A stretch of DNA of 64,000 nucleotides from an uncultured Alphaproteobacteria bacterium (GCA_949297665.1 CASFTO010000090.1:33378-97377), one strand, 5' to 3'; positions 1-64,000 are shown, numbered from the stretch's first letter. Notes: a model not told the origin generated them from the sequence alone. Numbers and translations: made by a program.

Positions 1-981
1 GGCTTTCTCAAGTATTTGAGAAAAGCTTTCTACATTTTTTCGTTCGCTTGGTGCAAAACCGCATCCCGGCCATGGATTAAACGGTATTAAATTAAATAAT
101 GCTCTTATTTTGTATTTTTTTAGCAAGGTGATTAATTCTTGCGCATGCTCCGGTTTATCGTTTATATCTTTTAATAGCAAATACTCGAACGTTATATATC
201 GGCTATGATCCCCTTTCTGATATTCCGCGCAGGCTTTCATAACTTCCTCAATGCGAAATTTATCATTTATTGGCATTATTTGTGAGCGAATTTGATTATT
301 TGGAGCATGAAGAGATATCGCTAAACGAACTCCAGTTTTTTGCATGGCTTCTACAATTTTGGGCGCAATCCCTGATGTTGACATGGTGACGCGTCGTCTT
401 GAAATTCCTATTCCTTCACAATCTGTAATTATATTTAATGCTTTTGCAACATTATCTAAATTATTTAGGGGCTCGCCCATGCCCATAACTACAATATTCG
501 ACAGATAGCGCGTTTCATCTGTCGGACTCGGCCATTCTCCATAGGCATCCCTTGCTACCATAAATTGACCGACAATCTCACCTACTGTTAAATTTCTTGT
601 AAACTTCTGACTTCCGGTATGACAGAATCTACACCCCATCGCGCATCCAACTTGTGTTGATATACAAACAGCTCCCCTATCCTTCTCCGGTATATAAACC
701 ATTTCAACGCGTTCTTTATCTTTGAATTCCAATAACCATTTATGTGTCTTGTCAACAGATATTTGTTCTGCAACAATCGTGGGACGTGTTATTGTATATT
801 TTTCTTGCAACTTATTGCGTAAATTTAATGATAAATTGCTCATTTCATTGAAATCTGTTACGCCTCGAAAATATATCCATTGCCATAATTGTTTGGCGCG
901 AAACTTTTGTTCGCCTAATTTTTCTATTTCTTCGTATAACTCTTCTTTGCTTAAGTTTGTTAATTCTGTTTTATCTGTCAT
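1..981 (-). CDS. rlmN: 23S rRNA (adenine2503-C2)-methyltransferase RlmN, radical SAM; C-terminus cut by the window edge
   Basis: Minus-strand translation from the ATG at 979-981 gives MTDKTELTNLSKEELYEEIEKLGEQKFRAKQLWQWIYFRGV... It contains the radical-SAM cysteine motif region GAVCISTQVGCAMGCRFCHTGSQKF (around 600-680). The frame stays open to position 1. Confidence 0.8.
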   Translation of the reverse strand, partial: MTDKTELTNLSKEELYEEIEKLGEQKFRAKQLWQWIYFRGVTDFNEMSNLSLNLRNKLQEKYTITRPTIVAEQISVDKTHKWLLEFKDKERVEMVYIPEKDRGAVCISTQVGCAMGCRFCHTGSQKFTRNLTVGEIVGQFMVARDAYGEWPSPTDETRYLSNIVVMGMGEPLNNLDNVAKALNIITDCEGIGISRRRVTMSTSGIAPKIVEAMQKTGVRLAISLHAPNNQIRSQIMPINDKFRIEEVMKACAEYQKGDHSRYITFEYLLLKDINDKPEHAQELITLLKKYKIRALFNLIPFNPWPGCGFAPSERKNVESFSQILEKA

Positions 982-1485
982 TTATTTACACTTTGCGCTA
1001 ATTGCTTTGTATGCATTACTAAATCCCGCCAGGGAATATGTATCTTTGGTCTTTGTTCCTCTTGAAGAGGTGCCCTCTACTATCATTCTTTGCCCTCTTT
1101 TCATGGCTTCTACCAATTTTTTATCGGTCGATGTATCCGGAGCCCATGCGTTATCTCCGTTGGTAAATAAATTATTGAAAGCTGTCGTCCCTATTTTTAC
1201 AACAACATTTGATCCTTTTTTATAATCATATCCGGCCACAAAATTAACAACATTATAACTTTTATCTGCCGGTCTATGCGTTACTACGGCATAAATATCG
1301 CCTCTTTTTTTGTAATTCCCTTCATCCTTTTTGGGTGTCGATGCCATGTAACATACCAGATTCTTTCCTTCTTTATAGGAATATGCAGTCCAATCTCCAT
1401 ATTCTCCTAATTCTGTTGGAACATTGCTTGCTTGCGCTGTCGCTGACAATATTATTGATATAAATAAAATTACATACTTTTTCAT
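982..1485 (-). CDS. Secreted/periplasmic protein, possibly invasion-associated locus B (IalB) family
   Basis: N-terminal signal peptide MKKYVILFISIILSATAQA. Size about 17 kDa with two conserved Cys and a GDW..C pattern reminiscent of alphaproteobacterial IalB-like proteins. The family call is from memory and not verified. Confidence 0.55.
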   Translation of the reverse strand: MKKYVILFISIILSATAQASNVPTELGEYGDWTAYSYKEGKNLVCYMASTPKKDEGNYKKRGDIYAVVTHRPADKSYNVVNFVAGYDYKKGSNVVVKIGTTAFNNLFTNGDNAWAPDTSTDKKLVEAMKRGQRMIVEGTSSRGTKTKDTYSLAGFSNAYKAISAKCK

Positions 1486-1586
1486 GATATTATTTCCTAA
1501 AAAATCAACTTTGTTATACTATAATTAAGATATTTATAATAAACAATTAACAAGTTTCACAAAATGATAAATCTAAAGGTTATACG

Positions 1587-2780
1587 ATGTTTCATCCTGA
1601 ATATATCAATCCTGCAAAATTAATTACTAATGCAGATATCTTAAAATTATTTGAACTTGTTGAAAAACATGGTGGAGTGCTTCGTTTTGTCGGTGGTGCG
1701 GTCAGAGATGCTATTGCCGGAATTGAGCGGTCTGACGTCGATTTGGTTACGGATATGTCGCCTGCTGAATTTTCTGATATGTGCATTGATGAAGGCATAA
1801 AATGCGTACCCATCGGAATCCAATTCTTTACAACAGGGGTTATTGTTAATAATAGTTTCTTTAAAGTTACTTCTCTATCTTCTGAAGATGAAAATAGTAA
1901 AGATGAATGGAAAAACGATGCCGCTCAGCGCGATTTGACCATAAACGCAGTTTATGCCGATGATAAAGGTAATGTTTTTGATTACTATAATGGTATAAAA
2001 GATCTTGAACAAGGAAATATAAAATTTATAGGTTCGCCTCAGAAAACTATTGAAAATGATTATATCCGTATAATGAGATTCTTTAGATTTTGTGCTATGT
2101 TTGGAAAACATGTCGATCCTAAATCGTTAGAGGCTTGCATTAGAAATAAAGAGTTTTTACATAAAGTTTCCTTAGAAAAAATTAAGGAAGAATTGTTTAA
2201 AATTATTATGGCACCTAATGCCGTCGCGGCTTTAAAACTCATTTTTGATAATAATATTCTAAATTTTTTAATTGCTCCCCCCAAGAATCTTGATAATCTT
2301 AGTTTATTAGATTCTTTAATTGGCAAGCTGGGTATTTCCAAAAGTATAATTAGAAGAATTTATGTTATGTTTCAGCCTGATGTTAAAAGAGCTAATAGAT
2401 TAGCAGATATTTTTCGTTTAACTAAAGAACAAAAAGAACATTTAATTGAATTATGTAAGGCACGTATAACGTCGCAATCATTTAAAGACACCGTTTCCAT
2501 TCGTCAGGCGTTATTTAAGTATGGAAAGGAAATTTGTATTGATAAGTGGTTGTGCTTAAATTTAGATAATACTAATTCCGATTTTGTAAAATCTATTTTA
2601 AATACACTGTACAAAACAAATACACCATCTTTTCCGCTATCCGGAAAAGATCTTATTGATTTAGGCGCAGACACAAAACTTATTGGACTATATCTAGACG
2701 GATTAAAAAAAGATTGGTTCGAAGGAGGATGTTTTTCAAGTAAAGAGGACTTAATTGAAAAATATAAAGCAATATTTTAA
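1587..2780 (+). CDS. cca: CCA tRNA nucleotidyltransferase / poly(A) polymerase family
   Basis: N-terminal nucleotidyltransferase motifs GGAVRD and RDLTINA; a 397 aa head-plus-body architecture. Confidence 0.85.
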   Translation: MFHPEYINPAKLITNADILKLFELVEKHGGVLRFVGGAVRDAIAGIERSDVDLVTDMSPAEFSDMCIDEGIKCVPIGIQFFTTGVIVNNSFFKVTSLSSEDENSKDEWKNDAAQRDLTINAVYADDKGNVFDYYNGIKDLEQGNIKFIGSPQKTIENDYIRIMRFFRFCAMFGKHVDPKSLEACIRNKEFLHKVSLEKIKEELFKIIMAPNAVAALKLIFDNNILNFLIAPPKNLDNLSLLDSLIGKLGISKSIIRRIYVMFQPDVKRANRLADIFRLTKEQKEHLIELCKARITSQSFKDTVSIRQALFKYGKEICIDKWLCLNLDNTNSDFVKSILNTLYKTNTPSFPLSGKDLIDLGADTKLIGLYLDGLKKDWFEGGCFSSKEDLIEKYKAIF

Positions 2781-3054
2781 ATACATTGTTTTTATATAAC
2801 AAACCAATCAACAAAACAACGTTAAAACAATATTTTAACAAATCGTTCGTTTTTTAGCCATATAATGGGGAATTTTGTTTTTTTCAATATAACATTCGCA
2901 AAAACATTCTTTTCTTATCAGCGTTAAAAAAATCAGCTTTATTATGCTTTATAAAAAAAACGGCTTAAGTTTTATACATATAGCCATTTTTAATTTTATA
3001 ATATTATTTATACTTCATTAAAAGTATCTCAAAAACTGCTCTGTTATTGAGATT

Positions 3055-3945
3055 TTAATTAGTCTTATTTCTCTCAAAAATTTCTAATATTTGATTCAGC
3101 TCGGCAGGATTTTTATATTCAATAGTAATTTTTCCTCTATCATTTTCTCCTGCATTGATTTTTACTTTCATACCAATATTTTTAGATAAATCTTTCTCCA
3201 ATTCTTTTAGACTTGGATCTTTTTTTATACTTTTACTTATTTGAGTCAGAGCATTATTTTTTATTTTATTTACCAGATCTTCTGTTTGGCGAACCGTTAA
3301 ACCTTTATCTATAATTTTTTGAGCTATTTCTTCAGCATTATCTAGTCCTATTAAAGCTCTTGCATGTCCGGCGCTTAAGCTATTATTTTTTATCATTTCT
3401 TGAATTGATGTTGGCAAACTCAATAATCTTAATGTATTTGTTATATAGCTTCGTGATTTACCTATAATTTGCGATAACGCTTCATGTGTATGTGAAAATT
3501 CATTAATTAAACGATTAAAACCTTCCGCCTCTTCTATTGCAGTCAAATTTTCGCGTAATAAATTTTCAATTAATGCAACTTCGAGAACTTCTTGATTGTC
3601 TAATTCTTTCTCAATAACAGGAACCTCATTTAATCCAGCTAATTTTGAAGCTCTCCAGCGACGCTCTCCAGCGATTATTTCATATTTATCACCATTTTTT
3701 CTAACTAGTAAAGGTTGCAATACGCCTTTTTCTTTAATCGAATTAACGAGAGCATCTAACGCGTCTTGATTGAATTCTTTGCGAGGTTGATATTTACTCG
3801 GTTCCAAGTTATCAACTCGTATTGTTTTTATTCCTGCTTCAGATACGTCTCCAGCATTTATGCTGTCCAGATTAAAACTTAAATCATCTTCACCTAAAAG
3901 AGCTTCTAACCCTCTTCCTAATCCGTGTTTCTTGTTTATAGACAT
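3055..3945 (-). CDS. parB: Chromosome partitioning protein ParB
   Basis: ParB box (GERRWRA) and HTH region; located immediately downstream of parA. Confidence 0.9.
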   Translation of the reverse strand: MSINKKHGLGRGLEALLGEDDLSFNLDSINAGDVSEAGIKTIRVDNLEPSKYQPRKEFNQDALDALVNSIKEKGVLQPLLVRKNGDKYEIIAGERRWRASKLAGLNEVPVIEKELDNQEVLEVALIENLLRENLTAIEEAEGFNRLINEFSHTHEALSQIIGKSRSYITNTLRLLSLPTSIQEMIKNNSLSAGHARALIGLDNAEEIAQKIIDKGLTVRQTEDLVNKIKNNALTQISKSIKKDPSLKELEKDLSKNIGMKVKINAGENDRGKITIEYKNPAELNQILEIFERNKTN

Positions 3946-3947
3946 AT

Positions 3948-4718
3948 CTATATCTCCTTTTCTCTCTTTAAAACTTCTTTTGCTAAATTTAAATAAGCCT
4001 TTGCTCCGTTACTTTTAAAGTCATAAATCAATACAGGTTGACCATGGGACGGGGCTTCAGAAATTCGGACACTTCTTGGTATAACAGTTTTATACACTTT
4101 GCTTCCAAAATATTTGCGGACATCGGTTTCAACCATTTGACTGAGATTGTTTCTTTTATCAAACATTGTTAAAACTATGCCTTGCAAATCAAGTTTGGAA
4201 TTAAAATTCTTTTTGATTATATTAATATTCTTTATTAAATCGGTTAATCCTTCAAGTGCCAGAAATTCACTTTGTAGCGGAACAATAACGGAATCGGATG
4301 ATACTAATGCATTTATTGTTATTAGATTCAAAGACGGAGGACAATCTATCAAAATATAATCATATTTTCCGCTTAACATATTTAATGCATTCTTTAATAC
4401 ATACTCTCTTTTATTCACATCTATCAACTCAATTTCTGCAGCCGCCAATGCCGGTGCAGAAGGCAATATATCAAATTTTTTGATATCTGTTTTCACAATT
4501 GCATCTTCTGCGTTGCAGTTATTTATCATCAAATCATATGTCGAAAATAAACATTTATTTTTATTGATACCTAATGATGTTGTCGCGTTTCCTTGCGGAT
4601 CCATATCTAAAATAAGTACACGCTTTCCTATCGCAGCCATGGCTGTCGCAATATTCACAGCTGTTGTCGTCTTGCCAACTCCACCCTTACGATTGGCTAT
4701 AGATATAATTTTTACCAT
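3948..4718 (-). CDS. parA: Chromosome partitioning ATPase ParA
   Basis: Deviant Walker A KGGVGKTT; ParA/Soj family; placed between rsmG and parB. Confidence 0.9.
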   Translation of the reverse strand: MVKIISIANRKGGVGKTTTAVNIATAMAAIGKRVLILDMDPQGNATTSLGINKNKCLFSTYDLMINNCNAEDAIVKTDIKKFDILPSAPALAAAEIELIDVNKREYVLKNALNMLSGKYDYILIDCPPSLNLITINALVSSDSVIVPLQSEFLALEGLTDLIKNINIIKKNFNSKLDLQGIVLTMFDKRNNLSQMVETDVRKYFGSKVYKTVIPRSVRISEAPSHGQPVLIYDFKSNGAKAYLNLAKEVLKREKEI

Positions 4719-5335
4719 TACAATTTTCTCCTTAAATCGCTTATGCGTAAAATTTTTCCAACATCGCTAGTATCACTGTTATAAACTTCATATTTATATG
4801 ACCAACTTTTTTGAGCTTCCATATTTTCTAACGACCAATTTTCACCTTTAGGTAAAATTAATTTTGTTTCTTTTTTACAAAAAGGTTTTGCATATTCTAG
4901 AAGTTTTGGTAAAGAAGCCAATGCTCTTGACGTAATAATATCAACTTTCTCAATATTTAAATTTTCTATTCTTATTTGATGTATATCCATCTTTAGACTT
5001 AATTCTTCATTTACTGTTTGTAAGAAAGTTACTTTTTTACCAATACTTTCAACTAAATTTATTTTTAATTCAGGATATAACTCTTGGCAAGCTACAGCTA
5101 AAACAACACCGGGAAATCCTGCTCCGGATCCTAAATCTAATAATATTTTATCTTTTGCTGATATGTGTTTTATTAACTGAAGAGAATCGACTATATGTCT
5201 TTCCCAAACAGTAGCTTCCGTCGATTTACTTATTAAATTAAACTTGCTATTCCACTCCAAAACCAGAGCCTCATAGCTTTTTAATTTTTTATATGTTTCA
5301 TGTGAAACATTGTATGTTTTAACTATATCAATCAT
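4718..5335 (-). CDS. rsmG: 16S rRNA (guanine527-N7)-methyltransferase RsmG (GidB)
   Basis: SAM-binding motif LDLGSGAGFPG; located between mnmG and parA. Confidence 0.9.
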   Translation of the reverse strand: MIDIVKTYNVSHETYKKLKSYEALVLEWNSKFNLISKSTEATVWERHIVDSLQLIKHISAKDKILLDLGSGAGFPGVVLAVACQELYPELKINLVESIGKKVTFLQTVNEELSLKMDIHQIRIENLNIEKVDIITSRALASLPKLLEYAKPFCKKETKLILPKGENWSLENMEAQKSWSYKYEVYNSDTSDVGKILRISDLRRKL

Positions 5336-5692
5336 GCTGATTATACTATTTTACGATTTTAGCTTTGTGTATTAAAAAATTGACTTATAAACATATAATG
5401 TTTATTCTGTGTTTTCGGGCTCTAATTTTTATCAATATTTTTTAGTTCTTTCAAATAAATTATTTATAAAAAAATAACATTAAATAAAACTCTCTTGCTT
5501 TGCGAAATATTTTTCTCCTTGTGTGCCTAATTTAATTTTCACAAACATTTTTCTTCGCAGCATTTTTCTAATTTATTTTTTTGTGTCAGATTTGTTTCTT
5601 TATGTTCCTATACTTTAAATACATTGTTTTTTTTATTTAAAATCATAATCTCACACAACTTACATAGTCGCATTATTTTTACTCACTTAACC

Positions 5693-7540
5693 TTAATTGT
5701 TTTTCATATATCCCAAAATCGCCATAATTGCTGCGGGAGTTACACCTGATATTCGAGACGCCTCCCCAATCGTTTCCGGTCGAACCTTATCAAGTTTACT
5801 AACCATCTCCCGTGATAAACCTCCGATTTTGGTATAATCTATATCCTTCTTTATTTTTATTCCTTCATCTTTTTTGAATAATTCAATATCACTATTTTGC
5901 CGTTTCATATACCCTGCATATTTTGCTTCTATACATATTTGCTCATAAACATCTTTTGAAACTGTCTTGAATTCTGGAAACAATGCATTAATTGTTTCAC
6001 GTGAATCATCGTCGCAACCTAATAAATTAAAAATTGTTTTCTTTCCACCTTCTTTTTTTATTGGTAGCTTAAAATTGTCAATATCTTTTGATTGTATATA
6101 ATGCTCTTTGGCATATTTCATAAATTTCTCTAATTCCTCTCTCTTCCTTTTAAATACACTGTATCTACTCTCATTCACACAGCCAATATTATATCCTTTT
6201 TCAGTTAATCGTAAGTCAGCATTATCAGCTCTTAAGTATAAACGATATTCAGAACGAGATGTAAACATACGATAAGGTTCATCGACACCTTTCGTTATTA
6301 AATCATCAATCATTACTCCGATATATCCTTCACTTCTATCTATAACAAACTCTTTACCTTTATCTAAAGCATTTAAAGCGGCATTTATTCCGGCAACAAT
6401 TCCTTGAGCTCCAGCTTCTTCATATCCAGTTGTTCCATTTATTTGTCCAGCTAAATACAAACCGTCAACTTTCTTAACTTTAAGACAGTGATTCAACTCA
6501 AGTGGATCAACATAATCATACTCTATAGCATATGCATATCTGGTGATTTTTACATTCTCCAATCCTTTTATAGTATGAATAAATTCTTCTTGAACATCCG
6601 CCGGCAAAGATGTTGAAATACCATTTGGGTAAACAATATTTGTATTATACCCTTCAGGCTCTAAAAATATTTGATGGCTTGTCCTATCTGCAAATTTTAC
6701 AAGTTTATCTTCTATGCTTGGGCAATATCTTGGTCCAATCCCCGTTATTAAACCGGAAAACAACGCACATTTTGAAAAATTATCACGTATAATTTTATGT
6801 GTTTTTTCATTCGTCGCTGTTATGTAACATTTAATCTGAGGCTGATCTAAATGCTCCGTTAAAAAAGAAAAAGGCGTTGGACTTTTGTCCCCCTTTTGTG
6901 TATCCAATATATTCCAATTAATCGTGTCACCATCTAATCTGGCAGGTGTACCCGTTTTTAGACGTCCAACCTTTAACCCTGCCGATTTTAAATACGCTGT
7001 TACGCCTTTACAACTTACATCATTTATACGCCCTCCTATTGATGTTTGATGTCCTGTAAACATTATTCCATTAAGAAAAGTTCCAGTTGTTAGTACAACG
7101 GATTTTGCATAAAAACATTTTTCATTATCAAGTTTTATTCCTTTAATTACTCCGTTATCTAGAATTAAATGCTCTACGTTTCCTTCAATTATATCTAGGT
7201 TTTCTTGTTTACCTAAAGTCTCTTGCATAAATTTTTTATATAGATCTCTATCTGCTTGAGCCCTTGGACCTCGTACTGCTGGTCCTTTTGATGAATTTAA
7301 TAAGCGGAATTGTATACCTGCTTTATCAATTACACGCCCCATTACTCCATCTAACGCATCTATTTCACGAACTAAATGTCCTTTACCTAATCCTCCAATA
7401 GCAGGATTACATGACATTTCTCCTATGGTTGATATCTTATGTGTTATTAATGCTGTTTTTGCACCCATTCTTGCTGCTACAGCACACGCTTCGCATCCGG
7501 CATGTCCGCCACCTACTATCAATACATCGTATTCGTTCAT
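5693..7540 (-). CDS. mnmG: tRNA uridine 5-carboxymethylaminomethyl modification enzyme MnmG (GidA)
   Basis: 615 aa with FAD-binding N-terminus [13 protein letters not shown]; typical GidA length and motifs. Confidence 0.95.
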
Positions 7541-7704
7541 TTTTAATCCTTATTATCTTAAAATTTGTGGAAATTCTAATGCAATTGTCTTTTTTTTCAA
7601 GTGTTATATTTATTAATATTTTATTGCTCCTTTTTATATAAATTATTGACAAATAAAACTTTTGATTTATTTTACTTTATAAATCAACTTTTAATAGGTG
7701 TATT

Positions 7705-9051
7705 ATGAATATAACTCAAGAATCAATAACTATAAAAAAATATTCTCTTGTTAAAGGCATACTTACTAATTCTTGTAATAAAAAATTTTTTAATCAAATA
7801 GATGCTCTTATTTTAAAAAAATATTTTGACAATGCTTACGAGTATTCCCTAACAGAAAATATAGAAAGAATTAATGCTCATAATTTATCGTTTAACGATA
7901 TCAATAAAATTATAGATAATTTTATGTGTTGCGTTGAAAATCTATCTATTTTTCACAATCGTAGTTTATTTGAAATGGTAAAACTTTCTTTTTTGCCTTC
8001 GAAAAAATTAAATAGAGTTATTTCAATTGATACTTACGCTAAATTGGCAGCATATTTACATTATGTTTCACATGAAACAAATAAATTAAGTTTTGATTTT
8101 TTAATCCTAAGAATAACCGATAATTTATTATTAAAAATAAAAAATATTAATAATACAGATTTATCATCTACTTATAATAAATTAAAATCTGCTATCTTGG
8201 ATAAAATGATTATCTACGCTTATACCCCAGAAAAAAGAGGAAATGAAGCAACTATTTTATGTTGGATTGATAGATTATTATATGCTGTTATTGAAAAAGA
8301 AATAGATCTAGATTCTTTTATCATTTTATCTAAAAAAATTTTAGAAATAACGTCTAAATCAATTTATATTTATTGGAAGTTAATAAATGCTATCGACTAC
8401 CTATTATCTCAAAAGGATTATCATTCTTTCTCCAGTCTTAGAAAATATAAATCAGATTTGCAAAAATATATTGATGAAAAATATTTATATCTCAATTTAT
8501 CAACGGATGAATTGCAAAATATCTTCGTTAGTCTTCTAGCTAAACAAAATATTGTAAAAGAAGATTATTATTCTTTTTTTGAAGTATTAGCATCTTTTGC
8601 AAAAAAATCAGCTAGTAATAAATTATTTTGCCTTAAGTTATGTGACTATTTATTATATTTTAACCAGAAAAAACAAATCTTTGGTTATCGCTTTATTCGT
8701 AAATATTTTGTAGATGTATTACTTTCGTTATTTCATAAAAATGATTTGATAAATGTAAAAAATAAAGAACTGCAAATGCTAATTGAATTGTGGTTTAATG
8801 ATGCTTTTTTTTGTTTTGAAAGAAAAAGGTTGCTTTTTAGTATTGTTAATATTCTTAAATCTATTAATACTAATGATGCTAAATTAAGTCATAATAATTT
8901 TTATAAATATTGTGATATTTTAGATTATATTTTAGCAACCAGCCATGATAATGACTTTGCTGATATTATTGATTTTTTAGCTTTCAATAATGAAAATAAA
9001 AGCAAAATTGCAAAATACTTTAAGCTCACCAATTTGCGCAAAAATATTTAA
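7705..9051 (+). CDS. Hypothetical protein, very AT-rich, Asn/Lys/Ile/Leu-rich, no recognised domain
   Basis: 448 aa intact ORF, diverging from mnmG across a 164 bp AT-rich spacer. Composition is much more AT-rich than the neighbours. Its stop codon is embedded in a copy of the TTTAAATACA motif. Confidence 0.55.
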   Translation: MNITQESITIKKYSLVKGILTNSCNKKFFNQIDALILKKYFDNAYEYSLTENIERINAHNLSFNDINKIIDNFMCCVENLSIFHNRSLFEMVKLSFLPSKKLNRVISIDTYAKLAAYLHYVSHETNKLSFDFLILRITDNLLLKIKNINNTDLSSTYNKLKSAILDKMIIYAYTPEKRGNEATILCWIDRLLYAVIEKEIDLDSFIILSKKILEITSKSIYIYWKLINAIDYLLSQKDYHSFSSLRKYKSDLQKYIDEKYLYLNLSTDELQNIFVSLLAKQNIVKEDYYSFFEVLASFAKKSASNKLFCLKLCDYLLYFNQKKQIFGYRFIRKYFVDVLLSLFHKNDLINVKNKELQMLIELWFNDAFFCFERKRLLFSIVNILKSINTNDAKLSHNNFYKYCDILDYILATSHDNDFADIIDFLAFNNENKSKIAKYFKLTNLRKNI

Positions 9052-9059
9052 ATACACCG

Positions 9060-10448
9060 TTATTTTCCTATACAAAAACTTCCAAAAATATTGTTTAGTA
9101 TTTCACTAACTTCAACACATCCTGTTATTTTTCCAATAGCTCTGCAGGCAAGTCTGATATCCTCCGTAGCAAGTTCTATTTCTTTATCTAAATTAAAAAT
9201 CTCAAGATTTTCTAGACACTCTTCAAGAGCCTCCCTATATCTCATTCTGGTTATTAAACAATTTGAAGATAAAGAAAAATTATCTTTTATAGTTTCTATA
9301 ATGGCAGTTGTCAGAATATCAATTCCTTGATTGTATTTTGCAGATATTTTTATATGGTTCTTTTTTTCTATATTATTCTTAAGTGATACTTTATCGATTT
9401 TATTTGCTACATAAAATACCTTTCCGTGAAAATCTTTTAGAGCTTTAAATTCACTGTTTTTATTCGTAGAAGCATCATATAATGCGATTACGATATCGGC
9501 TTCGGATATTTTTTCTTTAGCAATTTCTATTCCTTGTTTTTCTATAGGATTCTCAGTTTCTCTTATCCCGGCTGTATCAGTTATTATTACAGGATACCCC
9601 CCCATATCTAAATTTATATCTATTGCATCACGCGTTGTACCGGCTATATCCGATACAATAACAGCGTTTCTTTTAACCAATGCATTTATTAAACTTGACT
9701 TTCCCGCATTCGTTTCTCCGGCAATTACTATGCGAAAACCATTTCTTAAACGCTCATTAACATTGTTTTTTTGTAAATGTTTTGCTATTTCTTTTTTCAC
9801 TTTAAATACAGTGTTTAAAATATCTTCACTCAAATTTTCAGGTATATCTTCTTCCGGGAAATCAATAAATGCTTCAAGATATGTTAAAACTTTTACCAAA
9901 TCTTCACGCCATGATGTATATAAATATCTTAAGTTTCCTTCCATTTGTTGCAATGCATATTTTTGCTGCATAGATGTTTCTGCATCAATTAAATCAGCAA
10001 GACCTTCTGCCTCCGTTAAGTCCATTTTTTGATTATAAAACGAACGTTTTGAAAATTCTCCAGGCTCAGCTAATCGAACATTATCAAATTCACTTAGCGC
10101 ATCCAAAATGCTTGATAGTACAGCTTTTGAACCGTGACATTGTATTTCGGCAATATCTTCGCCTGTAAAAGAATAGGGGGCCTTAAAGTATATAACCAAT
10201 GCTTTATCCAAAAGTTCTTGTGTATTCTTTTTCTTTATGTCGGTAAAGTAAGCATGGCGTTGCTTAATCGTTGCAATATTTATATTTGTCATTTGCGATA
10301 TTACATTCAGAACCTCTTCACCTGAAATTCTTATTACGGCAACACCTGACTTTCCATAAACAGTCGATAAAGCATATATTGTTGATGAAGACATTTTTAC
10401 TCCTTTTCTTTTTTTTCTTATAAGTAGCTTTTTTTGTATATTACGCAA
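9060..10448 (-). CDS. mnmE: tRNA modification GTPase MnmE (TrmE)
   Basis: G-domain motifs GETNAGKSSL and DTAG; C-terminal CIGK tetrapeptide at the very end. Confidence 0.9.
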   Translation of the reverse strand: MRNIQKKLLIRKKRKGVKMSSSTIYALSTVYGKSGVAVIRISGEEVLNVISQMTNINIATIKQRHAYFTDIKKKNTQELLDKALVIYFKAPYSFTGEDIAEIQCHGSKAVLSSILDALSEFDNVRLAEPGEFSKRSFYNQKMDLTEAEGLADLIDAETSMQQKYALQQMEGNLRYLYTSWREDLVKVLTYLEAFIDFPEEDIPENLSEDILNTVFKVKKEIAKHLQKNNVNERLRNGFRIVIAGETNAGKSSLINALVKRNAVIVSDIAGTTRDAIDINLDMGGYPVIITDTAGIRETENPIEKQGIEIAKEKISEADIVIALYDASTNKNSEFKALKDFHGKVFYVANKIDKVSLKNNIEKKNHIKISAKYNQGIDILTTAIIETIKDNFSLSSNCLITRMRYREALEECLENLEIFNLDKEIELATEDIRLACRAIGKITGCVEVSEILNNIFGSFCIGK

Positions 10449-10525
10449 TAAAAATTTATTTCTCTATATAAAATTATTCAAATTTTAATGTTTCTGATTT
10501 TATTTTGTTTCTGAAAGGAGATCAG

Positions 10526-11533
10526 ATGAATTCGGTTCGTATTGCTTTCTTTGATATTGCTAAATTTATTGCCATGATGATGGTTATTTTAGGACACTTT
10601 GGTGTACCGGATATAAATCGATTTGTTTTTACTTTTCATATTCCTCTTTTTTTTCTTATCAGTGGATATTTTTTTACCCCTTATGAAAAAACTTTTTCTC
10701 TTTTGAAAATTAAAGCCAGGCAGCTTCTTGTTCCCTATTTGACTGTCATGTTTGCTGTTATTTTTATTTATATCTGTCAAAATTTTCTCGAAGGATATTC
10801 GGCTAAAAATACACTAATAGGGGTTATGGATTATTTTATCGGCTATTTATATGGTAGCGGTTATATTGATGACTTTTTAGGACAGCATATCGAAATTGTC
10901 GGACCGATTTGGTTTTGTTTAGCTCTTTTTTGGGATTTTATTTTACTTAATTACTTCTTAAAAACTAAACATCCTTTTGTGGGAATCTTATTATGTTTTA
11001 CGGTTGGATATGTATCAAGCTTTTTTATATGGCTTCCGCTTAGTATTCAATCTGCTCTGACATCTTTGCTTTTTTTCTATTTGGGATATCAATCTAAAAT
11101 TCACGATTTTTTCAATAAATCTATCCATGTGTCGCGAATTTTACCCTTATTGTGTATTTGGGGGGTTGGATTAAGTTATGGTAGTCAATTTCTAATTGTG
11201 CAAAATTTTGCGGTTTCTTTAGTTAGTGATGTTATTGTTGCTCTCGCCGCTTGTTATTTGGTTTTACTTTATTGCCAATGGTTAGAACATAATACTAAAT
11301 CTGCAAAAATTATGGCTTTTTTGGGGAGATACACAATTGTTATGCTTTGTTTTCATAGTATTGATGTCAATATTATGCCGTGGAATGAATATTTCAAAAC
11401 GCCAAATACAACCAGTACTGTTATTTTGATAAAAATATTGATTACTTTTATTAAATTTTTGTTTCCTATATTTGGCGCTTTAATTGTTGCAAAATCTTCA
11501 ATATTAAGGAAATTCTTTGCTTTGAAAAATTAG
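10526..11533 (+). CDS. Acyltransferase 3 family integral membrane protein (OafA/OpgC-like)
   Basis: Multi-TM protein with N-terminal [18 protein letters not shown] and FFLISGYFF signatures of the acyltransferase_3 family. RBS AAGGAG precedes the ATG at 10526. The ORF track starts earlier at 10505. Confidence 0.75.
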
Positions 11534-12783
11534 CTGTTCATATTATCAAAGAAATCGCGGTTATCTTTCGATTGACGCAACTTATCAAGTAAAAATTCCA
11601 TTCCGTCGGTCATACCCATTTGCATCAAAACACGGCGCAATACCCACATTTTTGTTAAAGTTGCTTTATCAACCAGTAATTCTTCTTTTCTGGTGCCTGA
11701 ACGTGTTATATCAATTGTCGGGAATAATCGCTTATCCGTTAATTTTCTATCCAAGATAATTTCTGAGTTACCTGTTCCTTTGAATTCTTCAAAAATAACT
11801 TCATCCATTCTTGAACCGGTATCTATCAAAGCGGTTGCAATTATTGTTAAAGAACCTCCTTCTTCAACATTTCGAGCTGCACCTAATAATCTTTTCGGGC
11901 GTTGTAGAGCATTCGCATCTACGCCACCCGTTAAAACTTTTCCAGATGATGGTAAAACCGTATTATAAGCTCTACCTAAACGAGTTATTGAATCCAACAA
12001 AATGACAACATCTTTTTTAGTTTCAACCAAACGTTTTGCTTTCTCTATAACCATTTCTGCAACTTGCACATGACGAACAGCTGGTTCATCAAAAGTTGAC
12101 GATATAACTTCTCCTTTAACTGAACGTGTCATATCAGTAACTTCTTCGGGGCGTTCGTCTATTAATAAAACTATTAAGTAAATTTCCGGATGATTTATTG
12201 CAATGGCATGCGCTATATTTTGCAACATTACCGTTTTACCAGTTCTAGGCGGAGCGACGATTAATCCGCGTTGTCCTTTTCCTTGCGGTGATATTAAATC
12301 AATAACTCGTGTTGTATAATCCTTTTCTCCGCAAATTATATCAAAATTCAGTTTTTCCGTCGGATATAGCGGTGTTAAATTATCAAAATTTATGCGCAGT
12401 TTAGATTTTTCCGGATCATCGTAGTTGATTGTATTTATTTTAGTTAGCGCGAAATATCTTTCATTTTCTTTTGGGGCTCTAATTTCGCCTTCAACAGTAT
12501 CTCCGGTTCTTAATCCATAGCGTTTAACTTGTTGAGGGGATACATATATGTCGTCTGCTGATGCTAGATAATTTGATTTTGATGAACGTAAAAAACCAAA
12601 ACCGTCTTGCATTACTTCTATAACACCATCGCCATAAAGTATGTGATCGTCTTCAGCAACTTTTTTCATAATGGCAAAAATTAAGTCTTGAACACGCATG
12701 GATGATGCGTCTTCTACTCCCAACTCTTCCGCTTGACTTAAGAGTTGTTTGGGAGATTTATCCTTTAAATCTTTTAAATGCAT
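11530..12783 (-). CDS. rho: Transcription termination factor Rho
   Basis: 417 aa; Walker A PPRTGKT; RNA-binding N-terminus; high similarity pattern to Rho. Confidence 0.95.
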
Positions 12784-13298
12784 GGATTAAACCTATTGGG
12801 TAAGAATTTTTTAAGAATTTAATGTTAGTTTCTTTATAAGAGTTTTTTTTAAGATGTCAATTTAAAATGTTTTTTTGAAAAGTTTTGTTTTTTCTTTCAA
12901 AAGGGGGGTAGTTTTAGGTGATGTCGAAAAGTTATAAACAGGAAAAAGTGCCAAACATTTATTTTTAAATAATTTTTTTGTTATTTGTTTATCCTTGTTA
13001 ATTGTGTTGATAACTTTTTTGTAAACAGTTTTTTGCAGATTTTTTTGTAGTTGTTTAAAAGGCTGTGCAGGACTCCAAAAATTTGTTTTAAAATCAATTT
13101 TTTGATTAAATCGTTTTTCTTGTGGGTAAAGGTAACTTATCAACATATTTCACAAGATGGAATAAGTTCCTAAAAAATGTTTATAACTTGGGTTTATTTT
13201 TTGGCTTAATGGTGATTATTTGTTAATTGTTTTTTAAACAGTTTAGTTATGCACAGAGTTGCTTCTTTTTGTGCATAAAAATAAAATTTGAGGATGAC

Positions 13299-13871
13299 AT
13301 GATTTTTGTTGCTATTACGGGTTCTATTGGATGTGGCAAGACAACAGTTGCTCATATCTTAAGAAAACTAGGTTATTTGGTTTATGATGCGGATAAATGG
13401 GTGAAATTTTTATATTTTAAACAAGATTTTTTGTGTGAAATTCAGAAAAATTTTCCGCAGGTTTTTGTGAATGGAATTTTTAATAAAAAAATGTTGCGCA
13501 CTGTTGTTTTTCAAAATCCTAAACAATTGAAAATTCTTGAAAATCTAATCCATCCTTTTTTAACAAAAAAATTACGACAAATTATTCGTTATCGGCGTAA
13601 TGAAGGAATTGTTTTTTTTGAAGCGCCACTGCTGTTTGAATTAGGATGGGATAAGTTTTTTAATTACGTTATTGTAGCTGATGTGGAATATGAAATTCAA
13701 AAAGAACGAGTTATGAAAAGAGATAAAATTTCTGAAGATGAATTTATTAGAATCAATTCCTTACAAATGCCTAGGTGTGACAAAATTTGTCGTGCAGATA
13801 TGGTAATTGATACTGGGGTGGGTTTAGATAAATTAAGAAGAAATATTGTACAGATGTTGGGAGTTTTTTGA
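13299..13871 (+). CDS. coaE: Dephospho-CoA kinase
   Basis: P-loop ITGSIGCGKTT directly follows the ATG at 13299 with RBS GAGGA. The ORF track extends this to 13227 over a hairpin, which is unlikely to be real. Position upstream of dnaQ is typical for alphaproteobacteria. Confidence 0.85.
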   Translation: MIFVAITGSIGCGKTTVAHILRKLGYLVYDADKWVKFLYFKQDFLCEIQKNFPQVFVNGIFNKKMLRTVVFQNPKQLKILENLIHPFLTKKLRQIIRYRRNEGIVFFEAPLLFELGWDKFFNYVIVADVEYEIQKERVMKRDKISEDEFIRINSLQMPRCDKICRADMVIDTGVGLDKLRRNIVQMLGVF

Positions 13872-13872
13872 G

Positions 13873-14598
13873 ATGCAAGGTATTCGTGAAATTGTTTTTG
13901 ATACGGAAACGACTGGTTTTGATCCGGAAACAGGGGATAAATTGGTTGAAATTGGAGCTGTCGAACTTATTAATCATGTTCCAACTGGTAGAACATATCA
14001 TCAATATATTAATCCTGAAAGAGAAGTACCTGAAGAAGTTGTTAAAGTACATGGATTAACGACAGAATATTTAAAAGATTTTCCAAATTTTGCGGCGGTT
14101 GCTCAGGATTTTATCGATTTTGTCGGCGATGATGGTATTTTGGTTGCGCATAACGCAACGTTTGATATGAAGTTTATTAATTTTGAACTTCGTCATCTCG
14201 GATTTGAAGGATATAGCTGGGATAGAGTGATTGATACTTTGGAAATTGCTAAAAATAAATTTCCAGGGCAACGAAATAATTTGGATGTACTTTGCAAAAG
14301 ATTTGGAATTGATAATTCAGCCAGAACATTTCACGGAGCTTTACTTGATGCTCAATTATTGGCGGAAGTGTATTTGGAATTACTGGGAGGGGCTGAACCG
14401 TCAATGGAATTGGATGCTGTTCCAGCTGCTAAGAAAGAACAGCATGTGGAAACAAAAGAAGTGCAGCGTGTTTATAGGGAACCGAGAAATTTTCCTTTGA
14501 CAGAGGAGCAAATCGCTTTGCATCGAGATTTTTTAACACAAAATATAAAAGATTCACTTTGGCTTTCTGATGAAAAAAAAGAAGAGGCGGCTCAGTAA
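13873..14598 (+). CDS. dnaQ: DNA polymerase III epsilon subunit (3'-5' proofreading exonuclease)
   Basis: Exo I motif FDTETTG; Exo II and Exo III motifs are present (HNATFD, HGALLDA). Confidence 0.9.
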   Translation: MQGIREIVFDTETTGFDPETGDKLVEIGAVELINHVPTGRTYHQYINPEREVPEEVVKVHGLTTEYLKDFPNFAAVAQDFIDFVGDDGILVAHNATFDMKFINFELRHLGFEGYSWDRVIDTLEIAKNKFPGQRNNLDVLCKRFGIDNSARTFHGALLDAQLLAEVYLELLGGAEPSMELDAVPAAKKEQHVETKEVQRVYREPRNFPLTEEQIALHRDFLTQNIKDSLWLSDEKKEEAAQ

Positions 14599-15299
14599 TG
14601 TTTTATTTTTCTAATGTAAAAGGACGTAAAGTCTTAAAATCAGATTTTTTAAATGATGTGGAGCATTTTTTTACGACGCGTGAATTATGTCTTTTTGCTA
14701 AAGAAGATGATATGTCCGACAATAGGAAATTGATTGAAAATTATTTAGGACAGAAAATGGCAACCAATCAACCTGTTCATGGTACGCATATTGCAACAGT
14801 TGAGGATAATAATTTTTTTTATAGTCAGACTGATGGTTTGCTTATTTCTAAAGGGCAGGCGGCTTTTATGAATTTTGGGGACTGCGTTCCTATAATTTTT
14901 TATGTAAATAATATGGGAGTTATTGCACATGCCGGTTGGCGAGGAACAGTTCAATGTATGGCTAAAGTTGCTGTTGAAAAGCTGATAAGAGAGTATGGCA
15001 TTAAAGCTCAAGATATTAAAGCTGTTATTGGACCTGCAATTTGTTCTAAATGTTATGAAGTAGGGCAAGATGTTTTTGCTCAGTTGTATAAGACGGTTGC
15101 TAATCATTTTGAGGGGTTTTATCATAAGGATAATAAGTATTTTGTTGGGCTTAAAGAAATTAATAAACAACAATTGCTAGAGTGTGGAGTTGGCCAAATA
15201 GACGTTTGTCCTTATTGTACGGCATGTGGTGAAAAGTTATTTTATTCTTATCGCTTTGAGAAAACGGGGTATAGACATAGTGCTGTGTTAAAGTTATAG
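14598..15299 (+). CDS. pgeF: Purine nucleoside phosphorylase / laccase-domain protein PgeF (YfiH, DUF152)
   Basis: Cu-oxidase_4 family signature (GDCVPI, HAGWRG, C-terminal Cys cluster CPYCTAC). Confidence 0.8.
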   Translation: MFYFSNVKGRKVLKSDFLNDVEHFFTTRELCLFAKEDDMSDNRKLIENYLGQKMATNQPVHGTHIATVEDNNFFYSQTDGLLISKGQAAFMNFGDCVPIIFYVNNMGVIAHAGWRGTVQCMAKVAVEKLIREYGIKAQDIKAVIGPAICSKCYEVGQDVFAQLYKTVANHFEGFYHKDNKYFVGLKEINKQQLLECGVGQIDVCPYCTACGEKLFYSYRFEKTGYRHSAVLKL

Positions 15300-15324
15300 C
15301 TATCTTGTTTCGAACAAGATAGCT
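15298..15324. terminator. Perfect 12-bp inverted repeat (agctatcttgtt / aacaagatagct) between convergent pgeF and the outer-membrane protein gene; no U-tract
   Basis: Read directly from the sequence. Confidence 0.4.
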
Positions 15325-15332
15325 ATAATTTA

Positions 15333-15986
15333 TTAAAATAGATATCGTATTCCTAGAGATAATTCACTTATATTTTTAATGTAATCTTGTTTATGGTTTA
15401 GCATTGTTGTATATCTTCCCATGATTCGAATAGCCCAATTTGAATTGATATTAAATTGTAATCCAAGACCAGTTCTCATTCCTAGCGACTCCGCATTGTC
15501 ATTATCTTCGTAATATTGATTTAAGTGAGAAGCTTTGCCATTTATATCAAAGTCATAGTAGGCTAATCCTAGGGCCATGAGTATTTCAATATCTTTGTCT
15601 ATTGGTTGATATAGTAGTAAATCTCCTCCTAAAGCGAGATATTCAATGTTTGTTTCGATTGAATCGGGATAATAGGCTATTTTTTTGCTCTCATTGCTCG
15701 ATTTTTGTAAAAAAGCTTCTAATCCTATTTTAGGTGTGAAGCGGGAACCAAAATTTACACTGATTGTATTGTATTTGTCAGCTGCAATTTCTTTATAAGA
15801 GATATTTTCATCTTTATCAAAATCTATCCAAGATTGTCCTATATCTATTCCTAGTGAATATTTTGGGTATGTATTTGTTGTTGTATATAGTGGTTGAGAT
15901 GATGGGTGGGGAATATGCCAGTTTGAGGCAAATACGTTACCGGTTAGTAAAGTGAATATCCCGGCTATGAATATTATATTTTTCAT
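15333..15986 (-). CDS. Outer-membrane beta-barrel protein (OmpA-like/OmpW-like 8-strand barrel family)
   Basis: Signal peptide MKNIIFIAGIFTLLTGNVFA. Alternating amphipathic strands and a C-terminal ...GIRYLF ending in Phe, typical of outer-membrane barrels. Confidence 0.7.
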   Translation of the reverse strand: MKNIIFIAGIFTLLTGNVFASNWHIPHPSSQPLYTTTNTYPKYSLGIDIGQSWIDFDKDENISYKEIAADKYNTISVNFGSRFTPKIGLEAFLQKSSNESKKIAYYPDSIETNIEYLALGGDLLLYQPIDKDIEILMALGLAYYDFDINGKASHLNQYYEDNDNAESLGMRTGLGLQFNINSNWAIRIMGRYTTMLNHKQDYIKNISELSLGIRYLF

Positions 15987-16020
15987 ATCAAACTTCCTTT
16001 TTTCTAGTGGTTAAAGAAAA

Positions 16021-16196
16021 AGTCATCTTGCAAAAGATGACTGGAAGTTGAAAGCTATGATTAGTATAGTGCGGTATATTCACCGCGTAGGCTTATTTTA
16101 CCGCCTTCCAGTCTTCGACTGAAGGCATGTAAAAGTTTCGTCTTTACATGTAGACGCTAATCAGGAGGCTTTCAAACCTCAGAATATTTTTTTATA
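16021..16196 (+). ncRNA. Candidate structured RNA element (sRNA or structured leader): five consecutive stem-loops followed by a U-run
   Basis: Hairpins at 16021-16042 (9 bp perfect), about 16070-16085, 16103-16126 (10 bp), 16126-16150 (9 bp) and 16165-16180, then TTTTTTT at 16186-16193. Strand and function are unknown. Confidence 0.3.
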
Positions 16197-16400
16197 TTCC
16201 TTTTTCATTTTAGAAAAATAGAGCTTAATATTTAGTAAATATTTGATTGTTAAAACAAGGTGCAACAGTAAGTTTTTGCTTGAATATTCTTTTTTAGTAG
16301 TATAACTTCTTTCCAGAATTAATCGTTCTGCCGTTGGAACTTTTTAGTAAAGTTTCAGACGGTTGTTTTTAACTAATAAGCTGATAGGAGCTGAATAACC

Positions 16401-19100
16401 ATGAGTAAATGGGTATATACATTTGGTGATGGCAAAGCCGAAGGCGATGCTAGCATGCGTAATCTCCTCGGCGGTAAAGGTGCTAACTTGGCAGAAATGA
16501 ACAAAGTTGGTTTGCCTGTTCCTCCGGGATTTACTGTTACAACTGAAGTTTGTACATATTATTACAATAACAATAAAACTTATCCTGCTGATTTGAAAGA
16601 TCAAGTTAGAGCAGGTGTTGCTCATGTTGAAAGTATTATGGGCAAGAAATTTGCTGATGCAAATAATCCGTTGTTGTTCTCTGTTCGTTCCGGTGCAAGA
16701 GTTTCTATGCCGGGTATGATGGATACTGTTTTGAACCTTGGTTTGAATGATGAAACAGTTAAAGCTTTGGCTAAAGCTTCCGGAAGCGAAAGATTTGCTT
16801 ATGACTCTTATCGCCGTTTCTTGCAAATGTTCTCTGACGTGGTTTTGGGCGCTGATTTGGATTTGTATGAAGAAGCTTTGGATAATATGAAAAAAGCTAA
16901 AGGATATAAATCTGATACAGATTTGACTGCTGATGACCTTAAAGAATTAGTAAAAGAATATAAAGAAATTGGTCAAAAAATCGGTAAAGTAGTTCCTCAA
17001 GATCCATGGGAACAATTATGGGCAGGTATTGGTGCCGTATTCGGTTCTTGGATGGTTGATCGTGCTATTACCTATCGTAAATTAAATAACATTCCTGGTG
17101 ACTGGGGTACAGCTGTTAACGTTCAGACCATGGTGTTTGGTAATGCTGGTGACGATTGCGCTACCGGTGTTTGCTTCTCTCGTGACCCTGCTACCGGTGA
17201 AAATGTTTACTATGGTGAATATCTTGTAAATGCTCAAGGTGAAGACGTTGTTGCAGGTATTCGTACTCCGCAACCTATGGCTTCTAAGGGTGATGGTAAT
17301 TCTTTGGAAGAAAAATGGCCTCACCTTTATAAAGAATTAGTAGATGTTCGTAATAACCTCGAAGCTCACTATAAAGATATGCAAGATATGGAATTTACTA
17401 TTGAACATGGTAAACTCTGGATGTTGCAATGCCGTAATGGTAAAAGAACTGCCGCTGCTGCTGTTCGTATGGCTGTTGAAATGTATGAAGAAGGTATGCT
17501 TTCTAAAGAAGAAGCTATCATGCGCGTAGGTGCTGATCAACTTGATCAATTGTTGCACCCAATGCTTGATCCTAAAGCTGAAAAGAAAGTTATTGCTACA
17601 GGTCTTCCTGCTTCTCCAGGTGCTGCTGTAGGTCGTGCTGTATTTAATGCAGAAGATGCTGAAGCTTGGGCAGCTAAAGGTGAAAAAGTTATCCTTATCC
17701 GTAACGAAACATCTCCAGAAGATATTGGCGGTATGCATGCTTCTCAAGGTGTGATTACAGCTCGTGGGGGTATGACTTCTCACGCTGCCGTTGTTGCTCG
17801 TGGTATGGGTACTCCTTGTGTTTCCGGTTCTACAGATATTGTTATTGATTACAAAGCTAAAACAATGTCTACTAAATCCGGTGTTGTAATTAAAGAAGGT
17901 GATTGGGTTTCTTTGGATGGTGCTAAAGGCCAAATCATTGAAGGAAAAATTCCAACAGTTCAAGTTGAAATGACCGGTAACTTCGGTAAATTAATGACTT
18001 GGGTTGATGAAATCAAAACTATGAAAGTTCGTGCTAACGCTGAAACTCCGAAAGATGCTAAACAAGCTCGTGATTTCGGTGCTGAAGGTATTGGTTTGGC
18101 TCGTACAGAACATATGTTCTTTGATGCTAATCGTATTGCTGATATGCGCGCTATGATTTTGTCTGATAACGAAGCTGGTCGTCGTGCTGCATTGGCTCGT
18201 TTATTGCCATACCAAAAACAAGACTTTATTGACTTGTTCACAATTATGGATGGTCTGCCAGTTACAGTTCGTTTGTTAGACCCACCGTTGCACGAATTCT
18301 TACCGCATACAGATGCTGAAATGAAAGAATTAGCTGATAAAATGGGTATGACTTTGGAGCAAGTTAAAACTCGTTCTGAAAAATTGCACGAACAAAACCC
18401 GATGTTAGGTCACCGTGGTTGCCGTTTGGCTGTTACATATCCTGAAATTGCTGAAATGCAAGCTACTGCTATCTTAGAAGCTGCTTTGGAGTGCCAAGAA
18501 AAAGGTATTAAAGTAACTCCGGAAATCGAAGTTCCTTTGACAGGTTCTAAGAAAGAATTAGACATCGTTAAAAACGTTATTGATGAAACAGCTCAAAAAG
18601 TATTTGCAGCTAAAGGTAAGAAAATTGACTACCTCGTTGGTACAATGATTGAATTGCCTCGTGCAGCTTTGATGGCTGAAGAAATTGCAGAATCTGCTGG
18701 TTTCTTTGGTTTTGGTACAAACGATCTTACTCAAACAACTTTGGGTATGAGCCGTGACGATACCGGTGCTATCTTAGACGAATACAGAGCTAAAGGCGTA
18801 TATGTAGCTGATCCATTTGCTTCTATTGATGTTGATGGTGTTGGTAAATTGGTTCGCCGTGCAGCTGTTCATGGTCGTATGACAAATCCAGATTTGCACT
18901 TAGGTGTTTGCGGTGAACACGGTGGTGATCCTGCTTCTATTGAATTCTTCAATTCTGTAGGTTTGGATTACGTTTCTTGTTCTCCGTTCCGTGTACCTGT
19001 TGCACGTTTAGCTGCTGCTCAAGCTGCTGTTAAGCAAAAAGGACAACCTAAGGCTGTTGATGCAGCTAAAGAAGGTTGCTGCTGCAAAAAGGCTTGCTAA
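16401..19100 (+). CDS. ppdK: Pyruvate, phosphate dikinase
   Basis: 899 aa; phosphohistidine domain GGMTSHAAVVARGMG; PEP-utilising C-terminal domain; unusual C-terminal tail ...EGCCCKKAC. Confidence 0.95.
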   Translation: MSKWVYTFGDGKAEGDASMRNLLGGKGANLAEMNKVGLPVPPGFTVTTEVCTYYYNNNKTYPADLKDQVRAGVAHVESIMGKKFADANNPLLFSVRSGARVSMPGMMDTVLNLGLNDETVKALAKASGSERFAYDSYRRFLQMFSDVVLGADLDLYEEALDNMKKAKGYKSDTDLTADDLKELVKEYKEIGQKIGKVVPQDPWEQLWAGIGAVFGSWMVDRAITYRKLNNIPGDWGTAVNVQTMVFGNAGDDCATGVCFSRDPATGENVYYGEYLVNAQGEDVVAGIRTPQPMASKGDGNSLEEKWPHLYKELVDVRNNLEAHYKDMQDMEFTIEHGKLWMLQCRNGKRTAAAAVRMAVEMYEEGMLSKEEAIMRVGADQLDQLLHPMLDPKAEKKVIATGLPASPGAAVGRAVFNAEDAEAWAAKGEKVILIRNETSPEDIGGMHASQGVITARGGMTSHAAVVARGMGTPCVSGSTDIVIDYKAKTMSTKSGVVIKEGDWVSLDGAKGQIIEGKIPTVQVEMTGNFGKLMTWVDEIKTMKVRANAETPKDAKQARDFGAEGIGLARTEHMFFDANRIADMRAMILSDNEAGRRAALARLLPYQKQDFIDLFTIMDGLPVTVRLLDPPLHEFLPHTDAEMKELADKMGMTLEQVKTRSEKLHEQNPMLGHRGCRLAVTYPEIAEMQATAILEAALECQEKGIKVTPEIEVPLTGSKKELDIVKNVIDETAQKVFAAKGKKIDYLVGTMIELPRAALMAEEIAESAGFFGFGTNDLTQTTLGMSRDDTGAILDEYRAKGVYVADPFASIDVDGVGKLVRRAAVHGRMTNPDLHLGVCGEHGGDPASIEFFNSVGLDYVSCSPFRVPVARLAAAQAAVKQKGQPKAVDAAKEGCCCKKAC

Positions 19101-19123
19101 TTATTTAGTCTAGCTTATTTGGA

Positions 19124-19151
19124 ACCCCGCTCTGATAAGAGTGGGGTTTTT
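19124..19151 (+). terminator. Rho-independent terminator after ppdK
   Basis: ccccgctc-tgataa-gagtgggg followed by TTTTTT. Confidence 0.8.
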
Positions 19152-19264
19152 TGTATATATCTTTTATTTTTGTTTGATAAGATTTTTTTCTGACCTCATT
19201 ATAAATATAGATATATGGCTTAGTTTGCTAATATGTTCAAAATTTAAATGTAAGGGGGTTTGAA

Positions 19265-19771
19265 ATGGATAAAAGAGTGCAAAGTATTATAGATACAGTT
19301 AAGACAGAAGCTCTTAAATTGAAGGATATTGAAAAAGATAAAGCTGTTGCTATGCAGGTTGTAGCTGATTTGAAAAATGAAATTTTAAAACTTAAGGATT
19401 TAAATGCCGATAAATTTAAAAATGCTTTTAATAGCTATTTTGTAGAGTATTTGGCAAAGAATTATTTGACATTTGATGGTAGGGTTTCTCGCCGTCAGTA
19501 TTGGATGTTTGCTTTGTTTTCTGTTTTAGTTAGTTTTGTTATTGGATTAATTGGAGGGATTGTTCCTATTTTGAGTATTTTTTCTTTACTCTATGTTTTG
19601 GCTTTATGTGTTCCCAGTGTTGGTTTAGGTATCCGGCGTTTACATGATTTAGGTTTGTCCGGGTGGTTTTTCTTGATTGCTCTTATTCCTTATATAGGTG
19701 GTTTATTTTTAGTTGTTTTGTTTTGTATTCCTGGTGAAAATAAAGCTAATGAATATGGTGATAAAAAATAA
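19265..19771 (+). CDS. DUF805 family inner-membrane protein with an N-terminal coiled-coil extension
   Basis: GRVSRRQYW ... RRLHDLGLSGWF motifs of the DUF805 (YhaH-like) family; about 70 aa charged helical N-terminal region. Confidence 0.7.
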   Translation: MDKRVQSIIDTVKTEALKLKDIEKDKAVAMQVVADLKNEILKLKDLNADKFKNAFNSYFVEYLAKNYLTFDGRVSRRQYWMFALFSVLVSFVIGLIGGIVPILSIFSLLYVLALCVPSVGLGIRRLHDLGLSGWFFLIALIPYIGGLFLVVLFCIPGENKANEYGDKK

Positions 19772-19805
19772 TAGCGTTTCTTGTAAAAATGTCTTTATAT
19801 GAAGA

Positions 19806-19837
19806 AAACCCCGTTTTTTATGCGGGGTTTTTGTTTT
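19806..19837. terminator. Bidirectional intrinsic terminator between convergent genes
   Basis: aaaccccg-loop-cggggttt flanked by an A-run and a T-run. Confidence 0.75.
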
Positions 19838-20539
19838 TTAATATTCTATAAGAAATAATATTATTAAAGTTGAAATCACAATGGAGGGACCATAAGCATC
19901 TTGGCGTTTTTTATTGATAAAGCAACTTATTGCAAAAATTAGGCATGATAGGAGAATAACATAGGGTATATTGCTGAATCCTAACCATGCTCCGATTGCT
20001 GCTAGTAATTTTATGTCACCACCTCCAAAAGCGTCTGGATGCTTTTTTATTATAAATAGAGAGGCAATAACCGGAATTATATATCCTCCTAATGCGCCTA
20101 GTGCACTATTTGCTGTTGAAGATGCAATGTCATAGCCTAAACAATTTCCGGCAAAGGTAGCGTATAAGAAACCAACAATTAATAATGGAACTGTCAATAT
20201 ATCTGGCAATAAGAACATTCTTTTATCAATTTCCATGAGCATGAATAGAATAATAATTAAAAATGTAATCCATGGAGTTTCTTGAGTTGGAAGAACTTGC
20301 GATGCTAAAAAAATCACAGCAGAGGTAATAATTCCCCAACCAAGTGAACGCATAAAATATCTGTGGCACAGAAGTTGGTATTTGTGATTATTCTTTCTTT
20401 TGGCATAAGAAACGCTTTTGTTTATATGAAAGATTCTATATAAAGCATATGCTAAAGTTGCCGGCATAAATTTTGAGAAACGTCGCGCTAAATAGGGAAT
20501 TGTGAAGCCAAAAACAAAGCCTATGATTATGTATAACAT
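19838..20539 (-). CDS. Prepilin peptidase, A24 family (Flp/Tad-type CpaA-like)
   Basis: Multi-TM protein with the GGGDIKLLAAIGAWLG motif characteristic of A24 prepilin peptidases. Confidence 0.75.
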   Translation of the reverse strand: MLYIIIGFVFGFTIPYLARRFSKFMPATLAYALYRIFHINKSVSYAKRKNNHKYQLLCHRYFMRSLGWGIITSAVIFLASQVLPTQETPWITFLIIILFMLMEIDKRMFLLPDILTVPLLIVGFLYATFAGNCLGYDIASSTANSALGALGGYIIPVIASLFIIKKHPDAFGGGDIKLLAAIGAWLGFSNIPYVILLSCLIFAISCFINKKRQDAYGPSIVISTLIILFLIEY

Positions 20540-20605
20540 ACTTTATCTCCTAGATTTAATTTGCTTTCAGCTTAACATTGATTGGTAAATTTTTATTGAA
20601 TAGTT

Positions 20606-21232
20606 TTATATTAATCCCATTTTTTGAGCGGTGATAACTGCTTGAGTGCGATTATTAACTTTTAATGAGCGTAGTAATGCATTTATGTGTAATTTTACAG
20701 TTGCTTCAGATACACCCATATCGTAGGCAATTTGTTTGTTTGATTTTCCTTGAGCTATTAAGTCTAAAACTTGCGATTGACGATGTGTTAGATTTCTTTT
20801 TAATGGATTTGGGTTTATATTTTTGTTTTCTGTGTTATTTTCTAACATGGCCAGAGGAATGTATGTCCCTCCGTCTAAAATTAACTTAAATGCACCGCTT
20901 AATATATTACTGTCGGATTTTTTGGGAATGTATCCTTTTACACCGTTTGATAATATTTTTCTTATATTTCTGGTGTCTTCGGATGTGGAAATTGCAACTA
21001 TTTTAGTGGTGGGGCTGGTTGTCTTTATTTTGTTTATTGTTTCAATTGTATTTGGTTCTGCTAAATCAATGTCTAATATCAAAAGGTCTATGTCGGTGTT
21101 TTTAGATAATACCTTTTGCATTTCAAGTAAATTAGCTGCTTGAAGAATATCGATGTTTGGGTTTATTTGTTTGAGCCTTAATGACAGTCCGTCTCTGAAT
21201 AATGATTGTTCGTCCGTTATTAAAACTTTCAT
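20606..21232 (-). CDS. Two-component response regulator, NarL/FixJ (LuxR-type HTH) family
   Basis: Receiver domain (LLILDIDL phospho-acceptor region) plus a C-terminal LuxR HTH (LTHRQSQVLDLIAQGKSNKQIAYDMGVSEATVKLHINALLRSL). Confidence 0.85.
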   Translation of the reverse strand: MKVLITDEQSLFRDGLSLRLKQINPNIDILQAANLLEMQKVLSKNTDIDLLILDIDLAEPNTIETINKIKTTSPTTKIVAISTSEDTRNIRKILSNGVKGYIPKKSDSNILSGAFKLILDGGTYIPLAMLENNTENKNINPNPLKRNLTHRQSQVLDLIAQGKSNKQIAYDMGVSEATVKLHINALLRSLKVNNRTQAVITAQKMGLI

Positions 21233-21322
21233 TTATATCTCCTCTGAAATTCAACATAGGTGCTAAATGTAGTTGCAATATAAGTACGGATTGACGGTTT
21301 TAAAGATATGGTTTTAAGTTTT

Positions 21323-21787
21323 TTATTCTTTGGGAGGGAGTATCATTAGTTCAACGCCTGCTTCTTTTAGCATTTGTTCTGAATAGGTTATTCGATCTCT
21401 CCAAGTGTTTTGTGGCGTGTTTTTATCTATAACTAATGGGTTGGTAACTACCAGTTTTATTCCTGATTGAATAATAGCTCTAGTACAATCGGTACAGGGA
21501 AAGTGGGTTGCATACAAAACGCATCCTTTTACTTTTGTACCGCATAAGCAAGCGTTATAAATCGCATTTCTTTCGGCGTGTTCGAAAAAATCATATTTTG
21601 TTGGGCGTTCAAATCTTTCAAATACCTCATCATCTACGCCTCGTACAAAACCATTATAGCCTGTGGCTCGAATTTCTTTGTCAGGACCAACTATAACAGC
21701 TCCGGTTTTTGTGGAGGTGTCTTTTGACCATGTTGCAATTAATTTTGCCAGTTCCATAAAACGATAGTGCCATTTCATTGTAAACAT
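21323..21787 (-). CDS. dCMP deaminase / CMP-dCMP deaminase zinc-binding family
   Basis: HAERNAI and PCTDC zinc-binding motifs. Confidence 0.8.
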   Translation of the reverse strand: MFTMKWHYRFMELAKLIATWSKDTSTKTGAVIVGPDKEIRATGYNGFVRGVDDEVFERFERPTKYDFFEHAERNAIYNACLCGTKVKGCVLYATHFPCTDCTRAIIQSGIKLVVTNPLVIDKNTPQNTWRDRITYSEQMLKEAGVELMILPPKE

Positions 21788-21955
21788 TGTGTTTCTCCTG
21801 TCTTATTTTTTCTTTTTGTAGTCTAATGATTTTTTGTTATTTTACAAGATTTTTGTTATTAGAAACGATAAGATAAGATTTATATGTGGCTTGACTTTGT
21901 TAGCCTAAAAGTTATATTTAGTTACAATTTAAATTTTTATCATAGGAGTAAATAG

Positions 21956-23233
<1,278 letters not shown>

Positions 23234-23251
23234 ATATAGGGAGATTGTAAT

Positions 23252-23506
23252 ATGAAAGGTTTTTTATATTTCATAATTACTCTTGTTGTAATTGCTGGCA
23301 TTGTTTCGGCGTTTTGGTGGTTGATGGATGGATCGACTCCTGAAGAACAATTGGAATATTTGAAAGTTACTTTTAGTGAAGCTGTTGATGACAGTGCTGC
23401 GTCTAATACGGCTGAGTCCGCTTCTAAATTGGGACGCGTTCTTAAAGATAATTTTGAGGATGCTCAGCAAGTTTATGAACATGGCGCAGAAGCTAAATAT
23501 GAATAG
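23252..23506 (+). CDS. Small membrane protein (hypothetical; FtsB-like position downstream of eno)
   Basis: Single N-terminal TM helix followed by an acidic tail; RBS GGGAGA upstream; followed by a terminator. Confidence 0.5.
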   Translation: MKGFLYFIITLVVIAGIVSAFWWLMDGSTPEEQLEYLKVTFSEAVDDSAASNTAESASKLGRVLKDNFEDAQQVYEHGAEAKYE

Positions 23507-23530
23507 TATTCTTTAGCTCTTTGTATGAAA

Positions 23531-23560
23531 AGAGGGAATCAGAATATTCCCTCTTTTTTA
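23531..23560 (+). terminator. Rho-independent terminator
   Basis: agagggaat-cagaat-attccctct followed by TTTTT. Confidence 0.8.
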
Positions 23561-23660
23561 TTGCAGGGCTGTGTAAAATTATTCTTTTTTCTATAAAAGT
23601 GTTGAGATATTCATTGTTTGTGTTACTCTCTGCGTAATGAATTAATAATAGGCGTTTTTT

Positions 23661-26600
23661 ATGAAAGATCCAAAGTTCGTACATTTAAGAGTTCATACAG
23701 CATATTCTTTGGCTGAGGGGGCGATTATGTTGCCTACCTTGATTCATAAGTTGCATGATATGGGCGTTCCTGCTGTTGCTGTTACCGATAGTGCAAATAT
23801 GTTTGGGGGAAAGGCTTTTTCTAAATATGCGTCTGAGGAAGGTATTAAGCCGATTTTAGGTTGCCAGTTTTTGTTGAGAAATGCTGATTCTGATGATTTG
23901 ATGAAGTCTAAAGGTAAAGAACTGGAACCCGATAAAATTGTTTTGTTGGTTATGAACGCTATCGGGTATGGTAATATTATGAAACTGATGAAACGTTTTT
24001 ATTTGGATAATACAGAGAAAGGTTGGGCTCCGCAATTAACTTTAGAAAATTTGGAGAATTTTAATGAAGGCTTAATTGCTCTTACGGGAGGTGTTGAAGG
24101 AACAATAGGGCGTTTATTGCTTGAAAATAGGAAAAATGATGCGGAAAATTTTACGGTTAAACTGAAAGAAATTTTTGGTGATAGACTTTATATGGAAATC
24201 TCACGAATTGGTTTGGATAAAGAAAGGCAAACAGAAGATGATTTTATAAATTTAGCCTATAAATATGATATTCCTCTGGTTGCAACGAATGAAGTTTTCT
24301 TTTTAGATGAAGATATGTATGAGGCTCATGACGCTCTTGTATGTATTTCTGCCGGTGAATATGTGGCTAATGAGAATAGGCGTAAATTTTCTATCAATAA
24401 TCGATTGCGCTCTGAAGCTGAAATGGTTGAGCTTTTTTCTGATTTACCGGAAGCTGTAAACAATACTGTTAGGATTGCTAAACTTTGTAACTTCTTGTCT
24501 AAAAAGGTTAATCCGTTGTTACCTATTTTTGAGTGTCCTCAAGGTAAAACTCAAGATGAGTTTATTACGGAAGAGGCTTATCGGGGACTCGATGAACGCT
24601 TGAAAAAAGCGGTTTATTTTGAAGGAATGACCGAGGAACAAAAGGCTGATATTGATGAGCGATATTATGCGCGTTTGGAATATGAGCTCAGCGTTATTAA
24701 AAAAATGGGATTTCCTGGTTATTTCTTAATCGTGTCGGACTTTATTAAGTGGTCAAAAGGACATGGGGTTCCAGTGGGACCGGGGCGTGGTTCCGGTGCA
24801 GGATCTATTGTTGCTTGGTCTTTAAAAGTTACAGAACTGGACCCTTTAAAGTTGGATTTGCTTTTTGAGCGTTTCTTAAACCCCGAACGTGTTAATATGC
24901 CGGACTTCGATGTCGACTTTTGTCAAGAGAATCGTTACAAAACGATTGAATATGTGCAGAGAAAATACGGATTTGACCATGTAGCGCAAATTATTACTTA
25001 TGGTAAGTTGCAATCTAAGGCTGTTATTAGGGATGTGGCTCGTGTGTTGCAAATGCCATATTCTCAGGCTGATAAAATTTCTAAAATGATACCTGCCGGC
25101 GCACAAGGTAAGAATCCAACTTTACCTGAGGCTTTGGAACAAGTTCCTGAATTGGAAGAGTTAAGGCAAAATGATCCTCAAGTTAATAAGCTATTTGAAA
25201 TAGCTATTAAGTTGGAAGGATTATATCGTAACTCCGGTATGCATGCTGCTGGTGTGGTTATTGGCGATAGACCGCTGGAACAACTGGTTCCTTTGTATAA
25301 AGATCCAAGAGCGGATATGCCGGTGACAATGTATGATATGAAATATGTTGAAGAAACCGGATTGATTAAATTTGACTTTTTGGGGTTGAAAACGCTGACG
25401 GTTATTCAGCGTGCCGTGGATTGGATTAAGAAGGCTCAGGGAATCGATTTGGATATGGAAGCTGTGCCTTTGGATGATGCTGAAACATATAAAATGTTGC
25501 AGGAAGGGCGAACAACTGCGGTTTTCCAATTTGAATCGGCGGGTATGAAAGATGTTCATAAGCAGATTAAACCGGATAGATTTGAGGATTTAATCGCTAT
25601 TGTTTCGTTGTACCGCCCGGGGCCTATGGATAATATTCCGACTTTTATTAAACGTAAGCATGGTGAAGAGGAAATTCAATATTTGCACCCAAAACTTGAA
25701 CCGATTTTGAAGGAAACTTATGGTATTATGGTTTATCAAGAGCAGGTTATGATGATTGCTCGTGAATTAGGCGGATATACTATGGGGGGCGCAGATAAGC
25801 TCAGAAAAGTTATGGGTAAAAAAATGCGTGATGAGATTCCAAAGCAACGTATTATGTTTACGGAAGGCGCTATCAAAAACGGTATTGATGAAGAAGTTGC
25901 TAAAAGTATTTTTGACCAAATGGAGAAATTCGCATCTTATGGTTTTAATAAATCTCACGCTGCTGCGTATTCTTTGGTTTCTTATCAAACGGCTTATCTA
26001 AAAGCGCATTTTCCGGTTGAGTTTATGTGTGCCGTGATGGATTTGGATATTACCAATACTGATAAATTAGCCGGATTTAAAGCTGAATGTAAGGCTATGG
26101 GAATCGAGGTTCTTAAACCTGATGTTAATGAGTCTTTGGCTAAATTTAGTGTGCAAAATGGTAAATTACGATATGCCTTAGGGGCGATTAAAGGTGTTGG
26201 CGAATCTAATATGAACGCTATTGTTGAAGCTCGCGAAAAAGGTGGAAAATTTAAAGATATTTCCGATTTTATTAATAGAGTTGATGCAAAACAGCTTAAT
26301 CGTAAGCAATTGGAGCAACTTATTAAAGCCGGAGCCTTTGACAGTATTGATAAAAAAAGAGGAAAACTCTTTGCTAATATTGATACAATTTTGAAAAATA
26401 TTTCTTCCGCGACGGAAATGAAAACAAGCGCACAATCTTCGTTGTTTGGAGCGGAAGAGTACTCTTCTAAAGTTAAACTTTCTGATGCTCCTGATTGGCC
26501 GGATTTGGAAAAATTGCGCCTTGAAGCAGGTGCTATCGGGTTTTATTTATCCGCCCATCCTTTAGATGTTTATGCGGATAGTATGAAAAAGCTCGGGGTT

Positions 26601-27134
26601 AAGACTTGTCAAGATGTTATGGCCAATATTCGTGTCGGAGACAGTATTAAGGCTAATATTGCCGGTTGTGTTGAAAATTTTCAAAAACGCTTAAGTAAAA
26701 GTGGCAATAAATATGCTTTTTTGGGCCTTTCTGATACAACCGGAAATTTTGAAGGTATGCTGTTTTCTGACGGATTGGCAAAATATGAAGAAGTTATTAC
26801 TTCCGGTTGTCCGTTGTTGGTTAAGGTTACTATTAATAAACAGTCGGAAGAAGAAAATCCTCGGATTATGATTAATAGTGTCAAAACTTTGGATGAGGCG
26901 ATTGCAGAACAGGCAAAAGGCTTGATTATTGAAGTTGCTAATGTTGCGGCAGTTCCAGAAATTAAAAAGGTTTTGTATTCCGATATAAGAGGGTTGAATA
27001 AGGTTTATATTGAACCGGAATTGGATGATTGGGATGTGCGTATCGAACTTGATGGTGGTTTTGCTTTTTCGGATAGTATGATGCTGACTAAACTGAAAAG
27101 TATTCCGGGCGTTTCGGCTGTTAAAGAAATCTAA
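23661..27134 (+). CDS. dnaE: DNA polymerase III alpha subunit
   Basis: 1157 aa; PHP domain N-terminus; polymerase core and OB-fold; typical DnaE. Confidence 0.95.
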   Translation: MKDPKFVHLRVHTAYSLAEGAIMLPTLIHKLHDMGVPAVAVTDSANMFGGKAFSKYASEEGIKPILGCQFLLRNADSDDLMKSKGKELEPDKIVLLVMNAIGYGNIMKLMKRFYLDNTEKGWAPQLTLENLENFNEGLIALTGGVEGTIGRLLLENRKNDAENFTVKLKEIFGDRLYMEISRIGLDKERQTEDDFINLAYKYDIPLVATNEVFFLDEDMYEAHDALVCISAGEYVANENRRKFSINNRLRSEAEMVELFSDLPEAVNNTVRIAKLCNFLSKKVNPLLPIFECPQGKTQDEFITEEAYRGLDERLKKAVYFEGMTEEQKADIDERYYARLEYELSVIKKMGFPGYFLIVSDFIKWSKGHGVPVGPGRGSGAGSIVAWSLKVTELDPLKLDLLFERFLNPERVNMPDFDVDFCQENRYKTIEYVQRKYGFDHVAQIITYGKLQSKAVIRDVARVLQMPYSQADKISKMIPAGAQGKNPTLPEALEQVPELEELRQNDPQVNKLFEIAIKLEGLYRNSGMHAAGVVIGDRPLEQLVPLYKDPRADMPVTMYDMKYVEETGLIKFDFLGLKTLTVIQRAVDWIKKAQGIDLDMEAVPLDDAETYKMLQEGRTTAVFQFESAGMKDVHKQIKPDRFEDLIAIVSLYRPGPMDNIPTFIKRKHGEEEIQYLHPKLEPILKETYGIMVYQEQVMMIARELGGYTMGGADKLRKVMGKKMRDEIPKQRIMFTEGAIKNGIDEEVAKSIFDQMEKFASYGFNKSHAAAYSLVSYQTAYLKAHFPVEFMCAVMDLDITNTDKLAGFKAECKAMGIEVLKPDVNESLAKFSVQNGKLRYALGAIKGVGESNMNAIVEAREKGGKFKDISDFINRVDAKQLNRKQLEQLIKAGAFDSIDKKRGKLFANIDTILKNISSATEMKTSAQSSLFGAEEYSSKVKLSDAPDWPDLEKLRLEAGAIGFYLSAHPLDVYADSMKKLGVKTCQDVMANIRVGDSIKANIAGCVENFQKRLSKSGNKYAFLGLSDTTGNFEGMLFSDGLAKYEEVITSGCPLLVKVTINKQSEEENPRIMINSVKTLDEAIAEQAKGLIIEVANVAAVPEIKKVLYSDIRGLNKVYIEPELDDWDVRIELDGGFAFSDSMMLTKLKSIPGVSAVKEI

Positions 27135-27149
27135 TGAAAGGGGAGAAAT

Positions 27150-27953
27150 ATGTGTGAAAAGATTGTTCCAAATGAAGAAGGTGAAATAATTATGCCGTTT
27201 TGGAAAGGTTTTCTTTATCCTTTGCGGAAAATAGCTCAATCAGGTAGCAATTTCTTTATTTTGACAGGGGGATTTTCTTTTGTTTGTGCTCTTTTGTCTT
27301 CTGCTTTAGGTCGTTCTTTTTTATGCGGGGTAGGAATTGATGTACCGGGAATTTATTGCTCTTCAAGTTTGTTGAATTTTTTCTTATCTGCTTTGATTTT
27401 TATAGCTTGTTCCGGTTCTTATATAAGTTCTTGGTATAATGTTAGCGAAAATAATCAGAATATAAAAGTTCAATTTGGGGTAAAAGAGCTTAAAATTGCC
27501 AGTGGTGTTATGGGGTATTGTTTTTGTTGGATTGTGTTATCGGTCTTGGCGTATGTTTTAACTGTAAGAGCGCCTGTTCCTGATTGGAAAGTTGAATTGG
27601 CTTTCTTTTGTGGAATTTCCTTGGTTATGATGTTTGTTTTGTATGTGTTGTTAAATGCGGTTGTAGTTGTTCGTATTTTACAAGCTAAAAAAGAATGGCA
27701 TTTGCGAAAAGTTTTTGTGGTTATTTGGGATAATTTATATAAGCCTTTTGCGTGGTTCTTTATTTATGTTTTGTTTTTTTCTTTATTTTTAAGGGATTGC
27801 TTGGTGTTTTTTGTCAGATATGAGCAGTTTCCTGTTTGGCTTAATGCTTTTTGTGGCGATTTTGCTTTTTATTTTTTGCTTTATTGGGGAATCGCTGTCT
27901 TTATTTCTGTTTTGGTTTATCAGGCTAAGTATATTTATGCCGAGGAAAATTAA
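27150..27953 (+). CDS. Hypothetical polytopic membrane protein
   Basis: RBS AGGGGAG upstream; about 6 predicted TM helices; no recognisable domain. Confidence 0.6.
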   Translation: MCEKIVPNEEGEIIMPFWKGFLYPLRKIAQSGSNFFILTGGFSFVCALLSSALGRSFLCGVGIDVPGIYCSSSLLNFFLSALIFIACSGSYISSWYNVSENNQNIKVQFGVKELKIASGVMGYCFCWIVLSVLAYVLTVRAPVPDWKVELAFFCGISLVMMFVLYVLLNAVVVVRILQAKKEWHLRKVFVVIWDNLYKPFAWFFIYVLFFSLFLRDCLVFFVRYEQFPVWLNAFCGDFAFYFLLYWGIAVFISVLVYQAKYIYAEEN

Positions 27954-29188
27954 AGGCTGAATTCTTCTTGTATTTCTTTATTGGGAATGAGTGCAATTAT
28001 TTCATTTAGATGGGCTTGGGTTAGCATTTTTATAGCGTCTGTTTTAGATATTCCTCGTGATGTCAGATAAAATAATTGTTCTTTGTCGATTTCACCGCAG
28101 CTTGCTCCATGGGAACATTTTACATCATCCGCGAAAATTTCAAGTTCCGGTTTGCAATTCAATTCGGCATTGTCATTTAAATATAGGGCTTTGTGGAGTT
28201 GGTGACCTTCTGTTTTTACAGCTGATGGTGCGATATGTATTTTTCCTTGAAATACTGCTGCGGAATCGCTCTCTAATACGGCTTTAGCGTATTGGTTAGA
28301 GTGTGTTTCCGGTTGTAAATGATTTATATTGCTCGTAATGTCATTTAAACAGCCTTTTTTTGCAGTATAGGCAGAATATATTTCGGCTTGGGCTCTTGTT
28401 TGCTCTAGTTGTATATTTGTTTCTTGACGGCAAATTTTTGCGCCGTTGGCAAGGTAATACTGTTTGTAGGAGGCTTTTTTTTGAATCTTTACGCTATTTA
28501 ATGCAATATGATAGCTGTTTTTACTTTCTGTTTGCTTTTTATAGTGATGTAGTTGGCTATCCGGTTTTAGATAAATCTCGTTTACAATATTGGTTAGATA
28601 TTTATTTTCATTTTCGGAATTGAATAATTCAATTATTTCAAGTTGTGCTTCTTTTTCTAAAATGATTAAATTGTGTATGTTGATTTGGTTTTCAGAGCAA
28701 TCGCTTTGCTTATATTTTATGTAAATGGGCTGGGATATTTTTGTTGCTTTTTCTGCGTAAATGCAAATTCCTTGTTCCAGATAGACTCCGTTTAATGCAG
28801 CAAAAGGATGTTCTTCAAGGTTAAAACTATTGAGAAGATATTGCTTATATTCTCCTTCGTGTAAAACTTCCGGAAGAGGGATTATATTGAGTCCTTTAGG
28901 GAGATTATATTCTTCGATATGTAATTTTCCATTGCAGAAAGTGATTTCAACTTTTGATGAGTCTTTGTTGTGGTAACAACAATTGCACGAGCATTTGTGT
29001 TCTTCTGTGTTTACAAGTAGATTGCTTGAGAGAATCGGCTTTATATTGGTGTATTTCCATGCTTCTGTTTTTGTTGTTGGGTAATTTGTTTTTTTCAGAG
29101 CTTGCTTTGCTTTTTGTCGTAATCCATACACCGATGGCTTATCGTCTAAGTATAATTTAATATTGTTTAGTAATGGTATTTGTGTCAT
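27950..29188 (-). CDS. sufD: Fe-S cluster assembly protein SufD
   Basis: 412 aa SufB/SufD-family beta-helix C-terminal region. Lies immediately downstream of sufC, and its size fits SufD rather than SufB. Confidence 0.8.
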   Translation of the reverse strand: MTQIPLLNNIKLYLDDKPSVYGLRQKAKQALKKTNYPTTKTEAWKYTNIKPILSSNLLVNTEEHKCSCNCCYHNKDSSKVEITFCNGKLHIEEYNLPKGLNIIPLPEVLHEGEYKQYLLNSFNLEEHPFAALNGVYLEQGICIYAEKATKISQPIYIKYKQSDCSENQINIHNLIILEKEAQLEIIELFNSENENKYLTNIVNEIYLKPDSQLHHYKKQTESKNSYHIALNSVKIQKKASYKQYYLANGAKICRQETNIQLEQTRAQAEIYSAYTAKKGCLNDITSNINHLQPETHSNQYAKAVLESDSAAVFQGKIHIAPSAVKTEGHQLHKALYLNDNAELNCKPELEIFADDVKCSHGASCGEIDKEQLFYLTSRGISKTDAIKMLTQAHLNEIIALIPNKEIQEEFSL

Positions 29189-29194
29189 GAGTTA

Positions 29195-29953
29195 TTATTC
29201 TTCTTTGAGGAAATCTGTGTAACCGCTTTGTTCTAGTTCGGTTGCTAAACTTTTATTACCGCTTTTTATGATGTGGCCATCCGCGAAGATGTGAACAATA
29301 TCCGGTTCAATGTGATCTAATAGTCTTTGATAGTGGGTGATTACTAAAAAAGCGTTTTCTTTGCTTCTTAATGAGTTTACACCGTCTGATACAGTTTTTA
29401 GCGCATCAATGTCTAATCCGGAATCTATTTCGTCCAGTATGCAAAAATCCGGTTTCAATAAGGCCATTTGTAATGTTTCAAAACGCTTTTTTTCGCCTCC
29501 GGAGAAGCCAACATTTACGAATCTTTTCAACATTTCCGGCGAAATATTCAATTGTGCTGCTTCTTGTTTTAGGCGTTTCATAAAAGTAATGGTGTCAAGT
29601 TCTTTTTCTCCACGATGTTTTAAGATAGAGTTAAGAGATTGTTTCAAAAAGCTAGAAACCATCACACCAGGGATTTCTATGGGGTATTGCATGGATAGAA
29701 AAAGTCCGTTTCTGGCTCTTTCTTCTGTTGACATAGATAATAAATCTTGTCCTTTGAATGTTATACTTCCAGATGTTACGGTATATCCCTCTTTTCCGCT
29801 TAATACATAGGATAAAGAAGATTTTCCAGCGCCATTTGGTCCCATTATGGCATGTACTTCACCGGAATTGATTGTCAGATTTAAATCTTTGATTATTTCT
29901 TTATCTGCTACTCTGGCGTGTAAGTTTTTTATTTCCAATAACGGTGTTGTCAT
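29195..29953 (-). CDS. sufC: Fe-S cluster assembly ATPase SufC
   Basis: ABC ATPase with Walker A GPNGAGKS, signature FSGGEKKR and Walker B ILDEIDSGLD. Confidence 0.9.
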   Translation of the reverse strand: MTTPLLEIKNLHARVADKEIIKDLNLTINSGEVHAIMGPNGAGKSSLSYVLSGKEGYTVTSGSITFKGQDLLSMSTEERARNGLFLSMQYPIEIPGVMVSSFLKQSLNSILKHRGEKELDTITFMKRLKQEAAQLNISPEMLKRFVNVGFSGGEKKRFETLQMALLKPDFCILDEIDSGLDIDALKTVSDGVNSLRSKENAFLVITHYQRLLDHIEPDIVHIFADGHIIKSGNKSLATELEQSGYTDFLKEE

Positions 29954-29962
29954 TATTTTATC

Positions 29963-32662
29963 CTAAGCTACTTTTCCGTGACAGTGTTTGTATTTTTTGC
30001 CGCTTCCACACGGACAAGGACTGTTGCGGGAAATATTTTTCCATTCCGGATGTTCTTCAATGTTTTGATTTGATGGTTTGTTTTCAGGTGCGACTCCTGA
30101 TCTGTTTTCTATGGATTCATGAATCGCTTCCATCTTTCTATTTTGAGTTTTTTGTTCTTGTTCTTTTACATCTTGGTCACTACCTTGTTGGATGGTTGTA
30201 CGGCAAATCAAAACAGTAATTCTTTCTTTTAATAAATCAAGCATGTCTGAGAACATATTAAATGCTTCGCGTTTGTATTCGTTCAAGGGATCTTTTTGTC
30301 CGTATGCGCGAAGTACAATGGTGTGACGCATTAAATCCAGTGTGGCTATGTGTTCTTTCCATAATTGGTCTAAAGTTTGGAGAACAATGCTTTTTTCGAC
30401 AAGGTGAATTATTGAGGAGGGAACGAGAGCATTTTTTTGGGCTATTAATGTATCTGTTTCTTTGATGATTTTTTCTGACATATCTATACTGTCGATACCT
30501 TTTTCTTCTGCCCATATTTCAATAGGTAGGTTTAGACCGGTCGTGTTGAAAATGTCTTGTTTTAAGCGGTTTGTGTCCCATTCTTCCGGCGCACTTCCTT
30601 CGGGGAGGCAATTATTTACAATTCCGTTTAGATAGTCGTGACGCATATCTAAGATTGTGTCAGATATGTCTTCCGCTGACATCAGCTCTTTTCTTTGTTC
30701 ATAGATAACTTTTCTTTGTTCGTTCATGACATCATCGTATTTTAATAAACTTTTGCGGATGTCAAAGTTTCTTTCTTCTACTTTTTGTTGTGCTTTTTCA
30801 AGTGCTTTGCTTATAAATGGATGAACGAGTGCTTCTCCTTCCGGTAAACCCAGACGGCGCAGTACTTCGGACATTCTTTCCGAACCGAAAATGCGCATCA
30901 AATCGTCTTCAAGAGAGAGGAAAAATTTTGATGTTCCGGGGTCTCCTTGACGACCGGAACGTCCTCTTAATTGGTTATCTATACGACGGCTTTCATGACG
31001 TTCCGTGCCAAGTATGTATAAACCTCCAGCCGCTAATACCTTTTCTTTGTTTTCAGCAATTTCTTGTTTTATTTCTTCTTTTAATTTTGCTATCTCTTCT
31101 TCTGTTTCTTTACCGGTTAAACGTTTTTTTAATGCTACTTCGGGATTACCTCCGAGTTGAATATCTGTGCCTCGACCGGCCATGTTGGTTGCTATGGTTA
31201 CTGCTCCAAATACCCCTGCTTCGGCTACAATGGCAGCTTCTCTTTCGTGGTGTTTTGCATTTAATACTTCAAACTTAATGTCGGTTTGTTCTTTTAATAA
31301 TTGGGCAATTGTTTCGGATTTTTCTACCGATGTTGTCCCGACTAGCACAGGTTGACCTTTAGCGTGACATTCTTTTATGGTGTCAATAATTGCTTTGTAT
31401 TTTTCGCGTTCTGTCCTATATATGCAATCATGTTCGTCTTTGCGAATTACCGGACGGTTAGTCGGTATTTCTACGCAAGTTAAATTATAGATGTCACCAA
31501 ATTCGGCTTCTTCCGTCATTGCTGTTCCGGTCATTCCCGCTAGTTTGGGATATAAACGGAAATAATTTTGAAAAGTAATTGATGCTAAAGTTTGGTTTTC
31601 TGATTGAATTTCAACTCCTTCTTTGGCTTCAAGAGCTTGGTGTAAACCATCACTGTAACGGCGACCTTCCATTATTCTTCCCGTAAATTCATCAATAATC
31701 ATTACTTTGCCATCGCGTACTAAATAGTCTACATCTTTTGTGAACATAATGTTTGCGCGAAGTGCTTGATTGACGTGATTTACAAGTTGCACATTCTTTA
31801 TATCGTATAATCCGCCTTCGGTGATTAATCCTGCTTGTTTTAATAACTGTTCAACATGTTCCATACCGATTTCTGTTAAGGTGACATTTTTTGCCTTTTC
31901 ATCTTTTTCATAATCGGCTGCATTTATGTGTTTAATTATATTGTTTACCAAAATGTATTTTTCTGACGAATCTTCGGCAGCGCCTGAAATAATTAACGGT
32001 GTTCTGGCTTCATCTATTAAAATTGAGTCAACTTCATCAACAATAGCATAGTTAAAATCGCGTTGTACACGTTCATCCATGGAAAATTTCATGTTGTCAC
32101 GCAGGTAATCGAATCCTAATTCATTGTTTGTTGCATAGGTTATGTCTGCGTTGTATGCTTCTTTTCTTTGGTTGTCGTCTTTTTCATGTACAATGTAATC
32201 AACGGTTAAACCTAAGAAACGATATACTTGTCCCATCCATTCGGCGTCACGTTTAGCTAGGTAATCGTTTACGGTGACAATATGTACGCCTTTTTGTTCT
32301 ATAGCATTTAAATATGCAGCCAGTGTTGCAACTAATGTCTTTCCTTCACCGGTTTTCATCTCTGCAATCATGCCTTTATGCAGAACAATACCACCGATGA
32401 GTTGTACATCGTAGTGTCGCTGTCCAAGAGTCCTTTTGGCGGCTTCTCTTACAGTTGCAAAGGCTTCAGGGAGAATATCCTCTAATGTTTCTCCGTCTTT
32501 TAATCTGTTACGGAATTCGAGAGTCTTGTTTCTTAACTCTTCATCACTTAATTTTATGAAATCTGTTTCCAGTGAATTGATTTGTTCTACAATTTTATAT
32601 TGTTTTTTTACAAAACGATTGTTGGCTGTGCCGAATATTTTGCGTGCTATATCTGCTAACAT
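29963..32662 (-). CDS. secA: Preprotein translocase ATPase SecA
   Basis: 899 aa; DEAD-like motor; C-terminal zinc finger [14 protein letters not shown]. Confidence 0.95.
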
Positions 32663-32835
32663 TATCTTTACCTTATTATATATGAGTCTTTCTGCTACAT
32701 TTAGTGTTTATATAGAATAAAGTCAATACTATCAACAGAAGTTATAAACGCTAATTAAAAAATACTTGGAATATTTTATAAATAAGTATATATGATTTAT
32801 TGAGTATGAATAAACTTTTTATTTTGGAGGTTTTT

Positions 32836-33684
32836 ATGAAAAAGAGAATCTTGGGTTTTACAATCTCTGCTGTTGCTGTGGTTGTTGTTGCCGTCGCTTC
32901 TTTTATATCTTTTAAAGTATATAATGCAAACGCAGGTGCTGATAAAGGTGTTGCTGCGAAAGTTAATGGTGAAATTATTTATGTTAATGATTTGAAACAA
33001 AGTTATGCTGATCATCCGCAAATTCAAGATAAAGTTTCTTTTGATGAATTTTATGCTAAAACTTTGGATGTGTTTGTTAACAGTAAATTGGTTTATCAAG
33101 CTGCTAAGGCTGCGAAAATTGAAGAGACTCCTGAGTATAAAAGACAATTGGTTACAGCTCAGGAAGATTTAGCTCGTAAACTATATCTTGAAAAAACTGT
33201 TGATGAAAAAGTTTCTGATCAGGCTATTCAGGATTTGTATAACGATTATAAATCTAAATTTGAGAGTCAAAAAGAAATTAAAGCTAAGCATATTTTAGTT
33301 GATTCTGAAGATAAAGCTAAAGAAGTTATTGCTAAATTGAAAAAAGGTGAAGATTTTGTAAAATTAGCTAATGAATATTCTAAGGATCAGGTTGAGTTGG
33401 GATATTTTACCGAAGATATGATGGTGCCGGCTTTTTCTAAAGCAGCTTTTAGTATGGATAAAGGTGAATTTTCTAAAGCTCCTGTTAAAACAGAATTCGG
33501 CTACCATGTTATATTAGTTGAAGATATCAGAGCTTCTAAACCTTTGGAATTAAAAGAAGTTGAACCTCAGTTGAGAAATATTGTTACTCAACAAGTTATT
33601 GCTAAAATTTTTGAAGATTTACGCAATAATGCTGATGTTGAACGTTATAGTTTAGATGGTAATAAACTTCCTGAAAAGAAATAA
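32836..33684 (+). CDS. Parvulin-type peptidyl-prolyl cis-trans isomerase (PpiC/SurA-like), periplasmic
   Basis: Signal/TM anchor followed by a PpiC domain (GELGYFTEDMMVPAF...FGYHVILVED). RBS GGAGG precedes the ATG at 32836. The ORF track starts at 32800. Confidence 0.8.
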   Translation: MKKRILGFTISAVAVVVVAVASFISFKVYNANAGADKGVAAKVNGEIIYVNDLKQSYADHPQIQDKVSFDEFYAKTLDVFVNSKLVYQAAKAAKIEETPEYKRQLVTAQEDLARKLYLEKTVDEKVSDQAIQDLYNDYKSKFESQKEIKAKHILVDSEDKAKEVIAKLKKGEDFVKLANEYSKDQVELGYFTEDMMVPAFSKAAFSMDKGEFSKAPVKTEFGYHVILVEDIRASKPLELKEVEPQLRNIVTQQVIAKIFEDLRNNADVERYSLDGNKLPEKK

Positions 33685-33700
33685 TTTTAACATTAAAAAA

Positions 33701-33727
33701 AGGGGCTCAGCAGAGCTCCTTTTTTTA
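33701..33727. terminator. Bidirectional intrinsic terminator
   Basis: aggggctc-agca-gagctcct flanked by an A-run and a T-run. Confidence 0.7.
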
Positions 33728-33771
33728 TGGCTAAAATAGTATATATACACCATATTTAGCTGAATATGAAT

Positions 33772-34275
33772 TCATCTGGATGCGATTGTATCCAAAAGCT
33801 TTTTGTTGGCTTCTTCTAACGTTATATTATCGCAAACTGCTACTTCGCTCGCCAGACGTTCTAATGCGTGTTCGTATATTTGACGTTCACTGTAAGATTG
33901 ATCTGCAAGGTTTTCGCTACGATGTAAATCTCTGATAACTTCTGCTACAGCAATGGGGTTACCAGAATTGATTTTATTTTCATATTCTTGGGCTCTTCTT
34001 GACCACATTACTTTTTTGACTCTGGGTTTGCCTTTGAGTGTGGCCAGAGCTTCTTTCATGGTCAATTCGTCAGAAATTTTACGCAATCCAACTTGCTCTA
34101 ATTTGGACATAGGGACTCGCAGAGTCATTTTGTCTTTGTCAAAATTGACTACAAGTAGTTCCATTTCACTGCCTGCAATTGTTTGTTTGGCAATGTTGGT
34201 TACTTTTCCAACTCCTTGGGTCGGATAAACAACATATTCTCCTGAGTTAAAGGTAACAACAGAATTTTTTTTCAT
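33772..34275 (-). CDS. carD: CarD/CdnL family RNA polymerase-binding transcription factor
   Basis: N-terminal Tudor-like RNAP-interacting domain (YVVYPTQGVGKV) and C-terminal helical domain. Confidence 0.85.
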   Translation of the reverse strand: MKKNSVVTFNSGEYVVYPTQGVGKVTNIAKQTIAGSEMELLVVNFDKDKMTLRVPMSKLEQVGLRKISDELTMKEALATLKGKPRVKKVMWSRRAQEYENKINSGNPIAVAEVIRDLHRSENLADQSYSERQIYEHALERLASEVAVCDNITLEEANKKLLDTIASR

Positions 34276-34387
34276 GCAGTATTTCCTCCTAGGTTATTAG
34301 TTATTATGAAAACGAACTGACTATATCATATTTTTTGAAACAAATCTATACCTAAAATTAAATTTTTTTGTTTTTTATCAAAAAAAA

Positions 34388-34858
34388 TTATTTTTTAGGA
34401 AATAAATTGGTTTGGCGGAGGGCTTCTCCTACAACCATTACGGCCGAAACGGCGACATTTATGGAACGTGCTTTGCTATTCATTGGTATTAGCAATCGTG
34501 CGTCAGCTATTTGGTGTACGGCTTCCGGGACACCGGCACTCTCTCGACCCATTAGAATAATGTCATTGGGATGAAATTCAAAGGTAGTGTAGGGTTGACT
34601 TGCGTGTGTGGTTAATAGTATTATCCTGCCATATTCGTCTGAATGTTCTTCTTTGTATCTTAAAAAATCTTGCCAAGAATTATGGCGGCGATAGTTTGCC
34701 ATACTTAAATAGTCCATTCCGGCGCGTTTCATGGCTTTTTCGTTAAAAATAAAACCGCATGGTTCTATGATGTCTATCGGCAAGTCCAGACAGGCACCCA
34801 ATCGTAACAGAGTGCCTGTATTTTGTGGAATATCAGGTTGAAATAGTGCTAGTCTCAT
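34388..34858 (-). CDS. trmL: tRNA (cytidine/uridine-2'-O)-methyltransferase TrmL (SpoU/YibK)
   Basis: SPOUT knot motifs; 156 aa. Confidence 0.85.
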   Translation of the reverse strand: MRLALFQPDIPQNTGTLLRLGACLDLPIDIIEPCGFIFNEKAMKRAGMDYLSMANYRRHNSWQDFLRYKEEHSDEYGRIILLTTHASQPYTTFEFHPNDIILMGRESAGVPEAVHQIADARLLIPMNSKARSINVAVSAVMVVGEALRQTNLFPKK

Positions 34859-34859
34859 T

Positions 34860-35303
34860 TTAGTTAGGCTTTACAATTTGTTCTTTTTTACTTCTGTATA
34901 CAGCTGCAAAATCAACAGGTGTCAGCATGAGCGGCGGTAAGCCGGCATTTGCTAAATTTGATGAAATGATTTGACGTGCATACGGGAATAGTAATTTAGG
35001 TATTTCGATAAATAATACCGGTTCTAATTTTTCTTCCGGTAAATGAACGGTACATGCTGCAGCATATGCTAATTCAAATATGAATAGACTTTCGTTGTTG
35101 ATGTCGGCGTTTATTCGTATGTTTAGAGTTACTTCGAAGTTGTTTTCATTGAGTTTGTTGACATCTATATTTAAATCTACGTTGATTTTGGGTTGATTGT
35201 TTAGTTTTGAAAAAATAGATGGAGCATGGGGGACTTCTAAAGACATATCGCGGATATATTGCATATTCAGACTTACTTCACCTGTTTCTGGAGTATTACT
35301 CAT
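34860..35303 (-). CDS. secB: Protein-export chaperone SecB
   Basis: 147 aa with characteristic SecB core (FEV..N...P, LLFPYARQ). Confidence 0.85.
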   Translation of the reverse strand: MSNTPETGEVSLNMQYIRDMSLEVPHAPSIFSKLNNQPKINVDLNIDVNKLNENNFEVTLNIRINADINNESLFIFELAYAAACTVHLPEEKLEPVLFIEIPKLLFPYARQIISSNLANAGLPPLMLTPVDFAAVYRSKKEQIVKPN

Positions 35304-35438
35304 TTCTTTAATTCCTTTCCTTTGAAATTTTATATACCTTTAATATAGAAGTTTATTTTTATACGTCAAATATTATAGTTGATAATAAAGATATTTAACG
35401 CTATATTATATTTGTATCTTTAATAGAGGTGTAGAAAA

Positions 35439-36080
35439 ATGTCAGGATATTTGGATATAATATTTTTATTGGTTTTAGTTGTTATTATTTTTAGTAAGTT
35501 GAAAAGCGTTTTGGGGACAGGGGCTGAAGATGCTAAGGTTATTATGATCCCAAAAGAGCAATTTGAAAAAGTTTATCATGAATTGAAGAAAAATACTTTA
35601 AACGAATCTGTTGCGAAGGTTGATTTAGATAAATTGTCTCCGTTGGATAGAGATTTAGTTAGAATTCCTAATTTTAACAAGAATGTTTTTATTAAAGGTG
35701 CTCAAAAAGCCTTTGAAATGATTTTGTCTGCTTTTAGTAAAGGTGATGCTCGCGCTTTATCCAAGTTAGTTAATACTGAACTGCTGAAAAAGTTTGAGGA
35801 TGTTATTAAATCTCGTAAAGAGCAAGGAATTACCGCTGAAACAGATTTAATTGGTTTTATTGAAACAGAAGTGGAATCGGTTAAATTTGTTGAAAACGAT
35901 AAAGTTAATTTAGTTGTTAAGTTTGTTAGCGAGCAGGTTAATTTGTTAAAAGATGCCCATGGTGAAGTTATTGAAGGTGATGAAAATTATGTACAGACAA
36001 TTTCTGATGTTTGGACTTTTGAAAAACCTTTGAATCCTAGAGTTACTAATTGGTTGTTGTGTTCTACGAAAAAATGCTGA
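35439..36080 (+). CDS. Tim44-like domain protein
   Basis: N-terminal TM helix plus C-terminal Tim44-like/NTF2 fold region. The conserved alphaproteobacterial neighbourhood with secB and mltA supports the call. Confidence 0.7.
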   Translation: MSGYLDIIFLLVLVVIIFSKLKSVLGTGAEDAKVIMIPKEQFEKVYHELKKNTLNESVAKVDLDKLSPLDRDLVRIPNFNKNVFIKGAQKAFEMILSAFSKGDARALSKLVNTELLKKFEDVIKSRKEQGITAETDLIGFIETEVESVKFVENDKVNLVVKFVSEQVNLLKDAHGEVIEGDENYVQTISDVWTFEKPLNPRVTNWLLCSTKKC

Positions 36081-37231
36081 AAAAAGGACTTGTTGTTTTG
36101 GTCGTGGCCTTTTTAGCTTCTTGTTCTAGTGGGGAGAAAGAAGATGTTGTATCGTCCGCTTTTGATTTACATAAGGTTGAGTTTTCTCAGTTAAAAAACT
36201 GGAATGAGGATGATGCAGTTGGCTTTGGTAAGGCTTTGCGTGATGTTTGTATTAAACTGCAGCGCCAAACTTCTCCGTATTTAGGTAGTGAAAAAATTAA
36301 TTATTCTTTGAGTTCATATAAAAAGCATTGTCAGAATATTTTAGAACTTCATGATGATACTGAAGTAAAATCTTATATTGGACAATATTTTCAGCCTTAT
36401 GCTGTCGTTGTGGATGGAGATGTTAAGGGAAAGTTTACTTCATATTATGAGGCGACGCTGCGTGCTAGTTATACACGCGGAGGGAAGTATCAATATCCTA
36501 TTTATGGCAAACCTAAAGATTTAGTTGAAATAAATTTAAGAGATTTTGATAGCTCTTTGCCTAATATGCGTTTGGTTGGTCGTGTTAAAGATGGGAAAAT
36601 GGTTAAGTATTATACGCGCCAAGAAATAGATGAAGGGAAACTTGAGGCGCCTGTAATATTATGGGGTGATGATCCTGTTGATATTTATATTATGCAGATT
36701 CAAGGAGCAGGCGTGGCTACATTACCGGATGGTAAGGAAATACGCGTGGCGTATGCGGATAATAATGGGCATAAATTTAAGGGAATCGGTTCTATTTTAT
36801 TAGAAAAAGGATTGATAAAATCGGGTGACGCATCTATGCCGAAAATTCGTGAATGGTTGCGCGAAAATGGTGAAACGGCTAAGAAAAATATGTTGCTGAA
36901 TGATAGATTTATTTTTCATAAAATTGTTGACGCTGAAGGTCCTATCGGGGCAATGGGGCTTCCTCTTGTGGCTGGAAGAAGTTTAGCCGTTGATAAGCAT
37001 TATATCCCGCTTGGCTCTATTATGTGGTTGGAAACGACCGGACCTGATGGCGAACCTATCAACAAGTTGGTTATGGCTGAAGATGTCGGGAGTGCCATAA
37101 AAGGAGGAATTCGCGGTGATTATTTCTGGGGACATGGTGAGGAAGCCTTAGAATCTGCCGGAAGAATGAATTCTGAAGGGTGTTATTTTATTTTGATACC
37201 AAATGATGCTGAGGTCAAAATAAATGACTGA
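36074..37231 (+). CDS. mltA: Membrane-bound lytic murein transglycosylase A (MltA), lipoprotein
   Basis: Lipobox FLASC; MltA and 3D domains (IMQIQGAG, GSAIKGGIRGDYFWG). Confidence 0.8.
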   Translation: MLKKGLVVLVVAFLASCSSGEKEDVVSSAFDLHKVEFSQLKNWNEDDAVGFGKALRDVCIKLQRQTSPYLGSEKINYSLSSYKKHCQNILELHDDTEVKSYIGQYFQPYAVVVDGDVKGKFTSYYEATLRASYTRGGKYQYPIYGKPKDLVEINLRDFDSSLPNMRLVGRVKDGKMVKYYTRQEIDEGKLEAPVILWGDDPVDIYIMQIQGAGVATLPDGKEIRVAYADNNGHKFKGIGSILLEKGLIKSGDASMPKIREWLRENGETAKKNMLLNDRFIFHKIVDAEGPIGAMGLPLVAGRSLAVDKHYIPLGSIMWLETTGPDGEPINKLVMAEDVGSAIKGGIRGDYFWGHGEEALESAGRMNSEGCYFILIPNDAEVKIND

Positions 37232-37739
37232 TACAGATGAAAATGAAACGTGGGAAGAAGTGGTTAAAGGAGTTAAACCTTTAAAAACGAATCGTTTTGT
37301 AGGTGATGTTGAAGCAAAAGAAGTAGTTATTCGTCAAGATAAGATTACGACGGTTACATTTGATACGTTAAAAAAATATCGTTGCGTTGAAAAAGATGAC
37401 TTTTCGCAAATGGATGGCTCTTTGGCAAAAAGATTTAGGCGTGAAGAGTTTAAAATCGAAGCAACGCTTGATTTGCATGGAATGACGGAAAAGTCAGCGT
37501 TTGACGAAGTATGTGATTTTATTAAATCTGCTTATAATCAGGGTAAACGTTGCGTTTTGATTGTTACAGGAAAAGGTTATGATGATACCTTATTTAGTGA
37601 GAAAGGGGTATTGCGCAAATCTGTTCCAAATTGGTTATCTCATACGGAAATAAGTTCTTTGATTTTGGCATATAAAAATCCGTCAGAGGCAAAAGGCGGG
37701 GCGGGTGCTTTGTATATTTTATTGCGTAAAAAAAGTTAG
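37224..37739 (+). CDS. Smr domain protein
   Basis: C-terminal Smr domain LDLHGMT...VLIVTGKG. Confidence 0.8.
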   Translation: MTDTDENETWEEVVKGVKPLKTNRFVGDVEAKEVVIRQDKITTVTFDTLKKYRCVEKDDFSQMDGSLAKRFRREEFKIEATLDLHGMTEKSAFDEVCDFIKSAYNQGKRCVLIVTGKGYDDTLFSEKGVLRKSVPNWLSHTEISSLILAYKNPSEAKGGAGALYILLRKKS

Positions 37740-37762
37740 TTTTATTTTGTTTTTTATAAAAG

Positions 37763-37795
37763 AAAACCCCACTTTAGCGGTGGGGTTTTTCTTTT
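37763..37795. terminator. Bidirectional intrinsic terminator between smr and valS
   Basis: aaaaccccac-tttagcg-gtggggtttt followed by a T-run. Confidence 0.8.
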
Positions 37796-37811
37796 GTAGA
37801 GAGTTTATTAA

Positions 37812-40448
37812 CTAGCTCACTTTTTTCTTTTCAGGAATAAAGTTTTGGTCGAGCATAATATTTTCAACAGCTAACTCTGTTGATGGTTGGTATGCAATAC
37901 CACTTTCTATAATGTTTCCAACGTTTAATAGGTCAGAATCGTTAGATTTTAAGCAAGAAATTGTTTTTTCATCTGCTTTGATTACCAGACTTAAAACAGG
38001 GTTCTTTTGAGATTTATTCTCAATGGTCTTTTGCTTACGAATTTCTGTAGAAACGGTAGAAATTGTGTTGTACAGAAGAGCGTTTTCTGCACTAATAGAA
38101 TCTAAGCAACTTAATGATGTCCAAAGTTCTTTGTGAACAGAAATGTCTGTTGCTTTTTTCCATGGACGTGCTTGATATACTTCTTCAGTAATGAATGGGC
38201 AGAATGGAGCTAACAATTTGATAAAGGTATCAAGTGAGAGCTTTAAGGTTGCGATTGCTGAAGAGTTATCTTCGGAGTATGCACGTTTTTTTACAATTTC
38301 AACATAGTTATCGCAGAAATCCCAGAAACGTGTTTCTATTGCATCAAGAGCTAATGAATAGTCGTAGTTTTCAAAGCTCTGTTTTGCTGATTTTATGGTG
38401 TCTGCCAAATTCTTAATCCAAGATTTATCTAAGCTATTGGTTATATCATTCAGATAATCGGCAGATGTTGAATTGCCAACAATCATAAATACAAATTTGC
38501 TGGCGTTGTACATTTTTACAACCAACTTACGACCTTGTTGCATCATCTTTTCTTCAAAAGCCGTATCCGCACCGAGTTTTGCTTTGGCTGCCCAATAACG
38601 AACAGCGTCGGCAGAGTGATTTTCAATCAAATGCATCGGCGTTACAACGTTTCCTTTGGATTTGCTCATCTTTTTACGGTCTGGATCAAGGATAAAACCA
38701 CTGATGAGTGTTTTGTACCAAGGAATTGTGTTTTCGTGCATTAAGCTTTTGGCAATTGTGTAGAAAGCCCAAGTACGAATAATGTCGTGAGCTTGCGGGC
38801 GAATATCAAACGGCATAGATAAATTTGAGTTATCTTTTGCCATAGCCATTGCGATTTGTGGTGTTAAAGAAGATGTTGCCCATGTATCCATAACATCAGG
38901 GTCTCCGGCAAATCCGTTTGGTTGGTTTCTTTGAGCTTCTGTATAGCCGTTTGGAGTATCTGCCATTGGGTCTATAGGAAGTTGGTCTTTTTCTGGCAAA
39001 ATAACGCTATTATAATCAATATTTCCGTTAGCATCTACTTTGTACCAAACAGGGAATGGAACGCCAAAATAACGTTGACGGCTAATGCACCAATCTTGGT
39101 TTAATCCTTCGGTCCATGTTTCATAACGATGTTGCATATATGCCGGTAACCATTCAATTTTGCGTCCAGCGGAGAGCATTTCTTGTTTCATATCCATCAA
39201 GTTGATAAACCATTGACGAGATGGCACGAATTCAAGCGGTAAATTACCTTTTTCATAGAATTTTACCGGATGCATAATTTTTCTGGGTTCGCCGATTAAG
39301 TAGCCTTGTTCTTTTAACATTTCGGCAACTTTCTTTTTAGCGATATGCGCAGGCAAACCAATTAATTGATTAAAGTTCTGTTGAGCTTTTTCTTTATTAA
39401 GCGTAGTGAAAGGACCTTCGCCGTAGGTGATGTTCATGATTTTGCCATCAAGACCGATGATTTGCTTAATCGGCAGACCGGATTTTTTCCACCAAGCAAC
39501 GTCGGCGGCATCACCAAAGGTGCAGACCATCATAATACCGGTTCCTTTGTCTTTTTCAGCGTGTTCGGATGCAACAATCGGAACAGGAATATCAAACAAC
39601 GGAACAATGGCTGTTTTGCCGAATAAATGTTTGTAACGTTCATCATCCGGATGAGCCACAATAGCTAAGCAAGCGGCTAAAAATTCCGGACGAGTGGTAG
39701 CGATAGTAAAGGTTTCGTCGCTGTCTTTAACACTAAAGCGAATATCGTGGAAGTAACCCTCCATTTCTTTATCTTCAACTTCGGCTTGAGAAACAGCGGA
39801 TTTAAATGTAACATCCCACATAATCGGAGCTTCTACGGCTACGACTTTGCCTTTTTTGTATAAATCCAAGAAGGATGCTTGAGAGATTTTTATGGATGTC
39901 GGACTGATTGTGGAATAAGTCAAATTCCAATCATAAGAGTGTCCGATACGACGGAAAACGTTTTCAAAGATTTTTTCATCTTCTGCGGTTAGGGTTTCGC
40001 AGGCTTCAATAAAGTTTTTGCGGGAAATTTCTTTGCGTTCGTCTTTGCTGTTTTCAATATGAACAGGTTTGAAATTCGGGTCATAAGCAACTTTGGGGTT
40101 GCAAGCGATGTTATAATAGTTTTGAACACGGCGTTCTGTCGGTAAGCCGTTGTCGTCCCAGCCGATTGGGTAGAACACGGATTTTCCCTGCATGCGTTGA
40201 TATCTGGCAATAATATCGGTTTGAGTATAGCTGAAAATGTGACCGATATGCAAAGAGCCGGAGACGGTTGGCGGCGGGGTATCTATCACAAAACTGTTGT
40301 CACGGCTTTGTGTGGCATCATATTTATAAACCTCGTTTGCGCTCCAATATGCGTCGCAACGTTTTTCTATTTCTTCGGCATTAAATTGACTATCTAATCC
40401 TTGTTCTTCTTTATAAGACATTGTTTCGTTTACTCCAATAAAAATCAA
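37812..40448 (-). CDS. valS: Valine--tRNA ligase
   Basis: 878 aa; HIGH (SLHIGH) and KMSKS motifs; class I editing-type aminoacyl-tRNA synthetase architecture. Confidence 0.95.
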   Translation of the reverse strand: MIFIGVNETMSYKEEQGLDSQFNAEEIEKRCDAYWSANEVYKYDATQSRDNSFVIDTPPPTVSGSLHIGHIFSYTQTDIIARYQRMQGKSVFYPIGWDDNGLPTERRVQNYYNIACNPKVAYDPNFKPVHIENSKDERKEISRKNFIEACETLTAEDEKIFENVFRRIGHSYDWNLTYSTISPTSIKISQASFLDLYKKGKVVAVEAPIMWDVTFKSAVSQAEVEDKEMEGYFHDIRFSVKDSDETFTIATTRPEFLAACLAIVAHPDDERYKHLFGKTAIVPLFDIPVPIVASEHAEKDKGTGIMMVCTFGDAADVAWWKKSGLPIKQIIGLDGKIMNITYGEGPFTTLNKEKAQQNFNQLIGLPAHIAKKKVAEMLKEQGYLIGEPRKIMHPVKFYEKGNLPLEFVPSRQWFINLMDMKQEMLSAGRKIEWLPAYMQHRYETWTEGLNQDWCISRQRYFGVPFPVWYKVDANGNIDYNSVILPEKDQLPIDPMADTPNGYTEAQRNQPNGFAGDPDVMDTWATSSLTPQIAMAMAKDNSNLSMPFDIRPQAHDIIRTWAFYTIAKSLMHENTIPWYKTLISGFILDPDRKKMSKSKGNVVTPMHLIENHSADAVRYWAAKAKLGADTAFEEKMMQQGRKLVVKMYNASKFVFMIVGNSTSADYLNDITNSLDKSWIKNLADTIKSAKQSFENYDYSLALDAIETRFWDFCDNYVEIVKKRAYSEDNSSAIATLKLSLDTFIKLLAPFCPFITEEVYQARPWKKATDISVHKELWTSLSCLDSISAENALLYNTISTVSTEIRKQKTIENKSQKNPVLSLVIKADEKTISCLKSNDSDLLNVGNIIESGIAYQPSTELAVENIMLDQNFIPEKKKVS

Positions 40449-40507
40449 ACTGTTGCAGATTTTAGCAAGAGCTTATTTAAAAGTAAAGGATTTAAATGGT
40501 TTTGAAT

Positions 40508-40880
40508 GAGCGGTTTAAGCGAAAAAGGCGATTTTTTGAGATTGTGGGGCAAGGGAGATTTTGAGGTTTAAAGTCTATTTGTTTAAAAAAGCGGAGTCAA
40601 ATTGACGGAATCTACAAAAAAGTATTGAAAACAATAGAAAAAGATGTTATAGTTAAGATGTGAATTTATATTTAGGTGTTTTGAATTATTTTAGAGTTTA
40701 TTATGCAAGTGGTCTTTCGGGATTATTTACTGATAACTTCTCTGGAAGAATTTGAAATGCCTTTTTTATGTTGAATTTTTAATTTAATATCCATATGAGA
40801 GCAACAAATTTTTTCTTTAAAACAGCCTTATGTGCTGTTTTTGCATTGGTGGCGATAGCCATTAATGCTCAGAAGATTGT
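40508..40880 (+). repeat. Direct repeat copy 1 (promoter + 5' leader + signal-peptide coding) shared with 41723-42095
   Basis: Roughly 370 bp at about 95% identity by eye; includes identical Met-Arg-Ala-Thr-Asn-Phe-Phe-Phe-Lys-Thr... signal peptides. Confidence 0.9.
40625..40653 (+). promoter_or_regulatory. Sigma70-like promoter TTGAAA-N17-TATAGT inside repeat copy 1 (the identical element in copy 2 is at 41841-41869)
   Basis: Hexamers and spacing read from the sequence; lies about 140 nt upstream of the ATG. Confidence 0.4.
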
Positions 40881-41646
40881 TAATGGAGTGTCTTTGACCA
40901 AGAAAGAGGTCAAGGAACTCTTAGTGAAAGATCCCTCTATGAGAATTTCCATGGAGGAAAAAGAAATCTCTCGCGCGGCAGATTCTATCCGCGTAGAGAG
41001 AAAGATCGCGTACACACGCGATAATTCTTTTTTCTTTTATCGGGATACAATCTCCCGATACGTTGGGAATTCAAATGAAATTGATTTTGCCACGAAGGAA
41101 GCCGTGCTTCGTGGTGAAAAAGAAGTCCGCTCAAGCGCACAGCGTGCGGACGGAACCAGAATTAACGGTATCTATGTATCTGCTCTGGGAGGAGCGGATT
41201 ATGTGGATAAGACGCTGAACGCCAAGGCAGGTGTTCGCGTTGGTGTGAATTTTAAGCGCCTTCTGCTTGAAGTGGAAGGAGCTTATTCCACCAGCGCGCA
41301 TACTTCTCGCTCCACCTTGAGTGGGAAGTATGACATCATTGCCGTAAGTGGCAATGTAGGATATAAGTTCTGGCAAGACCGGAACTATCGTTCCTATATT
41401 GCTGCTGTATTGTCTGCCGGATATGCCCTGCAGACATCAAGCGGCTCGGATGATGTCGCCAGAACCCAGAATTACGGGTTCATTGGGGCGTTGAATCTGC
41501 GGGGAGCTTGGTCGTTTGCCCCTAGCTGGCTTCTCTTCGGAGAAGTTGGTGCCACCCTGAAGCCGGAGGTGTTCCATACGGAAGGATGGCAGCAGATGGA
41601 CAACATTGGTCCGTGTGCCGCTCTAGGGCTGACCTACCTCTTCTAA
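40795..41646 (+). CDS. Outer-membrane beta-barrel protein (paralog 1)
   Basis: Signal peptide MRATNFFFKTALCAVFALVAIAINAQK; C-terminal ...LGLTYLF; GC-rich body. Confidence 0.75.
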   Translation: MRATNFFFKTALCAVFALVAIAINAQKIVNGVSLTKKEVKELLVKDPSMRISMEEKEISRAADSIRVERKIAYTRDNSFFFYRDTISRYVGNSNEIDFATKEAVLRGEKEVRSSAQRADGTRINGIYVSALGGADYVDKTLNAKAGVRVGVNFKRLLLEVEGAYSTSAHTSRSTLSGKYDIIAVSGNVGYKFWQDRNYRSYIAAVLSAGYALQTSSGSDDVARTQNYGFIGALNLRGAWSFAPSWLLFGEVGATLKPEVFHTEGWQQMDNIGPCAALGLTYLF

Positions 41647-41722
41647 AAGACCACTTTATGAAACAGCAGATTTTAGGAATTCCCTAAAGTTTGCTGTTTC
41701 TTTTTGTTTTAAAAGGATTTTT

Positions 41723-42095
41723 TGAGCGGTTTAAGCGGAAAAGGGCGATTTTTTGAGATTTTAGAGAGAGGGGGAATTTGAGGTTTAAAGTCTATTTGTT
41801 TAAAAAAGCGGAGTCAAATTGACGGAATCTACAAAAAAGTATTGAAAACAATAGAAAAAGATGTTATAGTTAAGATGTGAATTTATATATTAGGTGTTTT
41901 GAATTATTCTAGAATTTTATTATGTGGTGGTCTCTTAGGGATTATTTACTGATAACTTCTCTGGAAGAATTTGAAATGCCTTTTTTATGTTGAATTTTTA
42001 ATTTAATATCCATATGAGAGCAACAAATTTTTTCTTTAAAACAGTCCTCGTGGCTGTTTTTGCATTGGTGGCGATAGCCGCTAGTGCTCAGAAAG
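41723..42095 (+). repeat. Direct repeat copy 2 of the promoter/leader/signal-peptide cassette
   Basis: See copy 1. Confidence 0.9.
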
Positions 42096-43024
42096 TGGTT
42101 AAAAATATCAATGTACGCGACACCACAGCGTGCGTTGCATATTTAAGTGAGAACTTAAGAGACACTATTGCGTCAGTGTCTCGTTGTGAGAGAAATGACA
42201 CCGTGTTCGTGAAAACGACGCGCGTGTTTGTAAAAAACAACGCTGTCGTTTTCCGGACAGACAGCGATGTCTATACACTAGATCCGGAATATCTGGCAAA
42301 GAAGGCTGAAAATGCTGCTTTGCTGGATACCCTCTACAAGAAGAGCGTTGGAGCTCTCTTTGTAGAGAAAGTGAAATCCGCAGGCGAGGAAAACAAAAGA
42401 GACACTTACTTCACGGAGGTAGGTGATTCTTTAAGAATTCCGCACGCCTCTGCGGACAAATACGGTGCGTCATTGGAAGTCTCTGGCGGTTGCTTGTTCT
42501 CCGAAACGGTGACAAGCCCGCTGATCAGCGTCGGCTTTGAATATTCCGGCTCATGGTGGGCTGGGATTTTAAACGCCGAGATTGGCTGGAACAAGTATAA
42601 TAAGAACGCGGTGAATGCCGGAAGTTCTTATTTAACTTACAGCACCGAACTCTTGGGTGCTGTACAGCCGTTCAAGCTCAACAAGGCCAACACCGCCAGA
42701 TTGTTTCTGGTCGGTGGTGCCGGCTTCCAGTGGTATTCCACTGACTCCAAGCCTTGGTTAGGCGAGGATGGTCAGTGGTACGATTTCCGCAGCGGCGGAA
42801 ATTCACCGTATTGGACGGCAGGTCTCCGCTTTGAGTGGCGGAAATTTGCCACTGGCAATAGCTGGACGGTATCAATACTTTACCGTCAGCTGACAGGTTC
42901 CGGAGTCATCCAGAACGCTTCTCTTGAAAGAGAGAATGGCGTGATGGTGAAGGTCGGATACTCGTTCGGTCTTTGCCGGAACAAGGTTGGTTCCGTTAAG
43001 GAGTCAAAGGCACTGGCTTACTAA
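42014..43024 (+). CDS. Outer-membrane beta-barrel protein (paralog 2; mature domain unrelated to paralog 1)
   Basis: Signal peptide MRATNFFFKTVLVAVFALVAIAASAQK; Gly/aromatic-rich strands; GC-rich body. Confidence 0.75.
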   Translation: MRATNFFFKTVLVAVFALVAIAASAQKVVKNINVRDTTACVAYLSENLRDTIASVSRCERNDTVFVKTTRVFVKNNAVVFRTDSDVYTLDPEYLAKKAENAALLDTLYKKSVGALFVEKVKSAGEENKRDTYFTEVGDSLRIPHASADKYGASLEVSGGCLFSETVTSPLISVGFEYSGSWWAGILNAEIGWNKYNKNAVNAGSSYLTYSTELLGAVQPFKLNKANTARLFLVGGAGFQWYSTDSKPWLGEDGQWYDFRSGGNSPYWTAGLRFEWRKFATGNSWTVSILYRQLTGSGVIQNASLERENGVMVKVGYSFGLCRNKVGSVKESKALAY

Positions 43025-43185
43025 TAATTGCAGGGAAAGATGAGGGCGTATGCTCTCGCTTTCTCTGCTTTTTTTATGGTTAAAAAGGGGATTTTTGAGT
43101 GTTTTTAGGATTATAGCGCGCGATTTTTGTTGTTTTAGACGGAAAAATAGGGTATAATTCTATTCAGAACTAAAATTATTTAGAT

Positions 43186-43800
43186 ATGAAGAAGAATTTT
43201 TTCGCAGTCATGGCAGCGATAGTTGTCATCTGCTCGGCTTTTGTTGGAAATGCGTCTGCACAGTGTCTTTACCGCTATGATTACGGTTATGGCGGGGGCG
43301 GTTTATTTGGTGAAGGAGCTAATTTCTACGCCGGATTTGGCGCAGGTGCCGCTCTGGTCAATGACCTTGCTTCTCCAACATTTAGCGCGCGTTTGGGCGT
43401 AGAAGCAGGACTCTTTGTGGCAGAGTTAGAGGGAAGCTATCTCTCTATCAATTCCGTTTATGATGATGGCTTTGAACCCGAAACAAACACCCTCTCTACC
43501 ATGACGGTGGGGGTAAACGTTGGGCTTAATATTTTAGCTTCCTCCGTGGGGCTCTTGTCCTTGATGCTCCATACGGGGTATGCACTGCAAGAGGAATGGT
43601 ATCATGGTGGTTATTATGACTATTATGGTCATGCCTACTATGGGCGTTATTATATCGGAGTCGGCTTAAACGGTTCCGTCAATCTGACGAATCGCTTGGC
43701 TCTCTTTGCAGAGGCAAGGTATCAGTCCATCCCGATTGACGGATGCGGAGAAACGAAATGGGGAGGTGTTCTCTCCGGCGGACTCCGTGTCTATTTCTAA
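43186..43800 (+). CDS. Outer-membrane beta-barrel protein (third, small Gly/Tyr-rich)
   Basis: Signal peptide MKKNFFAVMAAIVVICSAFVGNASA; C-terminal ...GLRVYF; a -10-like GGTATAAT upstream. Confidence 0.7.
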   Translation: MKKNFFAVMAAIVVICSAFVGNASAQCLYRYDYGYGGGGLFGEGANFYAGFGAGAALVNDLASPTFSARLGVEAGLFVAELEGSYLSINSVYDDGFEPETNTLSTMTVGVNVGLNILASSVGLLSLMLHTGYALQEEWYHGGYYDYYGHAYYGRYYIGVGLNGSVNLTNRLALFAEARYQSIPIDGCGETKWGGVLSGGLRVYF

Positions 43801-43963
43801 ATTATGTTGAACTCTTTTTAAGCGGTGGGAGAAATCTCGCCGCTTTTTTGCGCTCGCTGCTTTTTGTTTTTTTGATGTGGCTTTTTTGTTAGGTCGGACT
43901 TGAAAGAAGTTTGACGGTGATTATATCAACAGGGTATCGTTTTAATTTTGGAGGATGTTGTAC

Positions 43964-44281
43964 ATGAATAAATTGTTTATGGGGCTTTTGGCTATGGCCG
44001 CTTTGACACTCATTGTGACAAAGGCTATCGCCGGTGCCAGCAATACAAATAATAATGCGGCAAATGCTGCGGCTAATGCCGATAACGGAGGAGTCATGAT
44101 TATCGAAACTTATTCGGCATCTTCGGTTGCTACTCCGGGGAATGCTGATGGTAATAATGATATGCAACCACTGCCCGGCGATCCAGGGGTTGAAGTTGCA
44201 CCACTTGATTCTTCTGCCGCTCAACCGATTATGGTTGAAGAAGAGGATGTGATGATTCAACAAACAGAGGATGGTGAGTAA
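43964..44281 (+). CDS. Small secreted acidic low-complexity protein
   Basis: RBS GGAGG upstream. Signal peptide MNKLFMGLLAMAALTLIVTKAIA followed by an Asn/Ala/Asp-rich and Glu-rich tail. Confidence 0.5.
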   Translation: MNKLFMGLLAMAALTLIVTKAIAGASNTNNNAANAAANADNGGVMIIETYSASSVATPGNADGNNDMQPLPGDPGVEVAPLDSSAAQPIMVEEEDVMIQQTEDGE

Positions 44282-44426
44282 TCTCTTATCTTTAAATACA
44301 TCGTTTAAACACCTTTAAATACGCCGTTATCTTCAACGACGTATTTTTTTGTTGGAATGTTGTAAAAAAATGGTAACTCAAAGTCGCGAAAATGTTATTT
44401 AAATACACTGTGTAAATTTATATAAG

Positions 44427-44460
44427 AAAACACCTCGCACTTGAGCACGAGGTGTTTTTT
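44427..44460. terminator. Bidirectional intrinsic terminator downstream of rpsA (minus) and the secreted-protein gene (plus)
   Basis: aaaacacctcg-loop-cgaggtgtttt followed by TTTTTT. Confidence 0.75.
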
Positions 44461-44477
44461 GTGATTAAAGAATTAAA

Positions 44478-46160
44478 TTATTCTTTGTTTTTCAAAGCTT
44501 CGCCTAAAGCGTCACCTAAAGTAGAACCGGAAGCGTTTGAAGCTGAATATTCTTCAATTGCTTTCTTTTCTTCTTCAATCTCATAAGCCTTTACAGAAAC
44601 ACCTAATTTTGCGTTTTTGCGATCAACAGAAGTTAATTTTGCTTCCAAAACGTCACCTTCTTTGTAGCTTAACGGATCGTTGTTTTCTTTAGATAAATCT
44701 GCTTTCTTAATTGTTGCAGCAATGCCTTGAACTGTTACTTGAACACCTTTTTCATCAGCACCGGTTACGATTGCTTTAACAATGTCTCCTTTTTTCAAAG
44801 ATTCTAATGTCATGGCAACGTTGTTTTCAGACATTTGTTTAATGCCCAAGCTGATGCGCTCTTTTTCTACGTCAACATCAATGATTTTTGCTTCAATTGT
44901 TTGACCTTTGGTGTAATCTTTAACAGCCTCTTCGCCGGATTTTTCCCAAGAAATGTCAGACAAGTGAATCATACCATCAATTTCGTCAGACAAACCAATG
45001 AACAAACCAAATTCGGTGATGTTCTTAATTTTGCCTTCGATAACAGATCCTAATGGATGTTCTTCAATGTATGCAGCCCATGGATTTGGTGTGCATTGTT
45101 TGATGCCCAAACTGATACGGCGTTTTTCCGGATCAACTTCAAGAACTTTAACTTCAACTTCTTGTGATGTTGAAACGATTTTACCAGGATGTACGTTCTT
45201 GCGTGTCCAGCTCATTTCTGATACATGAACAAGACCTTCAATGCCGTCTTCGAGTTCAATGAATGCACCGTAATCAGTGATGTTGGTTACTTTTCCTTTG
45301 TAGATTTCGCCGACTTTATACTTGTCTGCAACAGCTTGCCATGGGTCATTTTCCAATTGTTTCATGCCAAGGCTGATACGTTGTGTATCTTCATTGAATT
45401 TGATAACTTGTACTTTTACGGTTTGTCCTAATGAAAGTACTTCTGCAGGATGATTGATTCTCTTCCATGAAATGTCAGTAACGTGTAATAAACCGTCTAC
45501 ACCGCCCAAATCGATGAATGCACCGTAATCAGTTAAGTTCTTAACGATACCTTCTAATACGGAACCTTCTTTGATGGTGTCTATTAATTCAGCGCGAGCT
45601 GATGCTCTGGTTTCTTCTAACACAACTCGACGAGAAACAACGATGTTACCGCGTACTTTGTCCATCTTCAAAATTTGGAACGGTTGTGAAATTCCCATTA
45701 GAGGTGTGATGTCTTTAATCGGGCGGATATCAATTTGTGAACCCGGCAAGAAAGCAATCGCACCATTCAAATCAACAGTGAAACCGCCTTTAACGCGACC
45801 GAAGATTACACCGTTTACTCTTTCGTTGTTGTTCATCATCTTTTCAAGGTCTTGCCATACTTCTTCACGGCGCGCCTTTTCACGAGATAATACGATGTTG
45901 CCGTCTTTGTCTTCGTATCTGTCTACCAATACTTCTACAACGTCGCCAACTTTTAATTCATCGTTTCTTCCGAATTCGCGAAGCGGAATGCGGCCTTCTG
46001 ATTTCAAACCTACATCAACAGTTGCGAAATCGTCTGTTAAACGAATGATTGTTCCTTTCATAACTGTGCCAACAATGCCTTTGTTGCCGAATTGTTCATT
46101 CAACAATTCTTCAAAATTTTCAGTCATTTCAGGAATTTGTATTTCTGCAGTATTTGCCAT
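44478..46160 (-). CDS. rpsA: 30S ribosomal protein S1
   Basis: 560 aa with six tandem S1 domains. Confidence 0.95.
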   Translation of the reverse strand: MANTAEIQIPEMTENFEELLNEQFGNKGIVGTVMKGTIIRLTDDFATVDVGLKSEGRIPLREFGRNDELKVGDVVEVLVDRYEDKDGNIVLSREKARREEVWQDLEKMMNNNERVNGVIFGRVKGGFTVDLNGAIAFLPGSQIDIRPIKDITPLMGISQPFQILKMDKVRGNIVVSRRVVLEETRASARAELIDTIKEGSVLEGIVKNLTDYGAFIDLGGVDGLLHVTDISWKRINHPAEVLSLGQTVKVQVIKFNEDTQRISLGMKQLENDPWQAVADKYKVGEIYKGKVTNITDYGAFIELEDGIEGLVHVSEMSWTRKNVHPGKIVSTSQEVEVKVLEVDPEKRRISLGIKQCTPNPWAAYIEEHPLGSVIEGKIKNITEFGLFIGLSDEIDGMIHLSDISWEKSGEEAVKDYTKGQTIEAKIIDVDVEKERISLGIKQMSENNVAMTLESLKKGDIVKAIVTGADEKGVQVTVQGIAATIKKADLSKENNDPLSYKEGDVLEAKLTSVDRKNAKLGVSVKAYEIEEEKKAIEEYSASNASGSTLGDALGEALKNKE

Positions 46161-46326
46161 TATTTTTTATTTTCAAAAAATGCCAGACCCTCATAAGAGG
46201 CGGACTTGTGCATATTAAAAATACTTCTTTATGCTGCACCGCATAAAAGAATTGTCAGACTCTTAGCTTTAAATATCTAAAAAGTCAAGAAAATTGTGTT
46301 AAAATCGGTGCTTTTGTTACTTTGTT

Positions 46327-47088
46327 TTAGACTTTGTACGGAAGGCGTTTGTATATGAAATCACTTATGCAATTGGGGAGAATGCTTCCTAACCATACGG
46401 CTAATCTCATTGGCCACGGAAAGGCTATTAAACCGATGTTCTTTTGTATCCTTTTAGCAATGATTTCTGCAGCTTTGTCGGCTTCCATAAAAAATGGCAT
46501 CGGACAGGTGTTTTTGTCGGTGATTCTTGAACGGACGAATCCGGGACATATTGTGTTTACTTGTATGTTGTAAGCTAGCAAATTTAAACGTAGAGCTTCT
46601 CCGTATGTTTTTACACATGCTTTGGTGGCACTGTATGATGGACAGGCAGGAAGTCCATGATAACCGGCAATGGATGCTGTGATGGCAATGATTTTGTCTT
46701 TATCGGTTCTTTTTTTATAATTTTCAATGGTGGGAGTGATTGTATTTATTACTCCCATGACGTTTGTATTGAATGTGTTGTATATATTTTCGGGGGTTTC
46801 TTCTAACGTGGCGACGCCTGCATTAGCAAAAACTAGATTTAGTGGTGTTGATTTTTCTGCGGTATTTATCCAATTTTCAACTTCTTCTTTGTTGGTTATG
46901 TTGATGATTTGGGCGTGAATTTTTGCTTTTCCGATTTTTTGACATGCTTTTTTTACTTTGCTTAATCTTTGTTGGTTTCGTCCACAGATGTATAGATTTT
47001 CTGTTTCTTGCTGTTGCGCGTAATATAATGCCAATGCTTCACCTATTCCCGATGATGCGCCCGTAATCAGAATATTTTTGATAATCAT
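46327..47088 (-). CDS. Short-chain dehydrogenase/reductase (SDR) family oxidoreductase
   Basis: TGASSGIG cofactor motif and a Y-x3-K catalytic region. Confidence 0.85.
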   Translation of the reverse strand: MIIKNILITGASSGIGEALALYYAQQQETENLYICGRNQQRLSKVKKACQKIGKAKIHAQIINITNKEEVENWINTAEKSTPLNLVFANAGVATLEETPENIYNTFNTNVMGVINTITPTIENYKKRTDKDKIIAITASIAGYHGLPACPSYSATKACVKTYGEALRLNLLAYNIQVNTICPGFVRSRITDKNTCPMPFFMEADKAAEIIAKRIQKNIGLIAFPWPMRLAVWLGSILPNCISDFIYKRLPYKV

Positions 47089-47223
47089 GGTGTAATCCTT
47101 TAAATAAAACTTTATTTATGTGTTTTATCATATATATTACTTCTTAAGAAATGTAAAAGGTTAGAAAAAATTATGAGGCTTTTTATGACTGATTGTAATT
47201 ATAGAAATAAAAGAAAAGGTACG

Positions 47224-47832
47224 ATGTTTATTTTTTCAGCTCCGAGTGGTGGCGGGAAAAGTTCAATTATTAGGGAAATATTAAAAAATTTGGATGATAT
47301 CCAACTTTCTGTTTCTGTTACAACGCGTTTGCCCAGAGATGGGGAAATTGAAGGTAAAGATTATTATTTTATTTCAGAAGAAGAGTTTGCTAAGTTGATT
47401 AAAAATAATGAGCTGTATGAATATGTTAATTCTGATTTCGGACCAAAGTACGGGACTCCTAAAATGCAGGTTGATAAGCTCTTAAATCAGGGAAAAGATG
47501 TTATTCTTGATTTGGATTTTTTCGGTGTTCAAAATTTAAGAAAATTGGCTGGTGACAGAGTTAAGGCTATTGCGTTAATTCCTCCGTCAATGAGAGTTTT
47601 GCGTGAGAGATTGGTCGGACGGGCTACCGATGCGGATGAAATTATTGAGCGCCGGATGAGTATGGCTGAAAAAAGAATTAAAGAATCAATGTTTTATGAT
47701 TATGTTATTGTGAATGATGACTTGGATAAGGCTGCGGATGAAGCTATTTCTATTATTAAATCGACTCGAGTTGAAAGAAAAAATATTTGCGAATTGGAAG
47801 AACTCATCAATCAGATTGTGGAAGATAAGTAA
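47224..47832 (+). CDS. gmk: Guanylate kinase
   Basis: P-loop SAPSGGGKSS right after the ATG at 47224 (RBS AAAGG). The ORF track offers an upstream alternative at 47173. Confidence 0.85.
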   Translation: MFIFSAPSGGGKSSIIREILKNLDDIQLSVSVTTRLPRDGEIEGKDYYFISEEEFAKLIKNNELYEYVNSDFGPKYGTPKMQVDKLLNQGKDVILDLDFFGVQNLRKLAGDRVKAIALIPPSMRVLRERLVGRATDADEIIERRMSMAEKRIKESMFYDYVIVNDDLDKAADEAISIIKSTRVERKNICELEELINQIVEDK

Positions 47833-48756
47833 ATGACTAAGATTTATAATTCAATTGTTGAAATGGTGGGGCATACGCCTTTGTTGAGATTAGGAAATCT
47901 GACAACGAAGTTTAAGTTAAATGCCGAGATCTTGGCAAAGTGTGAAATGTATAATCCTCTTTTTTCGGCAAAAGACAGAGTGGCGTTGTCAATGATTCAA
48001 AAACAAGAAAAATCGGGCGTAACCGATGATACGGTTTTTGTGGAGGCGACTTCCGGTAATACGGGAATTGCTTTGGCTGCGATTGTTGCTGCAAAAGGAT
48101 ATAAATTGATTATTGTTATGCCGGAAAATATGTCGCAAGAGAGAATCGCTTTAATGCGTCATTTGGGAGCAGAGGTTATTCTTACTCAGGCCGAAGATGG
48201 TATGAGCGGTGCTATTCATAAAGCCGAGATTTTAAAAGAAAGGAATCCTAATGTCGTTATTTTAAATCAATTTGAAAATGGGGCGAATCCTGATGCTCAT
48301 CGGATGGGAACAGCTATGGAAATACTAGAAGATACCGGTGGTGATTTTGATGCGATTGTTGCAGGGGTAGGAACTTCCGGTACACTTACAGGTCTTGCTT
48401 CTGTTTTGAAAACGTATAATCAGGATTTGTTTGTCGCCGCAGTTGAACCGGCCGGTAGTGCAGTCTTAAGCGGGGAAACTTCCGGTATTCATAAAATTCA
48501 AGGAATTGGTGCAGGTTTTGTTCCGGCTTTGTATGATAAATCTTTGGTTAGTGAGATTATTAAAGTTAGTGATGATGAGGCTATTGAAATGGCTAGAATT
48601 GTTGCTAAAACTGAAGGTTTGCCAATTGGTATTTCCGGCGGAGCTGCCGTTGTTGCGGCTGTCGAATTGGCAAAACGTGCGGAGTTTCTTAATAAACGCT
48701 TGGTGGTTGTTTTACCTGATAGTGTTGAACGCTATTTGTCTACAGGATATTTTTAG
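47833..48756 (+). CDS. cysK: Cysteine synthase A (O-acetylserine sulfhydrylase), PLP-dependent
   Basis: PLP lysine region SAKDRVA; TSGNTGIALA; GxGTSGT glycine loop. Confidence 0.9.
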   Translation: MTKIYNSIVEMVGHTPLLRLGNLTTKFKLNAEILAKCEMYNPLFSAKDRVALSMIQKQEKSGVTDDTVFVEATSGNTGIALAAIVAAKGYKLIIVMPENMSQERIALMRHLGAEVILTQAEDGMSGAIHKAEILKERNPNVVILNQFENGANPDAHRMGTAMEILEDTGGDFDAIVAGVGTSGTLTGLASVLKTYNQDLFVAAVEPAGSAVLSGETSGIHKIQGIGAGFVPALYDKSLVSEIIKVSDDEAIEMARIVAKTEGLPIGISGGAAVVAAVELAKRAEFLNKRLVVVLPDSVERYLSTGYF

Positions 48757-48761
48757 GATTT

Positions 48762-49874
48762 TTGACAATGATGAAACCAAATTCAATTTTAGGTTCTTAC
48801 CTTATTAAACAGACAATATTGAATTTCTTGTTTGTTTTGGGGATTATTTGCGCAATTATCATGATGTTTGATATGATTGAAATTTTGCGTAGGACTTCTG
48901 GTCGTCACGATGCGTCTGTTGGTTTTTTGTTGCAATATGTTATTGCTAAATTGCCGGAAACAGTTGATAAAGTTGTTCCTTTTATTGTAATGGTTTCAAC
49001 AATGATTGCTTTTTGGCGCTTGAGTAAAACAAATGAATTTGTGATTATTCGGGCAACCGGTGTGTCTATTTGGGGAGTTCTGACGCCGGTGTTGTTGGCT
49101 GTGTTTGGAATAGGTGTTTTTTGGGTGGCAGTCCTAAATCCGATTTCGGCTAAATTGTTTGAATTGAAAGAAACTATGTCTTATCGCTTATCTACGGATA
49201 ACCCTAATGCTATGCTCTTTTCTAATAAAGGACTCTGGATACGAGAGGGGAAAAGTGATGGTACTGTTGCTATTCTTAATGCCGGTAGTCTTAATTTGCA
49301 AGATGGGGTGCTATGGCTTAGGGATATCAGTATTATTGAAGTTGATGACAATACTCAAGTGAAACGTCGTCTTGAGGCTTTTGTTGCAACGTTGGAAGAC
49401 GGTGATTTGAATTTACGCGATGTGCGTATTTATAAAGCCGGTCAACAAGCTGAGATTTTAAATAGTCTTAAATATCCGACTGAGATGAATATCCAACGTA
49501 TTAAAGATAATTTTGTAGATCCGGAAGCTATTTCTTTTTGGAATTTACCGGATACAATTGAATTTTATGAAACCTCCGGTTTTTCTGTGCAACGTTATAA
49601 AATGAGATATTTAAGTTTAATTGCTTTGCCGTTTTTCCTGATGGCAATGGTTTTGGTTGCAGGAATTTTCTCATTGAAAGCTAGTCAGCGTCAAGGCGGA
49701 GTTTTGTTAATGATTGTATCCGGTATTGCAACAGGATTTACGGTTTATTTTACTTCGCAAGTTATTTCTGCTTTTGGGGTAAATGCGTATATTCCGGCGT
49801 GGTTTGCTGTTTGGGCTCCGGCTATTGTGGTTGCATCAATCAGTATCTCTGTTTATTTACATAAAGAAGAATAG
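48762..49874 (+). CDS. LPS export ABC transporter permease, LptF/LptG (YjgP/YjgQ) family
   Basis: 370 aa with six TM helices and a periplasmic beta-jellyroll insert. The sequence alone cannot distinguish LptF from LptG. Confidence 0.75.
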   Translation: MTMMKPNSILGSYLIKQTILNFLFVLGIICAIIMMFDMIEILRRTSGRHDASVGFLLQYVIAKLPETVDKVVPFIVMVSTMIAFWRLSKTNEFVIIRATGVSIWGVLTPVLLAVFGIGVFWVAVLNPISAKLFELKETMSYRLSTDNPNAMLFSNKGLWIREGKSDGTVAILNAGSLNLQDGVLWLRDISIIEVDDNTQVKRRLEAFVATLEDGDLNLRDVRIYKAGQQAEILNSLKYPTEMNIQRIKDNFVDPEAISFWNLPDTIEFYETSGFSVQRYKMRYLSLIALPFFLMAMVLVAGIFSLKASQRQGGVLLMIVSGIATGFTVYFTSQVISAFGVNAYIPAWFAVWAPAIVVASISISVYLHKEE

Positions 49875-49877
49875 TAA

Positions 49878-50315
49878 TTATTGGAGCAGTGATATTATTT
49901 CCGATGATATTTTACACGGACGCATATTTTCCAGACTTAGAAATACTAGAGTGATGTCTATTTCGCACAATATGTTTTCTCCGCGGTAAAGTTTCTGTTC
50001 CATTTTTAGAGATACACCTTTGATTTCTGTTATTTTGCACGTTATATCTAAAGCATCGTCGAGTTTTGCCGGAGATTTATAACTAATGTTACAGTCGCGG
50101 ACAACAAAGCCTTTTCCTTCTTTTTTGAGCATTTCTTCTTGATTGATTCCTAAATGACGGAGAAATTCCGTTCGGGCTCTTTCTGCGTATTTTAAATAAT
50201 TTGCGTAGTAAACTATGCCACCGGCATCGGTGTCTTCATAATAAATTCTTATAGGGAATGAAAATGTTTTATCTTCAAAGAGTTTTCCTTTTATTGTGTC
50301 TGTGGTATATGTCAT
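49878..50315 (-). CDS. ybgC: Tol-Pal-associated acyl-CoA thioesterase YbgC (4HBT family)
   Basis: Hotdog-fold motif YYEDTDAGGIVYYANYLKY; position next to ruvB. Confidence 0.8.
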   Translation of the reverse strand: MTYTTDTIKGKLFEDKTFSFPIRIYYEDTDAGGIVYYANYLKYAERARTEFLRHLGINQEEMLKKEGKGFVVRDCNISYKSPAKLDDALDITCKITEIKGVSLKMEQKLYRGENILCEIDITLVFLSLENMRPCKISSEIISLLQ

Positions 50316-50319
50316 CTTC

Positions 50320-51381
50320 TTAAATTCCTAAATCATCCATAAAACTAAATTGGTTATTGTTGTTTTTGAATTTGCTTATGCCTAAATATTTGCATCCTTG
50401 TTCAGATAAAACACGTCCTCTTGGTGTACGTTGTAAAAATCCCAGCTTTAGCAAATAAGGCTCAATTACTTCTTCAATTGTATCGCGTTCTTCTGATAAG
50501 GCTGCGGCTAATGTATCGGCTCCGACTGGACCTCCTCCATAGTTCTTTGCTATGCAATTTAAATATCTACGGTCAAATTCATCTAATCCATATGCATCGA
50601 CATCTAATAATCTTAGGGCTTTGTCGGCAATTGCTGAATCTATTTCAACATTACCGGCAACGGCTCCGAAATCTCGAACACGTTTCAATAAACGACCGGC
50701 AATACGCGGCGTGCCTCGCGAACGTTTGGCTATTTCCATGGCGCCGTCATTTGAAATCGGCATGTTTAATAAGTGTGCGCCTCTTAATACGATTTTTTGT
50801 AAATCTTCATGATTATAAAAGTCCATACGCAACGGAATTCCAAAGCGTTCTCTTAATGGGGTAGATACTAGACCCGAACGTGTTGTTGCGCCGACTAGTG
50901 TGAAAGGTTGTAAGTCTATTTTTACCGAACGAGCGGAAGGACCTTCCCCGATAATAATGTCTAGTTGAAAGTCTTCCATGGCGGAATATAAAACTTCTTC
51001 TATGGCGGGGTTTAGACGATGAATCTCGTCGATAAATAATACATCTCTGGCTTCTAAATTTGTTAATATTGCCGCTAAATCTCCGGATTTTGTTATCATT
51101 GGTGCTGATGTTGCCTTAAATCCTACTCCCAGTTCTTTAGATATAATGTTGGATAGGGTGGTTTTACCTAGACCGGGAGGTCCGTAAAGTAATACATGGT
51201 CTAAAACTTCACCTCTGCTTTTGGCAGATTGGATGAAAACTTTTAGGTTTTGACATACTTTTTCTTGCCCGACAAATTCATCTAATGTTGTCGGACGTAA
51301 ATTTATGCTTGCCGGAGAATTGTTTTCATCAGTGGAGAGTTTTTTTGCGCTTACAATTCTTTCTTTTTCATCGGACAGCAT
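50320..51381 (-). CDS. ruvB: Holliday junction branch-migration ATPase RuvB
   Basis: AAA+ Walker [10 protein letters not shown]; 353 aa. Confidence 0.95.
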
Positions 51382-51383
51382 AG

Positions 51384-52073
51384 TTATTTCTCCAGTTGAT
51401 TAAATTCTTTTAGAGCCAGACGTATTAATGTTCCTAAATCAGCTTTAGGATTATTTAAGCAAATTTCTGTGGCAACACGATAAGCATCGATTTTTTGATA
51501 TCCTAAATTGGTTAAGGCTGAAGTTACGTCTTCTGTGTTATTATAGGTTTGACTTTCTGTATCTTCTGTATCAGAGATTTTTGATGGGGAAACTTTGGCT
51601 GTTGTTTCTTCTGCGCTTACTTCTGTGAATTGTGCTTTTTCTATATCCGAGGTTCCCATATATTCAACGGGAATGGTGACAATTTTATCTTTTAATTCCG
51701 TTACTAATCGTGCAGCCAATTTGGGACCGACACCTGAAGCTCTGAGAAAAGAACTTTTATCTTGTGCGGCAACGGCTTGCGATAGTTGTGCCGGTGATAA
51801 TGCACTTAATATACTTAAGCAAACTTTTCCTCCAACGCCTTGTATTTTGGTCAGAGTGTTAAACCATTCCTTTTCCCACGGATTTTGAAAACCGAACAGT
51901 GTTATACTATCTTCTTTTATTACAGTTTCTATTAATAAAGAAGCATATTCGCTTTGTTTTAGTTTTGAAAGTGATCGAGATGACATGTTGACGAGGTAGC
52001 CAACCCCGTTTACGTCTATGATGCAACAGTCTTCTCCTATGTTGTCAATAATTCCTTTTAATTTTGCTATCAT
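51384..52073 (-). CDS. ruvA: Holliday junction DNA helicase RuvA
   Basis: [10 protein letters not shown]-terminus with RBS AAAGGA. The ORF track extends 17 codons further, to 52124. Confidence 0.9.
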
Positions 52074-52209
52074 CTTTTTTCCTTTGTTTTTTGTAAGTCT
52101 AAAGGTCTTTTTGTCGGCCTTCAAGTGTTTTTTTATATAACCCCCTTTTATTCGTGGTTTTGATGGTTATATCCGTGATGATGTTTAAACATTATTAAAG
52201 GATGTAAGG

Positions 52210-53355
52210 ATGAAAGAATGTAAGGTGTTTATTTTAGCTTTATTGTGTTTTATGGGGACGGAAAATGCCGGTGCGGAAAGTTTAATATCTGAGTATCAGC
52301 AGTTTAAAAATAATCTTAATCAAAAATACGGGTTTGATTATAATGTTGATGTTTCCGTATTAGGACAGCGAACCAGTCCAAGTGGTAAAAATAATGCGGT
52401 TCAAGCATATATTTATCCCGAATTTTCTTGGACGACTTTTGATAATCATTATGGTACCGGGACTTTAAATTTTGCTTATACAATTATTCGTTACGGAAAT
52501 CATAATGCAAATGATTTAGCGGGTAATTCCGGCTTTGTTACGGGAATTAATGATTATACCAATGACGAAAATCAGTTTGATGAACTCTATTATACTTATC
52601 AATTACCGGCGAATTGGAATTGGTTAACTTTTGCTCTCGGACAATTTCCTCTCTATAATTTTGACGGGACAAATTATGATTCTAATCAGCAAGTTAATTT
52701 CTTAAATGATTCTTTGGCACAAAACGCTTCGGCTTCATATTCTGATGCCGGTTTGGGTGGGTATGTGCAGATTACGCCTAATGATGAATGGAACTTTACG
52801 TTTGGTGGACAAGATGCTACAAATGTTGAGGCTCCCAGTATCCGTTTTAATCATTTGGATGAAAATCATTATACAACATTTGGATATGTTGCGTATACTC
52901 CCACTATTAAAGGTTTAGGGGATGCGGAAATTTCTTTGTTGGTATATAATCAACCGGCTGTTACAGAACAGCCTCAGACAACTAATGGGTGGTCGCTTAA
53001 TTTATCTCAAAATATTGGGGAAAAATTTAGTGTTTTTGCTCGTGTAAATGAAGTTAGCGGTAGTATGGAAGAAATTCGACAATCTTGGGTATTGGGAGGT
53101 GTTTATAACAATCCTTTAGATAGGAACCCTTTGGATCAAATAGGTTTAGCGTATGCTTATAATAAAATCGATGAAGCGGCTGTCGGTGAACAAATTTCTC
53201 ATAAGGCTGAACAAATTATAGAGGCGTATTGGGCGTGGGGAATTGGTGATATGTTGACGATTACTCCTGATGTGCAGTTGTATATTAATCCGGCGCTTAA
53301 TCAAAAATCTGATTATGGGGTGGTTACCAGTCTGCGTGCAACTGTGTTCTTTTAG
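52210..53355 (+). CDS. Outer-membrane porin (possibly OprB-like carbohydrate porin family)
   Basis: Signal peptide, beta-strand-rich sequence, C-terminal ...LRATVFF. The OprB-family assignment is tentative. Confidence 0.65.
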   Translation: MKECKVFILALLCFMGTENAGAESLISEYQQFKNNLNQKYGFDYNVDVSVLGQRTSPSGKNNAVQAYIYPEFSWTTFDNHYGTGTLNFAYTIIRYGNHNANDLAGNSGFVTGINDYTNDENQFDELYYTYQLPANWNWLTFALGQFPLYNFDGTNYDSNQQVNFLNDSLAQNASASYSDAGLGGYVQITPNDEWNFTFGGQDATNVEAPSIRFNHLDENHYTTFGYVAYTPTIKGLGDAEISLLVYNQPAVTEQPQTTNGWSLNLSQNIGEKFSVFARVNEVSGSMEEIRQSWVLGGVYNNPLDRNPLDQIGLAYAYNKIDEAAVGEQISHKAEQIIEAYWAWGIGDMLTITPDVQLYINPALNQKSDYGVVTSLRATVFF

Positions 53356-53415
53356 CCGATTGTTTTTACTTTTTTTGTTTCGACCTACTGTTGTTTGGGC
53401 AATGGTAGGTTTCTT

Positions 53416-53443
53416 TTTAAATACATTGTTTAAATACATCGTT
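53416..53443 (+). repeat. Tandem pair of the dispersed 15-mer TTTAAATACAYYGTT
   Basis: tttaaatacattgtt then ttaaatacatcgtt; other copies are listed in the findings. Confidence 0.85.
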
Positions 53444-53572
53444 TTTTCTTTTTTATTCATAAACGGCCTTTTTCGTTGTGTATTAATGGTATTTTCTTGA
53501 TGTTTCTTCTGTAAAAAAGGGGTATGTATTCGATATTAATTGAAGTTCTGGTAAGAGGTGAGTTTTTTTAAT

Positions 53573-54103
53573 ATGCGAAAGCTAGGATTGTTTGTTTTTA
53601 TAATGTTAATTTCTGCGTGTCAGTCTAAACAAGTTATTGTGCCGGCTGTTGTTCATAATGTTAGTACAACTCAGGAGGTTGTTGTGGAAAAAGCTCGTTT
53701 GCCGATTATCGGAGAAGTTGAACCAATTTATTTTTTACCGATGAAATCTCCGTTTGCTGCCAGAATTGATACCGGTGCGACAACGTCTTCTTTGGATTGT
53801 AATGATGTGGAATATTTTGAACGTGATGGCGAAAAATGGGTGTCCTTTAAACTTAAAAATCGTAAAACAGGTGAAGAACATTTGTTTGAAAAAAAAATTG
53901 AGCGTTCGTTTAAAGTTAAACGAGCCGGACAAGATGAGAGCCGTAAAGCTGTGAAAATGGATGTTAAAATGGGAGGAGAAGTCTTTTCTGCTGTTTTCTC
54001 TATCGCTGATAGATCTGATTTTGATTATCAAGGGTTAATCGGACGTAATATTTTAACAGGAAGATTTTTGGTTGATACATCTACTTCTTATACGCTGAAC
54101 TAA
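53573..54103 (+). CDS. Retropepsin-like (clan AA, DTGA-type) aspartic protease, lipoprotein
   Basis: Signal peptide with lipobox LISAC; catalytic AARIDTGATTSSL. The family is usually annotated as putative ATP-dependent zinc protease or clan_AA_DTGA. The ORF track starts at GTG 53558; the ATG at 53573 has RBS AAGAGGTGA. Confidence 0.65.
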   Translation: MRKLGLFVFIMLISACQSKQVIVPAVVHNVSTTQEVVVEKARLPIIGEVEPIYFLPMKSPFAARIDTGATTSSLDCNDVEYFERDGEKWVSFKLKNRKTGEEHLFEKKIERSFKVKRAGQDESRKAVKMDVKMGGEVFSAVFSIADRSDFDYQGLIGRNILTGRFLVDTSTSYTLN

Positions 54104-54112
54104 TTAGGATGA

Positions 54113-55663
54113 ATGATTATGAAACTAAATTTAACCAGATTTTTTACTATTAGAAAAGTTTTGAGTCTTTTGTTGATTTGTGCTGTAGGTTATGCAGCGT
54201 ATAGTATCTATTATAAGGTTAAATATTGGGGATTTTCTCTCTCTCCAAAGGCTGTTACTGATGTATGGACGGTAGATGCTAAAATTTCATTTAGGGCTCT
54301 TGGGGGAGATGTTAAAGTTTCTTTGGCTGTTCCAAATGATAGAGATGGTTTTAAAATCCTTAGTGAGGAAATTGTTGCTAAAGGTTATAAAATTACACAG
54401 GATAAAATTAATAGCCGTGTTGTCTTGGAGGGAAAGGATAAAGAAGGTAAGCAGAATCTGTATTATCGTTTGAGTATTTATGATGATGCGCAGAATGTTG
54501 CTCTTAATTCTTTGTTAGCAGCAAAAATCGATAGACCTATTTTATCTGAAGAAGAAACTATTCAAATGCGCAAAATTTGGGAATTGTCTGAGTTACAAAA
54601 AGGTGATAAAATCCAAAAGGCTATTTTGGCTATTAATCAAGAGGTTAATAATCCTACAATGAGTTTGATTCTGCCTCTTAATCATACAGCAAAAGAATTT
54701 GCGGAAAAAGTTATTCAGGTTTTGGCTTATAAAAGAATTCCTGCTCGTATTGCAAGAACGATTAAACTTGAGGAAGGGCGTAAAACCGAAAAGCCGGATA
54801 TTATGTTGGAGGCATATTATGACGGACATTGGACGCTTTATGATTTGAATACGGCTAAAATAGGGCTGCCTAAAAATTGGGTTATCATTCAAAGAGGCGG
54901 AGTTTCTCTTTTGGACGTTAAGGGGGGCGAGGATTCTACGGTCGTCTTCTCTGTTTTGAAATCGGTGGCTTCTCCTCTGAAAATGGCTGAGCATCGTGCT
55001 AAAGCTCATGATGAACTTTGGAGTTATAATTATTCTATGTATACTTTGCCGGTGTTTGAACAAAATACTTTAAAATGGTTGATGATTTTTCCTCTGGCGA
55101 TTTTAGTTGTTGTTATTATGCGTAATGTTATCGGTGTGTCTACCATGGGGACTTTTACTCCTATGTTGTTAGCTATGGCTCTGGTACGGACCGGATTTTG
55201 GCCGGGATTGATTTGTTTTTCGGTGATGATTGCTTTGGGTTTGGTTATGAGAGCTTTGGTGGCGAAATTGAATTTGTTATTGGTGCCGAGAATCTCTTTT
55301 GTTGTTATTTTTGTTATCTTACTTATTCAAGTTTTGACTGTTGTGGGCTATCGGCTTAATTATACAATTGTCAGTTCGGCTATTTTCTTCCCGATTATTA
55401 TTACCGCGTGGATTATTGAACGTGCTTCTATTACTTGGGAAGAAGAGGGGGCCGTTAATACTTTGAAAGAAATTTTGTTTACTTTTATAACGGCTGTTGT
55501 GACCTACTTTGTTATCAGTAATGAATATGTACGACATGTTATGTTTGCTTTTAATGAACTTAATTTGGTGATTTTATTTGTGGTTATGTTGTTGGGGACT
55601 TATACAGGTTATCGCGTAACGGAATTGATGCGCTTTGCACCGCTTATCCATAAGGAAAATTGA
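54113..55663 (+). CDS. Membrane protein: N-terminal inactive transglutaminase-like domain fused to a C-terminal 7-TM module
   Basis: N-terminal signal-anchor, a roughly 300 aa extracytoplasmic domain, then 6-7 hydrophobic helices (WLMIFPLAILVVVIM ... TYTGYRVTELMRF). The architecture and neighbourhood match the 7TM-transglutaminase partner of RimK-related ligases. Confidence 0.6.
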   Translation: MIMKLNLTRFFTIRKVLSLLLICAVGYAAYSIYYKVKYWGFSLSPKAVTDVWTVDAKISFRALGGDVKVSLAVPNDRDGFKILSEEIVAKGYKITQDKINSRVVLEGKDKEGKQNLYYRLSIYDDAQNVALNSLLAAKIDRPILSEEETIQMRKIWELSELQKGDKIQKAILAINQEVNNPTMSLILPLNHTAKEFAEKVIQVLAYKRIPARIARTIKLEEGRKTEKPDIMLEAYYDGHWTLYDLNTAKIGLPKNWVIIQRGGVSLLDVKGGEDSTVVFSVLKSVASPLKMAEHRAKAHDELWSYNYSMYTLPVFEQNTLKWLMIFPLAILVVVIMRNVIGVSTMGTFTPMLLAMALVRTGFWPGLICFSVMIALGLVMRALVAKLNLLLVPRISFVVIFVILLIQVLTVVGYRLNYTIVSSAIFFPIIITAWIIERASITWEEEGAVNTLKEILFTFITAVVTYFVISNEYVRHVMFAFNELNLVILFVVMLLGTYTGYRVTELMRFAPLIHKEN

Positions 55664-55664
55664 A

Positions 55665-56612
55665 ATGTTTGAGTGGCTCTTTAATGGAAAAAAATTGCGC
55701 GAAAACGGTGTGTTGGGGATGAACGATCGTAACTATTCGGTAATTGCAAAATATAATAAACGTTCTCTCTATACGCTGGTGGATGATAAAGTTAAAACGA
55801 AAAGATTAGCTAACAGTATCAATATTAATACGCCTAAAATGATTGGTATTATTGAATTCCAGTATCAGGTTAAAAATCTTTTGGATATTGTTAAGGGCTA
55901 CGATACTTTTGTGATTAAACCGGCTCACGGTAGCGGTGGAAAAGGTGTATTGGTAATAAAAAAATATGATGCGAAACATTTTTATAGTGCCTCAGGTGAT
56001 GTTTTGAGCTTTAAAGATGTTTACCAGCATGTTTCTAATACACTGAGCGGACTTTTTAGCTTAGGCGGAAAATATGATGTTGCGCTTATTGAAGAAGCTG
56101 TTAATTTTAGTGATGTGTTCAAAAATTTTAGTTATCATGGCGTACCGGATGTGCGCGTTATTGTCTATAAAGGTTTTCCGGCGATGGTGATGATGCGCTT
56201 GGCTACTAAAGAATCCGGCGGACGCGCTAATTTGCATCAGGGAGCTGTGGGCGTTGGCTTGGATGTCAGTACTGGTTTACCTCTTAATGCCGTTATGCAT
56301 AATAAACCTATTTTTGAACATCCTGATACAAAAGCGAATTTGATGGATTTGCGTGTACCGTTTTGGCGTGAACACTTGATTATCGGTTCTTTGGCCTATG
56401 ATATGACCGGTTTGGGATATTTGGGGGCGGATATTGTGTTAGATGAGAATCGTGGACCGATGATGTTGGAAGTTAATGCTCGTCCCGGGTTGGCTATCCA
56501 AATTGCGAACGGAAAAGGCTTGAAAACACGTTTGCAGGAAATTGATGAAAAGTATCCTTTGGGACTTTCTGCTGAAGAAAGAGTTGATTTTGTCTTGAAT
56601 CAAGGAAAATAA
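55665..56612 (+). CDS. Alpha-L-glutamate ligase-related (RimK-like) ATP-grasp protein
   Basis: ATP-grasp signatures IKPAHGSGGKGVLVI and ADIVLDENRGPMMLEVNARPGL. The likely start MFEWLF at 55665 abuts the stop of the 7TM gene. Confidence 0.75.
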   Translation: MFEWLFNGKKLRENGVLGMNDRNYSVIAKYNKRSLYTLVDDKVKTKRLANSININTPKMIGIIEFQYQVKNLLDIVKGYDTFVIKPAHGSGGKGVLVIKKYDAKHFYSASGDVLSFKDVYQHVSNTLSGLFSLGGKYDVALIEEAVNFSDVFKNFSYHGVPDVRVIVYKGFPAMVMMRLATKESGGRANLHQGAVGVGLDVSTGLPLNAVMHNKPIFEHPDTKANLMDLRVPFWREHLIIGSLAYDMTGLGYLGADIVLDENRGPMMLEVNARPGLAIQIANGKGLKTRLQEIDEKYPLGLSAEERVDFVLNQGK

Positions 56613-56782
56613 ATTCCTAAATATTAGCCAGAAATAAATTTTATTACGGAATATGTAGGGAGCTAATGATGTCTAATATTTTAGGAAAAAGTGAAACGAA
56701 AAGTTTGGATAAAAGTGATACGAAGAATTTAACCGCTGATGATACCAAAAAAATTGGTGTCAGCGAAACAAGAGGGAAAAAA

Positions 56783-57274
56783 ATGAAGTATTCTTATAAT
56801 GTGACAGACCCTGAAAATGCATTGGTTTTAAAACTCAAAGACGGGGATGTTGTTATTGAAATGTATCCCGATGCGGCACCAAATCATGTTGCAAGAATAA
56901 AAGAATTGGTTCGTCAAGGATTTTATAATGGCTTAAAATTTCACCGTGTTATTGAAGGTTTTATGGCGCAAACCGGATGCCCTTTAGGAAATGGAACTGG
57001 CGGTAGTGGTAAAAAGTTGAAAGCCGAATTTAATACAATTCCGCATACAAGAGGTATTGTTTCTATGGCGCGTGCTATGCATCCAGATTCAGCGGATAGT
57101 CAATTCTTTATTTGTTATGATGATTGTTCACATTTGGATGGGCAATACACTGTTTGGGGGAAAGTCGTTTCCGGTATGGAATTTGTTGATAAAATCAAAA
57201 AGGGCGATGGTTATAACGGTATGGTTAGCAAACCCGATGAAATTATCAGTATGCAGGTTATTGCAGATTTATAG
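56783..57274 (+). CDS. ppiB: Cyclophilin-type peptidyl-prolyl cis-trans isomerase
   Basis: FHRVIEGFMAQTGCP ... QFFICYDDCSHLDGQYTVWG. RBS AGAGGGA precedes the ATG at 56783. An in-frame upstream extension to 56666 encodes a Thr/Lys/Asp-rich tail of uncertain reality. Confidence 0.85.
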   Translation: MKYSYNVTDPENALVLKLKDGDVVIEMYPDAAPNHVARIKELVRQGFYNGLKFHRVIEGFMAQTGCPLGNGTGGSGKKLKAEFNTIPHTRGIVSMARAMHPDSADSQFFICYDDCSHLDGQYTVWGKVVSGMEFVDKIKKGDGYNGMVSKPDEIISMQVIADL

Positions 57275-57288
57275 GGGGATATAAATTT

Positions 57289-57318
57289 TTTGAAGGGCGT
57301 TCGAATGAGCGCCTTTTT
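57289..57318 (+). terminator. Intrinsic terminator after ppiB
   Basis: aagggcg-ttcgaatga-gcgcctt followed by TTTTT. Confidence 0.6.
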
Positions 57319-57331
57319 CTTTAAATGAATG

Positions 57332-57360
57332 TTGACAAAAAATATCTTGTATTTTAATGT
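57332..57360 (+). promoter_or_regulatory. Sigma70-like promoter, TTGACA then a 15-17 nt spacer then TTTAAT/TAATGT
   Basis: Consensus -35 with an AT-rich -10 about 40 nt upstream of the 57401 gene. Confidence 0.35.
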
Positions 57361-57400
57361 TTTGGCAAAATTAAATTATTGTAAAATCTAAAATTGTTAT

Positions 57401-58540
57401 GTGATGAAAAATACTATTTTAAAACAAGTCAATGCAATAGGTGCAGAACTTGTATTTCCATTTTATGTTTATCCCGATGGAACTTGCGGTAAATCAATAG
57501 CTTCAGGAAGGCTTAACGCAGTTATGGTGGTTAAAAAGAAATTTCCGGTTGAAGAACTTAAATCGGATTTTTTAACAGGTTCTCAAGGTTTGGATGAAAA
57601 TGTTTTGGCTCATTTGACCGAAATCGGTAATCAGTTGGGCTTTCTTTTTTATATCTATGCTGACGGAACGTGTGGTTTAACACCTTCTTCAACGCTGAAC
57701 AAATTTCCGTTTACGATGATGGTTAAAAAGCCGTTTGTTGTTAATCAGATGGTGATTGAGCCTGATGATGTTGTAAATTCTGTTTCTTCTACTGCTAAAA
57801 AAACAACCTCCTATCCTCATTCAATATGGACTTTGCCGGAGCCTCAGGTTTTTATGCCGACAGATGAAGAGTTAAAAATTCTTGAAAAAGCTCGGGAAAA
57901 AGTGCGGAAAAGAGGTTATTTAGACGAAGATACTGAAAGAGTTTATCTTTGTTTTTCTACAGATAAAGAATTTGAATATTTTGTTTTGAATAGAATTTTA
58001 TCAGGTTCTAACGAAAAATATATTCTTTTACGTGGAACGCAAGATTTGGTTAAAAAGTATGTTCTTAAGCATTGCTGGGATGATGCTGTTGTAGATCTTA
58101 TGGCGGAGCGTTGTTCTGATGACGTTATTTTAGCTTATTTTAGTAAGTGGCTTGTTCGTGTTAATGTAATAGAAAAATTACTAGAATTTGGGCGATTTGA
58201 GTTGATTGAGAAAATCCAAGAGGTTAGTTCTTTGGATGCTTGTAGGTTGTGTTCAGATAGGCATGTCGCCGCTATTATCAAAGCAGGTCATTCGGAATTG
58301 TTAAAAACACAAATTAAGAAACATGGTTTTCGTCATAAAGATGATGTCGAGGCACTTATTAAAACCGGAAATGTGGAGATGATAAAGTATTATTTGGATT
58401 ATCATTCTCTTTCTGAAAGTGCTCAAAAAGAGTTGATAGAGCTTGGTAACGCTCAGTTGGTTAAAATTTATCAAGAGCGATATGGTTTTTGCTCTGATTC
58501 TCTTAAATTGGCTAAATGGCGTGGGGTACTTTGTGCTTGA
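57401..58540 (+). CDS. Hypothetical protein with an N-terminal tandem duplication (about 45 aa modules carrying F-x-F-Y-[VI]-Y-x-D-G-T-C-G) and a helical C-terminal region
   Basis: Modules at residues about 10-55 and 70-115 (VFPFYVYPDGTCGKS / FLFYIYADGTCGLT, each followed by MVKK). No recognised domain. Confidence 0.6.
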   Translation: MMKNTILKQVNAIGAELVFPFYVYPDGTCGKSIASGRLNAVMVVKKKFPVEELKSDFLTGSQGLDENVLAHLTEIGNQLGFLFYIYADGTCGLTPSSTLNKFPFTMMVKKPFVVNQMVIEPDDVVNSVSSTAKKTTSYPHSIWTLPEPQVFMPTDEELKILEKAREKVRKRGYLDEDTERVYLCFSTDKEFEYFVLNRILSGSNEKYILLRGTQDLVKKYVLKHCWDDAVVDLMAERCSDDVILAYFSKWLVRVNVIEKLLEFGRFELIEKIQEVSSLDACRLCSDRHVAAIIKAGHSELLKTQIKKHGFRHKDDVEALIKTGNVEMIKYYLDYHSLSESAQKELIELGNAQLVKIYQERYGFCSDSLKLAKWRGVLCA

Positions 58541-58567
58541 TGTGACAACTTGGTTAATAATAAAAAG

Positions 58568-58600
58568 GCTTTCTTCTTATGAAGAGAGCCTTTTTGTTTG
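58568..58600. terminator. Bidirectional terminator between the 57401 gene and ruvC
   Basis: aggctttcttc-ttat-gaagagagcct followed by TTTTT. Confidence 0.65.
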
Positions 58601-58602
58601 GA

Positions 58603-59091
58603 TTATACCGCATGGTCTTTGTATGAATTGCGTAGATTGCAATGGGTTATTGCAATCGCTAAGGCGTCTGAAGAGTCATTGTTTTTAGGTTGACAGCCGG
58701 GGAGAAGAATTTTTACCATTGTTTCTACTTGGTTTTTATCTGCTTTTCCGACTCCGGTTAGCGCTTTTTTGATTTTGTTTGGTTCATATTCAAACAAAGG
58801 AATATTATAAAGTGTCGGCATTAAAAAAACGACACCTCTCGCCATACTTAATTTTAAAGAGGTTTCCGGGTTGGTGTTCAAAAATGTTATTTCTATTGAT
58901 GCTTCGTCGGGTTTGTATAGCTCAATTATTCTTTGAAGTTCCGTAAAAATCGTATGTAACCTCGTGGATAGGGATGCTTTTGCTGATGTCGGAATAAAAC
59001 CGTCTGCCACATAGGACAGACGGTTTCCGTTTATATCAATTATTCCCCAACCGGTGGAGGATATGCTCGGGTCTAAACCCAAAACACGCAT
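58603..59091 (-). CDS. ruvC: Crossover junction endodeoxyribonuclease RuvC
   Basis: 162 aa; N-terminal catalytic LGLDPS; RNase H-like fold. Confidence 0.9.
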   Translation of the reverse strand: MRVLGLDPSISSTGWGIIDINGNRLSYVADGFIPTSAKASLSTRLHTIFTELQRIIELYKPDEASIEITFLNTNPETSLKLSMARGVVFLMPTLYNIPLFEYEPNKIKKALTGVGKADKNQVETMVKILLPGCQPKNNDSSDALAIAITHCNLRNSYKDHAV

Positions 59092-59846
59092 TATTCAGCC
59101 TCCAGTTGAGCCATAATTTCTTCCGCAATTTCTGCATTATGGTAAACGTGTTGAACGTCTTCGTCATCTTCTAAAGCGTCAACAAATTCTAAGAACTTCT
59201 TAGCTGTTTCCAAATCCGTAATTTCTGTTTTAACGGTTGGTTTCCAGTCTAAACGAGAAGCTGACGGCGTTCCGAATTTCTTTTCCAATGCGTCTGTTAC
59301 GGCAGACAAATCATCCGGTAAAGTTTCGATAGCGTGGATTTCGCTGTCTGATATTACATCATTAGCGCCGGCTTCCAATGCTTCTTCAAACATCTTATCT
59401 GCATCTGCAACGCTTGCCGGATATTCAATATAACCGATACGTTCAAAGTTGAAAGATACAGAACCTGTTTCACCCATAGCACCGCCACGTTTGCCGAAAA
59501 TAGAACGAACGTTGCTTGCGGTACGATTTTTGTTATCGGTTAGTGCTTCTACGATAACGGCAACTTTGTTTGGAGAGAAACCTTCATAGCGCATGGAGGT
59601 GAAGTCTGCACCGCCGGCAACTTGGGTTGCTTTGGCAATAGCACGTTCGATATTGTCTTTCGGCATACTTTCTGCTCTTGCGGCTTGAATGGCTAATCTT
59701 AAACGTGGGTTTTTATCCGGTTCAGGTAAGCCACTTTTGGCGGCAACGGTTATTTCTCTGGCAAGTTTTGCAAATACTCTTGCTTTTTTTGCATCTTGTG
59801 CACCTTTACGGTACATAATGTTCTTAAATTGGGAGTGTCCTGACAT
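59091..59846 (-). CDS. YebC/PmpR family DNA-binding transcriptional regulator
   Basis: 251 aa with the typical YebC N-terminus MSGHSQFKNIMYRKG. Confidence 0.9.
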   Translation of the reverse strand: MSGHSQFKNIMYRKGAQDAKKARVFAKLAREITVAAKSGLPEPDKNPRLRLAIQAARAESMPKDNIERAIAKATQVAGGADFTSMRYEGFSPNKVAVIVEALTDNKNRTASNVRSIFGKRGGAMGETGSVSFNFERIGYIEYPASVADADKMFEEALEAGANDVISDSEIHAIETLPDDLSAVTDALEKKFGTPSASRLDWKPTVKTEITDLETAKKFLEFVDALEDDEDVQHVYHNAEIAEEIMAQLEAE

Positions 59847-59929
59847 TTAGCATCTCCATAATATCTGTTAGTTAATGTTTATTGTTGTTGTTTCTATAAA
59901 ATCATATAGGAAAAAGTGCAAGTGTTTTA

Positions 59930-60751
59930 TTACTCTGCTTCTTCTGCAAGTTTGGTATCTGTTAGTAGAAAAGCAGGTGCTTTTTTTCCGAAGACTTTAT
60001 AGCGTTTGGATAAATCCAGTGCTTTTTTATCCAATAAGGGAGGCTTTAAGTCTTGTTTTGCTCCGGGAATCGGTGTCTTTTCGATTTGTGGAGTGGTGTC
60101 CTTTTTTTCTTTTTTGTTCTTTTCTTGCGGTAAAGTTGGCTCTACTGAAGCAATTTCTTCTTGTTTTTTATCAACTTTAATTTCAGCTGGAGTTTTTAAT
60201 ATTTTATTTAATGTATCTTGCGTTTCTTTAGAACGTCTGGTGGTAAATACAATATTCTGCTTGTTGACCGGTAACAATGCCAATATTTTATCTAGATTGT
60301 TTAATTGGCGGTTTTTCTTTATTAAATTTATGTCGTCAACGACTAAGATATTTATGTTTGATAAATCTAAGCTGTTTTCATTTATATTTTCAAGCAACAA
60401 ATCTGGTGAAGCGATGATAACGTTTGCTTCTTGTTCTGTATTGTCGCTTTCGGTTTCGTTTATTTCGTGATATTTATTAAAAATCGAAAACTTATCGGAT
60501 ATGTTAACCGCTTCTTTGCTGTCTGCGGCGATAATTAAGATGTTTTGTCCTTCGTTTTTAGAGATAATATCAATTAACGGAAATATGTAGGAACAAGTTT
60601 TTCCGCAGGCATTGGGGGCTATCGTAAAAATGTCCTTGCCTGAAAGAATTGAGGGAATTACATCCTTTTGAACGGTTGTGGGTTCTTTGTAGCCCAAATC
60701 TTCAATGGCGTGGATGGTCTTTTCACTTAAACCTAAATCACTAAAACTCAT
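59930..60751 (-). CDS. DEAD-box helicase-like protein, single degenerate RecA-like domain plus a Lys-rich tail
   Basis: Q-motif FSDLGL...PTTVQ is intact. Motif I is degenerate (APNACGKT), motif II reads VVDD instead of DEAD, and motif III reads FTT instead of SAT. The second helicase domain is replaced by a Lys/Glu-rich tail. Confidence 0.65.
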   Translation of the reverse strand: MSFSDLGLSEKTIHAIEDLGYKEPTTVQKDVIPSILSGKDIFTIAPNACGKTCSYIFPLIDIISKNEGQNILIIAADSKEAVNISDKFSIFNKYHEINETESDNTEQEANVIIASPDLLLENINENSLDLSNINILVVDDINLIKKNRQLNNLDKILALLPVNKQNIVFTTRRSKETQDTLNKILKTPAEIKVDKKQEEIASVEPTLPQEKNKKEKKDTTPQIEKTPIPGAKQDLKPPLLDKKALDLSKRYKVFGKKAPAFLLTDTKLAEEAE

Positions 60752-60924
60752 GTTTCATTCCTATTTTTCGTATTTAATTTCTTGAATACTATAACTTTAT
60801 GACTTAGTGTCAAGACCTATGTGCGGTTGCGTGTAAAAATTCGGAATACTGAAATTTTTATATTAAAAAAAATAGCTTTTTTAGTTTTTTTATGCTATGA
60901 CTGAAGAAATTTTAATAAGGATTT

Positions 60925-62256
60925 ATGGATGAAATGGAAGAAACTCTTTTTTCTAGTCGAATAAAAAGACCTTTGGCAGACCGTTTGCGCCCCAAAAAAT
61001 TGGAAGATGTGGTGGGGCAGGAACAGGTTTTAGGTGAGGATTCTCCTTTGGGGAGAATGCTTTTTACGGGACGTGTTTCTTCTTTTATTCTTTGGGGACC
61101 TCCCGGGTGTGGTAAAACAACGATTGCCAGACTTATTGCGGAATATACAAATCTTTATTTTGAACAAATATCAGCTGTCTTTTCCGGTGTTACGGATTTG
61201 AAAAGAGTTTTTCAATATGCTCAGGAGCGTCGGGTTACTCAGGGAAAAGGAACGTTGCTGTTTGTAGATGAAATTCATCGGTTTAATAAATCTCAACAAG
61301 ATGGTTTTTTACCTTATGTTGAAGATGGTACAGTTATTTTGGTGGGAGCCACAACCGAGAATCCATCTTTTGAACTTAATGCCGCTTTGTTATCAAGATG
61401 TCAGGTTTTTGTGCTTAATCGCTTGACGCCCGAAAATTTTGAGGAGCTTTTACAACGGGCAGAGAAAGAAGAAGGAATGAAACTTCCGCTTGATGAAGAA
61501 GCTCGAGAATTTATGAAGAGTGTTGCTGACGGTGATGGACGCTATATCCTTAATTTGGCCGAAAGTGTTTGGGCTTATGCGAAACCGGGGGAAGTCTTTG
61601 ATAAAAATAAATTGATGAAAATTATTCGCTCACGCGCTCCTATTTATGATAAAGGACGTGATGGACACTATAATCTTATTTCTGCTGTGCATAAATCTTT
61701 GCGTGGCTCTGATGTTGATGCGGCTTTATATTGGGTGAGCCGGATGATTGTTTCGGGTGAAGACCCAAGGTATATTTTAAGACGCCTTATTCGGTTTGCG
61801 GTGGAAGATGTTTCTTTGGCTGATCCTAATGCGGTTACGCAGGCAATTGCTTGCGCCGAAGTTTATGAACGATTGGGATCTCCTGAAGGTGATTTGGCTG
61901 TTATGCAATTAACAGCGTATCTGGCAACGGCGCCAAAATCGGCCGCTGTTTATAAGGCAATGCATAGTGCTTTTGAGGCGGCTCGCCAGACCGGTTCTTT
62001 AATGCCGCCTAAACATATCTTAAATGCGCCGACCAAATTAATGAAAGAGTTAGGATATCACGACGGCTATATTTATGATCAAGATTTGGAAGATGGTTTT
62101 TCGGGGCAAAATTATTTTCCTGAAGAAATGGGACGACGGCGTTTTTATAATCCGGTTGATAGAGGGTTTGAGCGTGAAATAAAAAAGAGAATAGACTATT
62201 TTGATAAATTAAGGGCGGAAAAACAGAAAGAACGTGCTAAAATGAATAAAAAATAA
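60925..62256 (+). CDS. rarA: Replication-associated recombination protein A (RarA/MgsA), AAA+ ATPase
   Basis: Walker A GPPGCGKTT; 443 aa; MgsA C-terminal domain. Confidence 0.9.
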   Translation: MDEMEETLFSSRIKRPLADRLRPKKLEDVVGQEQVLGEDSPLGRMLFTGRVSSFILWGPPGCGKTTIARLIAEYTNLYFEQISAVFSGVTDLKRVFQYAQERRVTQGKGTLLFVDEIHRFNKSQQDGFLPYVEDGTVILVGATTENPSFELNAALLSRCQVFVLNRLTPENFEELLQRAEKEEGMKLPLDEEAREFMKSVADGDGRYILNLAESVWAYAKPGEVFDKNKLMKIIRSRAPIYDKGRDGHYNLISAVHKSLRGSDVDAALYWVSRMIVSGEDPRYILRRLIRFAVEDVSLADPNAVTQAIACAEVYERLGSPEGDLAVMQLTAYLATAPKSAAVYKAMHSAFEAARQTGSLMPPKHILNAPTKLMKELGYHDGYIYDQDLEDGFSGQNYFPEEMGRRRFYNPVDRGFEREIKKRIDYFDKLRAEKQKERAKMNKK

Positions 62257-62343
62257 AAAAACGCGGCAGTGTTTGAGCTTGATTTTTTCTTATTTGTTGG
62301 TATTTTATTTTTCAGTAAAAAATTATTTTAAAATTTAATTGTT

Positions 62344-62547
62344 ATGGGTGATTTGAAAGCGTTTGCAATGGAACTTGTTAATCTTCGGTGTAAAGAAGTG
62401 CAAGAATTGGTTAAAATTTTGAAAGAGGAATACGGCATTGAGCCAAAACAGGGGGCGAAATTAGAAAATTTGTGTGTTTCTGAAAATGTTGTTTCTCGTC
62501 AAGTTCGCCGTAAAATGGAACGAGAAGCTAAAAAAAGACGAAAATGA
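62344..62547 (+). CDS. Small hypothetical protein (67 aa, basic C-terminus)
   Basis: Intact ORF followed by a terminator. No clear RBS. The N-terminal region is loosely reminiscent of the bL12 N-terminal dimerisation helix pattern. Confidence 0.4.
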
Positions 62548-62581
62548 TTAGTTTCTAAAAGCGTATTAGTTTAAACGAAAG

Positions 62582-62606
62582 GCTCTTCAAATAGAAGGGC
62601 TTTTTG
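62582..62606 (+). terminator. Intrinsic terminator
   Basis: gctcttc-aaata-gaagggc followed by TTTTT. Confidence 0.55.
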
Positions 62607-62671
62607 TTTTATTTGCTTGTTTTTTTATAGCTCTTCTGTTACACTCCGAGAAGTTTACGAAAGGAATGCTA

Positions 62672-63601
62672 ATGTCGGGTGTTGAAATTGTAAAAGTTAA
62701 AGATTGTGATGATGGGATGCGTCTTAATCGTTGGTTCTTGAAATATTATCCAGGGCTGACTTTGGGACGGTTGCAAAAATTACTTAGAACGAAACAAATT
62801 AAGGTTAATGGGGCAAAAGCTGAGGCTAATACTCGTCTTGAAGTCGGGCAAGATATTAGAATTCCGCCTCTCGATAATGAAAAACAAGCTGTTCAACATC
62901 AGGAAATCTCATACAAAGATGCGGAGTTTATTGAAAAATTGGTGGTTTATAAAGATGACAACGTTATTGTCTTAAATAAACCTTCCGGTTTGGCGGTTCA
63001 GGGTGGAACCAATACAACTCGTCATGTTGACGGAATGCTCGAAGCTCTTAAATTTGATTATGAGGAAAAACCTAAATTAGTTCATCGTATTGATAAAGAT
63101 ACCAGCGGAATTTTAGTTTTAGCCAGAACGCGGAAAATGGCTGATGTTTTGACGAAGGCTTTTAGAGAGCATACATTGCGTAAAACTTATTTGGCACTGA
63201 CTCGTGGGGTTCCTAATCAAGAATATGGAGAAATAAAAGAGCCATTGGAAAAAATGGATGGGCGTGTTCAGGTTGTCGAAGGCGGTAAATCGGCTGTTAC
63301 GGAATATGAAGTGATTGATTGTGTCGGTGATAAATATGCATTGGTGGCAGCTTCTCCTTTAACAGGAAGAACTCATCAAATTCGAGCTCATCTCGAATTT
63401 ATAGGAACTCCAATTTGCGGTGATGATAAATATTTTGGTTATCAACGCGATAAAAATAAATTGTTGGTGAATAAATTACATCTGCATGCGTATAAAATCG
63501 ATTTATCTTCTGTGTATGGTAAAAAAATGGTTGTAAAGGCAAAATTGCCTGACTATTTTAAAGAAAGTTTGAAGTTGCTCGGATTAAATCTTGGGGAGTA
63601 A
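62672..63601 (+). CDS. RluA-family 23S rRNA pseudouridine synthase (RluC/RluD-like) with an N-terminal S4 domain
   Basis: HRIDKDTSGILVLA catalytic Asp motif; S4 domain at the N-terminus. The ORF track starts at 62666. Confidence 0.85.
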   Translation: MSGVEIVKVKDCDDGMRLNRWFLKYYPGLTLGRLQKLLRTKQIKVNGAKAEANTRLEVGQDIRIPPLDNEKQAVQHQEISYKDAEFIEKLVVYKDDNVIVLNKPSGLAVQGGTNTTRHVDGMLEALKFDYEEKPKLVHRIDKDTSGILVLARTRKMADVLTKAFREHTLRKTYLALTRGVPNQEYGEIKEPLEKMDGRVQVVEGGKSAVTEYEVIDCVGDKYALVAASPLTGRTHQIRAHLEFIGTPICGDDKYFGYQRDKNKLLVNKLHLHAYKIDLSSVYGKKMVVKAKLPDYFKESLKLLGLNLGE

Positions 63602-63606
63602 AGGGA

Positions 63607-64000
63607 AATGAAAAAATTTCTAAAATTTATTCTTATTTTTGTTGTTTCTGTTTGTGTGTTAGTAATTGCCGCCGGTTATGTGCTTCTGACACAAATAGAT
63701 TTTAATGCTTACAAAAACAGTATTGTAAAAATTGTTTATGAAAAAACCGGACGGCAATTAACTATGGATAATATTCAGTTGAAGCCTTCTTTTAATCCGA
63801 TTGTTGAAGTGCAAAACGTGACTTTCTCTAATGCAACATGGGCAAAAAGTCCGGAAATGGTGTCTGCTCAATCTATTGAGTTGGGGTTTGCTTTGTTGCC
63901 GTTGTTTCAAAAGAAAATTGAAATAGATACGTTTACCGTTCATAATGCGGTGGTAAATTTGGAAATAAATTCTCAAGGAAAAGCAAATTGGGAGTTTTCT
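63607..64000 (+). CDS. AsmA-family outer-membrane assembly protein, N-terminal part (runs off the window)
   Basis: RBS GGAG upstream. N-terminal TM anchor MKKFLKFILIFVVSVCVLVIAAGYVLL followed by beta-rich AsmA-like sequence. Open to the window end. Confidence 0.6.

Follow-up and report, generated by a model that had tools for sequence, protein, structure and literature searches.

An alphaproteobacterial copy of the rloABC operon from the gut/rumen environment

Introduction

The rloABC operon was named in Pseudomonas aeruginosa, where it consists of PA14_41690, PA14_41710 and PA14_41730 (PA1768, PA1767 and PA1766, respectively) (Lormand et al., mBio 2025, PMC12239564). In vitro, RloA cuts runs of at least eight Glu residues as well as poly-glutamylated RpsF, and four basic residues (K46, R92, R114 and R137) coordinate the poly-Glu; D48, R114 and R137 are essential, and mutation of R114 or R137 abolishes both activity and complementation (PMC12239564). 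Loss of all RloA paralogues in a triple deletion is lethal in hypo-osmotic, low-salt medium, and removal of either rloB or rloC rescues the strain. Other rlo phenotypes concern biofilm, beta-lactam and cell shape, and the rloA deletions do not interact genetically with a deletion of rimB (PMC12239564). P. aeruginosa encodes no periplasmic protein with eight or more consecutive Glu, and the poly-acidic candidate CprS was not cut (PMC12239564). The VxrAB cell-wall stress regulon of Vibrio cholerae includes the rlo operon (PMC12239564). The operon was described as widely conserved in Gammaproteobacteria, and the main text of that study contains no mention of Alphaproteobacteria (PMC12239564). Periplasmic RloA orthologues reportedly share a conserved, disulfide-forming Cys pair, and disruption of an RloB-type gene in Shewanella leads to hyper-vesiculation.

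A related pair of enzymes is RimK, which makes poly-alpha-Glu, and RimB, which trims it (Little et al., JBC 2025, PMC11957791); extension of a C-terminal Glu by RimK is established for RimK/RpsF (PMC12239564, PMC11957791). Both this system (with RimA) and rlo combine an ATP-grasp alpha-L-glutamate ligase with a retropepsin-like poly-Glu endopeptidase that counterbalances it. RimK/RimB is wholly cytoplasmic, is without a membrane component and has RpsF as its target, whereas rlo has an exported protease, an intercalated membrane protein and a ligase of a different subfamily. A functional analogy, with no homology claimed, can also be drawn to the Gram-positive PgsBCA/CapBCA systems and their PgdS/CapD enzymes. 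There, a ligase at the cytoplasmic face and membrane components produce extracytoplasmic poly-Glu, which PgdS/CapD trim. PgsB is a Mur-ligase-type amide ligase rather than an ATP-grasp enzyme, the linkage is gamma, and the proteins are unrelated to those of rlo.

Here we describe three genes of an uncultured gut/rumen alphaproteobacterium that are its copy (orthologue) of rloABC. The P. aeruginosa operon has been known since 2025, and what is new is the gut/rumen alphaproteobacterial version. A first-pass annotation of this DNA had stated that no substrate, product or phenotype was established for such a triad, a view made outdated by the published poly-Glu cleavage and phenotypes (PMC12239564) and by the existence of NCBIfam models for RloA and RloB.

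Gene structure and genomic setting

The window, a 64,000 nt stretch of contig CASFTO010000090.1 (GCA_949297665.1), carries on its + strand, to which all coordinates below refer unless stated otherwise, three co-oriented ORFs: rloA (53573–54103), rloB (54119–55663) and rloC (55665–56612). They are tightly spaced, as first annotated, and translationally coupled. The best supported start of rloA is ATG 53573 (176 aa) rather than GTG 53558, and the public gene call on an identical contig agrees. For rloB it is ATG 54119 (514 aa) rather than 54113, with AGGA 8 nt upstream and an identical database protein (P0001) of 514 aa. The start of rloC is ATG 55665 (315 aa), with AAGGAAA upstream, and the rloB stop codon (TGA) is at 55661–55663. 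Of the two intergenic gaps originally given, the 1 nt between rloB and rloC stands, but that between rloA and rloB is 15 nt with the better supported starts and 9 nt only with those first chosen. The motifs quoted in the first-pass annotation (LISAC lipobox, IDTGATTS, IKPAHGSGGKG and EVNARPGL) are all present in the translations, and its family predictions were borne out by HMM searches, which matched PF05618, 7TM_transglut plus Transglut_i_TM, and TIGR02291/ATPgrasp_ST; the clan_AA_DTGA match expected for the protease was not obtained at E ≤ 0.01.

The triad is part of a + strand block comprising a porin, rloABC, a cyclophilin and a repeat protein, which lies, as had been described, between ruvA (51384–52124, − strand) and ruvC (58603–59091, − strand). 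The porin (52210–53355) is OprB/AaxA-like, matching PF04966 at 3e-15 and the NCBIfam AaxA model at 282 bits, under its cut-off of 600. A porin gene is found upstream of rloA in 59/69 loci of the clade sampled below, and in about 44 of these 59 ruvA-ruvB lies beside it. Some clade loci have an opposite-strand gene between porin and rloA, and in the window a terminator-like hairpin and T-run (53382–53411; a 13-bp stem, then TCTTTTTAAA), recognized as a consensus match only, follows the porin gene. The porin is thus a frequent upstream neighbour of rloA but a separate transcription unit.

Conservation of the triad

Gene neighbourhoods were compared across a clade sample of 80 species-level gut/rumen alphaproteobacterial genomes, with counts restricted to loci with enough sequence. 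That the triad is a conserved neighbourhood was confirmed: rloA precedes rloB in 77/77 loci, rloC follows in 75/75, and the median B-to-C distance is 2 nt. The rlo operon is universal in this clade of small-genome, host-associated Alphaproteobacteria. The same A-B-C order recurs in five distant lineages (38–44% RloB identity), in which the flanks are entirely different and rloB and rloC overlap, and also in Aeromonas caviae and Legionella adelaidensis.

Identities to the Aeromonas orthologues are approximately 34% for RloA, 31% for RloB and 53% for RloC. Scores fell below the curated cut-offs of the NCBIfam RloA, RloA2, RloA3 and RloB models (RloA3, 104.6 versus 210 bits; RloB, 257.5 versus 900), and since these are narrow equivalog/exception models tuned to close Pseudomonas relatives, the window proteins are read as distant orthologues. 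Searches of the three Rlo proteins and the repeat protein with the PADLOC defence-system profiles gave zero matches at E ≤ 0.01.

The protease RloA

RloA is a prelipoprotein retropepsin-like aspartic endopeptidase that matches PF05618 (Zn_protease) at 8e-28 in a profile search. Besides the RloA3 score given above, it scored 72, 63 and 56 bits against the RloA2, RloA and RimB models, all under their cut-offs, and its matches in the PDB are 9g59 (8e-16), 9g58 (4e-14) and 2pma (4e-5). The signal peptide (MRKLGLFVFIMLISAC; 53573–53620) ends in the lipobox ISAC, with Cys16 as the lipidation site. The lipoprotein signal had been thought unusual, but a hydrophobic stretch leading to a lipobox-like Cys occurs in 80/80 RloA sequences (78 clade loci plus L001 and L002, two copies of the window itself) and in 4/5 sequences with an intact N-terminus from other lineages (L088, L090, L091 and L085, the last from Aeromonas); a type I signal is listed for the Pseudomonas protein only.

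The catalytic DTGA (53768–53779) is invariant in the 79/79 aligned clade sequences, and because each chain has a single DTGA, the active enzyme must be a homodimer. Equally invariant (79/79) are the residues aligned to D48, R114 and R137 of the P. aeruginosa protein. The position of K46 is Arg in all clade sequences, and basic residues predominate at the positions of R92, K95 and K97. At the K46/R92/R114/R137 positions window RloA would have R/R/R/R, the numbering being carried over via the 9g58 fragment. The cysteines of the disulfide are absent throughout the clade, with Lys where 9g58/9g59 have the aligned Cys and just 0 or 1 Cys after the DTGA in 80/80 RloA sequences, and the flap is about 11 residues shorter. 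Given the missing disulfide and shorter flap, details of substrate recognition may differ. RloA can do without the disulfide and the long flap, but not without D48, R114 and R137.

The membrane protein RloB

RloB (514 aa; PF14400 and PF14402) is an inner-membrane protein with profile matches to 7TM_transglut (4e-76) and Transglut_i_TM (9e-27), and it covers the NCBIfam RloB model end to end (residues 16–512 against 11–506 of 508, 257 bits). From hydropathy and an AF2 model (pLDDT 91.5, pTM 0.83), it consists of an N-terminal TM helix, a periplasmic domain, a 7-TM bundle and a cytoplasmic tail (8 TM in total). The predicted topology is N-in, with a 289-aa periplasmic domain followed by seven TM helices. 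The periplasmic domain (residues 33–321; 54215–55081) has a predicted beta-sandwich and a transglutaminase-like fold, and the 7-TM bundle (55082–55594) is the best conserved portion of the protein, containing all of the invariant residues in an 89-sequence alignment. These residues are targets for mutagenesis.

There is no Cys in the periplasmic domain, and the 89-sequence alignment has no conserved Cys or His column that could contribute to a Cys-His-Asp triad. Lacking any Cys, the domain cannot use Cys-His-Asp chemistry, and an active transglutaminase or papain-like cysteine protease was rejected on this ground. The loss of cysteine distinguishes RloB from 3isr, a transglutaminase-like putative cysteine protease of Cytophaga hutchinsonii, and from 6g4h, the periplasmic domain of P. 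aeruginosa TgpA; unlike either of these, the RloB domain is fused to a 7-TM bundle.

The ligase RloC

RloC (315 aa) is a cytoplasmic ATP-grasp ligase resembling alpha-L-glutamate ligases. It scores 412.6 bits against TIGR02291 (rimK_rel_E_lig), over the cut-off of 314.2, and matches PF14397 (ATPgrasp_ST) at 2e-84. Against models of RimK itself the scores are low: 37.1 bits for TIGR00768 (cut-off 143.4), 21.6 for PRK10446 (cut-off 331), and 2e-9 for the RimK Pfam model. The ATP-binding strand and glycine-rich loop, IKPAHGSGGKG (55914–55946), align to the VKLVEGTQGIGV segment of RimK, and the Mg/ATP-binding motif LEVNARPGL (56466–56492) aligns to RimK MEVNASPGL. Among 15 diverse orthologues, K85, GSGGKG, ANLHQGA, D256, E269 and N271 are invariant. 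The RloC sequence shows neither a signal peptide nor a TM segment.

In summary of the comparison with P. aeruginosa, the two operons agree in their three domain architectures, in gene order and in tight coupling: an RloA with a secretion signal, DTGA and poly-Glu-binding basic residues, an RloB with an inactive transglutaminase-like periplasmic domain and seven TM helices, and a cytoplasmic TIGR02291 ATP-grasp RloC. They differ in that window RloA is a lipoprotein, whereas a type I signal is listed for PA1768, in the missing disulfide pair and shorter flap of RloA, in the cyclophilin gene appended in the window clade, and in the host, an alphaproteobacterial gut/rumen lineage.

The cyclophilin and repeat protein genes

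Downstream of rloC is a gene (56666–57274) for a cyclophilin-type PPIase (PF00160, 8e-45). It directly follows rloC in 68/69 clade loci, at a median gap of 52 nt (27–75 nt in most loci), and no terminator-like site was found between the two genes. It is a clade-specific fourth gene that is probably co-transcribed with rloC. The cyclophilin begins with a 40-residue tail of about four [SA][ED]TKx[LI] repeats (56666–56785), with a Shine-Dalgarno sequence (AGGGAG) before ATG 56666. The tail is conserved at the protein level across the clade and, as the internal Met of the cyclophilin is often Ile, it must be translated. Over the same loci, cyclophilin identities are 68–98%, compared with 51–98% for RloB. 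Outside the clade, the gene is not beside the triad in any of 7/7 loci (the five distant lineages, Aeromonas and Legionella). The repeat protein (57401), which had been put forward as a substrate candidate, occurs in the three closest genomes only. Relatives with 89–93% RloB identity already lack it, and its slot is variable; it is not a credible conserved substrate or partner.

Discussion

We consider it probable that the three proteins form a pathway in which a product of RloC is displayed or exported by RloB and trimmed by RloA in the service of envelope homeostasis. In the cytoplasm, RloC would use ATP to assemble a product rich in glutamate. The likeliest such product is poly-alpha-L-glutamate, as a free polymer or bound to a carrier. 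RloB, made in a fixed ratio with RloC via translational coupling, would be needed for this product to act in the envelope, and most simply would export it or display it at the periplasmic face. RloA, as a lipid-anchored homodimer with a basic substrate channel, would cleave poly-Glu in the periplasm and hold it at a harmless level, and the net role of rlo would be in osmotic tolerance, cell shape and wall integrity. The idea in the first-pass annotation, of a ligase that adds residues, a protease that processes and a 7TM protein that anchors or exports, was in general close to this model. Cleavage of poly-Glu, the phenotypes and the epistasis of rloB and rloC over rloA are results from P. aeruginosa; synthesis of poly-Glu by RloC, its export by RloB and the extension of any of this to the window organism are inferred. 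Among window ORFs of at least 100 aa, none encodes a run of five or more Glu or of seven or more Asp/Glu, which fits a substrate that is not genome-encoded.

Other readings of the locus were weighed against this one. It is unlikely, on balance, that RloB is instead an envelope sensor or regulator, its periplasmic domain sensing conditions in the wall or periplasm and controlling RloC through the 7-TM bundle, with RloC modifying a cytoplasmic or membrane-face target and RloA having as its own target either RloB or a separate substrate in the periplasm. The non-catalytic periplasmic domain is poorly conserved, whereas the strong conservation of the cytoplasmic loops and tail (ERxSIxWEExG, GYRxxELxRF) would suit docking of RloC; no transporter-like fold match was found for RloB, and membership of the V. 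cholerae operon in the VxrAB regulon would be in keeping with such a role. Against it, RloA is periplasmic and specific for poly-Glu, and losing it is toxic only to cells that have RloB and RloC, a dependence most simply explained by an RloC-dependent product that reaches the periplasm; moreover, no periplasmic protein of P. aeruginosa has at least eight consecutive Glu, CprS was left uncut, and the window ORFs of at least 100 aa contain no poly-acidic run. Were the cytoplasmic cyclophilin of this clade, with its conserved Lys/Glu/Thr-rich tail, a dedicated fourth rlo component (a substrate or regulator of RloC, or an assembly factor for RloB-RloC), it would be the first protein-partner or substrate clue for an Rlo ligase, but we regard this as improbable. 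Still more doubtful is the first-pass variant, in which the three proteins would produce or tag a peptide borne by the product of a neighbouring gene, either the cyclophilin N-terminal tail or the repeat protein with its Y-x-Y-x-DGTCG module. Its attraction lies in the near-constant cyclophilin adjacency and the conserved, translated ETK-like repeats, but absence from the non-clade loci means that the cyclophilin cannot be a general substrate, and without a signal peptide it is out of reach of periplasmic RloA. RimK-type enzymes extend a C-terminal Glu, whereas the tail lies at the N-terminus and the last residues of the cyclophilin are ...VIADL; the protein is also better conserved than RloB, as a housekeeping gene would be, and the repeat protein occupies its variable slot in the three nearest genomes only.

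A cytoplasmic system of the RimK/RimB type, polyglutamylating and trimming ribosomal protein S6, is very improbable. Homology of RloA to RimB and of RloC to RimK is attested by the RimB model and RimK Pfam scores, and RloA does cut poly-glutamylated RpsF in vitro. This reading is disfavoured by the lipoprotein signal of RloA and its RimB score (cut-off 200), by a ligase that belongs to TIGR02291 rather than to the RimK family, by the membrane protein gene between those for protease and ligase, and by the lack of genetic interaction between rimB and rloA deletions in P. aeruginosa. As for the origin of the locus, ruvC and ruvA are ordinarily contiguous (the ruvCAB arrangement), and a block on the opposite strand between them could indicate a recently inserted mobile island, or a coincidental adjacency of the three genes. 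The split described in the first-pass annotation is real, but a recent insertion is contradicted by the flat GC content (0.34–0.39 over block and flanks). Relatives whose RloB identity is as low as about 51% also have the block beside ruvA-ruvB, the ORF list of the window shows no integrase, tRNA or repeats, and the triad reappears in unrelated contexts. A chance or mobile-island origin therefore has next to no likelihood and is refuted by the synteny data.

This locus opens no new category. The P. aeruginosa system is important for osmotic tolerance, beta-lactam resistance, biofilm and cell shape, and the universality of rlo in a clade of host-associated Alphaproteobacteria indicates that its envelope function is a core one and not peculiar to Pseudomonas.

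Gene organization

Three co-oriented genes, here called rloA, rloB and rloC, are found on the + strand of the window ORF list where the first-pass annotation had placed them, although their exact starts differ slightly from those it gave. The gene for the protease, rloA, begins at ATG 53573 (176 aa), as in the public gene call on an identical ENA metagenome contig; an earlier GTG at 53558 was rejected, as it sits within the Shine-Dalgarno-like AGAGGTGAG. The rloB start is ATG 54119 (514 aa), with AGGA 8 nt upstream, and an identical database protein (P0001) is also 514 aa long, beginning two codons downstream of the start of the 516-aa ORF. The TGA stop codon of rloB (55661–55663) is separated by 1 nt from the ATG of rloC (55665; 315 aa), which is preceded by AAGGAAA and was preferred to an unsupported TTG at 55635. 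A paralogue search did not find a second rloA, rloB or rloC within the window.

A terminator-like hairpin (13-bp stem and T-run, 53382–53411) lies just downstream of the stop codon of the neighboring porin gene, suggesting that the porin is transcribed apart from rloABC. Given this hairpin, and since no such site was seen between rloA, rloB, rloC and the cyclophilin gene (ppi) that follows, the likely transcript is rloA-rloB-rloC(-ppi). A promoter scan returned sites no more frequently than in shuffled sequence, and an Rfam scan of 51900–58700 gave no credible RNA element; rloA is thus not preceded by a riboswitch or leader. GC content is flat over the block and its flanks (0.34–0.39), and a recent island was rejected on this ground.

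Family identity and the published system

Pfam profile searches matched RloA to PF05618 (8e-28), RloB to PF14402 (4e-76) and PF14400 (9e-27), and RloC to PF14397 (2e-84). Among NCBIfam models, RloC matched TIGR02291, 'alpha-L-glutamate ligase-like protein' (412.6 bits, cut-off 314.2). The best model for RloB was 'osmotic stress tolerance membrane protein RloB', matched over the full length, and those for RloA were RloA3, RloA2, RloA and RimB, all of these scoring under narrow curated cut-offs. The family-level interpretation of all three proteins in the first-pass annotation was therefore correct, and every motif it cited is found in the sequence, but the clan_AA_DTGA match expected for the first gene did not appear in the NCBIfam search. 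A search of RloB against PDB sequences gave chance-level matches only, and PADLOC profiles detected no defence system.

The cassette is very probably orthologous to rloABC of Pseudomonas aeruginosa, PA14_41690/41710/41730 (Lormand et al., mBio 2025, PMC12239564), of which the PAO1 equivalents are PA1768/PA1767/PA1766. In that species rloA encodes a secreted retropepsin-like protease, rloB an inner-membrane protein of the inactive-transglutaminase/7TM type and rloC a cytoplasmic ATP-grasp protein. RloA cuts runs of eight or more Glu in vitro, and with either the R114A or the R137A substitution it is inactive and no longer complements. Without any of its three RloA paralogues the bacterium dies in salt-free medium and is impaired in biofilm formation, in tolerance of ampicillin and in cell shape, and deletion of rloB or rloC suppresses these defects (PMC12239564). 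The triad had been described as having no established substrate, product or phenotype; that work has made this view, and with it the claim of novelty, outdated. In Shewanella vesiculosa, an RloB-type gene affects vesiculation.

Conservation within the clade

The window RloB shares 98% identity with its counterpart in a MAG labeled 'uncultured Alphaproteobacteria'. A scan by RloB alignment, taking one genome per species, yielded 231 genomes, and the best 80 were all gut or rumen alphaproteobacterial MAGs (hereafter, the clade). Window genes were mapped by tblastn on the loci of these best 80 of 231, and only loci with enough sequence were counted. An rloA gene lies upstream of rloB in 77/77 loci and rloC downstream in 75/75. 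The cyclophilin gene follows rloC in 68 of 69 loci, and the porin gene is upstream in 59 of 69. Further out, about 45 of the 80 loci have ruvA-ruvB-ybgC upstream, including relatives with RloB identity as low as about 51%, and ruvC-yebC is downstream only in some closer relatives (about 70% RloB identity or more). The conserved core is the triad, as had been proposed, and it also occurs outside the clade; the cyclophilin is a clade-specific neighbor and the porin a looser one.

Several relatives carry additional DNA in the neighborhood. An extra 0.8–2.4 kb separates the porin gene and rloA in about 27 of them, and at L043, the sole such locus inspected, it contains a 312-aa gene on the opposite strand. 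In three relatives (L046–L048) about 0.75–1.1 kb separates rloC from the cyclophilin gene. At L047, the one of these inspected, co-oriented HD-domain-like (208 aa) and NUDIX-like (145 aa) genes occupy about 10505–11565, the former beginning right after the rloC stop codon. Among NCBIfam models, the window porin (52210–53355) best fits that of AaxA, an arginine porin of chlamydiae, with 282 bits where the cut-off is 600, and its Pfam OprB match is confined to the C-terminal part.

The triad outside the clade

The RloB family comprises 1685 representative clusters at E ≤ 1e-3. Five distant lineages at 38–44% RloB identity were compared. Four carry the triad, which is intact in three of them; in the remaining one (L087) the protease gene is truncated and lacks DTG. 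The contig of the fifth begins within rloB, leaving rloB and rloC alone visible. The rloB and rloC genes overlap in all five. Visible flanks differ among four of the lineages: a cation-efflux gene; Maf, a polysaccharide flippase and a sigma factor; LpxD/OmpH and a helicase; and topoisomerase IV. The triad is also present in Aeromonas caviae and on a plasmid of Legionella adelaidensis. At all seven of these non-clade loci, cyclophilin and porin genes are absent beside rlo.

Individual loci show further features. The L087 protease gene (310–618) specifies only 102 aa, without the DTG region, while rloB and rloC look intact (44% RloB identity). Possibly this is an rloA in decay; that would be of note, given the toxicity of RloA loss in Pseudomonas when RloB and RloC are present. 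The Legionella triad (plasmid 5, NZ_LR134414.1, 29382–32310) is on a 54-kb plasmid and adjoins two C1-family cysteine peptidase genes, and its RloA homologue is annotated as 'RimK/LysX family protein'. The Aeromonas record (NZ_AP026896.1), filed in PLSDB as a 'plasmid', measures 4.9 Mb, has 18 annotated features and is evidently a replicon of chromosome size; the RloA homologue it encodes (262 aa) combines a lipobox with a long linker rich in Gln. In a single case (L088, 8543–9880), the gene immediately after rloC is of the Polysacc_synt type (Wzx-like flippase), which calls to mind 'sugar-transfer associated ATP-grasp', the name that Pfam gives to the RloC family.

Cyclophilin and repeat protein

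The cyclophilin has a 40-residue N-terminal tail (56666–56785) with about four [SA][ED]TKx[LI] repeats (KSETKSL, KSDTKNL, DDTKKI and SETRGK). The tail is conserved at the protein level over the clade, where overall cyclophilin identity is 68–98%. It must be translated, since the internal Met is often Ile in the clade and ATG 56666 has a good Shine-Dalgarno sequence ahead of it. The gene remains downstream of rloC where HD-domain and NUDIX genes intervene, and a homologue search retrieved clade members only. The protein lacks a signal peptide, its C-terminus reads ...VIADL and its gene does not adjoin rlo in other lineages, so it is not the general rlo substrate; it may be a clade-specific accessory or merely a conserved neighbor.

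The repeat protein encoded at 57401–58540 (379 aa) has two N-terminal FxFY[VI]YxDGTCG modules about 64 aa apart, followed by C-terminal helical repeats, and has no Pfam, NCBIfam or PADLOC match. It had been put forward as a candidate substrate, but no genomes other than the three nearest (94–98% RloB identity) carry it. Genomes at 89–93% lack it, with ruvC directly after the cyclophilin gene, and unrelated genes fill this slot in other relatives, so it was rejected as an rlo partner.

Features of the three proteins

A lipobox-like Cys closes the signal peptide in all 80 RloA sequences recovered (78 clade loci and the two window copies, L001 and L002), and a lipobox is also present in RloA of L088, L090, L091 and Aeromonas. 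Judged by these signal sequences, the lipoprotein form of RloA is common, and not unusual as first supposed; the signal listed for PA1768 is of type I. P. aeruginosa RloA numbering was carried to the clade through alignment with 9g58, a crystallised orthologue, so that the positions given are inferred. On this numbering, all 79 clade sequences keep D48-T-G-A, R114 and R137 and have Arg at position K46, and positions R92, K95 and K97 are mostly basic. Compared with the crystallised orthologues 9g58 and 9g59, the clade flap is about 11 residues shorter and Lys takes the place of the disulfide Cys; no clade RloA has two Cys after DTGA.

The AF2 model of RloB is confident (pLDDT 91.5, pTM 0.83; 89 homologues). 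Hydropathy and the positive-inside rule predict a cytoplasmic N-terminus, a TM helix at 14–32, a 289-residue periplasmic domain, seven TM helices (322–492) and a cytoplasmic tail. The periplasmic domain contains no cysteine, and none of its columns in the family alignment conserves a Cys, His or Asp. The 13 columns that are invariant in the family, among them R378, R391 and E434, all fall in the 7-TM bundle and its loops. In RloC, the canonical ATP-grasp elements (K85, the GSGGKG loop, ANLHQGA, D256, E269 and N271) are invariant over alpha, gamma and other lineages, and align with the matching RimK segments.

Possible mechanism

The paralogous pair RimK/RimB makes and trims poly-alpha-Glu (Little et al., JBC 2025, PMC11957791). 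According to published work, RimBK is also present in most organisms that encode RloABC. For the rlo cassette, the most economical reading, which joins the present sequence evidence with published genetics, is one of synthesis, export and trimming, and we give it an even chance of being right. RloC would make a Glu-rich product in the cytoplasm; RloB, co-produced via translational coupling, would carry it to the periplasmic side, where a lipid-anchored, dimeric RloA would cut it. The main rival, which is less probable, has RloB signaling inward instead of exporting; the lack of any transporter-like match for the 7-TM bundle leaves room for it. The rloA phenotypes are suppressed when rloB or rloC is lost, which places RloB and RloC upstream of RloA. 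The strict poly-Glu specificity of RloA points to a non-encoded product as its substrate, as does the finding that P. aeruginosa encodes no periplasmic poly-Glu runs (PMC12239564) and the window no poly-acidic run. The cassette is a divergent, alphaproteobacterial, lipoprotein-type member of the system characterised in 2025.
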